Shown here: piece after piece, positions 1 through 64,000 of the stretch | How the letters are laid out: each line of letters opens with the position of its first letter | How positions within the stretch are numbered: position 1 is the first letter of the stretch | Source of the DNA: Waterburya sp. | Lineage (GTDB): Bacteria > Cyanobacteriota > Cyanobacteriia > Cyanobacteriales > Xenococcaceae | Direction of reading: 5' to 3' | Assembly (NCBI GenBank): GCA_965217895.1 | Contig: CBDCJV010000002.1 | Coordinates: forward strand, 1,984,001 to 2,048,000 | DNA length: 64,000 nucleotides | The notes under the pieces: model-generated | Databases searched by the model: none | What the model was told of the DNA's origin: nothing | What the model saw: the letters and a program-made list of their open reading frames with translations, nothing else | Program-made: the position numbers and the translations under genes

Positions 1-530
1 TCAATCTCCTTCATTGGTGTAGGAGCATCACATTGAGGACAAGGAGATAAAGATGATGAATTTTTTTTGATAGTTTCTAACCAGCGTCTAGCTGCCAATT
101 TTGCATCTGTAGAAGAAGATAGATGATCTTGCTTACTCTCGAAATTTAAGGCTTTATATTCAACAGAATTATGTTTAAATTTCTGCTGCTCACTCATACT
201 AAATAAGTTGGTATTAATAGTATTTTGAGCAGTTGCTTGATGCCATTGGGAAGATGAGAAGCGAACATCTTTAAGTACAAAAGGCAGCTGCTTGTTAAGC
301 TTTTTAAGTAGAGTGTAGCGTTGAAAAGAAAGCTCCTGCGCTCTTGCTGCGCTAGATGTTGCCACCCAAAGCACCTGCCGATTAATGTAAAGAGGACGAG
401 TATGCTGAGCGGTATTTTGACTGACGGTATCGTGCCAGCATTTTAAGAGTTGACGATGTTCACGAAGTTTCTCCCAACCTGGCTGTTGCTCCAGTTGAGC
501 TAGTATTTGTTCTACCGAATCAAAAAACAA
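1..530 (-). CDS. DUF721/DciA-family protein, 3' end runs off the window
   Basis: Not in the ORF track. Manual translation from TTG at 530: LFFDSVEQILAQLEQQPGW...HTRPLYINRQVLWVATSSAARAQELSFQR...LKDVRFS...CPQCDAPTP (DUF721 core plus the cyanobacterial CPxC tail). Confidence 0.8.
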   Translation of the reverse strand, partial: MFFDSVEQILAQLEQQPGWEKLREHRQLLKCWHDTVSQNTAQHTRPLYINRQVLWVATSSAARAQELSFQRYTLLKKLNKQLPFVLKDVRFSSSQWHQATAQNTINTNLFSMSEQQKFKHNSVEYKALNFESKQDHLSSSTDAKLAARRWLETIKKNSSSLSPCPQCDAPTPMKEI

Positions 531-623
531 TGAAGCTAGGGATCTTTGAGATCATAAATTTACCATTATTATCAGCATAGCCTTTAAATTTGGCTAAACT
601 AACCTAACCTGAACTGACATAAC

Positions 624-854
624 TTAGTCAGAGTTTTTTTTGGGTGCAGGTACAGGATCGTATCCACCTGGATGAAAAGGATGACAGCGTAATATACGAT
701 TAACCGCTAGCCAGCTACCTTTAATAGTTCCATGAAGAGCGATCGCCTCAATGGCATATTGTGAACAGGTGGGTTGAAAGCGACAGGTGGGAGGAAAAAG
801 AGGAGAAATAAAGCGACGATAGCTTTTAATTAGCCACAGCAGTAAAGTTTTCAT
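624..854 (-). CDS. yidD: Membrane protein insertion efficiency factor YidD
   Basis: [21 protein letters not shown]...[17 protein letters not shown] signature. Confidence 0.95.
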
Positions 855-925
855 GATTTCTTACTCCACAAGTGTTCTAATCAACAGACAATAAAATAAA
901 TTCAAGCACATATCTTATTTTATAT

Positions 926-1639
926 ATGGGTAATTTAGAACTGTCATCTTCTGCACAAGAGGCGATCGCCCTTTTTTTATATCCTCTAGGAACTGTTTTT
1001 GCTTACTTGGCAATGTTAGTTATTGTAGCTGACGTTCTTAGTCGCTTCGTTGTCGATGATCCCGAATTAACCCGCAAAGTTGTTCATATTGGCAGTGGCA
1101 ACGTCATCCTTATAGCTTGGTGGTTGGATATATCCTCGGCGGTAATTATTGGTGCTGCCATAATTGCTGCGGCGATCGCCATTATCTCTTATCTTATTCC
1201 TATTCTTCCTAGCATTGAAAGCGTTGGGCGCAAAAGTTTTGGTACGCTATTTTATGCCCTCAGCATTGGTATCTTAGCTGCCTGTTTCTGGCAAAATAGC
1301 CCTCAATATACGACAATTGGCATTTTAATTATGGCTTGGGGAGATGGCATGGCAGCCATTATTGGTCAGCGTTTTGGCAAACATCCTTATCATGTCGGCG
1401 GGATAACTAAAAGCTGGGAAGGCTCTTTTGCCATGCTAGGAGCAGCTTTTAGCGTTACTGGAGCAATTTTATTATTTGTAGAGGGGAATAATTGGCAAGT
1501 ATGGTCAATTTCTTTAGTGGTTGCTGTAGTTGCCACTATATTAGAAGCTTTCTCTAAGCTAGGTGTAGATAATTTAACTGTCCCTATAAGCAGTGGATTT
1601 TTGTGTTTTTTTTGTGTTCAGGTACTATCATTTAATTAA
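926..1639 (+). CDS. Phytol/dolichol (polyprenol) kinase family membrane protein
   Basis: RKVVHI, GDGMAAIIG, KSWEGS and DNLTVP motifs; multi-pass hydrophobic. Confidence 0.85.
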   Translation: MGNLELSSSAQEAIALFLYPLGTVFAYLAMLVIVADVLSRFVVDDPELTRKVVHIGSGNVILIAWWLDISSAVIIGAAIIAAAIAIISYLIPILPSIESVGRKSFGTLFYALSIGILAACFWQNSPQYTTIGILIMAWGDGMAAIIGQRFGKHPYHVGGITKSWEGSFAMLGAAFSVTGAILLFVEGNNWQVWSISLVVAVVATILEAFSKLGVDNLTVPISSGFLCFFCVQVLSFN

Positions 1640-1686
1640 ATATTATTTAACCGTACAAATCCAAAATTAATTAATAACTCCAGATA

Positions 1687-1920
1687 ATGACTAATTCTGC
1701 GCCCAAACAAGCACCAGAAGCGACTATACCTCCTGAATCTACTTCAGAGGAGACTGAAGATAATAATATCTCAGAAATTTCCAAGCCCAAAGATAGCTAT
1801 GTTAAGTTAGCAATGCGGAACATGGTTCGCAAAGGAAGGCAATCTTTGTGGCACTTTTTTCTGACTACTGCTGGTTTAGTCGGGCTTTTAGTTGGTTTAG
1901 CTTACTTAACTAAACCATAA
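1687..1920 (+). CDS. DUF3285-like small cyanobacterial membrane protein
   Basis: SYVKLAMRNMVRKGRQSLWHF motif followed by a C-terminal TM helix. Confidence 0.8.
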   Translation: MTNSAPKQAPEATIPPESTSEETEDNNISEISKPKDSYVKLAMRNMVRKGRQSLWHFFLTTAGLVGLLVGLAYLTKP

Positions 1921-1946
1921 ATTAAGTAAATCTATGGACATGACCT

Positions 1947-2047
1947 TTCATTGAACATTAAGCATTTAACATTTCATGAGAAGTAGGTAATTAGTAATCA
2001 AAAACTACAAACTACGAACTACGAACTACGAACTTCATTGAACATTC
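1947..2047. repeat. Heptamer short tandem repeats (STRR-like)
   Basis: ACTACGA tandem copies, with TTCATTGAACATT on both sides. Confidence 0.6.
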
Positions 2048-2065
2048 AAATATCTGATAAATGAA

Positions 2066-2692
2066 ATGACTGTTAAGCAACCTGTAAATGCTCTAATTTA
2101 CGTCGAAAACATATATGAGGGAGAATTATCTAAAAATAGTTTAAAAGCTGTTGAATCTATTCCCTGGGACGACTGGATTAAAGTTTGGCTTGACTTACTT
2201 GGGTCTATAAGTAATTTAAATCAAGACTGCGAAATAGGCTTGAGATTAACTGGCGATCGCCAAATTCAGGCTCTTAACCGTCAGTATCGCTCAATTGACC
2301 AACCTACAGATGTTTTGGCATTTGCAGCTACAGAAGCAAATGTTCCTCTACCACAGGATATTGCTGAACCTCTTTATTTAGGAGATGTTATTATTTCACT
2401 TGATACGGCTGAAAAACAAGCGCAGGAGCAAAACCATTTATTAACAACAGAGTTGGCTTGGTTGGCTAGTCATGGTGTGTTACACCTGCTAGGTTGGGAT
2501 CATCCTGATGAGGTTAGCCTAGAAAAAATGTTAAAGCAACAGTCTAAACTGGTTCAATTGTCAACGATACACCGCCGTAGAAGCGACGAGACCCCGCGTC
2601 GGCGTAAGACGCAAGGGAATGCTCGTCAAGACACGACGGTGCCTGCGTTGACCGCCTTGCGCGGTCAAAAGTTTCGCAAAGCTAGTGAGTAA
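2066..2692 (+). CDS. ybeY: rRNA maturation endoribonuclease YbeY with an insertion-derived C-terminal tail
   Basis: LNRQYR..DQPTDVLAF, LGDVIIS and HGVLHLLGWDH zinc motif. Confidence 0.95.
   Translation: MTVKQPVNALIYVENIYEGELSKNSLKAVESIPWDDWIKVWLDLLGSISNLNQDCEIGLRLTGDRQIQALNRQYRSIDQPTDVLAFAATEANVPLPQDIAEPLYLGDVIISLDTAEKQAQEQNHLLTTELAWLASHGVLHLLGWDHPDEVSLEKMLKQQSKLVQLSTIHRRRSDETPRRRKTQGNARQDTTVPALTALRGQKFRKASE
2569..2674. mobile_element. 106-bp GC-rich small dispersed repeat inserted into a CGATCG site at the 3' end of ybeY
   Basis: Removing it restores ACGATCGC and a short ending (STIAKLVSKIT*); it contains the hairpin TTGACCGC-N5-GCGGTCAA. Confidence 0.65.
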
Positions 2693-2795
2693 GATTACGT
2701 AGTTGTACTGTTTTATTTGAACATAACATTGTGTGATTGTTGAGTTATTATTGCATTATAAATAAGCAAATATACGGATCGAGTTTGATATCAAG

Positions 2796-3299
2796 ATGAT
2801 TGAAACAAACAAGAAAAGTAGTCCGACCTTATCTTTATTAGATAAAAATATGAAATCTTCTACTATTGCTTCTCAAGAAGCTTCTACAGCCAGTAATAAA
2901 ATAATCCGCAATTTAGCTTGGCAGGTAGCACCAAATTTATTTTTGAGCTTTAAATATGCTTGGGCGGGAGTGCGTTACGCTTTTGTTACCCAAAGAAATT
3001 TCCGTATTCATACTTTGATTGGTACCCTGGCGGTTAGCTTGGGTATTTTTTTAGAAGTTCAGGCTATGGAAATGGCAGTAATCGTCATGACTTGCGCTAT
3101 GGTAATGGTTCTAGAGTTAATCAATACGGCTCTTGAGGCGGTAGTCGATCTAACGGTAAAGCAAACATACCACGAGCTAGCTAAAATAGCTAAAGACTGT
3201 GCTGCTGGGGCAGTTTTAATCAGCGCGATCGCAGCGGTTATAGTGGCAGCTTTTATTCTGCTTCCCAATCTCTTAGAATTTATTATCCCAATGTTGTAA
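2796..3299 (+). CDS. dgkA: Diacylglycerol/undecaprenol kinase family protein (start may be the ATG near 2850)
   Basis: SFKYAWAG, QRNFRIH, ELINTALEAVVD and AKIAKDCAAGAVL motifs. Confidence 0.9.
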   Translation: MIETNKKSSPTLSLLDKNMKSSTIASQEASTASNKIIRNLAWQVAPNLFLSFKYAWAGVRYAFVTQRNFRIHTLIGTLAVSLGIFLEVQAMEMAVIVMTCAMVMVLELINTALEAVVDLTVKQTYHELAKIAKDCAAGAVLISAIAAVIVAAFILLPNLLEFIIPML

Positions 3300-3311
3300 T
3301 GGAGATTTGAC

Positions 3312-3908
3312 TTGATTTTAGTTATTGATAACTATGATAGTTTCACCTATAACTTGGTGCAGTATTTAGGAGAATTGGGTCAAGAATTGCCTATAGCATC
3401 AGACATTCGCGTCTACAGAAACGATGCAATCGATCTTGAGACTATAAATCAGCTTCAGCCAGACGGCATTTTAATCTCTCCTGGTCCAGGTCGCCCTGAA
3501 GATGCAGGAATATCACTACAGTTAATTGAAAAACTTGGTTCTCAAATCCCTATTTTGGGAGTTTGTTTAGGTCATCAAAGTATTGGACAAGTTTTTGGCG
3601 GTCAAGTTGTCTCTGCACCCGTTTTGATGCACGGCAAAACATCTCTGGTTCATCATCACAATACGGGAATATTCGCTGGGCTAGAATCTCCTTTTACCGC
3701 CACTAGATATCATAGCTTAGTGATTGAGCGTCAAACTATTCCTGATACTTTGGAAATAACGGCTTGGGTGGAAGACGGTACAATTATGGGAGTTCGTCAT
3801 CGCGATTATCATCATCTTCAAGGAGTGCAGTTTCATCCTGAAAGCATTTTGACGGATAATGGCAAATTATTGTTACGTAATTTTTTAAATTCTTTAGGTA
3901 GTAAGTAA
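3312..3908 (+). CDS. trpG: Anthranilate/aminodeoxychorismate synthase component II (glutamine amidotransferase)
   Basis: IDNYDSFTYNL, SPGPG, GVCLGHQ, RYHSL and QFHPES motifs. Confidence 0.9.
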   Translation: MILVIDNYDSFTYNLVQYLGELGQELPIASDIRVYRNDAIDLETINQLQPDGILISPGPGRPEDAGISLQLIEKLGSQIPILGVCLGHQSIGQVFGGQVVSAPVLMHGKTSLVHHHNTGIFAGLESPFTATRYHSLVIERQTIPDTLEITAWVEDGTIMGVRHRDYHHLQGVQFHPESILTDNGKLLLRNFLNSLGSK

Positions 3909-3912
3909 ATAT

Positions 3913-4695
3913 ATGAAACGGCGACAGTTAATTCGCTACGGCGGAGTAGGTTTGACAACGGCGATCGCCAGCAGTTTGATTCCCCCTCAGTTTTCCTTGG
4001 CTAAAGAAGCCACCGATGGCGTGACTATTCAATATCTCGGACATACCTGCTTTTTGTTTACGGGTAATGGTATAAAAGTTCTGGTTAATCCCTATGATTC
4101 GGCTGGCTGTACCGCTGGCTTAACTCTACCTGACGTGCAGCCAGACGTAGTGCTAGTTAGTAGCTTTCTTTTAGATGAAGGAGCAGTAAATAAAGTACAG
4201 GGTAATCCGCAAATTATTACGCAGCCAGGTATTCATCAGTTTAAAAGTATTAAGTTCCAAGGATTTTCTATGCCCCACGATCTTCAAGGAGGAAAACGCT
4301 TTGGCAAGAATATTGCCTGGCGATGGACTCAAGGAGGAGTAAATATTCTCCATCTTGGCGGTGCTGCTGCGCCTCTAACTACAGAAGATAAAATATTGCT
4401 AGGTGGTGCAGATATACTGCTTGCTCCAGTTGGAGGTGGTCCAAAAGCCTATGATGCGTCCGAGGCGAATCAGGCAGTAAAGGTTCTTCATCCTAAAATG
4501 GTAATTCCTACTCAATATCGAGTTGCCACAGCCGATAAAGCAAGCTGCGATCTTGCTCCTGTGGATGACTTTTTGGCTTTGGTCAAGAGTGAAAACATGG
4601 AAGTAGCCGAAGTAGGTAGAGATCGCTTTCAAGTCAAAAAATCTTATTTGAATGGCGATCGCACTTTAGTCAGAGTTCTCGACTATACCTCATGA
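3913..4695 (+). CDS. MBL-fold metallo-hydrolase-like protein with twin-arginine (Tat) signal
   Basis: MKRRQLI N-terminus; LGHTCF, ILHLGG, PVGGG and IPTQY motifs. Confidence 0.8.
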   Translation: MKRRQLIRYGGVGLTTAIASSLIPPQFSLAKEATDGVTIQYLGHTCFLFTGNGIKVLVNPYDSAGCTAGLTLPDVQPDVVLVSSFLLDEGAVNKVQGNPQIITQPGIHQFKSIKFQGFSMPHDLQGGKRFGKNIAWRWTQGGVNILHLGGAAAPLTTEDKILLGGADILLAPVGGGPKAYDASEANQAVKVLHPKMVIPTQYRVATADKASCDLAPVDDFLALVKSENMEVAEVGRDRFQVKKSYLNGDRTLVRVLDYTS

Positions 4696-4916
4696 GCTTT
4701 GTCGTTTTTCTCGGATTAGGATTAAGCGCGATTACGCTATCGCGTAGCCTTCGGATCGCCTGAGGTCTAAAAGCCACTGAAGAAGTTGTGCAACTGTCTA
4801 GGGCAATTATCGGCGCAATTCTTTTGGTTTGGGAGCTATGTTTAACCCCTAAGATGTTTTTGGCAGTTATTGCCGTGTTTCGCATTTGTATTCCTTGTTG
4901 CGAGTGCGATCAATAA
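4692..4916 (+). pseudogene. Small membrane protein pseudogene (in-frame TGA at 4761; 24-bp insertion)
   Basis: ATGA overlap with the upstream gene; MSFVVFLGLGLSA[insert]IA*GLKATEEVVQLSRAIIGAILLVW... hydrophobic reading frame. Confidence 0.55.
4731..4754. mobile_element. 24-bp SDR5-like micro-element inserted in HIP1 (GCG^ATCGC)
   Basis: GCG-ATTACGCTATCGCGTAGCCTTCGG-ATCGC, with internal hairpin TACGC-TATC-GCGTA. Confidence 0.7.
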
Positions 4917-4920
4917 AATT

Positions 4921-5004
4921 ATAGGGACGTTTCGTGAGGTAGTGTGGTCTTGGGGGTTTCTCTGATGAACAACTATCGAACCCGAAGGGCGAAACGCCCC
5001 TACA
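4921..5004. repeat. REP-like palindrome interrupted by a second small dispersed repeat
   Basis: TAGGGACGTTTCG...CGAAACGCCCCTA inverted arms separated by ~50 bp (GGTAGTGTGGTCTTGGGGGTTTC...AACCCGAAGG). Confidence 0.6.
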
Positions 5005-5020
5005 ACGAAATATGATGCAA

Positions 5021-5641
5021 TTAATTTTTTTCGGCTTTTGGCTCAATGCCTTGGTCAAGCTGCCAGGCGATCGCATTAAGAACTAAACTACCATTGCCTG
5101 TACAACTCTCTTGGTATTCTTCCTGTGCTGCGACAACAGAGCCTAATTTCTCGATGGTTTTACCGTACTTCTTGTCTTTAGCTAGTTCTTTTTCTTCGGC
5201 GGTCAAAGGACGCGATCGCTCTAAAACAACTTTGATAATCGGTATATACTGCTCTGCCTGTTCTGATGCTTCTTGCACCTCTAATTGCAGCTTAGTAAGT
5301 TCAATAATTTCTTTTGCTCCCTGAACAATGGGCAATAATTCTTGACTATCTGACACGGTTTGAGTTGATTTTACTGGGGGACTAACCGATGGTACATAAA
5401 AAATGTGGTCTGGTGTTAAACCATCAGGAAAACGATTGACATCAATCTCTTCTTTTTCCCACATTTCTTGCACAATCTCCAAAGCTTTGGCACGATTTTT
5501 TTGGGTATCTCCTGTTGTACTAGACACCTCTACCAAAATTCCTTCTTGCTCTTCAACTGGTTTAGAAAGATCGCTAACTGCGACAAAATGAGAAACTGCT
5601 GCGGTTTTTGCCATCTTTAAGAAAGATTTAAATTTTTTCAA
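5021..5641 (-). CDS. Hypothetical protein (start may be MAKTAAV)
   Basis: 206-aa ORF, charged and helical composition, no recognised motif. Confidence 0.65.
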   Translation of the reverse strand: MKKFKSFLKMAKTAAVSHFVAVSDLSKPVEEQEGILVEVSSTTGDTQKNRAKALEIVQEMWEKEEIDVNRFPDGLTPDHIFYVPSVSPPVKSTQTVSDSQELLPIVQGAKEIIELTKLQLEVQEASEQAEQYIPIIKVVLERSRPLTAEEKELAKDKKYGKTIEKLGSVVAAQEEYQESCTGNGSLVLNAIAWQLDQGIEPKAEKN

Positions 5642-5647
5642 TATTAT

Positions 5648-6380
5648 TGTAATATCATAATTATTATCGCCGTTAAGAGCAACAACTCAATAAAAGTTGC
5701 CTCTTGTATCAAATCTCATTCAACCCCAAATACAATTTTAATTCATGCCCAAAATGGTATTCCCTACTGTTGGTTTAATAGCGATAATTACCTCTCGATC
5801 CTTAACAAAAACCTGTTTGACAAATTAAGCTTCTATCGTTATTTAAATACTGTTGATAGTAATGGTGTTTTAGAGAAAAATTTGCGCGATCGCACTATAG
5901 TAGGATGTGTAGTTAAAGCTCCTTGTCAACAAACAAAAGAGGGAAAAATTCAAGTTAAAAAACCGCCTCGATTAATTTTGGGTTTGACCAAAAGCGATAG
6001 TCACAATTTAAAACAGCAGGCTGTAGTTCAACGCCTATGTGATTTATTTTCTCAACATGGTATAGCTGCTACCTACACTGATAAGATACGCGCTGCCGTG
6101 TGCGACAAGCTAGCCATTAATATAGCCACCAATGTTCTTTCAGCTTTGACTGGCAGAGTAATTGCCGATTTAACCGCAAACTACTATACCAACAGTCTAA
6201 TTAAAACTATTATTGCCGAGTTTAATCATGTTTTTTGCTGTTACGGCATCAAGCCAGAAGATTTGCCCACCGAACAAGCAATTTGTTCATATATCAAAGC
6301 CCCAAGCAGCCAAAGTCATCTACCTTCTCTCGCCCAAGATTTTTCTCAACACAAACCTGGAGAAATAAGTTCAATTACCG
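5648..6380 (+). pseudogene. panE: 2-dehydropantoate 2-reductase (PanE/ApbA family) fragment lacking both termini
   Basis: The open frame upstream of the called start reads IIIIAVKS...ILIHAQNGIP, then VGCVV, KLAINIATNVLSALTG, PSLAQD...GEI; no GxGxxG N-terminus. Confidence 0.75.
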
Positions 6381-6643
6381 CTGACGCTTGCTCCTTCTCT
6401 AAGAATTACACCACCACCCAAAAAACCAACTCCTGAAACTATTTGAGCAGGAATTCTCGTGGGGGTGGCATCTCCTGGAGTCATTATCGAAAGCATGACA
6501 AACATTGCTGATCCTAAAGTTACCAGCACATTTGTTTTTAAAATTGCTCTAGTTTTAAGCCATTGTCTTTCAATACCGATACCTACAGCTAGGAAAAATC
6601 CTACTAACAAACGAAGGGCAAAAGTCGTCCACGTAATGATCAT
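6371..6643 (-). pseudogene. mgtC: MgtC/SapB family protein, C-terminally truncated
   Basis: IGIERQW, LKTNVLVTLGSA, RIPAQIVSGVGFLGGGVILREG; stops before the TAAxxW motif. Confidence 0.8.
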
Positions 6644-6798
6644 ATTAATATTCTCTGTAGACTGAAGGTTTAAGTAATTTAGACAGAATTATTTCGTAAA
6701 AATAGCTTTGATAAACCAACACATAAAAACACGCTAAGTTTAATACAAGATTAAGGCTCAACTCTAACCGATGTTAATCAATAATTTGCACAAAAAGT

Positions 6799-8880
6799 CT
6801 ATTTTTTATGTTCATCTTGAATTGCCTGGAGTGCAGCCTTAATCAGTTGAAAATAAGGCGATTGAGTTACATTAACCTGTTTAGCGACCTCTCGACTTTT
6901 ACCTAGTAACCCCAGAGAATTTCCTTGACTGACGGCTAAAACATTACCGCGATCATTTCTAATACGTAGTTCGGTATTAGTTTTGCTGCACACATAAATT
7001 CTGCCACTGTGAGTAAACACAGCTTTTTGAACCTTATGGTTAATTCTTTTATTTAAAACAGCAATCTGATTACTAGATTGAGTTTGAGATAACCTGACTC
7101 CGACTATTTCTAGCTCAATGTTGGTGCTGCCTTGCCAATGGTTTTCTTTTAGTTTGTAAGCTATGTCCAAATATTCTGGCAGAGGACAATATTCTCCCCA
7201 TCGCCATGCCAGTGCCTTAATCTGTGTGGAGGTATCGGCTTCTTGAACAGTTAGCTTTAAATGAGCCTGGCTTTTGCCGATCGCTCTTTGTTTAATCACT
7301 CGCACATTAGGAGTCCAAAATACGGGGGTACTATTGCCAATTCCCCAAGGCTGTAAACCTTCTAGCTGTTCGTAGAGAGTAAAATCCACCTGTCCTAAGC
7401 TGGCTTGAGCATCTATTTTGACTAGGGGTTTGAGATGTTCTACTTCTAAACATTTATGGGAAAACTCGCTCAATCTTTGCTTTATTTGTTCTAGATTGAC
7501 TGCGGGGAAGCTAAACCCACCTGCTGCGCGATGTCCGCCAAATTTGCCTAATAAATCGCTGCAATAGTTGAGAGCGTCAAAGACATTAAATTCATCAATA
7601 CTTCTGGCAGAGCCACGAATCATTTCAGGTAAAGGGGCATCTGAAGATTCTGACTGCTCATCTTCATAAGTACCAATAAACACAGGTACACCATAGCGTT
7701 CGACTAAACGGGATGCCACAATGCCAATTACGCCATGATGCCAACCAGCAGAGACAACAATTAAAACGCGATCGCGTTGCCAGGGAATTGGCGTAGATTC
7801 TACTAAAGCGATCGCCTCTTTTTCTATTTGTTCGCATAGTAAGCGACGGTGCTGGTTGATCTGTTCACACTGCATCGCTCTTTCTAGAGCCACCCCAGGA
7901 TCGTCAGTGGTCAATAGTTCAATTACCATTTGCGGGTCGCCAATTCTGCCTACCGCATTGATGCGAGGCCCTAAGCGAAAGCCAATATCATCAGGCTTTA
8001 GCTGTTTTTGCGCCTCGTCAATTCCTGCCACCTGCATCAATGCCTGAATGCCCAACAACTGAGAATTGGGTAAGGCTCTTAACCCGCGCTTGAGCCAACG
8101 ACGATTCACGCCAATTAAAGGAGCGAGATCGGCAATTGTTCCCAGGGTAAATAATTCTAAAATAGGGTTGGTTAAACCTTTGAGTTGTCCCAGACTTTGT
8201 GCCGTGGCGATCGCCAATATATATGCTACTCCAACTCCTGCAAGCCCCTTATAGGGAGAACTATCTGCCAATAGTTTAGGATTCAAAATAGCGTCGGCAG
8301 GAGGAAGTTGGGCTGGCAAGTCGTGGTGGTCAGTAATAATCACGCTCAAGCCAAGTTCTACAGCCCTAGCAATGGGTTCATAAGCCGAAATACCGTTATC
8401 GACCGTCAGAATTAGACCGACCCCGTTTGCGGCAAATTCTTCAACGATGCGCGTATTAATACCATAGCCATCCTTTATACGGCTAGGAATAGCATAATCT
8501 ACCTTTGCTCCTAGATGTTTTAACGCCCTTAATAACAATGCCGTGCTAGTCATGCCGTCGGCATCATAATCGCCACAGATAGCAATTTGCTCTTCTTCGG
8601 CGATCGCTTTTTTGATTAGTTCGACACTGATCCACAAATCCTCAAATTCGTCTAAAGGCGAAGGCAAATCCTGAGATTCTGGTTCAATATAGGTATGAGC
8701 CTGTTGGGCAGTAGCAATATCACGATTAATAATTACTTGAGCTACTAAGGGTAATAAACCAGTAGAGATACTCAACTCCTGGACTGCCTTTGGCTGAGAC
8801 GGTGCAATGTGCCATCTTTGATTAGGCAATCGTTTGTGGTTAGGGAGATTACGCTGCACGAATCCTTGGCGATCGCTCAT
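6799..8880 (-). CDS. recJ: Single-stranded-DNA-specific exonuclease RecJ
   Basis: GDYDADG, TVDNG, TDHH, GPRINAVGR and GGHRAAGG (DHH/DHHA1) motifs. Confidence 0.95.
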   Translation of the reverse strand: MSDRQGFVQRNLPNHKRLPNQRWHIAPSQPKAVQELSISTGLLPLVAQVIINRDIATAQQAHTYIEPESQDLPSPLDEFEDLWISVELIKKAIAEEEQIAICGDYDADGMTSTALLLRALKHLGAKVDYAIPSRIKDGYGINTRIVEEFAANGVGLILTVDNGISAYEPIARAVELGLSVIITDHHDLPAQLPPADAILNPKLLADSSPYKGLAGVGVAYILAIATAQSLGQLKGLTNPILELFTLGTIADLAPLIGVNRRWLKRGLRALPNSQLLGIQALMQVAGIDEAQKQLKPDDIGFRLGPRINAVGRIGDPQMVIELLTTDDPGVALERAMQCEQINQHRRLLCEQIEKEAIALVESTPIPWQRDRVLIVVSAGWHHGVIGIVASRLVERYGVPVFIGTYEDEQSESSDAPLPEMIRGSARSIDEFNVFDALNYCSDLLGKFGGHRAAGGFSFPAVNLEQIKQRLSEFSHKCLEVEHLKPLVKIDAQASLGQVDFTLYEQLEGLQPWGIGNSTPVFWTPNVRVIKQRAIGKSQAHLKLTVQEADTSTQIKALAWRWGEYCPLPEYLDIAYKLKENHWQGSTNIELEIVGVRLSQTQSSNQIAVLNKRINHKVQKAVFTHSGRIYVCSKTNTELRIRNDRGNVLAVSQGNSLGLLGKSREVAKQVNVTQSPYFQLIKAALQAIQDEHKK

Positions 8881-8976
8881 ACTAGAATCAAATATCTATA
8901 ATGTAATGCGGGCAACCAAAAGTATAACAATCAGCACCCTCACTAAAATATCAATCACAAATAAGCATCTTATCTA

Positions 8977-10485
8977 TTACCTATTGCTTATCCCTGGGGA
9001 CTCCTGTGATTCAATTAATTTCCTAACTTGTTTTTCCCAGTCTCTACCAATTTGGATAGTAATGTCAGATCCTAAAACTCCAGTGCTTTCTACTACAACA
9101 TCCCCCACACCTAAAATCGAGCGTACTTCTTGAGCAGCATCATCATCTCCTGACTGAGCAATTACTCTAGTTTGCCCTAAGGGTTCTTGCCAATTCTTAC
9201 TGGCAGATACTCTTGTATAACCTGCTTCTCTAAGGGCATCTAAAGCAGACTGCAATGCCTTTTGGTTATCGATACTGTCCTGTACATAAATTCTGAGGCG
9301 AGGATTAAGGATGGTAGGAGTATTAGTATTGTTTAGACTAGCGTAGCGGTTATTAGAAAGTGCTTCTTCTTCATTCTTCGGCAGATTAAAATGCTGAGTC
9401 ATCAACTTGTGGATAGCTCGATCATTGGGCAACCAATAGCTAACGGGTTCATTTCCACTATTAAAATCTCCTGGTAACATCATCATCTTGATGTTGTGTC
9501 TGTCAATTTTGGAGGCAAAATTAGCCAACGCCATTAATTCTCTAACGCTGAGGTTAGTATCCAAATGAGATTGAATTACGGAAAGTAGTTTGGGTATCTT
9601 GATTACCGTAGCAGGCTTAAGAGTTTGCTCCACCGCAGCGCGCATCAGCATTTGCTGACGCTGTACCCTAGAAATATCGCCAAACTCATCATAGCGAAAA
9701 CGTAAAAATTGCATCGCCTTATCGCCGTCTAAATGCTGAATTCCTTTTTTTAAATTGATATAAAGATGCTGGCTAAAGTCTGTGTACTTCATGTCTTTAG
9801 GCACGTCAACCGTTACGCCACCCAAAGCATCAATTAATTTTTCTACTCCCTGAACATTGACCCTTACATAGCGATCAATTTTAACCCCGTCGAGTAAATT
9901 ACTGGCAACCTCAGCAGTTAAGGCAGGACCTCCATATGTATTGGCGTGGTTAATTTTTCTAACTCCATGACCATCAATATAAACGCGAGTATCTCTAGGA
10001 ATAGAAAGTACAGAAACTTTTTCTTTCTTAGGGTCAAACCTTACCAGCAACATACTGTCACTTAGACCGTCAAAAGAGTTAACCAGATGAAGATAGCCAA
10101 CATTTTTTTTATCATATTTTATGCCTTGATCGTCAAGATCAGAGGTAATTACCTTGATGCCCATAACTAAAATATTTACAGGGCGAGATAATTCTGGTAG
10201 GTTAAGATTTTCGGCGGTTACGGTTTCTCCTTTATTGAAAACCTTTTGCTCCTCGTTGCTCAATTGTGCTTGTTGTAGTGGAGAAGCAGTAGATAAAGCA
10301 ACGGCTAAAAACGCCCCTACGGCTGCTGAAACCATAGAAACACCAGCTAAACCAAGTCCAACTAAAATCGCTCTTCCTTTATTCAATTTTCTTTTATGGC
10401 TTTTAGAGTGGTGATTTGCAGAATGACCTTGAATAGGCTGCTGTCCTCCTGAAGGAGTAGACCGATAAGCTTTTCTAACTGACAC
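8977..10485 (-). CDS. LCP (LytR-CpsA-Psr) family protein with LytR_C domain
   Basis: N-terminal TM; SDSMLL, SIPRDT, IDALGGV, LRFR.D and RVQRQQ motifs. Confidence 0.92.
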   Translation of the reverse strand: MSVRKAYRSTPSGGQQPIQGHSANHHSKSHKRKLNKGRAILVGLGLAGVSMVSAAVGAFLAVALSTASPLQQAQLSNEEQKVFNKGETVTAENLNLPELSRPVNILVMGIKVITSDLDDQGIKYDKKNVGYLHLVNSFDGLSDSMLLVRFDPKKEKVSVLSIPRDTRVYIDGHGVRKINHANTYGGPALTAEVASNLLDGVKIDRYVRVNVQGVEKLIDALGGVTVDVPKDMKYTDFSQHLYINLKKGIQHLDGDKAMQFLRFRYDEFGDISRVQRQQMLMRAAVEQTLKPATVIKIPKLLSVIQSHLDTNLSVRELMALANFASKIDRHNIKMMMLPGDFNSGNEPVSYWLPNDRAIHKLMTQHFNLPKNEEEALSNNRYASLNNTNTPTILNPRLRIYVQDSIDNQKALQSALDALREAGYTRVSASKNWQEPLGQTRVIAQSGDDDAAQEVRSILGVGDVVVESTGVLGSDITIQIGRDWEKQVRKLIESQESPGISNR

Positions 10486-10723
10486 TGAATACCCTCACGC
10501 TAAATAAAGAAATATAGAATACACTACTAAAAAATTCAAATATATATATACAAATATTAATCGATCAATGGTAACAGGTATTTGCTATAAAAAAAACTTG
10601 TTACAGGATTGCCTTTAATTAGTTACCCAATTTTATTTGACCCACTACTTATACTATTTTAGAAAACCTTTTTGGTTTCAGCTTCCTCATTAGGGTAACG
10701 ATAGTTTAGATAAGTGGCAATTT

Positions 10724-11119
10724 TCAGGATTTATTTTCTAAAAATAGGGCTGAATTCATTTTCTTGATTTCAGCCGTTGGGGACAAGCTTTTTTTACCAA
10801 GACTAGCCATTAACAAAGTACAGGTTACAAAATATCCCGTAGTCAGAATGGCGTTGGCATAAAGCAAGCGAAAGGACACGAGATCTACAGCATTAGCTGC
10901 ACCCAAAGAGAGTAAAGAATAAGAACCTAACCAAACTAAAATTAAAGAAATAGCTAAACGGCTAACTTTTTGTTGTTCACGATCTACTGTGCTTTGTATC
11001 TGGTTTTGAGGGTGGTACATAGTCCAAAGAGCAGGAATTACCCCCACAATAGGTAACAAATAAATCCACAGTTTGAGATGTCGCTCTATTTGTCCTGGGG
11101 AACGATGTGGATGATTCAT
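10724..11119 (-). CDS. Hypothetical cyanobacterial membrane protein
   Basis: Three hydrophobic segments (IYLLPIVGVIPALWT...); start set at the ATG at 11119 to avoid overlapping mobA. Confidence 0.65.
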   Translation of the reverse strand: MNHPHRSPGQIERHLKLWIYLLPIVGVIPALWTMYHPQNQIQSTVDREQQKVSRLAISLILVWLGSYSLLSLGAANAVDLVSFRLLYANAILTTGYFVTCTLLMASLGKKSLSPTAEIKKMNSALFLENKS

Positions 11120-11150
11120 AATTGTTTTTCCATATATAAATCTAAATCTG

Positions 11151-11762
11151 GTGAAAAGATCGATCAAAGACAAGATTACAGCACTTGTTTTGGCTGGAGG
11201 CGAAAGTTCTCGTATGGGACAAGATAAAGCCTTGTTAGCCATTAAAAACAAAACTTTGCTGTCTCAAATTTGTTTAACTGCTAGTGAATGCGTTGCTCAA
11301 GTTTATGTAGTCACACCCTGGATTGAAAAATACCAGGAAATTTTACCTCCAGACTGTCAGCTAATTGAGGAAAAGCTAGTTTTAAATGCTAAATCCAACA
11401 CGCCTTTGATTGGCTTTGCACAAGGATTAAAGATAGTTAATACAAAATGGGTATTGTTATTAGCTTGTGACCTGCCTCAGTTGTCTTCGTCTCAAGTAAA
11501 ACAGTGGTCGCAAATTTTGGCAACAGTATTACCCACAGAAATTGCTTTGTTACCCCGTCATCCTAAAGGTTGGGAGCCTTTGTGTGGTTTTTATCGTTCT
11601 AGTTGCTTGTCGTTGTTAGAATCTTATCTATACGATGGTGGTCAATCTTTTCAAGACTGGCTTAATAAGTACCCTGTCAGAGAATTATCGACTAGCGATC
11701 GCGCTTGTTTATTTAACTGTAACACTCCTGATGACTGGAAATTGTTCCAAGAAAAGAAATAA
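11151..11762 (+). CDS. mobA: Molybdenum cofactor guanylyltransferase
   Basis: LAGGESSRMGQDKA, LACDLP, WEPLCGFY and FNCNTPDDW motifs. Confidence 0.93.
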   Translation: MKRSIKDKITALVLAGGESSRMGQDKALLAIKNKTLLSQICLTASECVAQVYVVTPWIEKYQEILPPDCQLIEEKLVLNAKSNTPLIGFAQGLKIVNTKWVLLLACDLPQLSSSQVKQWSQILATVLPTEIALLPRHPKGWEPLCGFYRSSCLSLLESYLYDGGQSFQDWLNKYPVRELSTSDRACLFNCNTPDDWKLFQEKK

Positions 11763-11824
11763 AAGCAAATTTTTTTTGACACAGATTACTATGGGTTTCT
11801 AACTAGATGTGGTTTAGTATCACT

Positions 11825-12138
11825 CTAAAGCTGAACAAAATTGGTACACTTTTTATTGCTTTGGAGTGGTTCAGCGCAGGCTCGAATTTCGATATCTTTA
11901 CCTGAAGCCATGTCTGCATAATGTCTTTGCTACTGATCTACAGGAACAACAGCCGTACCATATTTCTTTCCTTGGCATTCTTCAATATAGTGACTTGAAC
12001 CAGGAGGAGCTTCAGTTCTTGCCCAAGTAGCCTGACAAATTGGCGAGTAACGAATTTCTAATCTATAAGCTTTAAGTAGATCTGGCTTAAGCTGATAGTT
12101 GCCAGTATCTGAGGTGATAGTTTGAGAAATGCGATCGC
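11825..12138 (-). pseudogene. DUF2690-like protein fragment
   Basis: LEIRYSPICQATWAR motif; internal stop and terminal frameshift; the frame begins at HIP1 12131-12138. Confidence 0.65.
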
Positions 12139-12208
12139 CGATATTTTTCTTAACTGAAAGATGACCAAGGTAATCAAAGCTAGCAAGCAGACCAATTTAA
12201 AATCAATT

Positions 12209-12757
12209 TTAGTCGAATAATAAATACCAAGATTCTCTGGTAAGTTGCCACTCAATTTGATTCCAGCCGCGATCGCTCATCCAATCTGGACTAGGGCGTG
12301 TGCCAATTTTAATAAAACCATATCGCTTTGCCAAACGCGCAACCCGCAAATTTGCACTGACAGAAATACCTCTAATCTCTTTTAAACCCAGATCGTTAAA
12401 ACCAAACTCAATTAAAGCTTTGCCAACTTCAATTGCATAAGCGTAACGACTCCAAAACTGCGGTGCTAATTCAATTCCCATTTCCGCCTTATGCGAATCG
12501 TAATTCTCGCGACGTAGCCCACAACAACCGATTAAATTTAAGTTTCGGCGATCGATAATAGCAAGTTGATAATTGCAACGGGGACTTTCAGTTGCCCATT
12601 GAGTAAAAAGATTGAGTAATTCTCCTGTATGGCTAGGTGATACCTCTTCTGGCGCACAAAACTCAGCATATTTGGGATCGCCATGATAGGCAAAAAATGC
12701 TGATTCATCTTTTTGGATAAAGTCTCGTAGAAGAAATCTATTGGTAAAAATCTCCAT
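12209..12757 (-). CDS. GNAT family N-acetyltransferase (RimJ/RimL-like)
   Basis: TNRFLLRDF, LIGCCGL, AEMGIEL, FGFNDLGL..I motifs. Confidence 0.85.
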   Translation of the reverse strand: MEIFTNRFLLRDFIQKDESAFFAYHGDPKYAEFCAPEEVSPSHTGELLNLFTQWATESPRCNYQLAIIDRRNLNLIGCCGLRRENYDSHKAEMGIELAPQFWSRYAYAIEVGKALIEFGFNDLGLKEIRGISVSANLRVARLAKRYGFIKIGTRPSPDWMSDRGWNQIEWQLTRESWYLLFD

Positions 12758-12776
12758 ATCATTTTCAAGTAAAAAC

Positions 12777-13268
12777 TTAAGCTAAACGGAAAGCGATCGC
12801 AAATGCTGTTGTTGCTCCAAATGCTGCTATTGTGCGAACATGATTCCAAAGTGTCCAGTTCGTTAGGTATTTAGCCCATAAACTTGCGCCTTCAGCACTA
12901 CTCGGATCGACTTTTGCTAAAGCATCGTTTAACGGTACATTAAAGGCGATCGTTACTCCAACAGTACCAACGATATAAAGTAAGCTGCCAACGAGTAAGT
13001 AGATTGAATTTGGTTGATGAAACTTTAACAGAGAAAAAACAGCTAGAAAAAGGCAAACTACAGCCGTACCAAACAATGCGGTCATAAACAAGGGATTAAT
13101 TACAGTAATGTTAATAGACTGCATGGCAACAATACCCTCTGAAGGTTTTAGTCGAGCAAGAGCTTTCATCACAAAAGACGAGAAAGCAAAAAAAACTCCA
13201 GCCACTAGTCCAGTTCCCAGTATGGCAAAAAGCTGTAATAACAAAAATGATTTATTATTTATCAGCAT
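12777..13268 (-). CDS. DUF1772 / anthrone oxygenase family membrane protein
   Basis: GLVAGVFFAFS..VM.AL, AMQSIN, NVPLN..L and WNHVRT motifs; start placed at ATG 13268. Confidence 0.85.
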   Translation of the reverse strand: MLINNKSFLLLQLFAILGTGLVAGVFFAFSSFVMKALARLKPSEGIVAMQSINITVINPLFMTALFGTAVVCLFLAVFSLLKFHQPNSIYLLVGSLLYIVGTVGVTIAFNVPLNDALAKVDPSSAEGASLWAKYLTNWTLWNHVRTIAAFGATTAFAIAFRLA

Positions 13269-13344
13269 ATAAATCTCCGATGATTGTGCTAATTCATTTT
13301 TAGATAATTTAGCAGTGAGAAAGGCAATCGGGTAAATTAAGAAA

Positions 13345-13857
13345 TTAGAGGTTATTGGGTTGTTGCCTCGGATTCCATATAAATAATTTCCCAAATATGA
13401 CCATCTAAGTCTTGAAAACCATGAGCATACATAAAACTGTGGTCTTGCGGTTCATTGTAAGTTTTCATCTACTGACCGTATTAAAGCCGTAGGAGATTGA
13501 TGCTTTTACTGCTTGGGTTGCAATTCCTCTTCCCCAATATGCTTTTGCTAAACTGTAAAGAACTTCAACTTCATCTAACTTATTTAAATAACGCAGACCA
13601 CAATAGCCAATCATTTGAAGTAAATCATCTTTTGTAATAGCCCAAATTCCATATTCTCGCTGTTGCCAATGCTCAACAAAAGATTGAAGCGATTTTTCGA
13701 CATTTTCTCTAGAAATTGGGACTCCTCAACTTGGAAGAAAACGAGTTACTTCAGGATTGCCCCAAATTGCTGTCAGAGCATCCAAATCTAATAGCTGAAT
13801 TGGTCGCATTATAAAACCGTCAATCTGCAAAACTGTTGGCTCGGCAAGATTTGTCAT
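13345..13857 (-). pseudogene. GNAT (RimJ/RimL) acetyltransferase pseudogene
   Basis: Manual translation MTNLAEP...NPEVTRFLPS*...HWQQREYGIWAI...IGYCGL...EVEVLY...YWGRGIAT with frameshifts and stops; 3' boundary approximate. Confidence 0.75.
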
Positions 13858-13964
13858 TACAATATTTTCAACTACTCTATTGTTTGTTTATAGGGCAAAT
13901 TAAACCAACATTATCGATTATTTTTCTGCATTTCTTAAGTACTTGTGGCAAAAAACCAGATTCT

Positions 13965-15347
13965 CTATTTAATTAATAAGGTAAACCAAAAAGTTGTTCC
14001 CGAACCTGGATTACTAATTACGCCGATTTCTCCACCATGAGCGTTAATAATTTGACGACAAAGATATAATCCCAATCCTAAATTTACATTACATCGCTTA
14101 CCGTATCCTTGAAAGTACCGTTTAAATAGCTGTTGGCATTGTTGGAAACTCATACCAACGCCGTCATCTTGAATTTGGCAACGGATGAATTTTTGCTCAC
14201 CTTTATTCTCGATCGCTTCAGCACTAATAGTTAAATTGACTCCTGGAGGATTATGATTTAAAGCATTAGCAATCAAGTTTTGTAAGACTCGCCATAGCTG
14301 ATGTGGATCGCCTTGAATTAGGGGTAGCTCGTCGCTAATATAGTTAGTAATCGCAGCTCGATTTTTGCTAATTAATGGTTCTAATTCGGTAATAAGATCG
14401 GCGACTAAATAACTTAGTTGCAGTGACTCAAGCTTGATCGCAAATCCCTGTACTTTATTTCCATAAATTTCTAGAAGAGAATCGATTAAGTTTAATTGGC
14501 GATCGCTTCCTTGAATCATTCTTTCAATCACACGGCGCGGTACGGGTACTAGATCGGATTCTGGTTGAGCATGGCGATGATTTTCCAATAAACTATTCAG
14601 CGTTAACACCATTCCCGTAACTGGATTGCGTAGATCGTGGGAAACGGCGTGTAAAAAAAGCTGAATTTCACGACGAGATTCTAATTCAGCAGATTTGAGA
14701 CGTTCGTATAAATATACTCCCAGATTACAAATCAGACAAATCCAAGCAATATAAATAGGAACTGTGGGTAAATAAGATAAGGTTCTGGCTTCAACCAAGC
14801 CCATTCCTATGTTAACTACAAAAAAGTAAATTAATACTCCTAATTGAGAGAGTAAATGTAGTCGCCAGCGCACGGGAATAAAAATTGCCTGAGTTAAAAA
14901 TACTAAAGTCCAAAACCAAACTTGTTCGTTAGCTGCGCCTACTAAAGTAAGTAAAATTTGGTCAACCAAAGTAATCGACCAAGAAGTGCCGATAAAAACT
15001 ACTCCTGGATGATTTTTGCCGAATTTACTGCGATGCAAAGCCAAACACCCGATTAAGCAAATGGCGATCGCAGCTTCGATAACTAAATTGTAGCTTTCGC
15101 AAAGTTCCGAACCATTAGTACATTCGCGAATACTTAAACTCAAAAGCGCGAAACTTGCCACACAAAACAAAGCAATCCCAATGACTAAGGGCAATCTTTG
15201 ATATAGAAAATAGTTACGCCAGGTTTGCTCGTCTAAACTAAGATCGTTTTCTATAATTAAATCAGACGAAAAAATCGTTGTATTCAAAAGAATCTGAATT
15301 TTTTTGGCAAACCTTTTTTTGGCTCTTAGTAAACTGACTATAGGCAT
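13965..15347 (-). CDS. Membrane-bound sensor histidine kinase
   Basis: 5-6 TM helices; H-box VSHDLRNP, N-box NLIANA, DDGVG and GLGLYLC. Confidence 0.92.
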   Translation of the reverse strand: MPIVSLLRAKKRFAKKIQILLNTTIFSSDLIIENDLSLDEQTWRNYFLYQRLPLVIGIALFCVASFALLSLSIRECTNGSELCESYNLVIEAAIAICLIGCLALHRSKFGKNHPGVVFIGTSWSITLVDQILLTLVGAANEQVWFWTLVFLTQAIFIPVRWRLHLLSQLGVLIYFFVVNIGMGLVEARTLSYLPTVPIYIAWICLICNLGVYLYERLKSAELESRREIQLFLHAVSHDLRNPVTGMVLTLNSLLENHRHAQPESDLVPVPRRVIERMIQGSDRQLNLIDSLLEIYGNKVQGFAIKLESLQLSYLVADLITELEPLISKNRAAITNYISDELPLIQGDPHQLWRVLQNLIANALNHNPPGVNLTISAEAIENKGEQKFIRCQIQDDGVGMSFQQCQQLFKRYFQGYGKRCNVNLGLGLYLCRQIINAHGGEIGVISNPGSGTTFWFTLLIK

Positions 15348-15386
15348 AAAAAAGTTTTAATTCACATTGTTATGAGCGATCGCTTA

Positions 15387-15635
15387 TCACGCTACCATCA
15401 TGCCATTTTTCCAAAGCTCATACTCACTCAGATCGATATCTTCATTCCACACAATCCCGTAGCCCCCTTGCTCAACCTTAAAGTTTTTGAAAAATGCAGG
15501 TTGACGAAGTGGAGCAAATATGGGATTTTCTAAAAGATGGAAAATATCACATTTCTTGACTTCTTGATTGGTAAATTTAATCACTAAGGTGCGATCGTTA
15601 ATTGCTTCTGCCTTGCAAATTCGAGGGCATTTCAT
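15387..15635 (-). CDS. DUF2442 domain protein (orphan)
   Basis: L.IKFTN.E.K..D, F.PL....FF...V..GGYGIVW...DL pattern. Confidence 0.8.
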   Translation of the reverse strand: MKCPRICKAEAINDRTLVIKFTNQEVKKCDIFHLLENPIFAPLRQPAFFKNFKVEQGGYGIVWNEDIDLSEYELWKNGMMVA

Positions 15636-15682
15636 ACTATTTTTAGTCTACTTTTCTGCATTGTAGTAAGAGATAGGGTTTG

Positions 15683-16168
15683 TCAAGTGCGATCGCCATT
15701 TTCAGGTATTTCAACTAAGACAGAAAGCACCAGCGCAGCCAACCCCATAATCTTAATAATGGCATTTGTGGCATGGGTATATTCCCATTGGTTACGATAT
15801 TTCATCCAATCCACTGGAAATGATGTTGGTGTCCATTTAGCTAGTTCGGCATTGACAGGTGCGATAAACGCGAACCAAAGCATGAGTGCCAGTACCACAC
15901 AAATTGCTCCTACTAAAGTCCAATAGAAAGTTACACCACGTCTAAATAAAAGTAAAACCAAAACAATCGCCGTGAGTACCGAGCCAACTTCAATAACTGC
16001 ACCAACAGTACCAAAAAGATAATATAAACCTTTAGTAGTTATTGTTATCCAAAGTTGCGCGTCAAAATAAAAAACTCTGGGTGGTAGCTCTAATAAATGG
16101 CAAAAAGACAATCCCGTACTGAGAGCAGTCAGCATAATAGAGACAAAACGCCATGCTTTTATCGGCAT
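15683..16168 (-). CDS. DUF1772-like membrane protein
   Basis: HLLELP, PVNAEL..W and W..YRNQWEYTH motifs; start placed at ATG 16168. Confidence 0.75.
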   Translation of the reverse strand: MPIKAWRFVSIMLTALSTGLSFCHLLELPPRVFYFDAQLWITITTKGLYYLFGTVGAVIEVGSVLTAIVLVLLLFRRGVTFYWTLVGAICVVLALMLWFAFIAPVNAELAKWTPTSFPVDWMKYRNQWEYTHATNAIIKIMGLAALVLSVLVEIPENGDRT

Positions 16169-16245
16169 ATTTACGCTCTTTTCTTTAAGATACATTTGAT
16201 TTCTCTCCAGCCGTCGAACTTTTAAAAAGCTTGACACAAATCAAA

Positions 16246-16923
16246 TTATGGCTTAAATCCCCAACAGGCATAGCTAGTTGCCCTAGCTAATCCAAGCGGA
16301 AATTGCTGAAAGCGAATATCTTTTAAACCAGCATCAGTCATTATTTCAGCTAAATCTTTTTGAGTAAGACAATTATTGCCCCAGTGTAATTGGACACAGG
16401 AGCTTAATAACCCCCAACGGCTGACTGACAAAATTAGTGGAGCTTGAGGTTTAAGTATTCTGACCATTTCCTTTAGTCCGACTATTGGTTCTGGTAAATG
16501 CTCCAAAACATGAGCAGCAATGACAAGATCGAAGCTGTTATCTGCAACAGGAATTGCTATTAAATTAGCGCGAGTTATTCGAGCCTTGATTCGAGCCTGT
16601 TGCAGATTTTGTTGTGCCGTTAGCAGCATTTGCGGAGAAATATCGACCCCAGTAACATTTAACCGACTCTGAATTTGTGCTAAAGCCAAGCTAAAAGCTG
16701 CTGTGCCAATACCACAATCGCAGACAGTTGAATTTCCTCCCAGCTTTATTACGCCCGATGCTTGAAGCGACTCAAACAAGCTAAGATAAGCACGAAAATA
16801 TCCCAATCGTAGAATTTGATGATGCCAGTTGCGAGCAGCGTCATCGTACATAGATTTTATCTGGTCGTAAGTCGGATAAACTCGCTGAACCGAAATTTGC
16901 CACCAGCCAACTGTGAGTTTCAT
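16246..16923 (-). CDS. Class I SAM-dependent methyltransferase
   Basis: DCGIGTA, GVDISPQML, FDLV...HVLEH and RILKP motifs. Confidence 0.88.
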   Translation of the reverse strand: MKLTVGWWQISVQRVYPTYDQIKSMYDDAARNWHHQILRLGYFRAYLSLFESLQASGVIKLGGNSTVCDCGIGTAAFSLALAQIQSRLNVTGVDISPQMLLTAQQNLQQARIKARITRANLIAIPVADNSFDLVIAAHVLEHLPEPIVGLKEMVRILKPQAPLILSVSRWGLLSSCVQLHWGNNCLTQKDLAEIMTDAGLKDIRFQQFPLGLARATSYACWGFKP

Positions 16924-16998
16924 AAAATTAATCTGATGTAACCTCGAACTGTCTTAAAATTACACCAAGCAGCAAAGAGCGCACTTCCTGCGACTGGC

Positions 16999-17014
16999 TC
17001 ACTCGATTGGGTGA
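16999..17014. promoter_or_regulatory. Candidate NarL/LuxR-type response regulator operator
   Basis: Imperfect palindrome TCACTC-N4-GGGTGA about 76 bp upstream of the methyltransferase start. Confidence 0.4.
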
Positions 17015-17046
17015 TATTAATTAAATTGAGCTAGATGGAATAATAA

Positions 17047-17703
17047 CTATAGCAGCCCCGACCTCAGAGCGATTACAGCAGCTTGAACGCGATCGCTCAC
17101 AGCTAGTTTATTCATTACTCCCTTAACGTGAGTTTTCACGGTGTTAGTACTTAAATAAAGTTGAGCAGCAATTTCAGGGTTGCTACAGCCTTCGACAATC
17201 AGTTTTAATACTTCTAGTTCTCGCGAAGATAAGTTAGCACTGCTCGATGTCTGCGGTGATGGCGATTTAAGATTACCCATTACTTGTTGGGCAATTTGCG
17301 GATCGAGATAAACCCCTCCATCTTGGGCAATGGCGATCGCTGTTAATAATCGCTCTACTTTGACTCCTTTGATACAGTAAGCATCTGCACCACTAGCAAG
17401 AGCAGCGATTACTTCGGTTTTATTGGTATGAGAAGTTAGTATTACTACCCGAACCTTAGGCAAAGCTTTTTTAATCTCTTGGGTAACGGCTATGCCATCG
17501 AGGCGAGGTAAGCCAATATCGACGATCGCTAAATCGGGCTGAAACTTAATTGCATCTTCTACAGCTAAATAGCCGTCATCACTAAATCCTACTATCTCCC
17601 ACTCGGATTTTTTTGCTAGAATTTGTTCCAATCCCATTTGCATCATCGGATCGTCTTCAACAATTAAGACCCTTAGTTTGGAAGAATTAGATTGAAGATT
17701 CAT
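17047..17703 (-). CDS. NarL/LuxR family DNA-binding response regulator
   Basis: REC domain (VEDD, VDIGLP, YCIK) plus LSSRELEVL...IAAQLYLSTNTVKTHV HTH. Confidence 0.93.
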   Translation of the reverse strand: MNLQSNSSKLRVLIVEDDPMMQMGLEQILAKKSEWEIVGFSDDGYLAVEDAIKFQPDLAIVDIGLPRLDGIAVTQEIKKALPKVRVVILTSHTNKTEVIAALASGADAYCIKGVKVERLLTAIAIAQDGGVYLDPQIAQQVMGNLKSPSPQTSSSANLSSRELEVLKLIVEGCSNPEIAAQLYLSTNTVKTHVKGVMNKLAVSDRVQAAVIALRSGLL

Positions 17704-17723
17704 CTTAATTTTGCCTCACCTAC

Positions 17724-17949
17724 CTACCGAGTTTGAAAGATATTCTTTCTGTATCATTGGCTTGTCTATTCGGGCTGCTGCACGATCTAATTCTGCTACT
17801 TCTCTTGCGTCTAGTTGCCAGTCTTTAGCAGCAATATTTTCTTGCGTTTGTTGAATATTCTTTGCTCCAGGAATGAGAATTGCACCTTTAGCGATGCACC
17901 AGTTGATAGCTACTTAAGACATAGTTTTCTGGCGGTATAAAGCGATCGC
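17724..17949 (-). pseudogene. Aldo/keto reductase C-terminal fragment
   Basis: AIA..RQKTMS*VAINWCIAKGAILIPGAKNIQQ..EN...DWQL; begins at or next to HIP1 17942-17949. Confidence 0.75.
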
Positions 17950-18021
17950 CTGTATTCTCAAACTAGAGTAATGCGTAGCGTTGCCATGTCTTAAGTTTAT
18001 CGCTTTTTGCTGAGATGTAGC

Positions 18022-18089
18022 GCGATCGCGCTTGTTTATTTAACTGCAATACTCCTGATGACTGGCAAATGTTTAGACAAAAGGATTGA
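18022..18089 (+). pseudogene. Displaced second copy of the mobA 3' end
   Basis: Translates DRACLFNCNTPDDWQMFRQKD*, versus DRACLFNCNTPDDWKLFQEKK* at the end of mobA. Confidence 0.85.
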
Positions 18090-18195
18090 GGTGTTTTATT
18101 TTAGTAAAGGTTGCAAAAGTTAAAATAGTCGATAGAATCGGGAATAATATTTTTCTGATGAGATCTTCTTTTTATTCTTAATTCTTACCAACAAA

Positions 18196-19500
18196 GTGAT
18201 TAAATCTCGCTCCCAACCCAGAACAACTAATTCCCCTAAATTTAAGCTCAAATATTTGGGACGGCAAATATTAGATTCGCTTTATTCTTGGCGACGGCTA
18301 GACTGGTTTTTACTTGTATCAGTAGTTGGTCTAACTATCTTTGGTGGTTTTACTATTTACAGTACAGAATCCTCTTCAACTCATAGCTATAGCTATCAAC
18401 ATTGGACAATTAGCCTCTTAGGTTTAGGATTAGTTTTGTTTTTGTCCCGTTGGCGTTATCAGTCTCTATTGCGCTGGCATTGGCTGATTTATGTTCTGAC
18501 TAATCTTTCTTTGATTGCGGTGATGATTACTGGGGTAACTGCAAAAGGAGCGCAGCGTTGGATTACGGTGGCGGGATTTAATGTTCAGCCCTCAGAGTTC
18601 GCCAAAATTGGCATGGTAATTACTCTTGCTGCCCTGTTACACAATCAAGATGGAGCAAATTTAAAAACGGTTTTACGCACTCTGGCAATTACAGCAATTC
18701 CCTGGGGACTAGTGTTTTTACAGCCCGATTTGGGTACTTCTTTAGTGTTTGGCGTAATTGTATTGACCATGCTGTACTGGGCTAACGTTAATACGGGTTG
18801 GTTAATTTTAATGACTTCTCCCTTAGTTTCAGCTATTCTTTATCACCTTTATCTGCCTGGATGGTTGATTTGGGTTCTAGCTGTAGGAGGAGTTGCCTGG
18901 CTGACTTTACCTGCAAAAATTGTTTCTACCCTCAGTGCGATCGCTATAAATTTGGGCGCGGTAGAATTGGGCAATGTTTTCTGGGGACTGCTTAAGGATT
19001 ATCAACAAGCTAGACTTACTATGTTTCTCGATCCCGAACAAGATCCTTTAGGTAACGGCTATCATTTGATTCAGTCTCGAATTGCGATCGGCGCAGGTAA
19101 ACTTTGGGGACAGGGATGGCATCAAGGAACACAAACAAACCTTAATTTTATTCCCGAACAGCACACTGATTTTATTTTTTCGGCTGTAGGAGAACAGTTT
19201 GGTTTTATTGGTAGTATTCTCTTGCTAGCAGTGTTTTGGTTTATTTGTATGCGTCTAATGTGGATTGCTTCTACCGCTAAAGATAATTTTGGCTCTTTGT
19301 TAGCCATAGGTATTCTCAGTATTATTGCTTTTCAAGCCGTAATTAATATTAGTATGACTATCGGACTTGCACCCATTACAGGAATTCCTCTACCCTGGAT
19401 GAGCTATGGACGATCCTCCTTGTTATCTAGTTTTATTAGTATTGGCTTGGCAGAGTCAGTAGCTAATCATCGAGAAAGCAAAACTAGAAAATCTTACTAA
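18196..19500 (+). CDS. rodA: Rod shape-determining SEDS protein RodA
   Basis: GAQRWI, QPSEFAK, LQPDLGT, PEQHTDFIF and TGIPLPWMSYGRSS motifs. Confidence 0.93.
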   Translation: MIKSRSQPRTTNSPKFKLKYLGRQILDSLYSWRRLDWFLLVSVVGLTIFGGFTIYSTESSSTHSYSYQHWTISLLGLGLVLFLSRWRYQSLLRWHWLIYVLTNLSLIAVMITGVTAKGAQRWITVAGFNVQPSEFAKIGMVITLAALLHNQDGANLKTVLRTLAITAIPWGLVFLQPDLGTSLVFGVIVLTMLYWANVNTGWLILMTSPLVSAILYHLYLPGWLIWVLAVGGVAWLTLPAKIVSTLSAIAINLGAVELGNVFWGLLKDYQQARLTMFLDPEQDPLGNGYHLIQSRIAIGAGKLWGQGWHQGTQTNLNFIPEQHTDFIFSAVGEQFGFIGSILLLAVFWFICMRLMWIASTAKDNFGSLLAIGILSIIAFQAVINISMTIGLAPITGIPLPWMSYGRSSLLSSFISIGLAESVANHRESKTRKSY

Positions 19501-19581
19501 TTGAAATTATTTATAACACCATCTATTAGTTTTTCTATAGAGAACATATGGTGTTTGGGTATGAACAATTAGTAAATCCAA

Positions 19582-22500
19582 TTAAAGTTTTTGTATCAAC
19601 ACTACTAATTGATTAAAAGATTGAGTTATGGTCATAGACTGTGCCGAAATTCGCTCGGCGATGCTTGCTACTTCCTGTACAGAATCTTTGGCAAAGGTTG
19701 AACTCTGGGTTTGATTTTCTACGGATCTAGAAATATTTTCAATTAGAGAATTCATCTTGTTGTGTAAAGTAACAACTCGATCTAACTTTTGACGAACTGC
19801 TTGAAACTCTCCCACGCCACTGATTAATTGCTCTGTTCCTGAGTCTAAAGTAATTGTTTTTTCTCTTATCTCGGTCTGAATATTGACAAACAATGGTTCG
19901 ACTTTAGCAGAGGCTTCATATAGCTGCTGCATTAAAGAGAAAATAGTATCAGACAAATCCATAACTGAGTTTTGACTACCTGCTTCAATCTGACTACGAT
20001 TTACTGCTCTAATTATGTTCATAGACTGTTGAACTATTTGCTTACTCAAATCTCTGAGCGTATTGACAGTTTCCGAAAGCTTTTGGGAAGAATAACTAAG
20101 ATTATCGAATCCAACTGCGACATTTTGAACCGTGCGCTGAATATTAGAAATGCTGTCTACAGCACGGTCTAAACTTGCCTGAGTATCTTGTATTACTAGG
20201 TCATTTTGCTGTTCTTGGAATTTAACCTGCTGCACATTTAAGGCTATGCCGTTGAATGAATCAGCAACCTTTTGGATTTGATGGAGAACGTTAATTGTTG
20301 TCTCCGATTGACGCATAGCCTCCTGAGAAAGAGTTTGATAAGCGTCTCCATTGTCGGCAAGGATCTCAACTACCTGATTTTTAAGAGTCTCTGTTTGCTC
20401 GTATTGTTGATGGGATATTTGGTTATTTGTTTGAGTTGATTCTTGAAGCTGTTCTAGGAGTTTGGCATTATCTAGAGCAAAACCAACCTGCGTGGCAACT
20501 TGAGCCATCCAGCGAATTTCAGCCTGCTGCCATTCACGGGTATCAGAACATTGATGGGCTACCAACAAGCCAAACAGCTTGCCTTCATTGATGATTGGCG
20601 TTACAAGATTAGCCTTAACCTCTAATTTTTCGAGCTGCTCAATGTAACATTTGGTCATGTCCGCTTCGTAAATATTGTTCCAGGCGCGGACGCGACCATT
20701 AAGATATTTGTCTCGATAAGTAGGTTCAAAGCAGGGATCGTCTATTTTTTGACCTAAAGCTCGTGTCCAACCAGGGGCAACAGATTCGGCAAGTACTGTG
20801 CCATAGCGAAAATCCTGGTTTAAACTGTAGACTACTGCGCGATCGCATTCTAAAACCCGCCTTACTTCTTTGACGCTAGCTTTGAGGATATCTTCGGTTT
20901 TAAGGGATTCTCTAAGATGCTGAATAGCATCGGTAAAGTGTTCTGTCCATTTGTTTTCGTCCTCTACCTGCTGCTGTAAATGTCTAGCTTTGACTAATAA
21001 TTTGGCATTATCTAGAGCAAAACCGACTTGTGTAGCAATTTGAGCTACCCAGCGAATCTCAGATTGCTGCCACTGACGAGGATTGGAACATTGATGGATA
21101 ATTAATAAACCAAACAGCTTATCTTTTTGAACAATTGGCGCAACTAAGTTTGCTTTGACCTCTAATTCTTCTAATTGTTCTAGATAACAAGGGGTAACAT
21201 TAACATCGTAAATATTATTTAAGGCGCGAACTCGACCATGACGATATTCTTCGATATATTTAACCGCTAAACAAGGGTCATCGATCATTCTCCCTTTGGC
21301 TTTAGTCCATCGAGGCGCAACTGATTCAGCTAGCACTAAACCACAATTGTTTTGATCCAAACTGTAAATCACGACGCGATCGCAGTTTAAAACTCGCCGT
21401 ACTTCTTCGACGCTGACTTCAAGCAGATCTTCTTCTCGCTCTAGTGATTCTCGGATGTAGTGAGTCGCATCGGTGAAATATTGGGTTAGTTTGGCTTCAT
21501 CTTCTAGCTGATGCTGCAATTGTTTGGCATCGGCTAGTAATTTGGCATTATCAAGGGCAAAACCAACTTGAGCGGCAATTTGAGCTACCCAGCGAACTTC
21601 AGGCTGCTGCCAATTACGAAAGTCCGAACACTGGTGAGCTACCAATAAGCCAAATAGTTTACCCTCATTGATAATCGGAGTTACGAGATTGGCTTTAACC
21701 TCTAACTCTTCTAACTGCTTGACATAACATTGAGTCATCCCCGCTTCATAAATGTTGTTCCAGGCGCGGACGCGACCATTAAGATACTTGTCTCGATAGG
21801 TAGGTTCAAAACAGGGGTCGTCTATTTCTTTGTTCAAAGCCTTTGTCCAACCAGGAGCAACGGATTCGGCAATTACTGCACCATAGCGGAGATCTCGGTT
21901 TAGACTATAGACTACCACGCGATCGCATTCTAAAACCCGCCGTACTTCTTTGACGCTGGCTTTTAAAATATCTTCTTGATTGATAGATTGACGAATATAC
22001 TGAATCGCATCGGTGAAATGTTGATTCCATTTGTTTTCACCTGCAGCTAATAATTTTTGTGATTCAGAGTCAGAAATTACTCCACCGTTAAACGAGGAGG
22101 TAATCTCTAAGCGTTGGTCAGTGTCGGCAAGTATTTCAGTATATTCGAGCATCAAACCTACTTGATTACCGATTTCAGTTATCCAGTTAATTTCTTCTTC
22201 TTGCCAATGGCGAGGGTTGGAACACTGATGGGCAATTAATAAACCAAATAATTGACCCTGACTGACAATTGGTGCAACTAAGTTTGCTTTTACCTCTAGC
22301 TCTTCTAGCTGTTCGAGATAACAAGGAGTAATACTCGCGCTGTGAATATCATCTATAGCGCGGACTCGACCATTTTTATATTCTTCGATATATCTAACCG
22401 CCAAACAGGGATCGTCGATCATTCTTCCTTTAGCTTTAGTCCATTGGGGCGCAACCGACTCAGCTACTACTATCCCATAATTATTTTCGTCTAAACTGTA

Positions 22501-23286
22501 AACCACCACGCGATCGCACTCAAGCAGATAACGTAGTTCATTAACTGTAGTGTTAAGGATATTTTCTTGTCCCAATTGATCGGCTATTCTGTCGTTGACA
22601 TCAGAGAACAATTTAGTTTTGTTCTTCTGAATCTTCGTCTGTTGTTCTAAACGTTGAGTATTTCCATTGCTATTACCGTTTTTTTCTAGACCCATCGTTA
22701 GAGAATTTTTGCTTTTTGCTGTTTGTTGTGCTGTTTCTAAAACTTCATGGTTAGAAGACCGACTAAGGGGTATATTTCCATTTCCAATTGACTCAGACTT
22801 TTGAGCTTTGACAATATTAGAGAGAGCAAACCCTGCTGTGTTGGCTTTTTGGGTTAAAAATGTGCTTGTTTCAGAATTCCAAGCGCGAAATTCAGAGCAT
22901 TGTTGAGCAACCAAAAAAGCTAATAATTCGTTATAGACAGAGATCGGCGCAATTAATAGACTCTTGATTTTCAGTTTTTCTAAGTCTTCTAATTTGCTTT
23001 TGCTTATATCTGTGTCATAAATATTATTTATAGCTACAGCTTGACCATAGCAATACAGTTCTAGATACTCTTCTGCTAAAAAAGGATCTACAATCGTCTT
23101 TCCTAAAATAGAAGCATATTGAGAATCTACAGACTCAGCCATTATTTCTGATTTGGGCAGTTCACTAGCATCATAAATAATGACGCGATCGCATTTAAGG
23201 GTTTTCCTCGTTGTCTCAACAGTAAGCCAGAATATTTCTTCAAAATGCTGATAACTATTTGTTTTTAGATTAGGAGATTGACTCAT
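19582..23286 (-). CDS. Soluble 5-GAF cyanobacteriochrome with a degenerate methyl-accepting chemotaxis-like C-terminus (PixJ-like)
   Basis: Five CDRVxxY...LLxAHQC GAF repeats, four with DPC(L/F) plus CY; coiled-coil MCP-like tail. Confidence 0.88.
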   Translation of the reverse strand: MSQSPNLKTNSYQHFEEIFWLTVETTRKTLKCDRVIIYDASELPKSEIMAESVDSQYASILGKTIVDPFLAEEYLELYCYGQAVAINNIYDTDISKSKLEDLEKLKIKSLLIAPISVYNELLAFLVAQQCSEFRAWNSETSTFLTQKANTAGFALSNIVKAQKSESIGNGNIPLSRSSNHEVLETAQQTAKSKNSLTMGLEKNGNSNGNTQRLEQQTKIQKNKTKLFSDVNDRIADQLGQENILNTTVNELRYLLECDRVVVYSLDENNYGIVVAESVAPQWTKAKGRMIDDPCLAVRYIEEYKNGRVRAIDDIHSASITPCYLEQLEELEVKANLVAPIVSQGQLFGLLIAHQCSNPRHWQEEEINWITEIGNQVGLMLEYTEILADTDQRLEITSSFNGGVISDSESQKLLAAGENKWNQHFTDAIQYIRQSINQEDILKASVKEVRRVLECDRVVVYSLNRDLRYGAVIAESVAPGWTKALNKEIDDPCFEPTYRDKYLNGRVRAWNNIYEAGMTQCYVKQLEELEVKANLVTPIINEGKLFGLLVAHQCSDFRNWQQPEVRWVAQIAAQVGFALDNAKLLADAKQLQHQLEDEAKLTQYFTDATHYIRESLEREEDLLEVSVEEVRRVLNCDRVVIYSLDQNNCGLVLAESVAPRWTKAKGRMIDDPCLAVKYIEEYRHGRVRALNNIYDVNVTPCYLEQLEELEVKANLVAPIVQKDKLFGLLIIHQCSNPRQWQQSEIRWVAQIATQVGFALDNAKLLVKARHLQQQVEDENKWTEHFTDAIQHLRESLKTEDILKASVKEVRRVLECDRAVVYSLNQDFRYGTVLAESVAPGWTRALGQKIDDPCFEPTYRDKYLNGRVRAWNNIYEADMTKCYIEQLEKLEVKANLVTPIINEGKLFGLLVAHQCSDTREWQQAEIRWMAQVATQVGFALDNAKLLEQLQESTQTNNQISHQQYEQTETLKNQVVEILADNGDAYQTLSQEAMRQSETTINVLHQIQKVADSFNGIALNVQQVKFQEQQNDLVIQDTQASLDRAVDSISNIQRTVQNVAVGFDNLSYSSQKLSETVNTLRDLSKQIVQQSMNIIRAVNRSQIEAGSQNSVMDLSDTIFSLMQQLYEASAKVEPLFVNIQTEIREKTITLDSGTEQLISGVGEFQAVRQKLDRVVTLHNKMNSLIENISRSVENQTQSSTFAKDSVQEVASIAERISAQSMTITQSFNQLVVLIQKL

Positions 23287-23368
23287 TGATTGCCTAGGTA
23301 GATAGTTTTTAAAATATTTGAATAAATCGACAATTGCAATTAAAAAACTCGTTTAGCCGTCCCTTCAC

Positions 23369-23582
23369 AAGTAGCAGATAGCAAGTAGCGCAGCCTGGAG
23401 GCTGCCGACGTTGCTCCGCGTCTGCAAGTTCAACCTCTGCCTGAACTCAGAGGATTTAAGAATTGAATTGTTTTTTCACCTTTTCCTCATGAATGAGGAG
23501 GCGCAATTACCAACTTCGGAGTTTTTCTTAATTGCTATCTGCTATTTACTACTTGCTACTTCAACTCCAAAGGAGTTGGTAA
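23369..23582. repeat. Composite MITE/SDR-like element with inverted heptamer arms
   Basis: AAGTAGCAGATAGCAAGTAGC ... TTGCTATCTGCTATTTACTACTTGCTACTT inverted arms; internal GC-rich hairpins; TTACCAACT/AGTTGGTAA pair. Confidence 0.55.
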
Positions 23583-23796
23583 AATCAAATTCCAGGGGCA
23601 AAAATAACGTTTAAAAACAATTGTTTAGGTAAAATTACTTAATACTATCTAAATATAGCTTATCTAATATCGATAAAATAGCTTGAAAATTTTTTATGCA
23701 CAATTTTATTCGGCTTTTCCAGGCACAATGTTTGGTCAGCATTTTCACTTAGTATAAGTAGAAAGTAAACACATTACTGACTTTAAAATTAATTTT

Positions 23797-24837
23797 ATGG
23801 GCGATCCGTATGAGAAAAGTTATGAAAAGCTAACTTTTATTACTGTAGGTATAGCAGCCTTTGTTTGTCTAGCATGGTCAGTAGGATTAGTCAGCAAAGG
23901 AATTTGGCAATTGTCCAAATTCAGGATTGAAGTTGGGTCAAACAGCAAAAATATTCCTGATTTTTCTCGTGTGCCAAATGTAAATACTGGAATCTTCAAT
24001 TATGGCGGTAGCACCGCTTGGGCTTCGCTTCGTTTAGCCGTAGACTCAGTTATTCAGTCAGAACGACCTGAAATACAATTTCGCTATGTTCAACCTCAAG
24101 ATGAGCCGCCAGGCTCTAGCCCAGGAATTAGAATGCTGCTCGAAGGTCAAGTAGATTTTGTCCAATCTTCTCGTTCTCTACGTCCAGAAGAATATCAGCT
24201 AGCTAAACAAAAAGGCATAAAGCTTAAACAAGTGCCAGTGGCTGTTGATAGTATCGCTGTGGCAGTTAATCCTAAGCTTGACATTCCTGGTTTGACTCTT
24301 AGCCAACTCCAAGCAATCTACACGGGAAAAATAATCTCAAATTGGCAAGAAATAGGTGGACCCGATCTACCCATTACCCTTTATTCTCGTCCTGTCAGTG
24401 CGGGAGAAAAAGTCAATTTTATTAATTCTAAGATCTTTCAAAATAGGGAAATGGGTTCAAATGTTAAATTTGTGCCGACAGCTACTCAAGCTCTTCGTCA
24501 ATTAGCTAATAATCCAGGAGGCATTTACTATGATTCCACGGCAACAATTATGCCTCAATGTACTGTCAAACCTTTGCCTTTAGGGAAGCAAAAGAATGAT
24601 TTGGTTGCTCCTTATCAACAGCCTTTAGTACCTGCTTCTGAATGCCCTCAAAGGCGCAACCAACTAAATGTTAAAGCTCTACGTACCGCACAGTACCCTC
24701 TGACTCATTATTTATATGTGGTATTTCGGCAAAGTGAAGACGGTAAGTCACAAATTGGTCAGGCATATGCTAATTTCCTGCTTACTCCTCAAGGTCAAAA
24801 GCTGATAACCAAGGCTGGCTTTGTTCCTCTTAACTAG
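23797..24837 (+). CDS. PstS-like (PBP superfamily) substrate-binding protein, cyanobacterial type
   Basis: N-terminal TM; YGGSTAW, GSSPGIRMLL, SSRSL, VAVDSIAVAVN and YPL..YLYV motifs. Confidence 0.85.
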   Translation: MGDPYEKSYEKLTFITVGIAAFVCLAWSVGLVSKGIWQLSKFRIEVGSNSKNIPDFSRVPNVNTGIFNYGGSTAWASLRLAVDSVIQSERPEIQFRYVQPQDEPPGSSPGIRMLLEGQVDFVQSSRSLRPEEYQLAKQKGIKLKQVPVAVDSIAVAVNPKLDIPGLTLSQLQAIYTGKIISNWQEIGGPDLPITLYSRPVSAGEKVNFINSKIFQNREMGSNVKFVPTATQALRQLANNPGGIYYDSTATIMPQCTVKPLPLGKQKNDLVAPYQQPLVPASECPQRRNQLNVKALRTAQYPLTHYLYVVFRQSEDGKSQIGQAYANFLLTPQGQKLITKAGFVPLN

Positions 24838-24843
24838 TTGGTT

Positions 24844-27800
24844 TTAAAGTTCTTTACGTTCTGATAGCTGTTGAGCAAACTCAGCTAACTTGCGAAAAGA
24901 ATCAGTGACAATTAAAGATTGTTGGGAGATCTGATCTGACACCTCAGTAATATCGCCGATAAATTGATTTGTTAAAAGCAAGCGTGGTTCTGATTCTGAG
25001 CTTTTAGTTAAATCCCCTGTAATTACATCTAGATCGTAATCATAGCTATCCATTGGCTCCAAAGTTACTTCACTAGCTTCAAGAATAATTTCTCCCATTG
25101 GTAACTGGGCTGGTTGATTCGGTGCTGATGAACGATTGCTCTTTTCTTTTATGTCATTAATTAGTTTGACCATTTGATGCAGATTCTGGTGCGACTGATT
25201 TAGTATTTCAACTTTTTTTGCACCATCAACATCATTCTCTATTTGAGTATTGTTTGATATGCTAGGCATTTCTGGTGTTGCTGTTAACTGATGGCTAGTT
25301 TTTGCTCTAAGATCCTGCAATTCAGCTTGGTTTTCTGTTAGTAGCCTGGAGATCTTTTGATTAAGACTTTGTTGTTCTAGGTATTGTTTGTCAGTCTCAT
25401 TTCTTTGGGCATTCTTGGCTGCATCCAATGCTTCTCTTAACTGGACTCGATCTAAAGCTAATCCCAATTGCAGAGCCAGTTGAGCAAACAGATCTATTTC
25501 CGACTGTGACCACGGGCGAGGCTGTTGGCATTGATGTCCAATAAGTAAACCAAACAATTGCTCGTCCTGCAAAATTGGTACTATTATACTGGCTTTGACC
25601 GATAAAGATTCAAGCTGTTCTAAATGATATGCTGTTAAATTTGCCTGATGAATATTAGCGATCGCCTCTGTCTCACCCTGACGGTATTTTTCGCCATATT
25701 CTTTGGCAAAGCAAAAGTCTTTTATTTGAGAATTTAAAGCTTTAGGATAACCAGGGACAACCGATTCAGCGACAATATTTCCGTTTGGATTGTCATCAAA
25801 CTGATAGACGATTACGCGATCGAGCTTAATTACTTTACGAGCTTGTTCGACGGCTATTTTTAAGAGTTCGGATTTGTTAACTTTTTCGCTGATACCAAGA
25901 CTAAAGTTGTTTAATAGTTGCGTTGGCAGACCGTCATTTTTTGATTTTTTTAGCAGTTTTAGCAGTGTGGCATTGTCGAGGGCAAAACCTACTTGGGTGG
26001 CAATTTGTGTCATCCAGCGAATTTCATAATCCTGCCAGTTGCGAGTTTGACTACACTGATGAGCTACCAGTAAACCAAACAGCTTTCCTTCATTAATAAT
26101 TGGCGTAACTAAGTTGGCTTTTACCTTTAGGTTTTCTAGCTGTTCGATATAGCATTTGGTCATCCCTGCCTGATAAATATCATTAATGGCTCTAACCCTA
26201 CCATCACGGTACTTATCGAGATATCTAGCTTCAAAACAGGGGTCTTCAATGGTTTTATTTAATGCCCTGGGATATCCTGCTGATACAGATTCGGCGATTA
26301 CTACGCCGTACTTGTCTTGATTAAGACTATAAACCACTACGCGATCGCATTCTAAGACTCTTCTGACTTCTTCGACGCTGATATCTAGAACATCATCTTG
26401 TTTGATTGAGGCACGAATGTATTGAATACTATCGGTAAAGTAGTTAGTCCATCGGCGTTCTCTTTCTGCTTGAATCTGAGCGATCGCTGATGCTGCTAAT
26501 ACCTTAGCATTATCGAGGGCAAAACCTACTTGGGTGGCAATTTGTGTCATCCAGCGAATTTCATAATCCTGCCAGTTGCGAGTTTGACTACACTGATGAG
26601 CTACCAGTAAACCAAACAGCTTTCCTTCATTAATAATTGGCGTAACTAAGTTGGCTTTTACCTTTAGGTTTTCTAGCTGTTCGATATAGCATTTGGTCAT
26701 CCCTGCCTGATAAATATCATTAATGGCTCTAACCCTACCATCACGGTACTTATCGAGATATCTAGCTTCAAAACAGGGGTCTTCAATGGTTTTATTTAAT
26801 GCCCTGGGATATCCTGCTGATACAGATTCGGCGATTACTACGCCGTACTTGTCTTGATTAAGACTATAAACCACTACGCGATCGCATTCTAAGACTCTTC
26901 TGACTTCTTCGACGCTGATATCTAGGACATCATCTTGTTTGATTGAGGCGCGAATGTATTGAATACTATCGGTAAAGTAGTTAGTCCATCGGCGTTCTCT
27001 TTCTGCTTGAGTTTGGAGATCGACCAGATCGACTAACAACTTAGCGTTTTCCAAAGCCAAACCAGTTTTTTTGGCTAGCTGGTGTAAAAACTTAATTTCT
27101 CCTTGCTGCCACTGTCGTGGTTGATCGCACTGATGAGCTACAAGCAAGCCAAATAGCTTGCCTTCAATGATAATAGGCGTAACTAAATTGGCTTTTACCT
27201 CTAGTTTTTCTAGCTGTTCGATATAGCACTGAGTCATGCCTACTTGATAAATATCATTAATGGCTCTGACCCTGCCGTCGCGGTATTTATCCAGATATCG
27301 AGCCTCAAAACAAGGGTCTTTTATAGTTTTATCTAACGCTTGCGTGTAACCAAAGGCTACTGACTCTGCCACTATTACGCCGTACTGATCTTGGTTGAGG
27401 CTATAGACTACAGCGCGATCGCAATTCAAATAGTTGCGTGCCTCTTCTACAATGGCTTTAAGAGTATTTTTTTGTGAAACAGACTGGCTTGAATTATCAA
27501 TAAACTCTTCATATACTTGAGTGTTCGCTTCTTCAGCCATTGCCGATTTAGACGTTTTAGACATCGAATCGAAAAGCCGTTTTGTTCCCAAAGCCGCGAT
27601 CGCACCAGCCAGTAAAGCTGTTATTCCAGTACCAATTAATAGAGCAGCCAGTAGTTCTTGTTGTCTGGCTAACTCTGTTTCGGCCAGATCTATGTTATCA
27701 GATCGTTTTGCCAAGATTGTCTGTTTATCGACAGCTTGACTACCAAAATAGTAGGTTGCAGTTCCTACTGCGAGTATAGGTAACATTATTGCACTACCTA

Positions 27801-28122
27801 CCAATGCTGCTGCTGTTTCAGCTTTCAGCCTTTGAAAGATTGATTTGCCTAAGTTTTTACTCGGTGGTTTTGTCTCAACCCTAATTAGTTCACCTCTTTT
27901 GTCAGCATTTTCTGTATGCAAATTAGCTTGCTCTTCTGCTGGTTCAAAGACAGCTGATTTAGAGGCTTTAACTAATGTAAGTTTATCTTCTGCCTTATTC
28001 AATGAAACCGATCTCTGAGAAATATCAGTTAAATTAGTTTGGCGATTAATATCAGTTTTAAGTACCTGAGAACTAAATTTATCTTTGCCGTTGTTGGTTC
28101 TGTTGCTAGGCGTTTTAGTCAT
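24844..28122 (-). CDS. Membrane-anchored 4-GAF cyanobacteriochrome (PixJ-like, output domain largely lost)
   Basis: Two TM helices; four GAFs (DPCF/CY three times, DFCF/YH once); only the terminal MCP-like helix is retained. Confidence 0.88.
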   Translation of the reverse strand: MTKTPSNRTNNGKDKFSSQVLKTDINRQTNLTDISQRSVSLNKAEDKLTLVKASKSAVFEPAEEQANLHTENADKRGELIRVETKPPSKNLGKSIFQRLKAETAAALVGSAIMLPILAVGTATYYFGSQAVDKQTILAKRSDNIDLAETELARQQELLAALLIGTGITALLAGAIAALGTKRLFDSMSKTSKSAMAEEANTQVYEEFIDNSSQSVSQKNTLKAIVEEARNYLNCDRAVVYSLNQDQYGVIVAESVAFGYTQALDKTIKDPCFEARYLDKYRDGRVRAINDIYQVGMTQCYIEQLEKLEVKANLVTPIIIEGKLFGLLVAHQCDQPRQWQQGEIKFLHQLAKKTGLALENAKLLVDLVDLQTQAERERRWTNYFTDSIQYIRASIKQDDVLDISVEEVRRVLECDRVVVYSLNQDKYGVVIAESVSAGYPRALNKTIEDPCFEARYLDKYRDGRVRAINDIYQAGMTKCYIEQLENLKVKANLVTPIINEGKLFGLLVAHQCSQTRNWQDYEIRWMTQIATQVGFALDNAKVLAASAIAQIQAERERRWTNYFTDSIQYIRASIKQDDVLDISVEEVRRVLECDRVVVYSLNQDKYGVVIAESVSAGYPRALNKTIEDPCFEARYLDKYRDGRVRAINDIYQAGMTKCYIEQLENLKVKANLVTPIINEGKLFGLLVAHQCSQTRNWQDYEIRWMTQIATQVGFALDNATLLKLLKKSKNDGLPTQLLNNFSLGISEKVNKSELLKIAVEQARKVIKLDRVIVYQFDDNPNGNIVAESVVPGYPKALNSQIKDFCFAKEYGEKYRQGETEAIANIHQANLTAYHLEQLESLSVKASIIVPILQDEQLFGLLIGHQCQQPRPWSQSEIDLFAQLALQLGLALDRVQLREALDAAKNAQRNETDKQYLEQQSLNQKISRLLTENQAELQDLRAKTSHQLTATPEMPSISNNTQIENDVDGAKKVEILNQSHQNLHQMVKLINDIKEKSNRSSAPNQPAQLPMGEIILEASEVTLEPMDSYDYDLDVITGDLTKSSESEPRLLLTNQFIGDITEVSDQISQQSLIVTDSFRKLAEFAQQLSERKEL
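25976..27010. repeat. Near-perfect intragenic tandem duplication of one GAF domain (498-bp copies, 537-bp period)
   Basis: 25976-26473 matches 26513-27010; I found two mismatches; identical protein repeats. Confidence 0.92.
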
Positions 28123-28446
28123 TATTAATCCAATAAAAAATGGAATAAATTCTTTTTAAATCGGGTGTTGAAAATAAAATATTCAGAAATAAGAGAATTT
28201 ATGACGAGCAAATAACTTTTGATAGAAGATACCAAAAATTTACGTATTTTTACTTAATTTATAATACTACATTAATTCAAGATAACTGTTGGCTTAGTTA
28301 TGTCATCTGGAAGGTTAAACTGGAAGATGCTGTTAGCAAAGCCACAAAGATAAAATTTGGAGATTTCATAGCCATAGATATTAAAACTTCACCGCAAAAT
28401 ATCAAGACTGAACGATTCTATTGTCTATTTTGCTGACGCTCTCTAA

Positions 28447-28635
28447 GAGACTGTTTGTAAAAAGAAAATTTAATTTTCCTGCTGTTAAGTAGGGTCGTGT
28501 TTGAGGTGTTTGAGGTGTTTGAGGTGTTTGAGGTGTTTGGGGTAATTGGGGGAGTAAAGTTTCTACTCCATCTTCACCACCTCACTATCTTCACCACTTC
28601 TCCACCCCCTTAACATTTACTTTACAAACAGTTTC
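28447..28635. mobile_element. MITE with IS5 (IS1031-like) ends
   Basis: TIR GAGACTGTTTGTAAA / TTTACAAACAGTTTC; TAA on both flanks; internal (GTGTTTGAG)4. Confidence 0.75.
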
Positions 28636-28957
28636 TAAGTATTGTCTAGCTACATAATCAACCTGAGTTTGACGAGAATAATCATGAGTCTCAAAACGAG
28701 CCAGGACGAGATTGGATTCGGGCGGTCAACATTCTAAGGTTTCTTTAGAATTGCGTTCTTAGAATATGCGCCTTGGAAAAAAGCATTTCCTCTCGTCAAT
28801 GTCTCACGTTTTTTCAGTATTTCTGACCTCTAACCTTCCGTAATTTAACGTCGATTGGTCTTTTTTCTCGACTTGATGCCACGTCTGTTGGCGCGAAATA
28901 GTTGTTTAAGGTCTTAACCTTTACTTCGACTGCTATATATCTAAAAATATCGCTAAT

Positions 28958-29740
28958 TCATCGAGAATTTGCAGATGCTTTAATCATTTTACTTTTGATA
29001 AAAGGTTTAGAAGCCAAATCCTCTAAACCAACCGTCCTTAATAATTCTGCCCATTTCTTTCTGACTACAGATTGTTGGGCATTAAAATCTTGCTCGTGAG
29101 CTAGTGTAGCGATCGCATCATACCAAAAACCTTGTTCACTATATAATTCAGCCTTTTCTATAGAAGTGGCAGATTGAAGTTTTTGTTCAACAGAGCGATC
29201 AATTTCTTCTTGACGCAGCCAGCCTTCGACAACTACATCACGTGAACGCTCTTGAGGATTACAAATCATTGATAGATACCAATGATAATTTTGATCGGTT
29301 TCCAATTGATTTGAATTAATTACAGCAGGAATTTTGACGCTCATAATTCCTTTTCCTGGAGTAGTCAAAAAAGCCTCATACATCAATTCGTCTTGTTCAT
29401 TGCGCAGCACAAACTCAATAGTTTTTTGTTGGCTAACTTCTGGGACGTAAAAGAAAAGTGTAGGAGAGGCAGAAGCATTAATTCCTAAAGTTTCATTGGG
29501 AATCAAGGCAACTAAATCACTATTATTAGCATTTGCTAAACAATTATCACCACCACCTCGACTTCCGCCATCTCGACGATTGGTAGGCAAACCATAATTA
29601 GAATTGACGGACTGACTTTTTTCTGATTTTTGTTCGGCTGTAGCTGGATTAACTAAACCTACCTGCAACAAATTTAAAATAATTAATAAGCCAAATAATC
29701 TATTTAGTTTACCTAGCACTAATTTAATATTTAACATCAT
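28958..29740 (-). CDS. DUF928 domain secreted protein
   Basis: Signal peptide; RRDGGSRG..C, PTLFFYVP, YHWY...C and GFWYDA motifs. Confidence 0.88.
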   Translation of the reverse strand: MMLNIKLVLGKLNRLFGLLIILNLLQVGLVNPATAEQKSEKSQSVNSNYGLPTNRRDGGSRGGGDNCLANANNSDLVALIPNETLGINASASPTLFFYVPEVSQQKTIEFVLRNEQDELMYEAFLTTPGKGIMSVKIPAVINSNQLETDQNYHWYLSMICNPQERSRDVVVEGWLRQEEIDRSVEQKLQSATSIEKAELYSEQGFWYDAIATLAHEQDFNAQQSVVRKKWAELLRTVGLEDLASKPFIKSKMIKASANSR

Positions 29741-29976
29741 TTATTAACTAAATAAGTTAGTTGATAATATATAAATATATTAGTCTTATTCGCCAATTAA
29801 TGTCCATAGAGGTAAATCCCAACTATACTTGTTTAAACTAATATTTTATAAGCTGATAAATTAAATATTTTCACCGATCATTTTACTAAAATTGCCTTGC
29901 TACTAGTAGATTTACTTAATTAATAATATATTTTTTTGCTCTTTAAACTCTCGATTGTGTAGGAATTAACTAGTCG

Positions 29977-32505
29977 ATGAATAATAATAATGCCAAAACA
30001 GTTTATAAATACTTTAATTTTAAAAAGGCTAGGAATTGGATTGGCGCATATAGTTTATCCTTACTTTTGTTGACGGTTTTTGTTACCTTGATAGTATTAG
30101 GGGCTAGACAATTTGGTGGGTTACAGAGATTAGAATTATTGGCCTACGACTGGATGATTAATTTTAAAAGCAAAAACGAAATCGATCCAAGATTATTAGT
30201 AGTTGAAATTACGGATAAAGATATTGAGTCACAAAATAGCTGGCCAATTACTGATGAAACGATTGCTCAGTTGCTCAAAAATATACAGCAGTATCAGCCA
30301 AAGGTAATTGGCTTTGATCTTTATCGAGAAGTAGCTTATCCTCCAGGTACAAAATCCCTCAGACAAGAATTACAAAAAGATAATGTAGTCGCCATTCAAC
30401 TATTAGGAAATGGAGATAACAGTGTTTCTGCTCCTCCAGGGCTAAAGCCCGAGCAAATTGGTTTTAATGACATAGTTATCGACGAAAGCGATGATGTTCT
30501 GCGTCGGAATCTAATGTATGCTCGGTTGGGTAAAAAAGAAGAGGAAAAAATGTATGCTTTTTCTTTACGCTTAAGTCTCAAATATTTGGCAGAGCCTAAT
30601 CTTTTATTTCAAGTTCATGATGATTCTTTGCAAATCGGTAATGCAGTTTTTCCTGATTTAAAAGCAAATTCAGGTGGTTATCAGCTAAAGTCATCTGAGA
30701 CTGCGGGCTGGCAAACTTTAATTAATTATCGTTCTCCTAATATTGCCCAAAAAGTTACTTTATCGGCGGTATTAGCGGGAAAAGTTCCACCCGATCTAAT
30801 CAAAAATAAGATCGTTTTAATTGGTACTACCGCCCCTAGCATTAAAGATATTCATTCCACTCCTTACAAAGGTGCTAAGGGATATATGCCAGGAGTAATG
30901 GCTCATGCTCAAATGGTCAGTCAAATTCTAAACGTGGTTTTAGACGGCGGTTCTGTATTCTGGTTTTGGTCTGAATGGATTGAAGGGACATGGATTTGGG
31001 GGTGGGCATTGTTAGGAGCAGCGATCGCCTGGAAGCTAAAACATCCCCTAGCAATTATAACCGTAAGTATAATTAGCATTGGCGGTTTATGGGGAATTTG
31101 CTTTATTATCTTTACTTTTAACGGCTGGATTCCATTTGTTCCTCCTGCTGTTACTTTAGCGATAACTACCGCCAGCGTTTTAGGCTATAAATCTTTATAT
31201 AATCTGTTTTATGACTCTTTGACAGGACTACCCAACCGTACTTTATTTACCAAAAAACTTAAGGAACTAAAACAGAGAAATCGCTTTAAATCAAAAGGAT
31301 TAATTGCAATTCTCTGTCTAGATTTAGACCGTTTTAAATTAATTAATGACGGCTTAGGATATCAGGCGGGCGATCGCATTTTGATCGAGACGGCTCAACG
31401 TTTACAGGACAATTTGGATTCCAAGGCAATTCTAGCTAGGGTAGGGGCTGATGAATTTGCGATCGCTCTTAAAACCACCGCAGCAACTACAGAAGCGATC
31501 GAGATAGCTAATAAATTAAATAAAGTATTATCTATTCCTTTTAAACTTAGTCAGCAAGATATCTTTACCTCTGCCAGTATTGGTTTAGCTCTCAATCGTC
31601 TGGGGGAAGATTTTCAAGCAGAAGAACTCCTGCAAGCATCTCATACCGCCATGTATAAGGCTAAGGTATCAGGGAAAAGCCAACATGAAGTATTTGCCAC
31701 CAAGATGCACGAACAGGCATTACAGCGACTGCAACTAGAAGCAGATTTAAATCAGGCGATTATTAATCAAGAATTTGAGCTTTATTATCAGCCCATTATC
31801 TCTCTGGCTACGGGAATGCTCGGTGGTTTTGAGGCTTTGGTACGCTGGCAATCTCCCACTAGGGGTTTTATTTCTCCTGGAGCTTTTATTCCCGTCGCCG
31901 AAGAAACAGGTTTAATTGTGCCAATGGGAAAATGGATCTTAGAAACAGCCTGTAGTCAGATGCAGGAATGGCGCAGAGAGTTTGCTCAAGCACAATCAGT
32001 AGTTATGAGCGTCAATCTTTCTAGCCGACAGTTTGCTCAACCTGACTTGATCGCTCAAATTCAGGAAGCTTTAATTATTACAGAATTAGATCCAGCTAAT
32101 TTGAAGCTGGAGATCACCGAAAGCATGGTGATGGACGATGTGGAAAATACAATTATTTTACTCAATCAGTTGAAAAAATTAAATATTAAAATCAGCATGG
32201 ATGACTTTGGTACAGGGTTTTCTTCTTTTAGTTATCTTCATCGTTTTCCCACGGACACTCTCAAAATAGATCGTTCCTTTGTCAGTAATATGAGTCAGGG
32301 AGTCAAAAATTTGGAGATTGTTAATACCATCGTTATTTTGGCTCACAAACTGGGTATGGATGTCATCGCCGAAGGTATTGAAACTGAGTCAGAAAGAAAA
32401 ATCATTCAAGACTTTAAATGCGAATATGGACAAGGTTATTTCTTTGCGAAACCTTTATCTCGACGTGATGCTACAGAGTTATTTGTTCAAAATAGGCAGT
32501 GGTAA
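29977..32505 (+). CDS. CHASE2-GGDEF-EAL c-di-GMP signalling protein
   Basis: CHASE2 (ELLAYD, DPRLLVVEI, KIVLIG, MPGV..HA), three TMs, DSLTGLPNR...GADEF, EALVRW and DDFGTGFSS. Confidence 0.92.
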   Translation: MNNNNAKTVYKYFNFKKARNWIGAYSLSLLLLTVFVTLIVLGARQFGGLQRLELLAYDWMINFKSKNEIDPRLLVVEITDKDIESQNSWPITDETIAQLLKNIQQYQPKVIGFDLYREVAYPPGTKSLRQELQKDNVVAIQLLGNGDNSVSAPPGLKPEQIGFNDIVIDESDDVLRRNLMYARLGKKEEEKMYAFSLRLSLKYLAEPNLLFQVHDDSLQIGNAVFPDLKANSGGYQLKSSETAGWQTLINYRSPNIAQKVTLSAVLAGKVPPDLIKNKIVLIGTTAPSIKDIHSTPYKGAKGYMPGVMAHAQMVSQILNVVLDGGSVFWFWSEWIEGTWIWGWALLGAAIAWKLKHPLAIITVSIISIGGLWGICFIIFTFNGWIPFVPPAVTLAITTASVLGYKSLYNLFYDSLTGLPNRTLFTKKLKELKQRNRFKSKGLIAILCLDLDRFKLINDGLGYQAGDRILIETAQRLQDNLDSKAILARVGADEFAIALKTTAATTEAIEIANKLNKVLSIPFKLSQQDIFTSASIGLALNRLGEDFQAEELLQASHTAMYKAKVSGKSQHEVFATKMHEQALQRLQLEADLNQAIINQEFELYYQPIISLATGMLGGFEALVRWQSPTRGFISPGAFIPVAEETGLIVPMGKWILETACSQMQEWRREFAQAQSVVMSVNLSSRQFAQPDLIAQIQEALIITELDPANLKLEITESMVMDDVENTIILLNQLKKLNIKISMDDFGTGFSSFSYLHRFPTDTLKIDRSFVSNMSQGVKNLEIVNTIVILAHKLGMDVIAEGIETESERKIIQDFKCEYGQGYFFAKPLSRRDATELFVQNRQW

Positions 32506-32666
32506 TTTTAAAACTGCTTGTATTTGGAGCAAACAGATAACTTTTTCTTTACATATCCTTAATGAGAGTAGGGTAAATAAATACTAGTAGAATGTTTACT
32601 GATAACTATTTTAATTTCAATCATTATCCTCAGTACCAATAGAATAAAAAGCAATTTAATTAAGTT

Positions 32667-33563
32667 ATGAATAATAATTATGAGCCAAGAATTGAACCCC
32701 GTTCGGGAATTGAAAGAAGTTTAGATACTAGTTTTTATTGGATATCAAAGATTCTGGCATTTGCGATCGCTGGTGTTTTAGTTTGGATTACAATTCAAGT
32801 AGCTATTAAAGCTATGCCGGCAATCAGTGAATTTGGCTTAGGCTTTCTGACTAGCAGTAGCTGGAATCCTGTTAATAACCAATATGGAGTTTGGCCAGCA
32901 ATTTACGGCACTTTGGTTAGCTCATTTATTGCCCTGGCAATTTCAGTACCAATTGGTTTAGGGGTAGCTATTTTTCTAAGTGAAGATTATTTGCCCCCTA
33001 TGGTGCAAAGAATTATTGTTTTTCTAGTGGAATTATTAGCAGCCGTACCCAGCGTTGTTTATGGTCTGTGGGGAATTTTTGTTTTGATTCCCTTCCTCAA
33101 AGGTTTTACCCCCCTTAGAGGACCTGGAATGTTACCTGCTGCTCTAATTTTGTCGGTGATGATTTTGCCCACTATTGCTGTTATTTCTCGCGATGCAATT
33201 ATCAATGTAGACCAAGGTATGCGTCAAGCAGCCGTTGGCTTAGGAGCAACTCGTTGGGAAGCTATTTTACAAATTATTTTACCTGCTGCCTCTTCTGGTA
33301 TTATCGGCGGAATTATGCTGGCTTTGGGTCGAGCTTTAGGTGAGACAATGGCAGTAACCATGTTGATTGGTAACTCTAATAAAGTCGATGCTTCGGTTTT
33401 TGCTCCCTCCAATACAGTTTCGTCTCTTTTGGCAAACCAGTTTGCTGAGGCTAGTGGCTTACAGGTAGCAGCTTTGATGTACGCAGCTTTGATTTTATTT
33501 TTTATTACCTTGGTAGTAAATGTTTTGGCACAGCTATTAGTTACTAGACTCCAAAGAATTTAA
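32667..33563 (+). CDS. pstC: Phosphate ABC transporter permease PstC
   Basis: ELLAAVPSVVYGLWG, GATRWE and RALGETMAV motifs. Confidence 0.95.
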   Translation: MNNNYEPRIEPRSGIERSLDTSFYWISKILAFAIAGVLVWITIQVAIKAMPAISEFGLGFLTSSSWNPVNNQYGVWPAIYGTLVSSFIALAISVPIGLGVAIFLSEDYLPPMVQRIIVFLVELLAAVPSVVYGLWGIFVLIPFLKGFTPLRGPGMLPAALILSVMILPTIAVISRDAIINVDQGMRQAAVGLGATRWEAILQIILPAASSGIIGGIMLALGRALGETMAVTMLIGNSNKVDASVFAPSNTVSSLLANQFAEASGLQVAALMYAALILFFITLVVNVLAQLLVTRLQRI

Positions 33564-33602
33564 GAGATTGTCAAAAATTAAGCAAAACTAATTAAAAAAA
33601 TA

Positions 33603-34499
33603 ATGACCATAAACACCTCAAAAAAATCAGGTTTTGACGTTGTAAGCCTCAATAAAAATTCCTCCTCTCCCCGTACTCTGTTTGGCTTGATTATGAGTGG
33701 TATTGCTGGCTTTTTTACCCTGCTAGCAATAATTCCTTTATTTATCATCCTGACTTATTTAATCACTAAAGGAGTTAGCTCTCTCTCTGCATCTGCTTTT
33801 ACTGAGCTACCTCCACCGCCAATGGTAGATGGCGGTGGTTTTGGAAATGCCATTTTAGGTACGCTAATCATGGTAGGTATTGGCGCATTAATCAGCGTGC
33901 CGATAGGAGTTATGGCTGCAATTTATCTCTCGGAATTTTATGAGGGTAAAGCCGCGGATTTGATTCGCTTTGCGACGAATGTACTTAGTGGCGTACCTTC
34001 AATTATTGTGGGTGTATTTGCCTATAGTGCAGTTGTTTTGACTTTTGGGAAATATTCTGCTTGGGCAGGGGGATTTGCCTTGGCAATTTTAATGTTGCCC
34101 ATCATCGTCCGTACCACTGATGAAGCCCTCAAGCTTGTTCCCCAAGAAGTGCGACAAGCATCAGTTGGTATTGGCGCAAATCAATACCAGACAGTTTTGC
34201 AGGTAGTCTTACCCGCTGCCATCCCCGCCATTATTACAGGCGTTACTCTAGCGATCGCTCGTGCTGCTGGAGAAACCGCCCCGTTGCTCTTTACCGCCCT
34301 ATTTACTCAATATTGGCCTAATTGGGGTAATGGTTTAGCTGAACCTACGGCTTCTCTGGCGGTGCTTGTTTATAATTTTGCGATCGTTCCTTTTAAAAAC
34401 CAGCAAGAATTAGCTTGGGGTGCAGCATTTATCTTGGTGCTAATGGTTTTAATTACCAGTGTTGCTTCACGCTTGGCAACGGCAAAGAGGACTTATTGA
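33603..34499 (+). CDS. pstA: Phosphate ABC transporter permease PstA
   Basis: GGGFGNAILGT, LSGVPSIIVG and ARAAGETAPLLFT motifs. Confidence 0.95.
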   Translation: MTINTSKKSGFDVVSLNKNSSSPRTLFGLIMSGIAGFFTLLAIIPLFIILTYLITKGVSSLSASAFTELPPPPMVDGGGFGNAILGTLIMVGIGALISVPIGVMAAIYLSEFYEGKAADLIRFATNVLSGVPSIIVGVFAYSAVVLTFGKYSAWAGGFALAILMLPIIVRTTDEALKLVPQEVRQASVGIGANQYQTVLQVVLPAAIPAIITGVTLAIARAAGETAPLLFTALFTQYWPNWGNGLAEPTASLAVLVYNFAIVPFKNQQELAWGAAFILVLMVLITSVASRLATAKRTY

Positions 34500-34557
34500 T
34501 TTTCTGATATTGTAAATTAAAATACGGTCTTCACTTTATAATAAAACATCTAAAATT

Positions 34558-35882
34558 TTAAATTCGCGAAGAATTATTTTCGCTTTTATTACTTTGTTTG
34601 AGAATAATAAGAGATGTAATAATAACATATAACATTATCAAAAAGACGCTGAAAAATAAGGCTCTAGGTACAATAATAAAGCCAGCTATACTCAATAGTA
34701 TTCCAGATAGAAAAAGAATAATTATCTTATTACTAATTAAATCTTTAGCATCTATTTGGCTGCTAATAATCAGTAGAGGCAAGATCATTTGAATATCATA
34801 ATAAGAATATCTACCGACTGGAATAAAAAAGTCGCCGATTAAACAGATTAAAGTTCCCAATAAAAATAAATGAGCCATATTCTTATTTTTTAAGGAAAAC
34901 TTTAAAACATACAGTGAGAAAAATACTAGAGTAATTACAAATCCAATTAACAAAATATCTCGCTTGTTAGGTATATCTAAAGCATTTAAAACATCATATA
35001 AAGAAGTATTGTCAAGATAGTATTCTAAAGGGTTTCTAACGGTTGTATCGAATCCTTCAATCATTTTGGGATAAACAATATCTGGGCTAGGAAGAGTTCT
35101 TTCTGAAGGTGGCAAATATGTATTTAAATCTATAAAGCCAGTCATTCCCAGCATAGTCAGGAGGTATTTTTTCCAAATAAAAACACCAGCTACAGTACAC
35201 GATAAAGCTACGCTAAGTACTAAACCAAAAAATCCTCCTAAGAGAAAGGAATATCTCTGGCAAATTAGAAAAGGAATAAAAAATAGGATAAAAGAGGGTC
35301 TTAGGCTAACCGTTATGCCTACAAATAAACCACCAAGAATATTATTGAATTTTGATGGTTGATTTAGAAAAAACCAGGCTATTGATAGTAGAAAAACATA
35401 AACGATATATATTTGACCTGAGTTAACGTGAAAACGCCAAAACAAGCTATTGGCAAAAAAAAACTAACAACAAGTATTAAGTTCTTTTCAGGCTGAGAAT
35501 TGCTAGTTTTTAGAAAGATTATTACAGTGCCTAATAATGCTGCCCATTGGACTATTAGCCAAATTACTTTTTGCTGTAGATAAGATAGTCCTGCGATCGC
35601 TGAATGCAAAACTAAGACAGTAGGTGGAACGCTAACTTTGGACAATAATTCTGTGGGAATATCTAACGGATCGTAAAATTTTGCTGATAATCCTGGATGC
35701 CATTTAAAAAAATAAGGATCTATTCCTTCCAGCATTAATCTTGCTCCTACAATCCTATTTCTTAAATCTGTACCTGGATATATAAGAGTATTTCGTAGAT
35801 CGACTAGAAAGCCGATAATTGTAATAACTATTGCTACGATTAGCAGTAGATTTATTATTTTGTTTTTTTTAGTTAATTCCAT
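34558..35882 (-). pseudogene. GT87/DUF2029-like membrane glycosyltransferase split by a frameshift in an A9 tract (35455-35463)
   Basis: Overlapping ORFs 35379-35882 (DLRNRIVGAR...PPT) and 34558-35445 (GQ...RP) join if the tract is one base longer. Confidence 0.75.
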
Positions 35883-35914
35883 GTTTTTGATTTTATTATT
35901 TTGCTTTAAAAAAA

Positions 35915-36808
35915 CTAAACAGTACGAGTTGAATTAAAATTAAATCTTTCCCAGAAAAAGCCAGCAACATTAGCTACCTGAGAAATAAGAAATAAACCAG
36001 AGATAAGCAATTTTGGTTGCCGAGAAGCTTGAGAAAAAGGATAGGAAAGCAAATTAAAATAAAAGGATAATGGTTCGACTTCTATATTTTTGGCTACTCT
36101 TTGCGATTGCAATTTGTGAAAACAAAAAGCCCCTCTACCATAGCCAAAGTGTTGTTTCCAGAATGAAGCTAAACTGAGCTTGTGATAGTGATTAACCTGA
36201 GCGTCAGGAACATATAGCATCGGATAAACTTGATTCCAGCGATCGCAAAACTCTCTATCTTCCGCAGCAGCCAAAGGGAAAGATACATCAAAACCATTTA
36301 AGGCTTTAAAATTAGCAGCGGGCATGGCAATATTATTAGAAGCAAAAAAAGCATTCTTACCTTTTGCAGGGTTGTAATATTCATAGAGATAATCAATCAG
36401 TTTTTGGGATGCAGTAGAAAAAGGATTATTATCTAAAGCATTAATTGTTTTACCGCCAATCATGGCTTCTGGATTATTCGCCAAGCCAACAGCCAACTGA
36501 GCTAGCCAATTAGGGGTTGGCTGACAATCATCATCGGTAAAAGCCAAAAATTCTCCTGTTGCCACTTCTGCGCCCTTATTTCTGGCAGCAGCCGGACCAG
36601 CATTTTTTTGGCGTAATAACTTAAGATTTATCTTGTCTTGTAAAAGGGCAACTACCTCATTCAAAGGTGTTTTGCTGCCGTCATCTACTATAATTACTTG
36701 AAAATGATCGCGGGGATAGTCTAAAAGAGCGATCGCCTGTAAACAGCTTGCTAGTCTTTCAGGGCGATTATAGGTAGGAATAATAATTGAGAAAAAGGGC
36801 ATATTCAT
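35915..36808 (-). CDS. Glycosyltransferase family 2
   Basis: SIIIPTYNR, VDDGS, GPAAARN, FTDDD and AEDRE motifs. Confidence 0.92.
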   Translation of the reverse strand: MNMPFFSIIIPTYNRPERLASCLQAIALLDYPRDHFQVIIVDDGSKTPLNEVVALLQDKINLKLLRQKNAGPAAARNKGAEVATGEFLAFTDDDCQPTPNWLAQLAVGLANNPEAMIGGKTINALDNNPFSTASQKLIDYLYEYYNPAKGKNAFFASNNIAMPAANFKALNGFDVSFPLAAAEDREFCDRWNQVYPMLYVPDAQVNHYHKLSLASFWKQHFGYGRGAFCFHKLQSQRVAKNIEVEPLSFYFNLLSYPFSQASRQPKLLISGLFLISQVANVAGFFWERFNFNSTRTV

Positions 36809-36820
36809 AATAATAAATAA

Positions 36821-38323
36821 TTATTTAAAAGACTTTATACCGTTGACTATTTCTAATGTCGAGGATTTACCCCCAGGCAACAACAACCAAAACGCTATAT
36901 AAATCAAGCCATAAGTAACAGATCTGCCGATAAACTCCAAGAATAGGCGATCGCTAGTTATCAAACCTCTACTAAAATAGAGGCAAGCTGCTGCAATAAT
37001 CGAAGCTACAAATGGTCGCCAAATTGCATCCATAAAATCACTCCAGCCAAGAGGAGAAAACTTGAGACAGTAGTTAACCGCAGGATAGGTTAACAAACAA
37101 GTCCCAATCATATATCCCATCGCTACACCATAAGCACCCCACTTGGCACCAATGACTACCGCAGCAATCATTACTGGAGTGTGAATCAATGCCCAACGAA
37201 ACTGTCTTTGAGTTTGACCAGCAGAGACATAGAGCCATTTGGTAACGCGGTACATACTAACAACGTATACTGAAATAGCCAGTAACTTGAATAACGGCAC
37301 TGCTTCTAGCCATTGTTCTCCTAGCAGTAACAAGATGACGTTATGCGCTTCTACAAAAGAATAAGCCAAGGCAGGGAAACAAAAAGCAAAGATTGGCATT
37401 AATCCGTGACGAGAATAGGATCGATACAAATCAGGATCGTGCTGGACGCGACTGAGGCTGGATACTGCCACATCAAACATAGGAAAATAAACCTGTTCAA
37501 AAGGAAAATATGCCCATTTATAAGCTATATAGTATAAACCCAAAGCGTTAGAACCACTGACATAACCAATCAGAATGCGGTCGAGGTGCATTCCTATCCG
37601 AGTAAGAAAACGAAAGCCTGTTAAATGTCTGCCATAGCTCAACATTGAATCCAATTCGGCGTTTGAGTTATTATCTTTGACGTATTTGCTGGGTCGCCAG
37701 TCACAAACCCACCATTGAGCAATGCTTTGAGTTACCTGCATTACTGATAGTTGCAATACTAATGCCCAGTAACCCCAGCCGATTTTAGCAGCAGCGATCG
37801 CAACTATAGTACTTAACAACAGGGCAACTAATTCAATGATTGTTAGAGTTCCAAAGCGCATTTGTCGCTTTAACAAAGAATTATGTTGAAAAGCAAGACA
37901 GACACTAAATGCACCTACAGCCAGACCCAAAATCATTCCTGTGAGTCTTGATTCATTGTAAAACCTTGCCACAAAGGGAGCAAACAAGACCGTTATCCCA
38001 ATCAGTAAAGCATTAATTTTCAGCGCTCGCCAGAAAACTGCACTAGCCTGTTGCTGATCTAAAACATCTTTTTGTACTATTGCCGTTTCTAAACCAAAGC
38101 TGCTTAAGCTGTCTACCAGCAGAAATACGGGAGTAGCCATAGCCAACAGTCCGAAGTCTCCTGGAGTAAGTAAACGAGCTAAGATAGCAGTCGAACCAAT
38201 ACCCAGAACCAACTTTAGTGGCTGAGAAGCAAAGGTAATCATACCTGAGCGGATTGACTTCTGCTTCAAGTTGGCAGATAGATCGTCAGTATCAAAGTGC
38301 TGCTGAGAGGATTTCTGGGTCAT
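36821..38323 (-). CDS. Wzx/WzxC-type polysaccharide flippase
   Basis: ILARLLTPGDFGL, LG.Y..AY and LLLGEQW motifs; about 12-14 TMs. Confidence 0.9.
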   Translation of the reverse strand: MTQKSSQQHFDTDDLSANLKQKSIRSGMITFASQPLKLVLGIGSTAILARLLTPGDFGLLAMATPVFLLVDSLSSFGLETAIVQKDVLDQQQASAVFWRALKINALLIGITVLFAPFVARFYNESRLTGMILGLAVGAFSVCLAFQHNSLLKRQMRFGTLTIIELVALLLSTIVAIAAAKIGWGYWALVLQLSVMQVTQSIAQWWVCDWRPSKYVKDNNSNAELDSMLSYGRHLTGFRFLTRIGMHLDRILIGYVSGSNALGLYYIAYKWAYFPFEQVYFPMFDVAVSSLSRVQHDPDLYRSYSRHGLMPIFAFCFPALAYSFVEAHNVILLLLGEQWLEAVPLFKLLAISVYVVSMYRVTKWLYVSAGQTQRQFRWALIHTPVMIAAVVIGAKWGAYGVAMGYMIGTCLLTYPAVNYCLKFSPLGWSDFMDAIWRPFVASIIAAACLYFSRGLITSDRLFLEFIGRSVTYGLIYIAFWLLLPGGKSSTLEIVNGIKSFK

Positions 38324-38338
38324 GACGGTTTATCTCCT

Positions 38339-39358
38339 CTATGCTTTTACCAAGCGTTTGATTTTGCCAAGCGACCAGTCTTTTGCTAGATTTGCTTTTG
38401 CAGAGATAGTTCTTTGACTATTTAAAAAACCATAAAAACGCTGTACCTGCTCTAAAGGTGAGCGATGAGAAATATTAACTGCTGTTTTTAATGCTGCACG
38501 ATCTATATTTTTAGATAGGTTAGGTAAATGTTGCTGTGTAGGAGGATATCCCAACAAATCTAGCATTGGTGCTGCAACTTGTGCTACTTTTTGTTTTTGG
38601 CGACCGCTTAAAGTCTTTTGCCATTGACCCGAACTACCCTTCCTTAAATGCTTTGGGCTTTGCTGCTGCATGGTTTTAAAAGCAACGTTGTGTTTGATTT
38701 GGGCGATCGCTTCTGGGGATAATTCTATTTCTAAATAAGCCAGTAATCCTTCTAACTCACTGTCAAATGAATGTAGCAATCGCTCATAAAAAATAGGATA
38801 AACATTTAATTCTGTCTGATATTTTAAATAACCGCCTACGTGCTGCACCCATTGGCGCGTCATCTCTTCAATCCTGTTCTCTAAATAAGCTTCGGGGTTT
38901 TGTTCGTAATGAGGCAAACTATTTTTGAGCTTATGTTCGGTAAAGGCAAACTTTGAATAAGAAATTGCCACGTCACGAGGATCGCGAATAATATAAATAA
39001 TTTTATTAAATTTAGGTAATATAGACTTGGCTAGCGGATTTAAAGTCGAATGAGTCCACACCTGACTACATTGCTGAATATAATCATCTATATCTGCAAT
39101 TTCTTCACGAAAAACTCCGCTGAGACGACAGTAGCAACTTTTTCCTTCAATAGATAAAAAATCCATCGAACTTTGACCCGCAAAGCTCAACTGCCAATTC
39201 TTTGCTTGCCGTTGAATCGGGTGCTGTTGAATATAGCTGCGATGTTCTTCTCCTGCTGAGGCGAGAATATTACGAATAATACTATAAAGCCAATAATTTC
39301 CGCTTTTAGGAACTCCTGCTTGTAATACATTTATCATTGAACATTTATCATTGATCAT
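38339..39358 (-). CDS. Sulfotransferase domain protein
   Basis: PKSG 5'-PSB loop, RDPRDVAIS 3'-PB motif, YE.L and RKGSSGQW. Confidence 0.9.
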   Translation of the reverse strand: MINDKCSMINVLQAGVPKSGNYWLYSIIRNILASAGEEHRSYIQQHPIQRQAKNWQLSFAGQSSMDFLSIEGKSCYCRLSGVFREEIADIDDYIQQCSQVWTHSTLNPLAKSILPKFNKIIYIIRDPRDVAISYSKFAFTEHKLKNSLPHYEQNPEAYLENRIEEMTRQWVQHVGGYLKYQTELNVYPIFYERLLHSFDSELEGLLAYLEIELSPEAIAQIKHNVAFKTMQQQSPKHLRKGSSGQWQKTLSGRQKQKVAQVAAPMLDLLGYPPTQQHLPNLSKNIDRAALKTAVNISHRSPLEQVQRFYGFLNSQRTISAKANLAKDWSLGKIKRLVKA

Positions 39359-39400
39359 TTATCAGTCCCCTAGTCCCCTAGTCTCCCAGTCCCCCAGTCT
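39325..39400. repeat. STRR-like repeats at the GT4/sulfotransferase junction
   Basis: CATTTATCATTGA copies followed by AGTCCCC(T/C) 8-mers. Confidence 0.7.
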
Positions 39401-40612
39401 TGTAGTAACAACTGAATTAGTAGTTTGATATTTCTCTTGTAAGCGAGTATAAATCTCGATAAACCTTTGGTTGCGGGTGTTTTCGCTAAATTTGACCAGA
39501 GCGCGATCGCGTCCCATATTGCCCATTTTGGCTGCTAATTGGCGGTCAGACAACAACGCAATTAAGTTTGCCGTCCAAGATTCTATATCTTCAGGGGATG
39601 GCACCAAAAAACCCGTTTCGCCATCAACAACAATTTCTGGTTGCGCGCCCACAGCCGAGGCAATTACCGCCGTTCCGCGCATCATCGCTTCAGTGGTAAC
39701 GTTGCCAAAAGGTTCTGCCCATTGAGAAGGAACTACCTGCACCCAAGCACCTGTAAGATGTTGTTCCATTTCCTCTTGTGGTAAATAGCCTAACCAAGTT
39801 ACAGCATGGGCAATGCCTAAATCTTGGCTCAAAGTTTGTAGATTGTTTTTCTCTGCACCATCACCAGCAATTAATAGTTTGGATTGAGGTACTTGTACTA
39901 AAGTTTTGGCAAAGGCTTTAAGTAGAATATCTACGCCCTTTTCTGGGACTAAGCGACCTGCATATACTATTGTAGGTATCTGACTTAAAGGCAATTGTTC
40001 TTCTCGAACTGGTACGCCGTTATAAACTACTTCAACAGGTTTAATTTCCGCTTCTTCTAGTTTTGTTTTCATACCCTGACTCAAAGCAACTACCAGATCA
40101 AAAGCATCTTGCCAGTATGACCAAAGTTTATGCTGTACCATTAATACTGCCCAAGATTGGGGAGTAAGACAGCCATTGCTCAGACAAACTGTTCCAGGTT
40201 GACTATGACAATCACTACCATCGGGTAATACTTTTGTTCCTGCGGGGCAAATTGCTTTATAGACTGCGGTTTGATAAATACAGGGGATATCTTTAAGCAA
40301 TGTCAAAATGGCTGGTGACATTTGCCACATAAACATTCTGACGTGAACCACATCAGGTTGAAATTCCCGTAGAATTTGGCGTAGTTTAAAATAAGCACTG
40401 GGGTTAATAGTCTGGGATAATACTTGCAATAAAGTATTTGTGCCAAAACAGCTATAGTCAGCTAGTAACTCGCTGTCCTTGACTGGCGTTGCCAAGCTAG
40501 AAAACAACCTGACATCGTGACCCAAATCCCGCAAACCTTGGCGTAAAGAAAGCATTTGTAATTCTGCTCCTCCCGTTGCCGTGCCGATATCGTGAATCAT
40601 CAGAATTTTCAT
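39362..40612 (-). CDS. Glycosyltransferase family 4
   Basis: GGAE, AGRLVPEKG and EPFGNVTTEA (EX7E) motifs. Confidence 0.92.
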   Translation of the reverse strand: MKILMIHDIGTATGGAELQMLSLRQGLRDLGHDVRLFSSLATPVKDSELLADYSCFGTNTLLQVLSQTINPSAYFKLRQILREFQPDVVHVRMFMWQMSPAILTLLKDIPCIYQTAVYKAICPAGTKVLPDGSDCHSQPGTVCLSNGCLTPQSWAVLMVQHKLWSYWQDAFDLVVALSQGMKTKLEEAEIKPVEVVYNGVPVREEQLPLSQIPTIVYAGRLVPEKGVDILLKAFAKTLVQVPQSKLLIAGDGAEKNNLQTLSQDLGIAHAVTWLGYLPQEEMEQHLTGAWVQVVPSQWAEPFGNVTTEAMMRGTAVIASAVGAQPEIVVDGETGFLVPSPEDIESWTANLIALLSDRQLAAKMGNMGRDRALVKFSENTRNQRFIEIYTRLQEKYQTTNSVVTTRLGDWETRGLGD

Positions 40613-40615
40613 AGA

Positions 40616-41665
40616 TCAACGATGAACTAGTTCTCTAGTATCAGCTTGTTTGGCAGGAGAGCTTTTTTGTCTTTGCTGCGCTGCTTGTTCGTGGCCAGAT
40701 GTTAGATAGTGATTTAGGGTTTTTTCAACGGGTGCTAATAAACCAAACATCACTAGTTTTTTTAAGAAACGATTATTTATACCTAAAGTCAGTTTATTAA
40801 CCATAGGAGACAAGATCGTATCTCTGCGTCGCCAACCTAATGCTTTGTGCTTTTGCTTAAAGTAGCTGTCCTCTGCCAAATCCCATTTTTGGCGCATCCG
40901 AATCAGGCTTTTGGTTTCCCAGTCATCGCTCCAGCGAAGCATATAATAGTGTAAGTCGCTCCACTGTAAAGGAACTGCGGGAACATAGGTAACTAAACTA
41001 TCTGGCTCAAAATAAACTTTATAACCTGCTTGCATTACGCCCAGGCAAAAATCAATATGTTCTTTGGTATTAAGCATTTCTTCATCAAAATAGCCCAATT
41101 CCTCAAAGATGCTGGTGCGGACAAGCATACAGTGAAATTCACATAGTTCGGTTTCGCTGCGCTGCATTTGCGATCGCATTTTTCCCGTTGCCTGACCCTG
41201 TTTATACATTTTTTCCCGCATCCGTCTTCTGCCTTTGGCATCAACCACAATACGAGATTCCCCCCCAGCGCAATGAATTTCTTCATGGATTGGTTCGTAT
41301 TGACACATCAAAGGTCCAACAACCACCGCATCAGTTGTTTCGGCGCAGTCTACCAAGGTTTTAAGCCAGCCTGGCTGCACGACTATATCATTATCGGCAA
41401 AGACAACATATTTAGTGTCAACCTTGGCTAAACCTAAATTACGAGCCTGATTAGGATACAGGTAATAATTGGTTCTAATTAGCTCAAACTCTTTTTGTTG
41501 GGCTTGAGTTTCTAGATATTCTTTAATCGGTTTGGGAGAATTACCGTCTACATATACAAGCTTGAAAGGTAATTCTGTATTTTGATAAATACTTTCTAAT
41601 GATTCACGAGTATAGCTAAAGCGTTCGCGAGGAACGACAACTATTGTAACTATAGGATTAGTCAT
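40616..41665 (-). CDS. Glycosyltransferase family 2
   Basis: VTIVVVPRER, VDGNS, ARN, FADND and EHIDFC motifs. Confidence 0.85.
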   Translation of the reverse strand: MTNPIVTIVVVPRERFSYTRESLESIYQNTELPFKLVYVDGNSPKPIKEYLETQAQQKEFELIRTNYYLYPNQARNLGLAKVDTKYVVFADNDIVVQPGWLKTLVDCAETTDAVVVGPLMCQYEPIHEEIHCAGGESRIVVDAKGRRRMREKMYKQGQATGKMRSQMQRSETELCEFHCMLVRTSIFEELGYFDEEMLNTKEHIDFCLGVMQAGYKVYFEPDSLVTYVPAVPLQWSDLHYYMLRWSDDWETKSLIRMRQKWDLAEDSYFKQKHKALGWRRRDTILSPMVNKLTLGINNRFLKKLVMFGLLAPVEKTLNHYLTSGHEQAAQQRQKSSPAKQADTRELVHR

Positions 41666-41723
41666 AAACTTTATCTTTGTTTGGGATAAACTAGCTAAAT
41701 TTAATCAGGCTAACAGCTAACGA

Positions 41724-43217
41724 CTAATAGCTAATAACCCTATTGTTTTCAAGCGTAAACTTTGAATCAGTGACGTTTGTTTCGTTTTTTAGATTAGAGT
41801 AAGCTTCTTTGCTATTGGTAAAATCTTCGTGATAAGAACGCTCAACATTAACATTCCAGAGATCGTGTTTTTCACCCAGAATATTTTTCGCTGCTAATAA
41901 ACCAGTTAACATTGAATGGTCGCTGTTATTATAACGGTGCATACCATTGCGACCTATCGTTTGTAGGTTCTCAAATTTCTGAATGTATTCCTGGATGATT
42001 TTCACATTCTGACGATATTCATCATCATAGACAGGATAGGCTTTAAACTGACGTATTACCGTACCGTCTTCAATATTAACTTCTGGATCTACTAGACCTA
42101 GAGCTTTAACTTCACGGCTGGCTAATTCCACTAATTGCTCGTTGCACATTTGCCATAGCTCGTCACCCTCGTTACAAAAGTATTCCATTCCTAAACAGGT
42201 TTTACTTTGATCGCGAACCATTGCTTTACTCCAGTTTTTGAAGTTTTGGATTCTGCCTACCTTAAATTCTGGACTATGGATATAAATCCAGTTATCAGGA
42301 AATAGTTCAGCTTTGTCTACTACTAAAGAAACTATTAGGAAATCTCGATATTTAAGACTGTTAGCAGCTTTTAGCACTGCTTCTGGAGGTGCAGGATTGA
42401 GTTTTTTTAGTAATAAAGATACAGGCATACTAGAAACAAAGTTTTCTCCCACAACCTTGCTAGTTGAACCATTTTGTTTAATGGTAACGCTATTGACTCG
42501 GTAACCATCCCGTTCTATTTTAACCACCTCAGTATTAAGATGTACGGGTGAACCTTTACTATTTAACTTTTCTTGAAAACGCTCCCACATTTGCCCAGGA
42601 CCATATACGGGATAGTTAAATTCTTTAATTAAAGTTTTAGTATCATTACTGCCAAACAAGGCGTTAGTTATGGCTTTTTTAAGGGACAAGCCTTTAATGC
42701 GTTGTGCTGCCCAATCTGCTCTAATTTCTGTACAGGGTATACCCCAAACCTTTTCTGTATAAGTTTTAAAAAAAGTTTTAAATAAGCGTTTGCCAAAGCG
42801 ATTAGAAACCCACTGCTCAAAATTATCCTCTACGGGATTGGGTTTGATTTTGGCTTTAAAATAGCTCCACATAATTAGGGTGCTATTGATTAGACCTAAA
42901 TTAGATAAGGCATTGTAAGGTTCTAAAGGGTAATTGAAGAACTTGCTCTTATAATAGATTCTGGACAGGCGAGGAACTTTAATAAATTCATCCCCCATAA
43001 CTTCTTGCCAAAGCTGTTCTACTTCTCCAACTTTAGTAAAAAATCGATGCCCACCAATGTCGAAGCGGTAGCCTTTATAAGTTTCTGTGCGGGATATGCC
43101 ACCAACGCGATCTGCTTTTTCAAACACAACTGATTTCTTGCCGTGCTTACTTAGTTCATAAGCAGCAGTTAGACCAGCAGGACCACCACCAATAACAACT
43201 GTCGGGATTTGATTCAT
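41724..43217 (-). CDS. FAD-dependent oxidoreductase (UDP-galactopyranose mutase / protoporphyrinogen oxidase-like superfamily)
   Basis: GGGPAGL, FDIGGHRFFTK, YTEKVWG and GRNGMHRYNN motifs; lies in the polysaccharide cluster. Confidence 0.85.
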   Translation of the reverse strand: MNQIPTVVIGGGPAGLTAAYELSKHGKKSVVFEKADRVGGISRTETYKGYRFDIGGHRFFTKVGEVEQLWQEVMGDEFIKVPRLSRIYYKSKFFNYPLEPYNALSNLGLINSTLIMWSYFKAKIKPNPVEDNFEQWVSNRFGKRLFKTFFKTYTEKVWGIPCTEIRADWAAQRIKGLSLKKAITNALFGSNDTKTLIKEFNYPVYGPGQMWERFQEKLNSKGSPVHLNTEVVKIERDGYRVNSVTIKQNGSTSKVVGENFVSSMPVSLLLKKLNPAPPEAVLKAANSLKYRDFLIVSLVVDKAELFPDNWIYIHSPEFKVGRIQNFKNWSKAMVRDQSKTCLGMEYFCNEGDELWQMCNEQLVELASREVKALGLVDPEVNIEDGTVIRQFKAYPVYDDEYRQNVKIIQEYIQKFENLQTIGRNGMHRYNNSDHSMLTGLLAAKNILGEKHDLWNVNVERSYHEDFTNSKEAYSNLKNETNVTDSKFTLENNRVISY

Positions 43218-43687
43218 AATGATTACCTGCAAATAATTTTGGATCGTTATATGTTTAACCTGTCTTTAAGGCAATCATTGATTTGGCAAGAAAACTTTCA
43301 AAGCAAATATGATGATTGGCAATTTGAACAAATATTTATTGCAGTTGAACATTAGTATTTTTGTTCAAATTCACTACACAATATAGGTATTTTGTAAATG
43401 TTTTTAGTGTTGCCATGATGATAGTGTTAGCAATATTACCATGCAATTAAGTATTTTTACTCTTAACGGTAATTATAAGTTCAAAAAAAATCTTATGTAA
43501 GATACGCTGTGCAAACTTCATATAATTTTTACATGAAAAGTCGCTTTAGCCTGTACAAAATAAAGTTGGCGTGAAACAAAATATCTTGAATGCAATTTAA
43601 GTTTTTAAGTTAGTGTTATTTTAATTGAAACTAAAGTTAAAGATGCGATCGCCTTCTATGAATAAAGATTTGCATATCTAAGCAAAT

Positions 43688-44974
43688 ATGAAGACGGCGC
43701 AAAAAGTAACCGTAATAGCATTACTGTGGTTAATGTTCGTTAATCCTGGCAGCATAACTAATCTTGATACTGAGCGCAGATTAAATATGTCTCATGCCTG
43801 GTGGACTGGAACTGAAGAAAGTTTTCCAGGAAACAAGGTAGTGATTAACATTAATGGCAAAAATTATATTCCCTATGACTTGGGGCAGTCAATGCTTATG
43901 CTTCCAGGGGATTGGCTGGGAGATAAACTTGGTCAAAATCTTGACAACGAAAAAGAACGTCAATATTTTAGGGAAGCAGTTGTCAGCTTCTTAATTTTCT
44001 TACCAATAAATTTGCTAGCTGTACTAACTTGCTTTAAATTTTTACAGCTTATTGGTTATTCAGAAAGAATTGCTGGACTATCCAGTATTGTTTGGCTTCT
44101 AGGAACTAGCGTCTTATTCTACTCTAGTTTTCATCAGCAAAATAATCAAATACTGCTGTTTGTCTTAATTGGTTATCAAGCTGCTTTAGCTTATATTATC
44201 AAAAATAAGAAATTTCTGGCGATATTGAGCGGAGCGAGCTTAGGAATTGCTTTTCTAATCAGAATTACTAGTATTTTATACGCAGTCAGCGTTCTAATAT
44301 TTTTGATAGGATGCGTCTTTAGTAAACGTAATAAAAATTTGATGCACCATTACGTCCATCAGCAAGGTAGCGAAGATGCTTCGACTTTTTGGTCTGGTTT
44401 TGGTGTCATTAAGCGCGAACTATTTTTAAAATTGGATGGCTTTGATATCAAACGTTATCTCCGTCCTAGTATTGAAGATATCGATCTAGGTTATCGGCTA
44501 AAACAAACTGGTGCAAAAATTTATTTGGCTAAGGAATTACAGGTAAAGCATCATAAAGCCTGGAAGCTATTTGGTTTAATTAAAACAGATGTATTTGATC
44601 GGGGTATTCCCTGGACAATATTGCTTCTTAGCAACAAATCAAATCGGATTAATGATTTAAACCTGCAAACCAATAGTCGTATTAGCGCAATTGCCACCTA
44701 TAGTTTGCTTCTTTGTCTCTTAGCTAGTATTTTCTATGCTGCTGCAATTGTTCCCAGTCTCATATTAACTATGTTGCTTTTAATTCTGAACTGGGATATA
44801 TACCTGTTTTTTTATCAAAAACGTGGTTTTTGGTTTGCTTTGAGAGTAATTCCCTTGCATTGGCTATATTACTTTTATGCAGCATTATCTTTCGTCATCG
44901 GCACTTTAGCATATTGGAAAACTAATTTGTTGAGCAAAGACACAATTTCTGTCGAATTTCCAGCTTCATCTTAA
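43688..44974 (+). CDS. Chimeric glycosyltransferase: GT-C-like membrane N-half fused to a GT2 C-half
   Basis: YDLGQSMLMLP and multi-TM N-half, then an abrupt switch near 44335 to KNLMHHYVHQ...TFW.G.G...GFD...PSIEDIDLGYRL. Confidence 0.7.
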   Translation: MKTAQKVTVIALLWLMFVNPGSITNLDTERRLNMSHAWWTGTEESFPGNKVVININGKNYIPYDLGQSMLMLPGDWLGDKLGQNLDNEKERQYFREAVVSFLIFLPINLLAVLTCFKFLQLIGYSERIAGLSSIVWLLGTSVLFYSSFHQQNNQILLFVLIGYQAALAYIIKNKKFLAILSGASLGIAFLIRITSILYAVSVLIFLIGCVFSKRNKNLMHHYVHQQGSEDASTFWSGFGVIKRELFLKLDGFDIKRYLRPSIEDIDLGYRLKQTGAKIYLAKELQVKHHKAWKLFGLIKTDVFDRGIPWTILLLSNKSNRINDLNLQTNSRISAIATYSLLLCLLASIFYAAAIVPSLILTMLLLILNWDIYLFFYQKRGFWFALRVIPLHWLYYFYAALSFVIGTLAYWKTNLLSKDTISVEFPASS

Positions 44975-44992
44975 TAAGATATTACTTAACGT

Positions 44993-46342
44993 TTATTGCA
45001 AAACTTGGGTCAATGTCTCGACAAAGTTAGGATAAGAAATTGAAGCTGCTTCGGCACGGTGAATAGTCGTTTTTCCTTTGGCATTTAAAGCTGCGATCGC
45101 TAAACTCATGGCGATCCGATGATCCGTAAAGCTATCAACTTGTGCGCCTTTAAGTTGCTTCCCGCCAGTAATTTCTAAGCCATCACTTAATTCGCTAATA
45201 TTTGCCCCCATTTTGCCTAATTCTGTTGCCATGGCTGCCAGGCGATCGCTTTCTTTGACTCTTAATTCTGCTGCATCCTTAATCACCGTTGTTCCTTCGG
45301 CAAAAGCAGCAGCAACCGCTAGGATGGGTATTTCATCAATTAGACGGGGAATGATATCTCCTGATATTTCACAGGCTTTTAGCTGACTGTATTTAACTCG
45401 CAAGTCTGCCACAGGTTCACCTGCTACAGTTCGCTCATTCTCACGCCCGATGTCTGCTTCCATCATCGCTAAAGCTTCTAATACCCCCGTGCGGGTAGGA
45501 TTTACCCCGACATTGGTAATCAGCAAATCTGAACCAGGAACAATTGCCCCAGCCACTAGCCAAAAAGCAGCCGAACTTATATCTCCAGGGACAACAACCT
45601 GTTGTCCTTTTAGTTCTGGTTGTCCTGTTAAAGTAACGCTATGGGTATCAGCATCAATAGCTAAAGTTGCGCCAAAAGCTTGCAACATTCTTTCACTATG
45701 ATCGCGGGATAAGGCAGGTTCGGTTACGGTAGTTTTGCCCTCTACCATTAAGCCTGCCAATAACACACAGGATTTAACCTGTGCCGAGGCAATGGGAGAA
45801 TAATAGTGTGTTGGTTTTAGCTGTTGTCCTTTTACCGCTAAGGGCGCGAGAGAATTGCCTTTTCTGCCCCAAATTCTTGCTCCCATTTGCTCTAGTGGCT
45901 CGATCACCCGCGACATGGGACGCGATCGCAATGAGTTGTCCCCTGTTACTGTAAATAAACGATCTGGGACAGAAGCTAACAACCCTAACATCAAGCGCAT
46001 AGTAGTCCCTGAGTTGCCAGCATCTAAGATGTCTGGAGGCTCTTGGAGATTGCCTAAACCGACTCCTCGCACTACTACTCTTTGGGAATTTAATTCGGAG
46101 ATCTCTGCCCCCATTGCCTGAAAACAGGCTGCTGTGCTGCGAGGATCTTCTCCCAACAGTAAACCTTCAATTACTGTTTCTCCCTTGGCGATCGCTCCTA
46201 GCATCAAGGCACGATGAGAAATAGACTTATCCCCAGGAATAGTAATATTACCTTTGACTGCAATTCCCGTACTACAAGGGTTGATCGATAACGTTTGAGA
46301 ATTTAACACGCTGTTTTGAATGCTTACAAAAGGAGAAGCCAT
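44993..46342 (-). CDS. aroA: 3-phosphoshikimate 1-carboxyvinyltransferase (EPSP synthase)
   Basis: [34 protein letters not shown] and DHRIAM motifs. Confidence 0.97.
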
Positions 46343-46484
46343 AAGTAGGTAATAGGTAGTAGGTCAGAATAATTAACAGATTAGAACAAAATGGCGATCG
46401 CCCATTTAGTCTGTAGGTATTACCAATTGCTGATTATTTGCCAAGTTTAACGTTTTTTTACGGCTCTAACTGCCCTAACTGTTG

Positions 46485-47030
46485 TTAATGAACGACAATA
46501 ATATTTCTTTCAGGACGGCTTAAGAAACCTTCTTGTTCTAGCTGATTAATCAACTTAGTAACTGATACTCTAGTTGCACCAATAATTTCAGCCAAATCTT
46601 GGTGAGTTAGGCGCATATCGATTAGCTGCCCGATTTCAACTTCAGTTCCAAACTTCTGCGCTAGCCAAATCAGCATTTTGCATAACCGTTGATATATTTT
46701 TTCCGAATGCAGAATAGAAAGTAATTCTTCAGTTTGCTGGGTGTGTTTAACAATTAATTCCGTCATATTCTCCGCCTGCGCTACGGGAATGTTCATAGCT
46801 TCAACGTAAGTCAAACATTTCACTCTGCAAGGATAAACCAGAAGTAAAGGCTGACCTATTAAGTCATCTTTCCCCCAATATCCGAGGGTAATAGGGTTTT
46901 CTTCATCTGTATAAGCAATAGTTTTAACAATACCTTGTTGCAATAACCAAAAAGAATCTAGTTTTAGAGGAAGCAATTCACCAGCAACAAATGTTCGATG
47001 CTCTATCTTGGAATGGAAATTATCTTGCAT
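46485..47030 (-). CDS. Crp/Fnr family transcriptional regulator
   Basis: TLGYWG..D..G and RLTHQDLAEIIGATRVSVT HTH; start placed at ATG 47030 because the longer ORF runs into the IS. Confidence 0.88.
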   Translation of the reverse strand: MQDNFHSKIEHRTFVAGELLPLKLDSFWLLQQGIVKTIAYTDEENPITLGYWGKDDLIGQPLLLVYPCRVKCLTYVEAMNIPVAQAENMTELIVKHTQQTEELLSILHSEKIYQRLCKMLIWLAQKFGTEVEIGQLIDMRLTHQDLAEIIGATRVSVTKLINQLEQEGFLSRPERNIIVVH

Positions 47031-47055
47031 CAGGATCTTACTTCGAATGGATGTA

Positions 47056-47536
47056 TTGAAAATTAATATTACCAAATAACTGGGTTTGGTAGAGTCGAGG
47101 GAGGTTATTAAGCTTCGCCCCTCTGTGTTAGAGCTGGGCGGGTGATTTTCATTGCACCCAGCTCTCGATATTCTTAGCTTTCGCTTTTGCTCAAAGGAGT
47201 GCTACGAAACTTGCCGTTTTTCTGTACTTTAAAGTACTAGCCTAGCAAGTCAAATCCATCTGTCGTGGCGGTTAGCTTGGTTTTCTGCTCACTGACTTTC
47301 ATTCCTCTTGTCGCTAGAAATTCGCTAATTTTTTCAAGTTCAAAGCGTCCTCCAAACGTGAGTGATTTTTGACCATAGAATACCGCTTCGCATTTAAGGC
47401 ATATAAATTCAAACTCTACGAAAATAGGCGAAATAGATACTTGAAACGAAGTATTAATGCTTCGGCTTGTTCCACTCTCGTCGCGATTCCAGAATCCTAA
47501 GCGCGAAGCATTGCTTTAGCAAGAGGAGTACGTCAA
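47056..47536 (+). mobile_element. Non-autonomous IS200/IS605 (tnpB) remnant
   Basis: Left end TTGAA...; TnpB-like N-terminal KAYKFKLYENRRNRYLKRSINAS at 47396-47464; right end GAATCCT...TTGCT-TT-AGCAA-GAGGAGTACGTCAA. Confidence 0.7.
47089..47393 (-). mobile_element. Internally deleted group II intron (RT fragment plus domains V-VI)
   Basis: 5' ATGCG (GTGCG-like); RT remnant EKISEFLATRGMKVSEQKTKLTATTDGFDLLG*YFKVQKNGKF; DV AGAGCTGGGTGCAATGAAAATCACCCGCCCAGCTCT; 3' end ...GACTCTAC. Confidence 0.8.
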
Positions 47537-47631
47537 ATGAGCCGGTGAGGTTTAACTACAGTCGCAAGAAATTGCGATATTTTCTGAGAAAATTTATGAT
47601 GGTTATTTAATCTAAGACTGGATAAAAAGCC

Positions 47632-47796
47632 ATGCTGAAGGTATTCTTTATTTCTCTAATGGGTTTTCTTAGCCTATATATATTAAGAGGATTGGGCTTT
47701 CTTACCTTTATTTCGGGAGGAGTGATTATAATCTTGTTACTGATGGCGATTATATCTGGCTTGATATGGGGTATTGCCAAGACCAGAAGGTATTAG
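47632..47796 (+). CDS. Small (54 aa) cyanobacterial membrane protein
   Basis: Below the ORF-track cutoff: MLKVFFISLMGFLSLYILRGLGFLTFISGGVIIILLLMAIISGLIWGIAKTRRY. Confidence 0.65.
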   Translation: MLKVFFISLMGFLSLYILRGLGFLTFISGGVIIILLLMAIISGLIWGIAKTRRY

Positions 47797-47845
47797 ATTT
47801 CCTGCATCAATCAAATGTCTTGGTTAGAAGTGAAATAAAAAGTAA

Positions 47846-49099
47846 ATGTGTCAGGCAGAGAGGGTAATTGTTATTGGTGGTGGTGCAGCGGGTTTTTTTG
47901 GTGCGATCGCCTGTGCAGAAGTCAATCCCCAACTCAAAGTAACTTTAATTGAAGCTGGACAAAAACCTTTGGCTAAAGTTCGCATATCTGGTGGTGGCAG
48001 ATGTAATGTAACCCATCACTGTTTCGATCCTGCACGTTTGATTGAACATTACCCTAGAGGCGGAAAAGCTTTACGGGGTGCATTTACCCGTTTTCAACCC
48101 CAGGATACGGTGCAGTGGTATGAGTCACGCGGGGTAAAGTTAAAAACTGAAGCTGACGGCAGAATGTTTCCTGTTACTGATGATTCCCAAACAATTATTA
48201 ATTGCCTAATGAAAGCAGCAGATAAGGCAGGTGTGAAATTGTTAACTGGGACTGGGGTAAAGACAGTTAAGCAATTTTATGACGAAGAAAATAAAAGTTA
48301 TTTTCAGGTTGAATTAAAAAACGGTAAAATTTTCGAGGGCGATCGCCTGTTAATCGCTACAGGTAGTAATCCTTTAGGATATCGCTGGGCAAAAAACTTA
48401 GGACACAAAATTGAGCCAGCAGTTCCATCATTATTTACTTTAAATGTCAAAGATCTTCGTTTACAAAGTTTAGCGGGAGTAAGCGTTGGTAATGCTCAAG
48501 TTAAGCTAGGTACGGGCAAGCATAAAATAGAACAAGCAGGGGCGTTATTAATTACCCATTGGGGCGTAAGTGGCCCTGCTATCCTGAAACTATCTGCTTG
48601 GAGTGCCAGATTTTTATACGATCTTAAATATGATTCTGGTTTACAAATTAATTGGCTACCTGAATATAACCAAGAGACTTTGAAGCAAAAGTTGATAACA
48701 GTAAAAGAAACTAATTCTAAGAGAAAGATAGTTAATTACTGTCCTGTAGAATTGCCCAAACGTCTTTGGCAAAGCTTTGTTAGCCATGTAGAAATTAAGC
48801 CAGACAAAATTTGGTCAGAGATCGCTAAAAAAGAATTAAATAAACTGGTGTTGGAGATAGTGCAAGGACAGTATGAGGTCAAGGGCAAAGGAGTATTCAA
48901 AGAAGAATTTGTTACCTGTGGCGGAGTAAGTCTTAAAGAAGTAAATTTTAAGACCATGGAAAGCAAAAAATGTCCTGGGCTTTATTTTGCAGGAGAAGTA
49001 TTAGATATAGACGGTGTAACAGGCGGGTTTAATTTTCAAAGTGCCTGGACGACTGCTTGGTTAGCAGGTCAAGCGATCGCTGCTGCGACCAATAATTAA
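47846..49099 (+). CDS. HI0933/BaiN-family flavoprotein oxidoreductase
   Basis: GGGAAG, KVRISGGGRCNVT, GRMFP, THWGVSGP and GEVLDIDGVTGGFNFQ motifs. Confidence 0.92.
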   Translation: MCQAERVIVIGGGAAGFFGAIACAEVNPQLKVTLIEAGQKPLAKVRISGGGRCNVTHHCFDPARLIEHYPRGGKALRGAFTRFQPQDTVQWYESRGVKLKTEADGRMFPVTDDSQTIINCLMKAADKAGVKLLTGTGVKTVKQFYDEENKSYFQVELKNGKIFEGDRLLIATGSNPLGYRWAKNLGHKIEPAVPSLFTLNVKDLRLQSLAGVSVGNAQVKLGTGKHKIEQAGALLITHWGVSGPAILKLSAWSARFLYDLKYDSGLQINWLPEYNQETLKQKLITVKETNSKRKIVNYCPVELPKRLWQSFVSHVEIKPDKIWSEIAKKELNKLVLEIVQGQYEVKGKGVFKEEFVTCGGVSLKEVNFKTMESKKCPGLYFAGEVLDIDGVTGGFNFQSAWTTAWLAGQAIAAATNN

Positions 49100-49148
49100 A
49101 TACGCTTTGTGTGAATTAGCTTCGTTCAAACTAACTTGTACGCAGCTC

Positions 49149-49186
49149 TTAGCTATTAGCTTTTAGCCTTTAGCCTTTAGCCTTTA
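49149..49186. repeat. Heptamer tandem repeat TTAGC(C/T)N (STRR-like)
   Basis: ttagcta ttagctt ttagcct ttagcct ttagcct. Confidence 0.75.
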
Positions 49187-49280
49187 GAATAGATACTAGG
49201 AAGATCGGGAAAATTATCTTTTCTTCTTGACCTATTGCCGTTAATCTAGATAAGGTAAAGTTACAGTCAGGACTAAAGTT

Positions 49281-50573
49281 GTGGCTTTCAAAATTGGGTT
49301 ATTAGGATACGGGACAGTTGGTACAGGCACAGCAGAAATTATTCTCGATCCATCGGGAAGAAACAATTTGCTGAGGGAAATAGAAATAGCGAAGGTGGGG
49401 GTCAGATCCCTTGATAAACCACGATCGCCTGAACTATCCCCAGGAGTTTTGACGACGGATTTAGAAACTATTGTTAGCGATCCTGAGATTGATATTATAG
49501 TTGAACTTTTAGGTGGATTAGAGCCGTCGCGATCGCTAATTCTCCAAGCCATAGCCAACGGTAAACATATTGTTACAGCTAATAAAGCCGTAATTGCGCG
49601 TCATGGCGCAGAAATTTATACAGCAGCTAACAAGGCTGGCGTGTATGTCTTACTAGAAGCAGCCGTAGGTGGAGGAATACCAGTAATTAAACCTCTTAAA
49701 CAGTCTTTAGGAGTCAATCGCATCCAGACTGTAACGGGAATTATCAACGGCACAACTAACTACATCTTGACCCAAATGACTCAAGAGGGAGCAGATTTTG
49801 CCGATGTCCTGGCTGAGGCACAAAAGTTAGGCTATGCTGAAGCCGATCCCACTGCGGACGTTGATGGTTACGATGCTGCGGATAAAATTGCTATTCTGGC
49901 TGCGATCGCTTTTGGTGGCAGAATAAAACGAGAAGACATTCCCTGTGAAGGCATTCGTCAGATAAACGCTACAGATATCAGTTATGCTGACGATTTAGGC
50001 TTTGTAATCAAGCTACTGGCGATCGCTAAAGCAAGCCAAGATAATGATTCTCTTCAGGTTAGGGTTCATCCTACTTTAGTATCCAAAGAACATCCTTTGG
50101 CAAATGTAAATGGTGTTTACAACGCTATTCTGGTAGAAGGTGAACCTCTAGGACAAGTTATGTTTTTTGGACCTGGAGCGGGAAAAGGAGCAACGGCTAG
50201 CGCGGTAGTATCAGATATTGTCAATATTGTAAGTATTTTGCAGACAAGTAGCACGAGTCAAAAACTAGATCCTTTGCTGCGTTGTTCCCACGAACACTTT
50301 AAAGAGCTTACGCCTGTTGCAGACATTAAAACCCGTTTTTATGCTCGTTTTCTTTGCGAAGATGTTTCAGGGGTAATTGGTCATTTGGGTACTAGCTTTG
50401 GCAATCATAATGTCAGCCTAGAATCAGTAGTGCAAATTGGTTTCCGTGACTCTTTAGCCGAAATCGTCGTTGTTACCCATGATGTCCAAGAAGGTAACTT
50501 TCGTGACTCTTTAGCCGAAATTAAAAACCTAGAGGCGATTAATAGTATTCCTAGCATTCTGAGAGTTTTATAA
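49281..50573 (+). CDS. hom: Homoserine dehydrogenase with ACT domain
   Basis: GYGTVG, VTANKA, EAAVGGGIP, NGTTNYIL, GYAEADP and GPGAG motifs. Confidence 0.95.
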   Translation: MAFKIGLLGYGTVGTGTAEIILDPSGRNNLLREIEIAKVGVRSLDKPRSPELSPGVLTTDLETIVSDPEIDIIVELLGGLEPSRSLILQAIANGKHIVTANKAVIARHGAEIYTAANKAGVYVLLEAAVGGGIPVIKPLKQSLGVNRIQTVTGIINGTTNYILTQMTQEGADFADVLAEAQKLGYAEADPTADVDGYDAADKIAILAAIAFGGRIKREDIPCEGIRQINATDISYADDLGFVIKLLAIAKASQDNDSLQVRVHPTLVSKEHPLANVNGVYNAILVEGEPLGQVMFFGPGAGKGATASAVVSDIVNIVSILQTSSTSQKLDPLLRCSHEHFKELTPVADIKTRFYARFLCEDVSGVIGHLGTSFGNHNVSLESVVQIGFRDSLAEIVVVTHDVQEGNFRDSLAEIKNLEAINSIPSILRVL

Positions 50574-50621
50574 TTTTGGGGTTGCAAAAATAAGAAATAA
50601 ATTTACACACCAAAATAACAA

Positions 50622-51029
50622 TCAGCTTTCTTGATACAAAGAGACAGGGAGATGATGGGAGTAGTGAATGAAGTCTTTGTCGTTTGTATATATCTCCATT
50701 TTTAATCTAGTCGATACTGCACAAATCAAAAAATCAGTATGAGAACCTTGGATTCCTTTTTTTCGGCATAGGTTTGAATATTCAGCAGCAAATTCGTAAT
50801 CTAAATCTATCACCTGCTCGTTAGGAAAATACCGCAGTTTATCTCGCAGTTTTTCATAACGGGAAAAATCACTATAACCAGAAAGTACTTCTTGTCTGAT
50901 CGAGCCAATAATCTTGGCACGATTTTCATTTATAAGTATAGTTAGTTCTTCAGCAACTTTTTTATTTTTTAATATTCTGCCCCTCAAGGCAAAAGACCAT
51001 ATACAAGTGTCAATAATTACGCCACTCAT
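50622..51029 (-). CDS. PIN-domain toxin (VapC family)
   Basis: IIDTCIW, QEVLSG, TDFLI and T.DKDF acidic PIN residues. Confidence 0.88.
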   Translation of the reverse strand: MSGVIIDTCIWSFALRGRILKNKKVAEELTILINENRAKIIGSIRQEVLSGYSDFSRYEKLRDKLRYFPNEQVIDLDYEFAAEYSNLCRKKGIQGSHTDFLICAVSTRLKMEIYTNDKDFIHYSHHLPVSLYQES

Positions 51030-51220
51030 CTACGTCTTTGCTTATAATCATAGTCTTCATCACTAGGAAAAATTCCAAATAAATTGATAATTTCTTGTTG
51101 TTTTCTTCTTTGAACAAATTCTTTTAATGCTTGATTTACAGTATCCTTTTTAGTGCGAAAACCACCAACCTGTAAAGCTTCTTCCAATAATTTTGGATCT
51201 ATTGATAAATTTGTAGCCAT
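51026..51220 (-). CDS. VapB-family antitoxin
   Basis: MATNLSIDPKLLEEA...TKKDTVNQAL RHH-like; 4-bp overlap with the toxin. Confidence 0.85.
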   Translation of the reverse strand: MATNLSIDPKLLEEALQVGGFRTKKDTVNQALKEFVQRRKQQEIINLFGIFPSDEDYDYKQRRR

Positions 51221-51328
51221 AATCACACTAAAATTCACACATTTACTTACACATCATAGCGTATTGTAAACATTGAGCATTGAGTATCAAAATAATCAAC
51301 TGTTGTCTAGATTTAGAAAGCCCCCAAA

Positions 51329-52342
51329 ATGTTACAAAAAAGCGATCGCACTGACAAAAGCAATAGAACCTGTATCATTATTGGCGGTGGAATTTCAGGC
51401 TTGATTACCGCTACAGTTTTGCAGCGTCAGGGAATTAAAGTAACAGTATTAGATAAAGGTAGAGGCATTGGCGGACGTTTGGCAACTCGGCGGATTAAGT
51501 ACTCAGAATCTATAGTTGGAGTGTTTGACTATGGTACGCAGTATTTCAGCGTTGAGCAGCCTGAGTTTCAAGTTTGGGTGGATGAATGGTTACAGCAGGG
51601 AGTAATCAAAGAATGGTGTCAGGGTTTTGGCGAGGCAGACGGCAAACCCCGTTATTGTGGTGTAAACGGCACTCGTGGCATTGCTAAATATTTAGCACAG
51701 GATTTAGATGTTCATCTTGATACGAGGGTAGTAAAGGTTAGTTATGACAAGCATTGGCTGGTGGAAACAGAAAATAAGCAGCTTTATCAGGCAGATATGT
51801 TGCTTATGACTCTTCCTGTACCTCAAGCTCTAGATTTATTAGATGCTTCTCTAATAGTTCTACCATTAGAAATTAGATTTTCTTTAGAAAGCATTACTTA
51901 TCATCGCTGTATTGCTGTTTTAGCTCTACTAGAAAGACCCAGCAATATACCCGCACCAGGGGGTATGACCTTAGAAGATGATTATTTAGTTTGGTTGGCT
52001 GATAATCATCAAAAAGGCATTTCTCCTAATGGTTATGCTGTGACGCTTCATGCTACCTCTGGTTTTAGTGATGATTATTGGAATAGTGATGAGGCTGAAA
52101 TTGCCTATAAATTGCTGAGTGCAGCAGCCGATTATTTGGGTTCGACTGTAATCAAATATGAGATACATCGTTGGCGTTACAGCTTACCCAAAACTTTTTA
52201 TTTTGAACCTTGCTTAGCTTTATTAGAATTACCTTTGATCTTTGCAGGAGATGGCTTTGTTGCACCCAAAATAGAAGGTGCTGTTTTGTCAGGTATGGCA
52301 GCAGGAAAACTAATTAGTCAGAGGTTTGGCTTAAAGAGCTAG
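51329..52342 (+). CDS. Renalase-like FAD-dependent oxidoreductase
   Basis: GGGISG, DKGRGIGGRLATRR, FDYGTQYF, HRWRYS and EGAVLSG motifs. Confidence 0.88.
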   Translation: MLQKSDRTDKSNRTCIIIGGGISGLITATVLQRQGIKVTVLDKGRGIGGRLATRRIKYSESIVGVFDYGTQYFSVEQPEFQVWVDEWLQQGVIKEWCQGFGEADGKPRYCGVNGTRGIAKYLAQDLDVHLDTRVVKVSYDKHWLVETENKQLYQADMLLMTLPVPQALDLLDASLIVLPLEIRFSLESITYHRCIAVLALLERPSNIPAPGGMTLEDDYLVWLADNHQKGISPNGYAVTLHATSGFSDDYWNSDEAEIAYKLLSAAADYLGSTVIKYEIHRWRYSLPKTFYFEPCLALLELPLIFAGDGFVAPKIEGAVLSGMAAGKLISQRFGLKS

Positions 52343-52526
52343 AAACTAATATGAATTTCCAAAAAGAATAATACGAATCAGGTGACGAGGTGAAGTTATG
52401 TTTCTCCAAGTCCCCAAGTCTCCCAGATAAATGAGTGCGTATCCTCAGTTATCAACGGGAAATACAAACTAGAAGAGAAAATTACTAGACTATAAATAAT
52501 AGCTAGCTTAATCTTTCTTAACCAAC

Positions 52527-53873
52527 ATGAAATTAATTCCCAGGCTAAAACAATCATCTGTTCAACAAAAATTTCAATGGGTTGTAAAACCAGATAAATA
52601 TATGGACTCGGCAGTTAAACAAGCTCCTGATATATTTATTGCCGATATTGCAGGTAAAGACGGATATGTGTTTGTCAATCATCCTGAAGCAATGCGCCAG
52701 ATAGTAACGAGCGATCGCGATAAGTTTTTTGCTTCTGGTAAAGATAACGATCTTTTAAGACCTTTGGTGGGCGATAATTCTTTATTCTTAATTGAGGGCG
52801 ATCGCCATAAGCAACGTCGTAAGTTACTTTTGCCCCCGTTTCATGGCGAAAGAATGCAGACTTATAGCAAGTTAATTTGCGATCTGACTCAGAATATTTT
52901 CGCTAAGCTAAAGCCCAATCAGCCTTTTATGGCTCGTCAGGTGACTCAAGAGATATCTTTACAGGTAATTCTTGAAGCGGTTTATGGAGTACAGGATCGC
53001 GAAAGATACGAGGAATTAAAACAGCGCATTGCTAAACTGGCAGATATATTTGAGTCTCCTCTTACTTCCGCTTTCTTATTTTTTCCCTGGTTACAGCAAG
53101 ACTTAGGTGCCTGGAGTCCTTGGGGAAACTTTATTCGCCAACAAAAAGCCATTGATAAGGCAATTTATCAAGAACTTGCTACCAGAAGAACTCAGGATAA
53201 TAGTCAACGTCAGGATATTCTCTCTCTGATGATGTCTGCCAAAGATGAAGCAGGAGAAGGCATGAAAGACATTGAATTGCGAGATGAACTAATGACTCTA
53301 ATGCTGGCGGGTCATGAAACAACGGCTACGGCGATCGCCTGGGCATTATATTGGGTTTATCGTCAGCCAGATATAAAAGCAAAATTACAGGCAGAAATAG
53401 CCAGTTTGGGGACAGATCCTGACCCGATGGAAATTGCTAAACTACCTTATTTAGATGCCGTCTGCAAAGAAACCTTGCGGATTTATCCTGTAGCTATGCT
53501 TACTTTCCCCAGAGTAGTCCAAAAACCAATGGAACTAATGGACTATAAATTAGAAACGGGACAAGTATTAATGGGCTGTATTTATCTCCTCCACCACCGA
53601 GAAGAAGTGTATCCTGAATCCCAAAAGTTCAAGCCAGAACGTTTTTTGGAACATGAATTTGATCCTTATGAATTTTTTCCTTTTGGTGGTGGTAAGCGTC
53701 GCTGTATTGGTGAAGCTTTAGCAAAACTAGAAATGAAGTTAGCTTTAGCAACCATTATCTCCCAATATGAATTGGAGCTAATTGACAACAAGCCAGAAAC
53801 ACCAGCCAGGCGTGGCGTTACCCTTGCTCCCCAAACAGGAGTTAGAATGATGTTTAAAGGAAAGCGACAATAG
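52527..53873 (+). CDS. Cytochrome P450 (CYP110-like)
   Basis: AGHETT, ETLR, PERF and FGGGKRRCIG heme motif. Confidence 0.95.
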   Translation: MKLIPRLKQSSVQQKFQWVVKPDKYMDSAVKQAPDIFIADIAGKDGYVFVNHPEAMRQIVTSDRDKFFASGKDNDLLRPLVGDNSLFLIEGDRHKQRRKLLLPPFHGERMQTYSKLICDLTQNIFAKLKPNQPFMARQVTQEISLQVILEAVYGVQDRERYEELKQRIAKLADIFESPLTSAFLFFPWLQQDLGAWSPWGNFIRQQKAIDKAIYQELATRRTQDNSQRQDILSLMMSAKDEAGEGMKDIELRDELMTLMLAGHETTATAIAWALYWVYRQPDIKAKLQAEIASLGTDPDPMEIAKLPYLDAVCKETLRIYPVAMLTFPRVVQKPMELMDYKLETGQVLMGCIYLLHHREEVYPESQKFKPERFLEHEFDPYEFFPFGGGKRRCIGEALAKLEMKLALATIISQYELELIDNKPETPARRGVTLAPQTGVRMMFKGKRQ

Positions 53874-53947
53874 ATTAGCAATGGAAATAAAATAAGAATT
53901 AAAGAATTGAGTGAAATCGATTGTGAATTATCTTATTTCTCAACTCT

Positions 53948-54829
53948 TTAACATTCTTGAATCGGCTTTATTTGATCGATAATCTCAGTCCACCACTTAG
54001 GTTCAGAGTTCGATTCGCTTTCCAGAATTTGTAATCCTTTAACAGCAAGGTTCGGATAAAGCTCATTGTAATATTCTTTAGCTACGTCTTGGCAATAGCG
54101 GTTCAGTTGGTCAAAAACATTAAAATAAAATGGAGAAAGAACCATCCCCATGCCAGAGTGATCTGATGATTCAAGTATGGATAATAGTGGCTCTCTCAAA
54201 TCTTCTGGAACACAACCATAATTTTTGCGAACTTCGCTGACGACCGATGTTGTGTCTCTACTTCTAAGTATTCCTGGAGTGTTAAATATTCTAGAGGCAG
54301 CTATTTCGTATTTACTAAATATTTTGTTAAAGCAACTTTCTTTAATTGAAGGAATTTCTAAAAAATCACTAACACTATATTTATCTTCAGGTTTAGCAAA
54401 GAGGTCGCTTAGAAGACGAGCAGCAGTAGCATCAATTCTGATGGTTATTCTAGTTTCTCCAGAAGTAGTTACAGTTTTGGTTATATCTAACCAAGGGGAA
54501 GTAATAGTATCTGGATAGGGTTTTGCTTGCCACTTTCTAGGTGGTGAGTCGTCCCTGATAGTTAGACCATCGTAGTAAAGTAAGACCCTGATTTTTGAAG
54601 GGTCTATACCTTCATTAGCCAATGCTTTCTTGATTGCTGAAACTGCTGTAATATGCGTCTCTATTACAGCAGTTTCAGCATAAAGCTGAGATGTTTCTTT
54701 TTTACCTGTAGTTGCCTGGATAACTTCATAGTAATCTCGATTATTTTTAATATCTTCTTCAGTCAACTTCAACTGAGTTGAGGCTAATAATAGTGGAAAT
54801 ATAAAAATTGTTAGTAACTTTTGAATCAC
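53948..54829 (-). CDS. Hypothetical, probably exported protein
   Basis: Long ORF; a GTG start at 54829 gives a signal-peptide-like VIQKLLTIFIFPLLLAS; no known motif. Confidence 0.6.
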   Translation of the reverse strand: MIQKLLTIFIFPLLLASTQLKLTEEDIKNNRDYYEVIQATTGKKETSQLYAETAVIETHITAVSAIKKALANEGIDPSKIRVLLYYDGLTIRDDSPPRKWQAKPYPDTITSPWLDITKTVTTSGETRITIRIDATAARLLSDLFAKPEDKYSVSDFLEIPSIKESCFNKIFSKYEIAASRIFNTPGILRSRDTTSVVSEVRKNYGCVPEDLREPLLSILESSDHSGMGMVLSPFYFNVFDQLNRYCQDVAKEYYNELYPNLAVKGLQILESESNSEPKWWTEIIDQIKPIQEC

Positions 54830-55097
54830 TTTGTAATTTTTTCGCTCATTGAAGTATGTTTGATTAACATTATAAATTTTTACTTTAATTAATCTTGGCG
54901 ATCGCATTAATAACTTATAAGTGCGATCGCACTTCAACTGACATGAGTATGATATGGATATATTTTTGCTAAATTGTAAAATAGATAAACACACAGTAAG
55001 GCAATAATTAATTCAGCAATTTTGTTCTGTGCTGATTAAACTCTCGTTTAGCAATGTATCGGTTAAAATTTTGTTAACCTTTGACCAAAGCTGAAAT

Positions 55098-56948
55098 ATG
55101 TCTGAACCTGTTCTTGATGTTCGCCATCTCCAAGTCCAATTTACCACCGAGGCTAAACCTGTTGTTGCCGTTGAGGATTTGAGTTTCCAACTGAGAAAAG
55201 GAGAAAAATTGGGGATTGTCGGGGAATCTGGTTCGGGTAAATCGGTTACGTCTTTGGCAATTATGGGCTTAGTCCCCACTCCTGGGCAAATTACGGCAGG
55301 AGAAGTTTATTTTATCCCCGAAGGTAAGTCTAAGGTTGACTTGTTGCAAATCAACGAAGCAGAGCGCAGAAGCTATCGTGGTGGGGAAATTGCCATGATT
55401 TTTCAAGAGCCAATGAGCGCGCTTAATCCTGTGTACAATATTGGCTTTCAGCTTACAGAAGCAATTTTACTACATCAAAAGGTATCATCTGCCGAGGCGA
55501 GAAGAAAAGCGATCGCCCTATTACAAGAGGTTCAACTTTTACCCGCCGATGAAGTCTTTAAACAGCAGTATTCAACGGAAAATTCTGGTGCAGTTTTAGG
55601 AGAAAGGGAATTAGCTAGTCACATCAATCAGCGTAAGCAGGAAATTCTTAAACGTTATCCCCACGAGCTTTCAGGGGGACAACTACAGCGAGTGACAATT
55701 GCGATGGCGATTTCTTGTAACCCTAGCATCTTAATTGCCGATGAGCCGACAACCGCTTTAGATGTAACGGTTCAGGCTACTATCCTCGATCTGTTGCGAG
55801 ATCTTTGCACCGAACGAGGCATGGCGTTGATTTTTATTACTCATGATTTGGGGGTAATTGCCGAATTGGTAGACTCTGTAGCGGTGATGTATCGTGGCAA
55901 GGTAGTAGAATCTGGAGATATTAAAACCGTCTTCGCTAATCCTAGTCATCCCTATACTAAAGGCTTGTTGGCTTGTCGTCCTAGCTTGAAACGTCAGCTA
56001 AAGATTTTACCTACGGTGGCAGATTTTATGGATGTGTCTACCACTGAGTTGGGAGAAATTGAGATTACCGAAAAATCAACAGATCTTAACCATAGATTAA
56101 GTGAAGTGGTCACCAAAGCAGAACAGCGAGAAAGGCTAGAGAATTTGTTTCAGCAACAGCCAATTATGTCTGTTAAACAACTGCGGGTAGGCTTTCCTCT
56201 TAAGGGGATGTTTGGCACAACCAAAAAATATATGATGGCGGTAAACGATGTTTCTTTTGAGGTGTATCCAGGGGAAACACTAGGCTTAGTTGGCGAATCT
56301 GGCTGTGGGAAATCTACTCTAGCTAGAACTTTACTACGGCTGATTCAACCCATGCAGGGAGATATAGTTTTTGATGGCGACAACATTACCAATTTATCTT
56401 TAAGAAGCCAAAAATTGCGATCGCTCCGTCGGCAAATGCAGATTGTCTTTCAAAACCCCTATAATTCTCTCAATCCTCGCATTAATATTGGTAAAGCGAT
56501 CGCTGAACCCCTAGTTGTTCACAAGATAAAATGCGATCGCCAGAAGAAAGTCGCTGAATTATTAGAACGAGTTGGCTTAAACCCCAACATGAAAAACCGT
56601 TATCCTCATGAGTTTTCTGGTGGACAAAGACAACGGGTATGTATCGCCCGCGCCTTGGCTTTAGAACCTCAGTTTATTATCTGTGACGAGTCGGTTTCGG
56701 CTTTAGATGTTTCGGTACAGGCGCAGGTATTAAACCTTTTAAAGAAGCTTCAGGCAGAAATGGGATTGACCTACATCTTTATCTCTCACGATCTGAGCGT
56801 CGTTAAGTTTATGAGCGATCGCATTATCGTCATGAACCAGGGCAAAATTGAAGAAATTGATACCGCCGAAGAAATTTATCGTCATCCAAAAACAGACTAT
56901 ACTCGCAAATTAATTGAGTCTATTCCTACAGGGAACATGGCAAGTTGA
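55098..56948 (+). CDS. Fused dual-ATPase dipeptide/oligopeptide ABC transporter subunit
   Basis: Two Walker A motifs (GESGSGKS, GESGCGKS), YPHE.SGGQ twice, and HPYT. Confidence 0.93.
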   Translation: MSEPVLDVRHLQVQFTTEAKPVVAVEDLSFQLRKGEKLGIVGESGSGKSVTSLAIMGLVPTPGQITAGEVYFIPEGKSKVDLLQINEAERRSYRGGEIAMIFQEPMSALNPVYNIGFQLTEAILLHQKVSSAEARRKAIALLQEVQLLPADEVFKQQYSTENSGAVLGERELASHINQRKQEILKRYPHELSGGQLQRVTIAMAISCNPSILIADEPTTALDVTVQATILDLLRDLCTERGMALIFITHDLGVIAELVDSVAVMYRGKVVESGDIKTVFANPSHPYTKGLLACRPSLKRQLKILPTVADFMDVSTTELGEIEITEKSTDLNHRLSEVVTKAEQRERLENLFQQQPIMSVKQLRVGFPLKGMFGTTKKYMMAVNDVSFEVYPGETLGLVGESGCGKSTLARTLLRLIQPMQGDIVFDGDNITNLSLRSQKLRSLRRQMQIVFQNPYNSLNPRINIGKAIAEPLVVHKIKCDRQKKVAELLERVGLNPNMKNRYPHEFSGGQRQRVCIARALALEPQFIICDESVSALDVSVQAQVLNLLKKLQAEMGLTYIFISHDLSVVKFMSDRIIVMNQGKIEEIDTAEEIYRHPKTDYTRKLIESIPTGNMAS

Positions 56949-57063
56949 TCTAAGTTTATCGACAATCAGATGATATCGAGGCTTTAATAGGATAACTCTA
57001 TCTTATAGAGCAATCAAATTAAGATTGATGAGCTAAACAAGGAGAATATTTTCTGTGAATAGA

Positions 57064-57258
57064 ATGTCAAATACAAGCTTGAAGCAAGCCCTAGGATTTT
57101 TTACGGCAGCAATAGTTGCAGCTTTTATATATAAGTTTACTTTAGATATATCTGACGTTAGGTTATTTGTTTTAAAAATATTATTAACTATTTTTATTAG
57201 TGCGGGGGTTTGGCTAATAATTTGCTACGTAATCGACAAAATTGATACTGGTAAATAA
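57064..57258 (+). CDS. Small hypothetical membrane protein
   Basis: Two hydrophobic helices; AGGAG upstream. Confidence 0.5.
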   Translation: MSNTSLKQALGFFTAAIVAAFIYKFTLDISDVRLFVLKILLTIFISAGVWLIICYVIDKIDTGK

Positions 57259-57260
57259 AT

Positions 57261-58337
57261 CTAAACCTGAAAAGGATTAGAAAGATAATCGGCAGTGTTT
57301 TCTACCAAGGCGATCGCATTTTCGTATAACATTCTCTTAGGACCGAGAATACCTACGCTGCCTACTGCTACATCATCTCGATAATAGTTAGCCGAAACTA
57401 AAGTACAGGTACGCATGGGTTCTAAATGATTTTCCCTGCCAATTTTGATACTTACTCGCTTAAGAGAATCTTCGATAGCAGGAATAGTAAAAATAGCTGG
57501 CAAAAGCTCTTCTTGCTGTTCTTCTAACAAAGATAATAGAGCTTGCACCTGCTGAAGCTGAGTAAACTCTGGCTGACGTAAAAATTCGGCTACACCATGA
57601 ATTAGGATGGGACTTGAGTAGCTAGTTTGCATAGATAGTTTAAGCTGCTTGAGTAATATACCCAAAAAACCTGCATACTGAGCAAAATCACGGTCTATTT
57701 CTGCCCAATCTAAAGTAGCAATTTCTGTTAAAGAACGTCCCCTCAGTTCATGGTCGAGAAAGTTAGACAATAATTGCAGTTCACGATCAATAATTGACTC
57801 ATCTGCTTCTTTATCTATTGCAGGAGATTCCATTAGGATTGATTGGGTTTGATAGGAATCTGTAACCACAATCAACATAACCTGATTGTCAGCCACCCGT
57901 ACAAGCTGTAAATGGCGCAGAGTACTATTTTGGTTTTGAGGAAAGGTAATTAGGGCAATATAGCCACTTAAGGCAGCGAGAATTTTAGCTGATTGCTGCA
58001 ATAAAGCTTCAAAACTAGCTCGTCCTAACTGCAACTCTTGCTGAAGCAATTTCTGCACCATTGTATTAATTTTGTCGTCGGGAATGAGCAAATGATCGAC
58101 GTAGGTGCGATAGCCTGAATCAGAAGGAACTCTTCCCGCAGATATATGAGGCTGGTAAAGTAGTCCTGCCTCTTCTAAACGCCCCATAATATTACGTATA
58201 GTTGCTGAACTGACGTTAAAGTCATATTCCTGCGCCAAAGTTTTGGAAGCTACTGGCTCTGCTGTGGCAATGTAATGTTTAATCGTTGCTTTTAATATAT
58301 TTTGATATCTTGCACTCAGTTTAGATTGATGTGCCAT
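57261..58337 (-). CDS. hrcA: Heat-inducible transcription repressor HrcA
   Basis: YIATAEPVAS, SSATIRN, QPHISAGRVPSDSGYR and GILGPKRM motifs. Confidence 0.95.
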   Translation of the reverse strand: MAHQSKLSARYQNILKATIKHYIATAEPVASKTLAQEYDFNVSSATIRNIMGRLEEAGLLYQPHISAGRVPSDSGYRTYVDHLLIPDDKINTMVQKLLQQELQLGRASFEALLQQSAKILAALSGYIALITFPQNQNSTLRHLQLVRVADNQVMLIVVTDSYQTQSILMESPAIDKEADESIIDRELQLLSNFLDHELRGRSLTEIATLDWAEIDRDFAQYAGFLGILLKQLKLSMQTSYSSPILIHGVAEFLRQPEFTQLQQVQALLSLLEEQQEELLPAIFTIPAIEDSLKRVSIKIGRENHLEPMRTCTLVSANYYRDDVAVGSVGILGPKRMLYENAIALVENTADYLSNPFQV

Positions 58338-58412
58338 TAAAGATAATTAATTATTGGGTTAACTATAATTTTCGCTAAAGTATAGCCTGTAAGTCAGATT
58401 AATAAAAGCAAA

Positions 58413-58763
58413 TTAGTAACGGTAAATAGTTGAATCGACAAGAAGTGAATACGCATCTATACCTCCCATTACATTATAAAGGTTGCTAAAACCTCTGGTG
58501 GCTAGCCATTGACACATTTGAGCCGAACGTCTTCCATGGTGACACAGAACTATAGTTTCTGCCTCTGGCTGAAGACAGGTAAAAATTTTTTCTGACCATT
58601 GTTCAATTTCACTTAAGGGATATAAGTCAAATCCTTCAATCTTTGCCAAATTTGCCTCCGATCTTTCTCTTACGTCAACTAACTGTAACGATTGACTGAC
58701 TTGTGCCAAACGCAGAGCCAACTGCTGAACATCGATTTCAGAGATGGCTGAATTATAGTGCAT
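58413..58763 (-). CDS. Rhodanese-like domain protein
   Basis: LVDVRE, LCHHGRRS and GGIDAY motifs. Confidence 0.88.
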   Translation of the reverse strand: MHYNSAISEIDVQQLALRLAQVSQSLQLVDVRERSEANLAKIEGFDLYPLSEIEQWSEKIFTCLQPEAETIVLCHHGRRSAQMCQWLATRGFSNLYNVMGGIDAYSLLVDSTIYRY

Positions 58764-58897
58764 TTTTACTACTAGAGATTTTACTATACTTTGATTCTCC
58801 CTTAAGTTTAAGGAAATTTATTGTTAATTTTTTTACCGACCGACAGTACCTATAATATTAAGCATGGTTATGATTGCTCTTAATTAGCTTCTAGGTA

Positions 58898-60034
58898 ATG
58901 AAATTTCGTTCTTTTTTTTGGGCTTTGATTACAGGGGCCGCGATCGTATTTGCGATCGCTATGAGTAGTTTAGGTTGGATTGCCACTCAAAGTCCAATCA
59001 ATCTGGTAAAAGGTGGAGTTAATACCTTGCCCCAAGCAGCAATGTTTATGCCCAGACAAGCTCCTGCAATGGTTTCATTATTAATCAATCCAGAAAAATT
59101 ATATGCTTGGAGAGAAGTTTCTTTACCTTTAAAAGACCGCAATAGCGATCGCCAGCAGTGGCAGAAATGGAAAACAAGCTTGCTAAATAAAATCGGCTTT
59201 GATTATCAGCAAGATATTAAACCCTGGCTAGGAGACGAGATAACCTGGGGAATCACTAGCATAGATTATGACCGTAACTCTAGTAACGGTACTCAACCAG
59301 GATATCTCTTAGCAGCAGCAACCAGAAATACTAACCAAGCTCAAGAATCTCTACGCAGCTTTTATAGAGAGAAAGATAATGTTACCAGCGAGCAGTACAA
59401 AGGAGCAAATATTATCTCTCAATCTGCCAAGGTTAAATCTAATACTGTCCCGTGGGCAAGTGTAGTAGTGGGTAATTTTGTTTTGTTTGCCAATCAGCCT
59501 CAAATTCTCAAAGAAGCGATTAATCAAGCTCAAGCAGTTAGCTTAAATTTAGCCAACACAGATTATTATCAAACAGCTTTGGGAGAAATTAAAAAACCCC
59601 ATGTAGGATTAGCCTATCTAAATGTTTTGGGGACATCAGCATGGTTAAATAAGTCACCAACATTAACTAAGCTTAATCCCGAACAGATATTAAGCGCATC
59701 TTTATCGATCCATCGATCGGGATTAACTGCCAATACTGCCTTAATTGACATAAATAAGCCTGCTGAAAATTCCCAAACAGTCCAAACCTTTTTAGACAAC
59801 CCTGAATTACAAAAGATTTTTGCTTCTCTTCCCTTTGATCGGCAAAATTTTGCCTATATAGACTTACAGGAAAGAACATCGTTGCTAGAAGAACAAATCC
59901 CACTCTATAAGGTAACCAAGCTGGCAATTCAATCCTTGTTTCCGCGTTTAAAAGCGATCGCCATTAATAATTTAGGTGATCGAGAAGATGCTGGTATTAG
60001 TCGCACCAAGCTTAATTTAATTTTTAGAAAGTGA
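58898..60034 (+). CDS. DUF3352-like protein
   Basis: N-terminal TM; AAMFMP..AP, DIKPWLGDEIT and FVLFANQP motifs. Confidence 0.75.
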   Translation: MKFRSFFWALITGAAIVFAIAMSSLGWIATQSPINLVKGGVNTLPQAAMFMPRQAPAMVSLLINPEKLYAWREVSLPLKDRNSDRQQWQKWKTSLLNKIGFDYQQDIKPWLGDEITWGITSIDYDRNSSNGTQPGYLLAAATRNTNQAQESLRSFYREKDNVTSEQYKGANIISQSAKVKSNTVPWASVVVGNFVLFANQPQILKEAINQAQAVSLNLANTDYYQTALGEIKKPHVGLAYLNVLGTSAWLNKSPTLTKLNPEQILSASLSIHRSGLTANTALIDINKPAENSQTVQTFLDNPELQKIFASLPFDRQNFAYIDLQERTSLLEEQIPLYKVTKLAIQSLFPRLKAIAINNLGDREDAGISRTKLNLIFRK

Positions 60035-60047
60035 TAGAAAAGGGATA

Positions 60048-60155
60048 TATAGCCGTACAAAATTAGATTAGGACACTTAAATTACTTATTACTTATTACT
60101 TTTTACTTACGAGCAACTAAATTTTCCGTCCTAACCGATTAACGTACTGCGATAT
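60048..60155. mobile_element. MITE with TA-flanked imperfect TIRs (IS630-like); partial second copy at about 61661-61710
   Basis: TATAGCCGTAC...TTAGGAC / GTCCTAA...GTACTGCGATA; internal TTACTTA repeats. Confidence 0.6.
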
Positions 60156-60272
60156 ATAGCTAAGGCGATCGCTTACTAAAACGGTTGGCGTTGCTGAATC
60201 AGGGTATGAAATATAAAATTTTTAATATTGTATATTTTTTAAAAGTTAAAAGCTAATAGCTACGATGTGTAG

Positions 60273-61655
60273 ATGAACTTACTATTTCAATCAACTCGTC
60301 GTCGTCTTGCCCTCTGGTATACGGCTGTCACGGCTGTCTTGCTGCTGATTTTTGCCACTGGGGTATATTTTTATGTCCGCAATACCTTAGTAGATCGTAT
60401 CGATGATACTCTCAAACACGTTGTGGAAGTAGTAGATCGTTCTTTAGTTATTCAGCCATTGGCAGAAACCAAAGGTAGATACGGAGTAAATGTTGACGCT
60501 AGCTTTAATCAGAACGTAGGTAGCCTAGAAGACGATCATATTGACTTAGAATGGTTCAACCCTCAACAAAGCTTGCTTTGGTCTACTTTTGAGCAACCAA
60601 TAGATTATCCTCTACATCCCAACCGCAGTGGTGAAACAGTTTATTTAAGTGGCGATCGCGTTCTGCGCCAAATTGTTCAAAAAGTGGAGTTAGAACATCG
60701 TGTCTTAGGCTATCTACGGGTAAGCCATCCTTGGTTTGAGGTCACAAAACCAATTAACCAGCTAACGAGGGATCTGATTATTGGCATTAGCTTAATGATA
60801 CTTTCTGTTGGTGGCATCGGCTGGTTTTTGTCGGGAATCGCAATCAAGCCTGTTCAAGTTTCTTATTCTAGCTTAAAACAGTTTACTGCTGATGCCTCCC
60901 ATGAGTTACGCAATCCGATTGCAACTATTCAAACCAACGTCCAGATGGCATTGGCATATCCCGAAGCTGAACCCCAGCTACAGCAAAGGCAGTTGCAGAT
61001 TATTGAACGCCTAACCCAAAAGCTAGGGCGTTTGGTTAACGATCTCTTGTTTTTAGCTCGCGCCGATAGTGGTATGGCACAGTTAGATTGGCAAACAGTA
61101 CCTTTAGATGCTCTTTTAATTGATGTCATTGAAGAACAAAGGCTTGCTGCTACCCAAAAAGGCTTGTTTCTTTCCTTACGTATAGTTGAGCCAGAAATTG
61201 AAGCAGAATTTAACGAAGAAGACGTTTTTACTGTTAGGGGAGACTGGGACTATTTATCTCGCCTCTTTACTAATTTGATTGCCAATGCGATAGAGCATAC
61301 AGAATCGTCAGAAGAATCTGTCGAGACTTCAATTGAAGTAGAGTTAGCGTTAATTAAACCTATCCTCAAAACTATCAGAGTTAGAGAATCTTATCGTCAG
61401 TATGAGTTACAGGTGAAGGTTACAGACAGTGGTAAAGGTATTTCCGAATCTTCTCTTCCCCATATCTTCGATCGCTTTTATCGTGGCGATCCTGCTCGCT
61501 CTTTTCAACGCCAGATTAACACACCTACAGGTGCAGGTTTAGGACTGGCGATCGCTAAAGCCATTGTCGAAAATCATCAGGGACAAATTACAGTAAAGAG
61601 TGTCTTAGAACAGGGAACGACTTTTACCGTCACTCTTCCTCAATATGAAAATTAA
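60273..61655 (+). CDS. Two-component sensor histidine kinase (resembles cyanobacterial ManS/Hik27 type)
   Basis: Two TMs; FTADASHELRNP, NLIANAI, DSGKGI, FDRFYR and GAGLGLAI motifs. Confidence 0.9.
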   Translation: MNLLFQSTRRRLALWYTAVTAVLLLIFATGVYFYVRNTLVDRIDDTLKHVVEVVDRSLVIQPLAETKGRYGVNVDASFNQNVGSLEDDHIDLEWFNPQQSLLWSTFEQPIDYPLHPNRSGETVYLSGDRVLRQIVQKVELEHRVLGYLRVSHPWFEVTKPINQLTRDLIIGISLMILSVGGIGWFLSGIAIKPVQVSYSSLKQFTADASHELRNPIATIQTNVQMALAYPEAEPQLQQRQLQIIERLTQKLGRLVNDLLFLARADSGMAQLDWQTVPLDALLIDVIEEQRLAATQKGLFLSLRIVEPEIEAEFNEEDVFTVRGDWDYLSRLFTNLIANAIEHTESSEESVETSIEVELALIKPILKTIRVRESYRQYELQVKVTDSGKGISESSLPHIFDRFYRGDPARSFQRQINTPTGAGLGLAIAKAIVENHQGQITVKSVLEQGTTFTVTLPQYEN

Positions 61656-61715
61656 TTATATTACTTACGAGCAATTAAATTTTTCCTCATCGATTAACAT
61701 ACCGCAATATTTTCC

Positions 61716-62708
61716 CTAGCCAATTTCAGCTAGAGCAGCATTAATAGTTAAAGAATTTGCCCCAGGCAAACAAGCGTGTTGACTAATATAGCGTTTCCAG
61801 GCTTTTGTCCCAGGCTGCTCAGCAAATAGCTGTAACATATGACGGCTAATAGAATTAAGTCTTGTTTCTCTACCAATCCAATAGTCAATATAGGGAATCA
61901 TTGCCCGAACAATCTGCTGACGGCTTAAAGGAGTTGTGTCTTCTCCATAAATATCTTTATCTACCGTAGCGAAAATATAGGGGCGATCGTAAGCAGCCCT
62001 GCCAATCATAGCTGCATCTACAGACTGAAGGTGTTTTTTCGCTTGTTCAATATTAGTAATGCCACCGTTAATCTCAATAAAAAGATGGGGAAAATCTTGT
62101 TTAAGACGATAGACATCTTCATAGCGCAACGGGGGAACATGACGATTTTCTTTGGGACTCAAACCCTGTAACCAAGCTTTACGCGCGTGAATCGAAAAAT
62201 TGGTACAGCCAACTTCTGAGACAATACGCACAAAGTTGACCATATCTTCATAGCGATCGCACTCGTCCACGCCAATACGATGTTTAACCGTTACAGGGAT
62301 ATCTACTGCCTTTCGCATCGCTTCTACCCCCGCAGCGACTAATTCAGGCTGGGTCATCAAACAGGCACCAAAGTTTCCGTTTTGTACCCTGGGACTAGGA
62401 CAGCCAATATTTAAGTTAAGAGCGTCGTAGCCCCAATCTGCGCCAATTTTGGCACACTCTGCCAACTGAGTAGGATCATCTCCTCCTAGCTGTAATACTA
62501 AAGGTTTTTCTTCGGGAGAAAAATCCAATAGCTTGTGGCGATCGCCATAAATAATTGCTTGGGTAGTAATCATCTCTGTGTATAGCAAAGTGCGACGACT
62601 AATTTGACGCATGAAATAACGATAATGACGATCTGTACGATCCATCATTGGCGCAATACTCAGAGGATTATTAACAATGGCTTGTTTGTTTAAATTATTG
62701 CTGTTCAT
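61716..62708 (-). CDS. dusA: tRNA dihydrouridine(20/20a) synthase DusA
   Basis: APMMD.TDRH, LNIGCPSPRVQ, VKHRIG, HARKAWL.GLSPKENR and EINGGI motifs. Confidence 0.95.
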   Translation of the reverse strand: MNSNNLNKQAIVNNPLSIAPMMDRTDRHYRYFMRQISRRTLLYTEMITTQAIIYGDRHKLLDFSPEEKPLVLQLGGDDPTQLAECAKIGADWGYDALNLNIGCPSPRVQNGNFGACLMTQPELVAAGVEAMRKAVDIPVTVKHRIGVDECDRYEDMVNFVRIVSEVGCTNFSIHARKAWLQGLSPKENRHVPPLRYEDVYRLKQDFPHLFIEINGGITNIEQAKKHLQSVDAAMIGRAAYDRPYIFATVDKDIYGEDTTPLSRQQIVRAMIPYIDYWIGRETRLNSISRHMLQLFAEQPGTKAWKRYISQHACLPGANSLTINAALAEIG

Positions 62709-62806
62709 AATGCCATTTATCTAATGCTGATAAATAATAGTTCTCGCCTTGCTTCAGTTGCTAATATTCTAGATATATCTCATAAAACTAAAAAAATTAT
62801 CAGCTT

Positions 62807-63067
62807 ATGGCTCGTTTAAATATTCACAGTCTGTCGATGCAAATTAGTCGTATGTTTGAGCAAGGGCAGTCTTTTTTCTGTGCTATCAAAGTCCAAGACT
62901 GGCTGAAAGAAAGAAATGAAAACCCTGATGATTACGATATTTTGTTTCACGAAAAACCAGCTCCACCAGGATCGGGATTAATCATCATGCGAGAAATTGA
63001 GTTGCGTCGCAAAGACGGCAAACCAGTTGAGGCTTGGTTACAAGAGGATATAAATAGCTATACCTAA
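62807..63067 (+). CDS. Hypothetical protein
   Basis: 86-aa ORF with ATG start and normal codon usage. Confidence 0.65.
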   Translation: MARLNIHSLSMQISRMFEQGQSFFCAIKVQDWLKERNENPDDYDILFHEKPAPPGSGLIIMREIELRRKDGKPVEAWLQEDINSYT

Positions 63068-63209
63068 TTGAACTAAACTTGAGTGAGTATTTCTTAAACT
63101 ATACGACCATAATCTAGTTTAATCAGGCGATGAGGCTTAGGCAAGCGATCGCTTTTTTAGATTGAGTAAAGTAGAATAAGAAATATTTACAGAGCCAACA
63201 GTCATCCAA

Positions 63210-63638
63210 ATGACACCAGCAGAAATCCAAAGCACTATTGAACAAATGCTATCTGTTCAAAGACAAATTCAGGAAAGTCAAATTAAAAACACAGACAATA
63301 TAGCTAGGTTAGAAAGCCAAACTCAGTCAAACAGTCAGTTAATCCGAGAAAATAGTCAATCAATCCGAGAAAACGGTCAGTTAATCCGAGAAAATAGTCA
63401 ATCAATCCGAGAAGAAGGTGAGTTAATTCGAGAATTTGCTAGCGATACCAGGGCAGATATTGCACTTTTAGTAGAAGAGATTGCTAAATTAGCTGTAGAC
63501 CAAAGAGAGAAATTTAATCAATTTTATGGCTATCATATAGCTGCTGATTCCGATCGACTAAATATTATTGAAAGACTCCACTTTGTTGAGCAAGAAGTAG
63601 AAAGGCTCAAGGGAAGGCTGGATAACGAAACAAATTGA
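63210..63638 (+). CDS. Coiled-coil protein with internal heptad (21-bp) repeats
   Basis: NSQLIRE/NSQSIRE/NGQLIRE repeats. Confidence 0.75.
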   Translation: MTPAEIQSTIEQMLSVQRQIQESQIKNTDNIARLESQTQSNSQLIRENSQSIRENGQLIRENSQSIREEGELIREFASDTRADIALLVEEIAKLAVDQREKFNQFYGYHIAADSDRLNIIERLHFVEQEVERLKGRLDNETN

Positions 63639-63816
63639 AAATTAACTTTTAATTTAGTTTTATGTTTAAACTACACAACCATAATCTAATTTTATAAGAC
63701 GATCGCTCGAACAGAAGTAACTATAGCAATCCGACTGGGGCTATTTAATTCTAAATTATCATGCACTTAGCAAATAACCGTGAAATAACTCAACAGCGAA
63801 ATTGTTAGCGTTTATT

Positions 63817-64000
63817 TTACAGTCCCCAAAACTCAATTCTTTTTTCTAACCAGCCTGATTTCTGCCAACGAGCGATCGCCCGATCAACTTTATAATACAG
63901 TTCTTTATATTGCAATCCCTTGGGCATGACAATTGCTAATGCGTCCCCCGAAAGCCTTTCTGGAAGAAGTTTATAAGCAGGGTATTCCTGTGTCCAACCT
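63817..64000 (-). CDS. Amino-acid ABC transporter substrate-binding protein, C-terminal part (5' end outside the window)
   Basis: GWTQEYPAYKLLPERLSGDALAIVMPKGLQY..L...V..AIARWQKSGWL...IEFWGL*. Confidence 0.75.
   Translation of the reverse strand, partial: GWTQEYPAYKLLPERLSGDALAIVMPKGLQYKELYYKVDRAIARWQKSGWLEKRIEFWGL

What the first reader, a model, noticed from the sequence alone, without database searches (positions are those of the whole stretch)
11695..18089. Integrase-free 6.3-kb island inserted at a HIP1 site in mobA, with a replacement 3' end
Seen: the last 68 bp of mobA (11695-11762) recur 6327 bp downstream (18022-18089). Similarity starts exactly at GCGATCGC, is 42/44 over the first part and 57/68 overall, and both copies keep the frame and a stop codon at the same position. 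No integrase or transposase lies between them. Known: integrative elements that target coding genes restore the 3' end, and HIP1 has been proposed as a recombination core but its function is unresolved. Inference: foreign DNA carrying its own diverged mobA tail recombined at the HIP1 palindrome and displaced the resident tail.
Basis: partly seen in the sequence, partly recalled or inferred. Interest (0 to 1): 0.85.

Follow-up and report, generated by a model that had tools for sequence, protein, structure and literature searches.

The report
HIP1-joined insertion duplicating a gene end
A 6.3-kb block of accessory genes, with no integrase, was inserted near the end of the mobA gene of a cyanobacterium at the abundant 8-base palindrome HIP1, leaving the gene's tail on both sides; five more insertions in the same genome have this scar, a natural hint that HIP1 serves as a joint when new DNA comes in.

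Summary
The repeat is real (57/68; next best match in the genome 38/68). The insertion is real: the four closest relatives and two metagenome contigs have an empty mobA-rodA site. No integrase or transposase was found. The cargo is not exotic: most of it sits in the same order at another locus of a close relative (85-95% identity), with host-like GC. It meets the criteria of 'insertion with long target duplication' (ILTD), except that it carries no restriction-modification genes. New is the junction: 13 of 112 ends of two-copy local repeats lie at HIP1 (0.9 expected). Six such loci (mobA included) have empty sites in relatives, and each copies the stretch from an intragenic HIP1 to the gene end. 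Against a dedicated HIP1 system: 0 of 27 simple indels and only 12 of 962 alignment breakpoints lie at HIP1, and HIP1 pairs already make up 20-40% of strong microhomologies here. Best reading: host recombination joined congeneric DNA at HIP1 and crossed over in the shared mobA tail. The predicted empty-site tail WQMFRQKD* was not found, and the crossover point is unresolved. The scan noted one similar HIP1 case in another genome.

The parts
11151..11762 (+). mobA (MobA-like NTP transferase), intact, ends ...WKLFQEKK*
   Evidence: Pfam PF12804; 88-91% aa to the four closest relatives
11631..11694 (+). Tract just upstream of HIP1 where the genome differs from all four relatives at 10 of 64 bases (14 of 480 in the rest of mobA)
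   Evidence: marks a donor or older mosaic patch, origin unresolved
11695..11762 (+). Left copy of the repeat: HIP1 (11695-11702) to the mobA stop; the working gene end
11930..12196 (-). Small ORF, weak DUF2690 match; nearest homologues only 68-80% identical, elsewhere in 8 genomes of the genus
12209..12757 (-). GNAT acetyltransferase; a second copy (92%, with part of the next gene) lies at G000 C2:795190-796229
12777..13394 (-). Anthrone oxygenase family membrane protein
   Evidence: Pfam PF08592; 89% to G017:C37
13465..13887 (-). Second GNAT gene broken by an in-frame stop at 13726-13728
13965..15347 (-). Membrane histidine kinase
   Evidence: Pfam HisKA + HATPase_c; 85% to G017:C37
15376..15696 (-). 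HIP1-to-HIP1 cassette with a DUF2442 gene (15387-15635); G017 has one HIP1 in its place
   Evidence: (run X1 skips it)
15683..16237 (-). 184-aa membrane protein, weak anthrone-oxygenase-like match
16246..16923 (-). SAM-dependent methyltransferase (Methyltransf_11 type, not a DNA methylase match)
17047..17703 (-). LuxR-type response regulator
   Evidence: 89% block with G017:C37
17716..17949 (-). Dead 3' fragment of an aldo-keto reductase that begins at HIP1 17942 and has an early stop; the intact gene lies at G000 C2:1808085 (92%)
17950..18021 (.). 72-base spacer between two HIP1 sites; no clear source found
   Evidence: only weak 36-46 bp hits in 39 genomes
18022..18089 (+). Right copy of the repeat: HIP1 (18022-18029) plus orphan mobA tail ...WQMFRQKD*, running on into the normal mobA-rodA spacer
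18196..19500 (+). rodA, the ancestral downstream neighbour of mobA
   Evidence: Pfam PF01098; adjacent to mobA in 9 of 20 genus loci

Best explanation
This is an insertion with long target duplication made by host recombination, with HIP1 as the non-homologous joint. Inferred steps: (1) a related strain had the mobA end next to this accessory-gene block; (2) a piece of its DNA entered the cell, probably by natural transformation; (3) a HIP1 at the far end of the block was joined to the HIP1 inside mobA, either by closing a circle or directly on the chromosome; (4) a homologous crossover in or just before the shared mobA tail fixed it. The outcome is shown: mobA keeps a working end, the stretch from HIP1 to the stop is duplicated, and rodA is spared. 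Selection would keep only joints that restore the gene, which explains why the scars run from an intragenic HIP1 to the nearest gene end. HIP1 is most likely used because it is the commonest strong microhomology. I slightly favour the circle route with a crossover in the perfect stretch at repeat positions 30-44, which makes WQMFRQKD the old resident end.
For: Empty sites. No mobility gene. Cargo in the same order at another locus of G017 at 85-95%, and GC equal to the genome. HIP1 at 13 of 112 repeat ends, against 0.87 expected and 4 of 1498 in simulated random junctions. Of 16 gene-end duplications, 6 have exact HIP1 at the intragenic end and 0 at the other end (mobA added by hand). All 6 have a clean empty site in at least one of four relatives. 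In two cases the two copies match different alleles seen in relatives, which points to two lineages. HIP1 pairs are 20% of exact matches of at least 10 kcal/mol and 40% of those of at least 11. comEC is intact. Precedent: trimmed, re-circularised DNA integrating by a single crossover gave 109-950 bp partial duplications in E. coli (PMC3240628).
Against: No donor with mobA followed by the cargo was found in 38 other genomes of the genus. Both copies share bases absent from the relatives compared in 4 of 6 loci (10 sites), which fits copying of resident DNA or gene conversion better than a simple two-allele swap. HIP1 is not a general breakpoint: 0 of 27 simple indels and 12 of 962 block ends. 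dprA reads frameshifted in this assembly, so competence today is uncertain. Six of the 12 HIP1-ended repeats showed no clean empty site.
Confidence: 0.6

Rival explanations
1. A HIP1-specific activity (nicking, methylation-guided processing or a recombinase acting in trans) makes the joint, so HIP1 is a true recombination core and not just a microhomology.
For: Exact or decayed HIP1 lies at 6-8 of 16 junction ends, well above HIP1's 5-7% share of all matches of 8 bases or more. A HIP1-to-HIP1 cassette lies inside the island, and G035 has a HIP1-to-HIP1 deletion-type join. Methylated or homologous HIP1 raises transformation in PCC 7002 (10.1101/2024.09.10.611283). Site-specific recombination at HIP1 is cited in PMC4390886 (the primary paper is not held).
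Against: An energy-weighted microhomology null gives 20-60% without any enzyme. 0 of 27 simple indels use HIP1. No HIP1-binding complex was found and HIP1 excision was similar in E. coli (Robinson 1997, seen only as title and as summarised in PMC13756078). HIP1 did not help editing in Nostoc (10.64898/2026.07.31.742098).
Confidence: 0.17
2. The tail was copied from the resident gene during break repair or a crossover between chromosome copies, and the two copies then drifted apart; no donor tail was involved.
For: Shared derived base at position 9 and shared derived bases in 4 of 6 loci. The left copy's private changes at positions 26 and 29 are silent; the right copy's changes are mostly amino-acid changing. 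Compare merodiploid formation between chromatids (PMC3784515, abstract).
Against: The right copy differs from the left at 6 of 18 bases at positions 45-62 but at only 2 of 44 before, and it keeps its frame, which random drift does not predict. In other loci the copies match distinct alleles of relatives.
Confidence: 0.15
3. Remnant of a classical integrative element whose integrase was lost or acted in trans, with the mobA 3' end as its attachment site.
For: Restoring the 3' end of the target gene is typical of such elements (own knowledge).
Against: No integrase fragment. Cargo is ordinary chromosomal DNA of the genus. No second occupied mobA site with a duplicated tail was seen in the 102 other mobA loci held. 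The scar recurs in unrelated genes with different lengths, at 5' as well as 3' ends.
Confidence: 0.06
4. Chance similarity or assembly artefact.
For: None found.
Against: 57/68 against 38/68 for the next best match. Contigs of run X12 cover the left junction and most of the island with no differences (probably the source sample, so not independent). The copies differ at 11 sites, so this is not a collapsed or doubled read.
Confidence: 0.01

Closest known systems
Insertion with long target duplication (ILTD; Nobusato et al. 2000, seen only as a reference; Furuta, Abe and Kobayashi 2010, PMC2853133, passages and one supplementary file searched)
   Same: Insert under 20 kb, duplication over 30 bp, unique repeat, empty site in relatives, no mobility genes, repeat spans a start or stop codon so the target gene survives; reported mostly from naturally competent species and once from Microcystis.
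   Different: No restriction-modification genes in the cargo. One repeat end is fixed at HIP1; HIP1 is not mentioned in that paper's text or in the searchable supplements (one supplement could not be searched). The copies are 87% alike over 62 bases.
Homology-facilitated illegitimate recombination, and circle plus single crossover (PMC3240628, passages and discussion read)
   Same: One homologous end and one short-microhomology joint (3-10 bp); the circle route gave partial gene duplications of 109-950 bp with no integrase.
   Different: The linear route normally deletes recipient DNA, whereas here 62 bases are duplicated; the microhomology here is a recurring genome-wide motif.
HIP1-bounded deletion in smtB of Synechococcus PCC 6301 and HIP1 plasmid recombination in PCC 7002 (seen only as summarised in PMC13756078, PMC4390886 and PMC5861425)
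   Same: Recombination between non-allelic HIP1 sites.
   Different: Those are laboratory deletions or plasmid events; here are natural gains of DNA with rescue of the gene end, counted across a genome.
Displacement of gene ends in T6SS and Rhs loci (PMC5361080, passages)
   Same: Incoming DNA displaces the old 3' part, which stays downstream as an orphan; the same one-sided mechanism is proposed.
   Different: Here the targets are housekeeping genes and the cargo is unrelated to the target; there is no toxin-immunity array.

Membership tests
ILTD (Furuta 2010 criteria) | Target duplication longer than 30 bp, unique in the genome | tested here: met
   62-68 bp; next best match 38/68
ILTD (Furuta 2010 criteria) | Empty site with one copy in a related genome | tested here: met
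   4 of 4 closest genomes; left/target 55-58 of 62, right/target 52-56 of 62
ILTD (Furuta 2010 criteria) | Insert under 20 kb, no integrase, transposase or phage gene | tested here: met
   6327 bp; Pfam scans
ILTD (Furuta 2010 criteria) | Carries restriction-modification genes (the screen's entry rule, not part of the scar) | tested here: not met
   Only a Methyltransf_11-type small-molecule methyltransferase
Integrative element with an attachment site in a coding gene | Integrase at one end | tested here: not met
Integrative element with an attachment site in a coding gene | Excised circle or empty site in the carrier population | tested here: inconclusive
   No skipping joint in contigs of run X12; contigs drop rare forms
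Integrative element with an attachment site in a coding gene | Same site used by other elements | tested here: not met
   No duplicated mobA tail in 102 other loci held (4, 98); many are short contigs of distant relatives
Homology-facilitated illegitimate recombination product | Donor homologous at one end, microhomology at the other | tested here: inconclusive
   HIP1 joint seen; donor arrangement not found
Homology-facilitated illegitimate recombination product | Deletion of recipient DNA beside the joint | tested here: not met
   Duplication, with no loss on either flank
Homology-facilitated illegitimate recombination product | RecA dependence, uptake by competence | not testable with these tools
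   comEC intact, dprA frameshifted in the assembly
HIP1 site-specific recombination | HIP1 used more than equally stable microhomologies | tested here: inconclusive
   6-8 of 16 observed; null 5-7% by length, 20-60% by energy

The most novel reading that the evidence does not exclude
Cyanobacteria have a HIP1-guided gene-capture route: incoming DNA is processed or paired at (methylated) HIP1 sites, so HIP1-bounded pieces from relatives are spliced into HIP1 sites inside genes, and those that bring the missing gene end survive. HIP1 would then be a genome-wide docking grid for horizontal transfer without integrases, and these scars its natural record.
Probability: 0.2. Interest if true: 0.85.

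Novelty: new variant of a known kind. Interest (0 to 1): 0.55.

Why it matters
The function of HIP1 has been open for three decades. Evidence for recombination at HIP1 rests on a few laboratory events, and the four HIP1 papers whose passages I read give no genome-scale count of natural junctions. This locus and five like it give a countable natural scar (HIP1 to gene end duplicated, empty site in relatives) that can be scored in any complete cyanobacterial genome and rebuilt in a transformable strain. Even if HIP1 acts only as the commonest strong microhomology, it would explain part of the unexplained ILTD class in this phylum and show a way to gain several kilobases without an integrase. The locus itself, with ordinary cargo, is unremarkable.

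Tried and rejected
Search for a donor with mobA joined to the cargo: none in 38 other genomes of the genus. The metagenome scan returned only distant mobA, 50-74% aa (80 of 347 hits kept). Source of the 72-base spacer: not found. Excision: no joint in contigs of the likely source run; uninformative because only contigs were available. HIP1 as a general rearrangement hot spot: rejected, 0 of 27 simple indels and 12 of 962 block ends over 1.6 Mb of G023 and G020. Island as compositionally foreign or HIP1-rich: rejected, GC 39.0% as in the genome and 11 HIP1 sites against a mean of 7.1 per 6.3 kb. A gradient of copy divergence away from HIP1 (34/335 against 52/338, P=0.049) is not used, because relatives show the same trend. 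Three gene-end duplications without exact HIP1 showed no clean empty site; too few to interpret. One further HIP1-ended repeat outside the filtered set stayed unresolved. Promoter and terminator scans gave nothing usable. Runs with a small word share are not used as habitat evidence. Literature searches for HIP1 with microhomology, with long target duplication, with breakpoints or islands, 'flanked by HIP1' and with duplication or junction found no report of this scar; the library lacks most subscription papers. A test of the pattern on long stretches from other families was not done.
Full report
Observation. The last 68 bases of mobA (11695-11762) recur at 18022-18089, with 57/68 identity overall and 42/44 at the start. 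Identity begins exactly at GCGATCGC: 6 of 30 bases match outside and 28 of 30 inside. The next best match on the chromosome is 38/68. The host chromosome has 5824 HIP1 sites, 1.12 per kb; I infer a cyanobacterium from this and from gene content. Pfam finds a GNAT, an anthrone oxygenase, a histidine kinase, DUF2442, a methyltransferase and a LuxR regulator between the copies, plus broken GNAT and aldo-keto reductase pieces, and no mobility gene.

Empty sites. The four closest genomes (G017, G019, G020, G023; mobA 88-91% aa) have mobA directly before rodA with one copy of the tail. Of 20 genus loci fetched, 9 show this adjacency and none holds the cargo there. Contigs of runs X1 and X2 skip exactly 6327 bases; X12 (probably the source sample) and X7 show no such joint (contigs only). 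The relatives' tail is WELF(Q/K)E..., with no stop at the codon where both copies stop. It matches the right copy at positions 26, 29 and from 63 on, and the left copy at 45-62. Both copies share a G at position 9 that none of 29 other genus loci has. HIP1 lies at the same codons in 23 of 30 genus loci, so it predates the insertion.

Cargo. G017 contig C37 carries the regulator-methyltransferase-membrane protein block (89%), the kinase (85%), the anthrone oxygenase (89%) and the GNAT (95%) in the same order at a different, variable locus. G000 has its own second copies of the GNAT region and of the reductase at 92%, about the distance between these genomes (90-91%), which suggests import from a sister lineage. 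Several internal borders fall on HIP1. The DUF2442 cassette (15376-15696) is replaced by a single HIP1 in G017 and skipped in X1. The reductase fragment starts at HIP1 17942. In G035 the regulator and kinase are joined between the HIP1 sites at 17333 and 14499.

Genome-wide test. Self-comparison of chromosome C2 gave 696 direct-repeat pairs within 60 kb. Filters on length, identity and distance left 233; two-copy repeats were 67, and 56 remained after removing collinear paralogues. Thirteen of their 112 ends lie at HIP1 in both copies, against 0.87 expected from density; internal HIP1 sites are near expectation (13 against 8.65). Simulated random junctions end at HIP1 in 4 of 1498 cases. In 1.6 Mb of G023 and G020 the count is 3 of 30 ends (0.23 expected; one is the same locus as in G000), and in 98 other loci 1 of 8. 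I searched all 11 other HIP1-ended loci in the four relatives: 5 have a clean empty site in at least one genome and 6 do not. The 5, with mobA, are exactly those where the repeat runs from an intragenic HIP1 to the nearest gene end: four 3' ends and two 5' ends. By recollection of their sequences, two targets look like comM and uppP; no call tested these names. Of 16 gene-end duplications (15 called by the script, plus mobA, which missed the cut-off by one base), 6 have exact HIP1 at the intragenic end, 2 more look like decayed HIP1 by eye, and none has it at the outer end.

Results against a special HIP1 role. Only 12 of 962 alignment-block ends between G000 and the two relatives lie at HIP1, and 0 of 27 simple indels do. 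Because HIP1 is so common and GC-rich, HIP1-HIP1 pairs are 5-7% of all exact matches of 8 bases or more, 20% of those of at least 10 kcal/mol and 40% of those of at least 11. The observed share is therefore compatible with plain microhomology-driven joining.

Mechanism. Shown: insertion, duplication from HIP1 to the stop, congeneric cargo, recurrence. Inferred: a donor with mobA next to the cargo (not found), uptake, a HIP1-HIP1 joint, and a homologous crossover. Two routes give the same product. One is linear, anchored upstream in mobA. The other is a circle closed at HIP1 that integrates by one crossover, as seen in E. coli, where such events gave 109-950 bp duplications and were ten times more frequent than the linear route (PMC3240628). 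Private changes cluster in 11631-11694 (10 of 64, against 14 of 480 in the rest of the gene) and in right-copy positions 45-66. One diverged resident allele cut by a crossover at positions 30-44 would explain both clusters, which slightly favours the circle. The shared position-9 base then needs gene conversion, so the point stays open. comEC is intact; dprA is split by a frameshift in this assembly.

Comparison with what is known. The scar meets the published criteria for insertion with long target duplication, apart from the restriction-modification cargo (PMC2853133, passages). That paper's text and the two supplementary files that could be searched do not mention HIP1; a third file could not be searched. 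I reached this class through earlier scan notes and then read the paper. HIP1 recombination is known from the smtB deletion and plasmid work, which I saw only as summarised in PMC4390886, PMC5861425 and PMC13756078 (passages). HIP1 raises transformation in PCC 7002 (10.1101/2024.09.10.611283; abstract, introduction and passages) but did not help editing in Nostoc (10.64898/2026.07.31.742098, passages). Five searches found no report linking HIP1 to such duplications.

Verdict. A real insertion and a new variant of a known kind. The island is ordinary. The recurring HIP1-to-gene-end scar is the part worth following, because it makes the role of HIP1 in gene gain countable and testable. Interest 0.55.

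Noticed in passing
G000:C2:2232661-2233885 (L175): A 1.1-kb insertion at a HIP1 about 27 bases into a gene that looks like comM (name recalled); the upstream region and first codons are duplicated so the gene stays whole; empty in all four relatives.
   Followed up: yes
G000:C2:127980-128775 (L171) and G019 (L194): The filled allele is shared with G019, while its usual sister G020 is empty, which suggests filled sites spread by ordinary homologous recombination; the right HIP1 has decayed in G019.
   Followed up: partly
window 15376-15696; L154: The DUF2442 gene sits alone between two HIP1 sites; run X7 has 289 more bases here and G062 has a partner ORF (DUF4160-like, recalled) between HIP1 sites, so the partner was probably lost in this genome.
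   Followed up: partly
L153:1377-2281 (G035): Response regulator and histidine kinase joined at one HIP1, out of frame: a natural HIP1-to-HIP1 deletion-type junction.
   Followed up: partly
G000:C2:1742166-1742796: dprA is split by a one-base frameshift at a short A run; real or assembly error not determined.
   Followed up: partly
window 18019-18032: The right HIP1 lies in a perfect 14-base palindrome; the 12-base form occurs only 14 times on the chromosome.
   Followed up: no
window 17942-18029; G000:C2 near 1451367; L196, L197: Short HIP1-to-HIP1 spacers (about 23-72 bases) sit just outside the junction in several of these insertions.
   Followed up: no
G000:C2:2377000-2384300: A cluster of HIP1-rich 30-150 base repeats, many with two HIP1 sites a few bases apart; nature unknown.
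   Followed up: no
G000:C2:4485556-4487770 and 4864945-4865212: A long array of about 72-base units (CRISPR-like spacing) and a short-period tandem array seen in the self-comparison.
   Followed up: no
G000:C2 near 1234720 and 3625452: Small ORFs that look like antitoxins (recalled: Phd/YefM-like and AbrB-like) lie right beside HIP1 junctions.
   Followed up: no
L238:9070-11660 (G023): The same scar in a relative: 106 bases from HIP1 exactly to a stop codon, duplicated around 2.5 kb; G000 has one copy.
   Followed up: partly
window 6371-6643: A 90-aa ORF that looks like a truncated MgtC/SapB gene (recalled) just downstream of a recJ-like gene.
   Followed up: no

What the first reader, a model, noticed from the sequence alone, without database searches (positions are those of the whole stretch)
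11825..17949. Island cargo looks like a co-oriented cassette array with HIP1 sites at the junctions
Seen: all ten genes and fragments are on the minus strand. HIP1 sites lie at the break of the DUF2690 fragment (12131), at or near the break of the AKR fragment (17942), in the last codons of both DUF1772 genes (about 12793 and 15689), and between DUF2442 and the kinase (about 15376). The cargo (two GNATs, two DUF1772s, a methyltransferase, an orphan DUF2442) resembles integron-cassette cargo, but I see no attC sites or intI. Inference: serial gene accretion and deletion using HIP1 as the crossover, an integron-like system without a local integrase.
Basis: inference. Interest (0 to 1): 0.75.

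Follow-up and report, generated by a model that had tools for sequence, protein, structure and literature searches.

The report
Gene island spliced at HIP1 palindromes
A 6-kb block of genes sits inside the end of a cyanobacterial housekeeping gene, and it and several pieces within it begin or end exactly at the long-unexplained HIP1 palindrome, which likely served as the joining point when foreign DNA was spliced in by ordinary host recombination rather than by an integron.

Summary
The island is real and larger than reported (11695-18021). It sits at a HIP1 site in the mobA tail, between two 62-nt, 87%-identical copies of that tail that start at HIP1; four relatives and contigs of three unrelated runs have the empty site. 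Five of 13 mapped homology boundaries fall exactly on HIP1 edges (DUF2690 tail, both ends of DUF2442, AKR tail, island end); another species has an exact HIP1-to-HIP1 deletion in the same cluster. But it is not an integron-like array built gene by gene: six genes are already collinear elsewhere in a relative, eight boundaries ignore HIP1, site 12793 is no junction, co-orientation is ordinary, and there is no IntI or attC. Genome-wide, HIP1 edges 16 of 74 local duplications and 4 of 39 clean insertions (alignment ends about 30-fold enriched), but 0 of 670 small-indel ends; a smaller replicate was not significant. Best reading: HIP1-joined circles entering by single crossover through a short gene tail. 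Whether HIP1 is recognised or merely the commonest GC-rich microhomology is open. The scan noted the same pattern earlier in other cyanobacteria; my literature searches found no genome-wide account.

The parts
11151..11762 (+). mobA-like NTP transferase, target gene; intact, its last ~20 codons are the left repeat copy
   Evidence: PF12804 E 5e-28; flanks collinear in G017, G019, G020, G023
11695..11756 (+). left direct repeat: HIP1 plus 54 nt of mobA tail
   Evidence: 87% to right copy
11825..12138 (-). 3' remnant of a Ser/Thr kinase-DUF2690 gene, starting exactly at HIP1 12131-12138, one internal stop
   Evidence: PF10901; homology ends at HIP1 in G004, G008, G048, G049, G050; full gene is Pkinase+DUF2690
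12209..12757 (-). GNAT acetyltransferase 1; 12227-12818 is 100% identical to a second copy near C2:795.6-796.2 kb
12777..13268 (-). Anthrone_oxy (DUF1772) gene a; HIP1 12793 in its last codons is conserved coding sequence, not a junction
13352..13462 (-). 3' remnant of a glyoxalase gene, fused to GNAT2 by a deletion that is not at HIP1
   Evidence: 96% to G017 glyoxalase tail; junction
13466..13857 (-). GNAT acetyltransferase 2, pseudogene (internal stop, truncated)
   Evidence: PF13302 read with X at the stop; homologs 70-77%
13965..15347 (-). membrane histidine kinase
   Evidence: HisKA + HATPase_c; collinear in G017
15376..15696 (-). HIP1-to-HIP1 module with orphan DUF2442 gene (15387-15635); absent in G017 and in an X3 contig
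   Evidence: donor-type copies in G049, G047, G010, G051, G005 carry a HIP1 at the same 3' position; paired with DUF4160 in G049
15683..16195 (-). Anthrone_oxy (DUF1772) gene b; last codons changed by the DUF2442 module at HIP1 15689
16246..16923 (-). class I SAM methyltransferase
17047..17703 (-). LuxR/NarL-type response regulator; its HIP1 17333 is joined to kinase HIP1 14499 by a deletion in G052
17725..17949 (-). 3' remnant of an aldo/keto reductase starting exactly at HIP1 17942-17949; 92% to the resident gene at C2:1808085-1808306; one internal stop
17942..18029 (.). 88-nt HIP1-to-HIP1 spacer holding a ~36-nt dispersed repeat
18022..18083 (+). right direct repeat: HIP1 plus displaced mobA tail, continuous with the rodA upstream region
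18196..19500 (+). rodA/ftsW-family gene, right flank, adjacent to mobA in the empty site
   Evidence: PF01098

Best explanation
Shown: the empty site, the duplication starting at HIP1, and exact HIP1 edges at the DUF2690 tail, the DUF2442 module and the AKR tail. Inferred: the circle, the single crossover, natural transformation as the route, and that the three end-to-end HIP1-bounded pieces (11695-12138, 12131-17949, 17942-18029) were joined in earlier rounds of the same process. The gene cluster in the middle piece was mostly pre-assembled elsewhere and was further shaped by events that ignore HIP1 (a deletion at 13462, homologous exchange with a second copy of GNAT1/DUF1772a). No dedicated recombinase is needed: HIP1 is by far the commonest GC-rich exact match between any two pieces of this DNA.
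For: Empty site in 4 of 4 close relatives with overlap starting at HIP1 and in contigs of X3, X4, X10. Five of 13 boundaries at HIP1 edges (nominal P 9e-8, but the locus was chosen for this trait). Exact HIP1-HIP1 deletion in the same cluster in G052. Unselected tests: against 1.6 Mb of G023, HIP1 is the terminal 8-mer of 16 of 1466 alignment ends (2.9 expected): 5 of 78 at clean insertions >=300 nt (0.15 expected), 9 of 456 at synteny breaks (0.9), 0 of 670 at small indels; 16 of 74 two-copy local direct repeats of this chromosome have HIP1 at an edge, 13 versus 0-2 in shifted controls; 4 of 6 such loci tested are empty in a relative with the same geometry. Duplication rather than deletion is what recircularised DNA plus single crossover gave in E. 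coli (56 of 60 clones, 109-950 bp; PMC3240628, passages). HIP1 is 60% of chance matches among 8-mers with >=6 G/C. A ComEC-family frame of 751 aa is present.
Against: No donor with mobA next to DUF2690, or AKR next to the regulator, was found among 38 other genomes of the genus, and no circle was observed, so the route is untested. 8 of 13 boundaries and 35 of 39 clean insertions are not at HIP1. The 400-kb replicate against G019 gave 2 of 372 exact ends (0.72 expected, P=0.16) and 0 of 14 at clean insertions. 2 of 6 repeat loci had no collinear empty site. 62 nt is short for RecA crossover (established knowledge). Matches do not extend beyond HIP1 more than chance (31 of 42 with no extra base, 30.5 expected), which a purely length-driven microhomology process would not predict. 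The dprA-like gene of this assembly lies in two frames. In X3 the empty DUF2442 site is a 7-of-8 HIP1.
Confidence: 0.5

Rival explanations
1. Linear, homology-facilitated illegitimate recombination (HFIR): transforming DNA is anchored by long homology upstream of and across the mobA tail, and its far end is joined at a HIP1 microhomology to the recipient's own HIP1 inside the anchor, giving the same product without a circle.
For: Predicts the same sequence as observed. HFIR was proposed for integrase-free serial arrays in Vibrio T6SS clusters (PMC5361080, passages). Long anchors solve the problem of a 62-nt homology. ComEC family present.
Against: HFIR is described as integration with deletion of recipient DNA, whereas duplications came from circles (PMC3240628). 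It does not by itself explain pieces with HIP1 at both ends and an 8-nt duplication only (DUF2442; C2:3618025 and C2:504375).
Confidence: 0.2
2. A host enzyme recognises HIP1 (or its methylated CGATCG core) and cuts or recombines there, so that any HIP1-to-HIP1 interval is a potential cassette: the first reader's integron-like system acting in trans.
For: Junctions lie on the octamer with no excess flanking identity. HIP1-linked site-specific plasmid recombination in Synechococcus PCC 7002 and methylation-dependent gain in transformation are reported (PMC4390886 passages; 10.1101/2024.09.10.611283). The genome holds 10 tyrosine-recombinase matches, none in the window, and six places with C5 methylase matches (specificity not tested).
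Against: With 5798 sites on the chromosome only about 1% of alignment ends are at HIP1, so any activity is very weak. HIP1 promoted excision at similar rates in E. coli and Synechococcus and no HIP1-binding complex was found (Robinson 1997, seen only as title and summary in PMC13756078). HIP1 number or methylation did not help editing in Nostoc punctiforme (10.64898/2026.07.31.742098). Most of the array came as a block.
Confidence: 0.18
3. Chance and alignment bias: HIP1 occurs every 500-900 nt and is conserved, so alignments tend to stop on it.
For: 12 HIP1 sites in 6.3 kb; one of five named sites is no junction; the G019 replicate is not significant; the locus was selected for the trait.
Against: The null used HIP1's share among perfectly matched 8-mers, so conservation is accounted for; 0 of 670 small-indel ends, where alignments simply decay, end on HIP1; breaks inside coding sequence of AKR, mobA, DUF2690 and the G052 fusion are sharp.
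Confidence: 0.05
4. A true integron cassette array that lost its integrase (CALIN).
For: Cargo types and co-orientation resemble cassette arrays; integrons occur in Cyanobacteria (PMC4889954).
Against: No TIGR02249 match over cut-off (best 54.7 of 265 bits); only one attC-like core pair, inside the methyltransferase gene, 2 hits versus 1.4 in random windows; no repeat family between genes; a two-component pair and gene tails are not cassette-like.
Confidence: 0.02

Closest known systems
Insertion with long target duplication (Furuta, Abe, Kobayashi 2010, PMC2853133; passages and Discussion read)
   Same: Insert under 20 kb without mobility genes, flanked by a >30-nt imperfect duplication of a unique target that overlaps a gene end; empty site in relatives; one Microcystis case listed.
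   Different: Their cases were selected for restriction-modification cargo and attributed to double-strand breaks; here the cargo has no RM genes, and the duplication starts on HIP1, a word that does not occur in that paper's main text.
Single-crossover integration of trimmed, recircularised DNA with one-sided homology (Amarir-Bouhram et al. 2011, PMC3240628; passages)
   Same: Product is an insert flanked by a partial duplication of the homologous segment (109-950 bp there; 42-174 nt in the HIP1-edged repeats here).
   Different: Laboratory E. coli conjugation; circle junctions there came from nuclease trimming, here they fall on a fixed octamer.
HIP1-bounded deletion in smtB (Gupta 1993) and HIP1 plasmid recombination in Synechococcus PCC 7002 (Akiyama 1998); originals not read, seen as cited in PMC13756078, PMC4390886, PMC9239245
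   Same: Crossover between two HIP1 octamers; the G052 regulator-kinase fusion is such a deletion.
   Different: Those are single laboratory deletions or plasmid fusions; here natural chromosomal insertions with gene-tail replacement, counted across a genome.
HFIR-built orphan immunity arrays of Vibrio T6SS clusters (Kirchberger et al. 2017, PMC5361080; passages)
   Same: Integron-like look without integrase, orphaned gene ends left behind.
   Different: There one conserved anchor is reused serially; here the target is a housekeeping gene tail, most cargo came as a block, and a fixed motif marks the non-homologous joint.
Integrons and CALINs (Cury et al. 2016, PMC4889954; passages)
   Same: Co-oriented accessory genes, an orphan antitoxin-like gene.
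   Different: No IntI, no attC, no one-gene-one-site structure.

Membership tests
Integron / CALIN | IntI integrase (TIGR02249) adjacent or in the genome | tested here: not met
   No match over cut-off in G000; no PF00589 match within the window's coordinates
Integron / CALIN | At least two attC sites between genes | tested here: not met
   Core-motif scan (motifs RYYYAAC/GTTRRRY recalled) found one site on both strands inside a coding region, chance level; no Rfam match (Rfam may not hold attC). IntegronFinder's covariance model not available.
Integron / CALIN | Genes move as single cassettes | tested here: not met
   Six genes collinear as a block in G017; only DUF2442 is a single-gene module
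Insertion with long target duplication | Empty site in a relative; insert under 20 kb | tested here: met
   G017, G019, G020, G023 and runs X3, X4, X10; 6327-nt spacing
Insertion with long target duplication | Duplicated unique target longer than 30 nt | tested here: met
   62 nt, 87%, two copies in the genome
Insertion with long target duplication | No integrase or transposase in the insert | tested here: met
   Pfam of all island ORFs
Insertion with long target duplication | Restriction-modification cargo (criterion of PMC2853133) | tested here: not met
   The only methyltransferase is Methyltransf_11/25 type, no DNA methylase family hit
Integrase-encoding genomic island at a gene 3' end | Own tyrosine or serine recombinase next to the att site | tested here: not met
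   No PF00589 match in the window; no recombinase family among island ORFs; serine recombinases elsewhere in the genome not searched
HIP1-mediated recombination | Crossover lies within GCGATCGC shared by both parents | tested here: met
   18022/11695, 17949, 15376, 12138 and G052; left parent of 15689 not found
HIP1-mediated recombination | Dependence on HIP1 sequence or methylation rather than on any microhomology | not testable with these tools
   HIP1 is 3.8% of all and 60% of GC-rich chance 8-mer matches; no excess flanking identity: inconclusive without experiment
Homology-facilitated illegitimate recombination | Long one-sided anchor with deletion of recipient DNA at the other end | tested here: not met
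   Recipient DNA is duplicated, not deleted, at the island ends; anchor length cannot be seen without the donor

The most novel reading that the evidence does not exclude
HIP1 is a universal attachment site of cyanobacteria: a host activity joins DNA at (methylated) HIP1, so any HIP1-to-HIP1 interval can be looped out and re-entered, and intervals that carry a gene's tail insert harmlessly into that gene. This would give the octamer a function as an integrase-free, genome-wide gene-capture system.
Probability: 0.18. Interest if true: 0.85.

Novelty: new variant of a known kind. Interest (0 to 1): 0.6.

Why it matters
HIP1's function has been open for thirty years; recent work links it to DNA uptake and transformation (PMC13756078; 10.1101/2024.09.10.611283) but, in the passages I read, not to natural insertion junctions. 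These loci show the octamer at the exact joint of natural gene gains and losses and give a precise substrate geometry (HIP1 + 40-170 nt gene tail + cargo + HIP1) that can be rebuilt in laboratory cyanobacteria. A positive result would explain how integrase-free islands and toxin-antitoxin modules enter cyanobacterial chromosomes and could give a short-homology integration tool; a negative one would show HIP1 junctions to be a by-product of abundance.

Tried and rejected
Donor search for mobA next to DUF2690 and for AKR next to the regulator in 38 other genomes of the genus: none found. Origin of the 88-nt spacer in 150 genomes of the order: only a 36-39-nt dispersed repeat in 3. Hypothesis that a conserved attC-like repeat follows HIP1 at module ends: the 25-nt word at 15689 has one near copy in G077 and only chance-level copies in G000; rejected. 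HIP1 12793 as a junction: rejected. HIP1 enrichment in the island and co-orientation as signals: rejected. Rfam scan: nothing. First genome-wide pass on 800 kb with a loose 0-8 offset gave only 10 of 612 versus 6.3 expected; the signal is confined to the exact edge and to large events. A pairwise flank comparison with other palindromes as controls (63 one-sided pairs for HIP1; 24 for AAGCTT, 17 for ATCGAT, at lower site numbers) was not cleanly comparable and was replaced. Replicate against G019 was limited to 400 kb and is not significant. Reads of the likely source sample (X1) showed no joint across the island, but these are contigs and cannot show rare excision; no RNA holder listed. Four further repeat loci (L157-L160) were fetched but not searched. 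Literature searches for a genome-wide account of HIP1 at insertion junctions found none; subscription papers, including Gupta 1993, Robinson 1997 and Akiyama 1998, are outside the library, and no supplements were read.
Full report
Setting. The window is C2:1984001-2048000 of a 5.29-Mb, two-contig genome. GCGATCGC occurs 87 times in the window (0.38 expected) and 5798 times on the chromosome, one per 898 nt, so the organism is a HIP1-rich cyanobacterium (inference) and any claim about HIP1 near gene ends needs a null. The island itself is not HIP1-enriched (12 in 6335 nt, P=0.16 against the window).

The island's true ends. A 62-nt direct repeat, 87% identical, starts at HIP1 11695 and at HIP1 18022; it is the tail of a mobA-like gene. 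Of 40 relatives searched, the four closest (G017, G019, G020, G023; 87-94% identical in the flanks) have mobA followed directly by rodA, with the left alignment ending at 11756 and the right one starting at 18022, the first base of HIP1. Contigs of runs X3, X4 and X10 make the same 6327-nt skip (3 of 4 runs laid, the fourth is probably the source sample). mobA stays intact; the copy at 18022 is continuous with the rodA upstream region.

Internal boundaries. I mapped where similarity to homologous loci stops. On a HIP1 edge: 12138 (DUF2690 tail against full kinase-DUF2690 genes in five genomes, 69-73% identity; three further hits cover less of it); 15376 and 15689-15696 (G017 has a single HIP1 where the window has HIP1-DUF2442-HIP1; an X3 contig also lacks DUF2442, with a 7-of-8 site; five other genomes carry DUF2442 or its end with a HIP1 at the same 3' place and different sequence beyond); 17949 (AKR tail, 92% to the resident gene of this genome, 85-88% to the four relatives, ending at or within a few bases of the octamer edge in most genus hits); and 18022. 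Not on HIP1: the end of the left mobA copy, the DUF2690 stop, the GNAT1 end, the DUF1772a stop, an allele switch at 13239, the GNAT2/glyoxalase fusion at 13462, the kinase 3' flank at 13889, and the AKR-stop/regulator-start joint. That is 5 of 13, or four separate events; the nominal P of 9e-8 is inflated by selection of the locus. Site 12793 is not a junction: 12227-12818 is 100% identical to a second copy elsewhere in this genome, which points to recent homologous exchange. Independent of the window, G052 has the regulator fused to the kinase by a deletion exactly between HIP1 17333 and HIP1 14499.

Not an integron-like array. G017 holds regulator, methyltransferase, DUF1772b, kinase, DUF1772a and GNAT1 in the same order at another locus, with AraC (opposite strand), flavodoxin, glyoxalase and DLH genes between; so most of the array arrived assembled, and its uniform strand partly reflects loss of the opposite-strand gene. 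Same-strand runs of 7 or more hold 985 of 3987 ORFs of this chromosome. No IntI passes the cut-off, none of 10 tyrosine-recombinase matches lies in the window, and an attC core scan (motifs recalled) gave chance-level hits inside a gene. In four genomes of other families only the regulator, with kinases in three, was found nearby.

Genome-wide tests. Against 1.6 of 5.4 Mb of G023 (734 of 2253 alignments kept: at least 150 nt, 82%, best per place; mean 91.6%), HIP1 is the commonest terminal 8-mer. It ends 16 of 1466 internal alignment ends exactly (2.9 expected from its share of perfectly matched 8-mers): 5 of 78 at clean insertions of 300 nt or more (4 of 39 events; 3 of 38 without this island; 0.15 ends expected), 9 of 456 at synteny breaks (0.9), 2 of 262 at replacements (0.5) and 0 of 670 at small indels. 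Of four clean insertions with a duplication over 50 nt, two start exactly on HIP1, one has HIP1 three bases outside, one has none. Within G000, of 276 local direct repeats, 202 multi-copy ones were dropped; 16 of the remaining 74 have HIP1 within 4 nt of an end in both copies, 13 ends versus 0-2 in five inward-shifted controls on the 56 longer repeats. Six were tested in four relatives: four have an empty site with the same geometry (one is filled in G019), two do not. Against this: 400 kb of G019 gave 2 of 372 exact ends (0.72 expected, P=0.16; four within 3 nt, all at large events). HIP1-edged events are thus real, strongly enriched among large insertions, and a minority of all rearrangement.

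Mechanism. Each event has one joint on HIP1 and one natural continuation from the duplicated segment into cargo. In E. coli, one-sided homology gave mostly duplications through recircularised DNA and a single crossover, and only rarely the deletions typical of HFIR (PMC3240628, passages). I therefore favour a circle closed at two HIP1 sites that enters through the gene tail it carries, or directly at another HIP1 when it carries none (8-nt duplications: DUF2442, C2:3618025, C2:504375). Circle, crossover and uptake route are inferred; no donor or circle was seen. Why HIP1? It is 3.8% of all chance 8-mer matches between two places of this chromosome but 60% of those with six or more G/C, so a passive preference for stable microhomology may suffice. 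On the other hand the joints show no more flanking identity than random HIP1 pairs (31 of 42 none, 30.5 expected; only one side can be measured), which leaves room for recognition of the motif. A ComEC-family gene is present; the dprA-like gene is split over two frames.

Comparison with what is known. The structure meets the geometric criteria of 'insertion with long target duplication' but not its RM-cargo criterion (PMC2853133, passages and Discussion). HIP1-bounded deletion and plasmid recombination are old observations (seen only as cited in PMC4390886 passages, PMC13756078 part 1 of 6 and passages, PMC9239245 passages). PMC5861425 (passages) has no word 'breakpoint'. The PCC 7002 preprint (part 1 of 4 and passages) reports HIP1- and methylation-dependent gains in transformation; a Nostoc preprint (passages) found no effect. 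PMC5361080, PMC4889954, PMC2779907 and PMC5101192 were seen as passages. Five searches found no genome-wide account of HIP1 at natural insertion junctions. Earlier notes of this scan describe the same pattern in other cyanobacteria; they gave me two papers and are not independent support.

Verdict. Observation partly confirmed and extended; interpretation partly supported: HIP1 as joint yes, integron-like serial accretion no. New variant of a known kind; interest 0.6 because it makes a long-open question directly testable.

Noticed in passing
window 12227-12818 and G000:C2 about 795.6-796.2 kb (L022): 592 nt of GNAT1 and the DUF1772a tail are 100% identical between the island and a second locus, while the rest of DUF1772a is about 80-93% alike: recent homologous exchange or conversion.
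   Followed up: partly
window 13589-13652 and G000:C2:793267-793330: A 64-nt piece of the GNAT2 pseudogene recurs at 98% identity just behind the AraC gene of the second locus, with no HIP1 at its ends; unexplained.
   Followed up: partly
window 17973-18008: A ~36-nt dispersed repeat inside the HIP1-HIP1 spacer; related copies at C2:611049 and C2:2430836 and in G020, G023, G077, there in or near small toxin-antitoxin-like gene clusters.
   Followed up: partly
L172/L181 (G052:C102): Response regulator fused to the kinase 3' part by an exact HIP1-to-HIP1 deletion of 2.8 kb; the cluster there lies behind a PD-(D/E)XK nuclease gene that has a HIP1 in its last codons.
   Followed up: yes
G000:C2 2,377-2,385 kb, 3,516-3,526 kb, 4,226-4,234 kb, 4,710-4,713 kb: Clusters of HIP1-rich intergenic repeats; where ORFs were listed they are small toxin-antitoxin-like genes (labels recalled, not scanned). 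Several HIP1-edged duplications each; better candidates for true serial accretion than this island.
   Followed up: partly
L151 (G000:C2:127981-128775): A HicAB-like pair (label recalled) sits between two HIP1-started copies of a symporter-like gene tail; empty in G017, G020, G023, filled in G019; a homologous piece in G017 ends on the same HIP1.
   Followed up: yes
G000:C2:1742166-1742796: The dprA-like gene matches the family in two reading frames, a possible frameshift or assembly error.
   Followed up: no
G023:C1:600001-2200000 versus G000: Very low synteny for 91.6% identity: 456 of 1466 alignment ends are synteny breaks, and 9 of them end exactly on HIP1.
   Followed up: partly
L021 (G017:C37:2292-3654): The kinase of the G017 cluster is frameshifted near codon 407, and a decayed GNAT-like stretch plus a short inverted-repeat element lies before GNAT1.
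   Followed up: no
window 15997-17274, run X1: Lower-depth contigs with many differences cover DUF1772b-methyltransferase-regulator in the likely source sample: a second organism or allele of the cluster.
   Followed up: no

What the first reader, a model, noticed from the sequence alone, without database searches (positions are those of the whole stretch)
47056..47536. Composite element: group II intron nested antisense at the tnpB start inside IS200/IS605 ends
Seen on +: TTGAA left boundary, then 47089-47393, then KAYKFKLYENRRNRYLKRSINAS, then a hairpin ending GAGTACGTCAA. Seen on -: 47393-47089 has an ATGCG start, an RT remnant with a stop (GFDLLG*YF), a domain V stem and a domain VI ending in AC. 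Known: IS605-group elements have TTGAN target motifs, TCAA right ends and a right-end omegaRNA; described IStrons are mostly group I intron fusions. Inference: a group II intron homed into the start of tnpB, and the hybrid shrank to a ~480-bp unit that keeps all four ends. It could still be moved by TnpA in trans and might still make an omegaRNA, with a guide beginning ATGAGCCGGTGAGG. The TnpB identification rests on my recognition of a 23-aa stretch.
Basis: partly seen in the sequence, partly recalled or inferred. Interest (0 to 1): 0.8.

Follow-up and report, generated by a model that had tools for sequence, protein, structure and literature searches.

The report
Intron-invaded transposon wreck in cyanobacterium
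This is the dead, shrunken remnant of a small TnpB transposon whose left end was invaded by a self-splicing group II intron; the copy itself cannot work, but its intron belongs to a small lineage that repeatedly lands at the same spot in such transposon ends.

Summary
The parts are real, but they do not form a working unit. Window 47069-47536 is the remnant of an IS200/IS605 (tnpB) element carrying an antisense group II intron. The target motif is TTAC (47069-72), not TTGAA. The intron did not home into the tnpB start: it sits 15 nt inside the left end (LE), directly before the guide AAAG and hairpin that TnpA needs. Deletions then removed about 87% of the intron (including its 5' end and domains I-III), the LE guide and hairpin, and about 1 kb of tnpB with its start codon. 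So two of the 'four ends' are gone, and the genome has no IS605 TnpA and no cognate TnpB. What holds up is lineage-level: 10 distinct junctions put this intron clade at the same LE position, and the one intact intron has EBS1 AAAGCC, which matches the LE guide and hairpin foot. Group II introns inside IS605/IS200 elements are published (tnpB ORF; ISEL1). This scan has noted right-end and tnpB cases on other DNA. I found no left-end case in print.

The parts
46485..47033 (-). crp/fnr-family regulator gene (host, left flank); start taken at the ATG near 47033, open frame runs from 47075
   Evidence: Pfam HTH_Crp_2 E 9e-15; ORF list; 92% identical in G017
47069..47072 (+). TTAC target motif / left cleavage site of the IS
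   Evidence: Shared sequence with copy 2 starts exactly here; 9 uninvaded left ends start with TTAC, collected with a TTA[CT] pattern; IS608 geometry
47073..47087 (+). First 15 nt of the IS605-family left end; guide AAAG and subterminal hairpin missing
   Evidence: 14/15 to the intact G213 left end; 2 of 52,594 TTAC sites reach this
47088..47193 (-). Group II intron 3' end: last ORF codons, domain V, domain VI, terminal ..ACC
   Evidence: RF00029; terminal C in 29 of 30 junctions listed, the exception being a false hit; host gene restored only with this end in the Nostoc PCC 7120 plasmid copy (compared by eye)
47194..47329 (-). RT6/RT7 fragment with in-frame stop; joined to the 3' end by a 582-bp deletion relative to copy 2
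47330..47376 (-). RT0 fragment (GQKSLTF..RFELEK), joined to RT6 through about 15 nt of imperfect microhomology; about 585 nt deleted
   Evidence: 84% to full introns of G008 and G013
47377..47394 (.).
   Evidence: 9 genome hits at up to 1 mismatch against 1 control; same repeat inside a gene of G031
47396..47467 (+). tnpB codons 2-25; start codon lost (TTT where 13 of 13 relatives have ATG or GTG)
47468..47536 (+). Degenerate tnpB 3' tail plus IS right end: GAAT at 47492, interrupted hairpin, TCAA at 47533-47536
   Evidence: Alignment to 5 intact right ends; the only such end found by pattern in the genome; similar ends in G005, G024, G059
47565..49099 (+). Host right flank: small membrane ORF, then HI0933-family flavoprotein; in relatives this block follows a spy/cpxP-like gene, not crp

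Best explanation
An inactive fossil made in steps. (1) A TTAC-targeting IS200/IS605 element with tnpB inserted in the crp leader. Shown: G017 has the left end at this site without an intron; distant relatives have neither. (2) An RT-maturase-HNH group II intron (CL/IIB type) retrohomed, antisense, into the left end between nt 15 and the guide AAAG, using EBS1 AAAGCC and EBS2 CGCCC to pair with the complement of the guide and hairpin arm. Shown for the G013 relative; inferred for this copy, whose EBS loops are lost. This puts about 2.2 kb between the cleavage site and the TnpA-binding hairpin, which should cripple excision (inferred from IS608 biochemistry). (3) A second copy of left end plus intron arose in the genome (C2:3418631-3419472, 96% identical), and the two copies exchanged flanks: crp lost its neighbour ribA, which now flanks copy 2. 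The synteny is shown; recombination between copies is inferred. (4) At least four deletions and a small-repeat insertion left about 465 bp. The remnant cannot splice, retrohome, transpose or guide a nuclease.
For: LE identity and TTAC. With the intron removed in silico, the flanks of G013 and G019 score as left ends (E 7e-7 and 1.5e-4); the G017 crp site scores E 0.0023. EBS1 position validated: 12 of 15 parsed introns (of 57 5' ends seen) pair 6/6 with their own exon, against a shuffled mean of 2.0 and maximum of 7 in 2000 shuffles. All 7 LE-inserted introns in a 25-row tree lie in one clade of 9 (99/98); none of the other 16 is in an LE. The remnant maps to three separate pieces of a full intron. 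ribA lies beside crp in 16 of 20 relative loci, 4 not testable; the spy-like gene lies upstream of the HI0933 block in 7 of 10. No TnpA or cognate TnpB.
Against: The window's 19-nt TTAC+LE stub is not significant by itself against the LE profile (E 0.47). Both exons are in hand for only 2 LE-inserted introns (G013, G019), and neither is followed by tnpB or a right end, so that this tnpB piece and this LE come from one IS rests on family match (G094 and G213 carry both). Two of the 9 clade members (G008, G032) and a G062 5' end sit in other targets. Three junctions (L154, L172, L178) were found with a pattern that contains the LE letters. G017 and G019 share one site, and G019 sequence is in the same run as G000. 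The swap is not clean: a truncated gshA-like gene lies between spy and copy 2, and my predicted empty site was not found. Both copies point the same way, so a further inversion must be assumed.
Confidence: 0.85

Rival explanations
1. One reading: the intron homed into the tnpB start and the ~480-bp unit keeps all four ends, is mobilisable by TnpA in trans and makes an omegaRNA.
For: TnpB start, right end, intron 3' end and an LE stub are all present. ORF-less PATEs mobilised in trans and encoding omegaRNA are described (PMC10055086, passages). A related intron does sit, in sense orientation, in what looks like a tnpB start in G115.
Against: Intron 5' end, domains I-III and the LE guide and hairpin are missing; losing the guide abolishes the IS608 complex (PMC3201880, passages); the shrunken unit is single-copy, and no hit joined intron and tnpB or right-end parts in 61 and 401 genomes searched; no TnpA or cognate TnpB.
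Confidence: 0.03
2. The full IS::intron composite was once transposed as one unit by TnpA, pairing the guide with the TTAC 2.2 kb away. This would explain two copies with identical 15-nt left ends at two different TTAC sites.
For: Shared sequence of the two copies starts exactly at TTAC; LE stubs identical, introns 96% identical. Near-identical IS605 copies carrying the same intron in tnpB are reported for Coleofasciculus (PMC4810608 supplement passages).
Against: Independent homing into two IS copies, or duplication during a rearrangement, gives the same picture. Copy 2 has no right end. No intact composite was found in any locus fetched. In IS608 the cleavage site lies 19 nt from the hairpin.
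Confidence: 0.12
3. Chance pile-up: the intron-in-LE remnant and the tnpB/right-end remnant come from two unrelated IS copies that were brought together at a rearrangement breakpoint.
For: The element sits on a synteny break, with left and right flanks from different ancestral loci; a small repeat lies at the joint; G017's site has no recognisable tnpB or right end (by eye).
Against: Order and strand (LE, tnpB start, right end) fit one element, and LE and tnpB types match one family (G213, G094). Recombination between two copies of that family is part of the best explanation anyway.
Confidence: 0.1

Closest known systems
RT-HNH group II introns inserted in IS605/IS605B transposons of cyanobacteria (Kapitonov, Makarova, Koonin 2016, PMC4810608; main-text and supplement passages read)
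   Same: Mobile RT-maturase-HNH group II intron nested site-specifically in IS605-family elements of cyanobacteria, also in more than one copy per genome.
   Different: There the target is the TnpB ORF; here it is the non-coding left end just before the TnpA guide, antisense to tnpB. The figure itself and further supplement passages were not seen.
Family F4 introns of Thermosynechococcus elongatus in ISEL1, IS200 family (Mohr et al. 2010, PMC2882425; passages)
   Same: An intron subfamily retargeted by EBS change to one conserved site of an IS200-family element; insertion elements serve as safe sites.
   Different: The position within ISEL1 was not stated in the passages read, so a left-end site there is not excluded. 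This copy is a deleted fossil.
IStrons (group I intron fused to IS605/IS607; PMC4227781 and 10.1101/2023.11.20.567912; passages)
   Same: Intron and IS200/IS605 sequence in one element.
   Different: IStrons use group I introns in sense, with splice sites at the IS ends so the whole IS is spliced out. Here a group II intron is antisense and internal, and would remove only itself.
IS608-type IS200/IS605 ends and PATEs (PMC3201880, PMC10055086; passages)
   Same: TTAC left cleavage site, 15 nt, AAAG guide and hairpin in intact relatives; TCAA right cleavage site; ORF-less miniature size.
   Different: PATEs keep both hairpins; this remnant has lost the left guide and hairpin.

Membership tests
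Group II intron (CL/IIB type) | Domain V and VI at the 3' end | tested here: met
   RF00029 above gathering; fold
Group II intron (CL/IIB type) | 5' end GUGYG and domains I-III with EBS1/EBS2 | tested here: not met
   About 780 nt of the 5' part absent; clade members start GTGCGATTCG
Group II intron (CL/IIB type) | RT-maturase(-HNH) ORF | tested here: not met
   Three fragments and a stop; the G013 relative has RVT_1 and GIIM and an HNH-like tail seen by eye. The class label CL2/IIB is inferred from host range and recall; no IEP class tree was built.
IS200/IS605 (TTAC, IS608-like) | TTAC target directly 5' of the left end, no duplication | tested here: met
   no true empty site of the whole element was found
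IS200/IS605 (TTAC, IS608-like) | Left guide (AAAG) and subterminal hairpin 19 nt from TTAC | tested here: not met
   Replaced by the intron end; absent from the whole remnant
IS200/IS605 (TTAC, IS608-like) | Right end: guide, hairpin, TCAA | tested here: inconclusive
   GAAT and TCAA align with 5 intact ends (GAAT as right guide is recalled); hairpin interrupted, fold not above shuffles
IS200/IS605 (TTAC, IS608-like) | tnpB and/or tnpA ORF | tested here: not met
   Only codons 2-25 and a degenerate tail
PATE (non-autonomous IS605 derivative) | Both terminal hairpins kept; multiple copies at target motifs | tested here: not met
   Left hairpin absent; the shrunken form is single-copy
IStron | Group I intron in sense whose splice sites coincide with the IS ends | tested here: not met
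   Group II, antisense, internal at LE +15
TnpB omegaRNA locus | Scaffold over the tnpB 3' end and right end, with a cognate TnpB | tested here: not met
   About 50 nt align well, the upstream part is deleted or degenerate; only TnpB in the genome is 28% identical
TnpB omegaRNA locus | Expressed small RNA | not testable with these tools
   No RNA holder listed

The most novel reading that the evidence does not exclude
A group II intron lineage has evolved an exon-binding site that copies the transposase guide of IS605 left ends (EBS1 AAAGCC), and the invaded element could still be cut at its original TTAC and moved with the intron as cargo. That would make a group II intron/IS605 composite spreading both by retrohoming and by TnpA, which left the two copies in this genome. 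The left-end targeting alone I put at about 0.8; transposition of the composite is the unproven step.
Probability: 0.12. Interest if true: 0.6.

Novelty: new variant of a known kind. Interest (0 to 1): 0.33.

Why it matters
This copy has no function. The lineage is a neat example of one selfish element parasitising another: the intron reads the few bases that the transposase uses as its guide, lands between cleavage site and hairpin, and should immobilise the transposon while using its many leftover ends (12 left-end-like hits in this genome) as harmless landing sites. It also offers a natural test of how far apart TnpA tolerates its cleavage site and guide. It does not provide a group II IStron.

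Tried and rejected
TTGAA as target motif: rejected. G017 has the same TTGAA..TTAC stretch before its LE; GTATTGA is also in the leader of IS-free relatives (seen by eye; the count attempted mis-anchored and is not used).

My first reading, that the whole left flank was host sequence (note): dropped after G094 and G213 showed it to be an LE.

Predicted empty site joining the gshA-like gene to the right flank: not found; orthologues continue differently.

Phylum-wide 14-nt pattern for the 5' junction: near chance; none of the 30 loci read was an intron in an LE hairpin, one was an intron with the same IBS1 in another context.

Genome contigs pattern: 4 hits, 3 real. Metagenome pattern: 31 hits, 3 LE junctions of this clade. 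Viral contigs: 0. Family-wide pattern: 11 matches in 8 of 61 genomes, 7 real. Of 8 named plasmid loci fetched (of 30 records hit), the 4 whose 3' junction was parsed were not in an LE.

First tree held two non-intron rows and partial rows and was redone; one search left out 5 short rows, the window copy among them. One search used wrong coordinates and is ignored. One search's EBS parse returned nothing and was fixed. Promoter and terminator scan: chance level. No RNA holder listed.

Literature: searches gave no paper describing a left-end-targeting group II intron in the listings or passages read; PMC7923331 (passages) has the IS only beside the intron. The name SDR for the small repeat is recalled; searches did not retrieve its description. 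One supplement file of PMC4810608 and the bioRxiv supplements were not seen and could bear on novelty.

Full report
Setting. The window is G000:C2:1984001-2048000 of a 5.3-Mb genome in 2 contigs; named relatives of its intron are cyanobacterial. The feature lies between a crp-family gene on the minus strand and a small ORF plus HI0933-family gene on the plus strand.

What is there. Rfam finds one family in the window, the group II intron domain V/VI model at 47089-47166 minus, 40.9 bits against a gathering score of 40. The minus strand reads GQKSLTFGGRFELEK-ISEFLATRGM..GFDLLG*YF..RSTP-LSKSES*. Against a full intron of G013 (L023; 4561 nt including a 2387-nt nested intron) the remnant maps as three pieces: the 3' end, an RT6/7 piece and an RT0 piece. 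About 290 of about 2175 nt survive, and the first 780 or so, with the GTGCG start and domains I-III, are gone. The intron's last base is 47088: the base after ACTCTA[C/A] is C in 29 of 30 junctions listed, and a Nostoc PCC 7120 plasmid copy restores its host RT gene only with that end (compared by eye). This fits a branch A eight bases from the end, as recalled for IIB introns.

The IS parts. The 24-aa peptide has no Pfam hit alone but is 18/24 identical to the N-terminus of an intact TnpB in G213 (OrfB_IS605, TNB and guided_TnpB over cut-off) and 23/24 identical to G094's. All 13 relatives have ATG or GTG where the window has TTT. The last 50 nt or so align with five intact right ends, though the hairpin is interrupted and folds no better than shuffles. 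Intact relatives begin TTAC, 15 nt, AAAG, hairpin (9 such ends collected by pattern). This is the IS608 geometry: TTAC 19 nt from the hairpin foot, guide AAAG essential, right site TCAA (PMC3201880, passages). The window has TTAC at 47069-72 and 15 nt that match G213's left end at 14/15; of 52,594 TTAC sites in the genome only two do so, both intron-bearing. The intron follows at once, so guide and hairpin are missing. Against a left-end profile the 19-nt stub alone is not significant (E 0.47).

Where the intron inserted. In G013 and G019 both exons are present. With the intron taken out in silico the flanks score as left ends (E 7e-7 and 1.5e-4), the 5' exon being the complement of guide plus hairpin. 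The EBS1 loop position is validated across the class: 12 of 15 parsed introns, out of 57 5' ends seen, pair 6/6 with their own exon; shuffled mean 2.0, maximum 7 (near-copies are included). G013's EBS1 is AAAGCC and a candidate EBS2 is CGCCC. G019's outer intron is a chimera whose own EBS1 is lost. Ten distinct junctions place the intron directly after a left-end stub: G000 twice, G013 twice, G019 twice, G017 once and three metagenome contigs, in several left-end subfamilies with 14-19 nt after TTAC or TTAT; G017's motif is degenerate. On a tree of the last 280 nt of 25 introns (5 short rows left out), the 7 left-end rows fall in one clade of 9 (99/98), with G008 and G032 in other targets and none of the other 16 in a left end. 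Caveats: the three metagenome cases were selected by a pattern holding left-end letters; G017 and G019 share one site; G019 sequence is in the same run as G000. Independent events number perhaps 7-8. Of 40 5' ends read in a wider set, only these two have a left-end hairpin exon of this type, so the habit appears confined to this clade among the genomes searched.

History of the locus. G017, 92% identical over crp, has the same TTAC followed by a decayed left end with no intron (E 0.0023); more distant relatives lack it. So the IS came first and the intron second. A second copy in G000 (C2:3418631-3419472, 96%) shares sequence from exactly the TTAC, holds 582 bp more intron and is fused to the last codons of ribA. 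ribA is crp's neighbour in 16 of 20 relative loci, 4 untested. The gene upstream of the HI0933 block in 7 of 10 relatives lies 1.5 kb left of copy 2 in G000. Exchange of flanks between two copies explains this, with loose ends: a truncated gshA-like gene intervenes, its tail lies near C2:4650700, my predicted empty site failed, and the copies are now in direct orientation. Short-read contigs bridge the main joints.

Could it work? Not as an intron (no 5' end, no domains I-III, broken ORF). Not as a transposon: there is no left hairpin, and the genome's only Y1 hit is a REP-associated transposase fragment below the IS200 cut-off. Not plausibly as a guide RNA: the scaffold region is cut back, the one TnpB is 28% identical and of another end type, and no motif-flanked seed target exists at up to 2 mismatches in 12 nt. 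The shrunken unit is single-copy, and no hit joined intron with tnpB or right-end parts in 61 and 401 genomes. Expression could not be tested.

Known versus new. RT-HNH group II introns in IS605 tnpB genes of cyanobacteria are published, including duplicated copies (PMC4810608, passages and supplement passages). So is an intron family at a conserved site of IS200-family ISEL1 (PMC2882425, passages; position not stated there). Truncated introns among mobile DNA are the bacterial norm (PMC4424553, passages). IStrons are group I (passages). Earlier notes of this scan report right-end and tnpB insertions on other genomes and nothing like this sequence. Six searches showed no left-end-targeting case; the library lacks most subscription papers.

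Verdict. Observation partly confirmed, interpretation partly supported. A dead relic, and a new variant of a known habit: an intron lineage aimed at the guide of IS605 left ends. Interest 0.33.

Noticed in passing
L242/L278 (G115:C327) 217-2570: An intact TTAC left end followed about 130 nt later by a related full-length group II intron inserted in sense at about codon 7 of what looks like a tnpB start (MRVLEF/N..); the rest of the ORF is decayed. This is the 'intron at the tnpB start' arrangement, in another genome.
   Followed up: partly
G000:C2:3417271-3419475 (L021): Second LE::intron copy; it cuts about 10-20 codons off a glutamate-cysteine-ligase-like gene (name recalled) and replaces the last codons of ribA. 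The gene's lost tail appears near C2:4650700.
   Followed up: partly
G000:C2, e.g. 349842, 1098144, 1454254, 2546236, 2842510: 12 left-end-like hits by profile but only one right end of this type by pattern: many solo IS605 left ends, uninvaded.
   Followed up: partly
L022 (G008) 2134-2330: Domain I of the G008 intron carries a ~60-nt insertion resembling the sequence upstream of tnpB in the G034 IS605 element (seen by eye).
   Followed up: no
L022, L023, L110, L113, L114, L118, L233: Many introns of this class are twintrons or chimeras, with a second intron in the RT gene or in domain I.
   Followed up: no
window 47377-47394; L213 (G031): Short dispersed ~24-nt repeat, also inserted inside a coding sequence in G031; similar short inserts interrupt right-end hairpins in the window, G005, G024 and G059.
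   Followed up: partly
G000:C2 35432-37611, 276231, 2702008: Three copies of another group II intron of this class with a shared 5' exon and a matching EBS1.
   Followed up: no
G000:C2:1621821-1622834 and 2354797-2355123: One apparently intact stand-alone TnpB of another family, and a truncated REP-associated tyrosine transposase.
   Followed up: partly
window 43688-44974: The 428-aa ORF looks by eye like a membrane-protein N-terminus fused to a glycosyltransferase C-terminus, perhaps another deletion fusion; not tested.
   Followed up: no
L254 (G102:C52): An intron of another branch whose 5' exon complement begins AAAAGCCCCCG and might be a different IS end; not tested.
   Followed up: no
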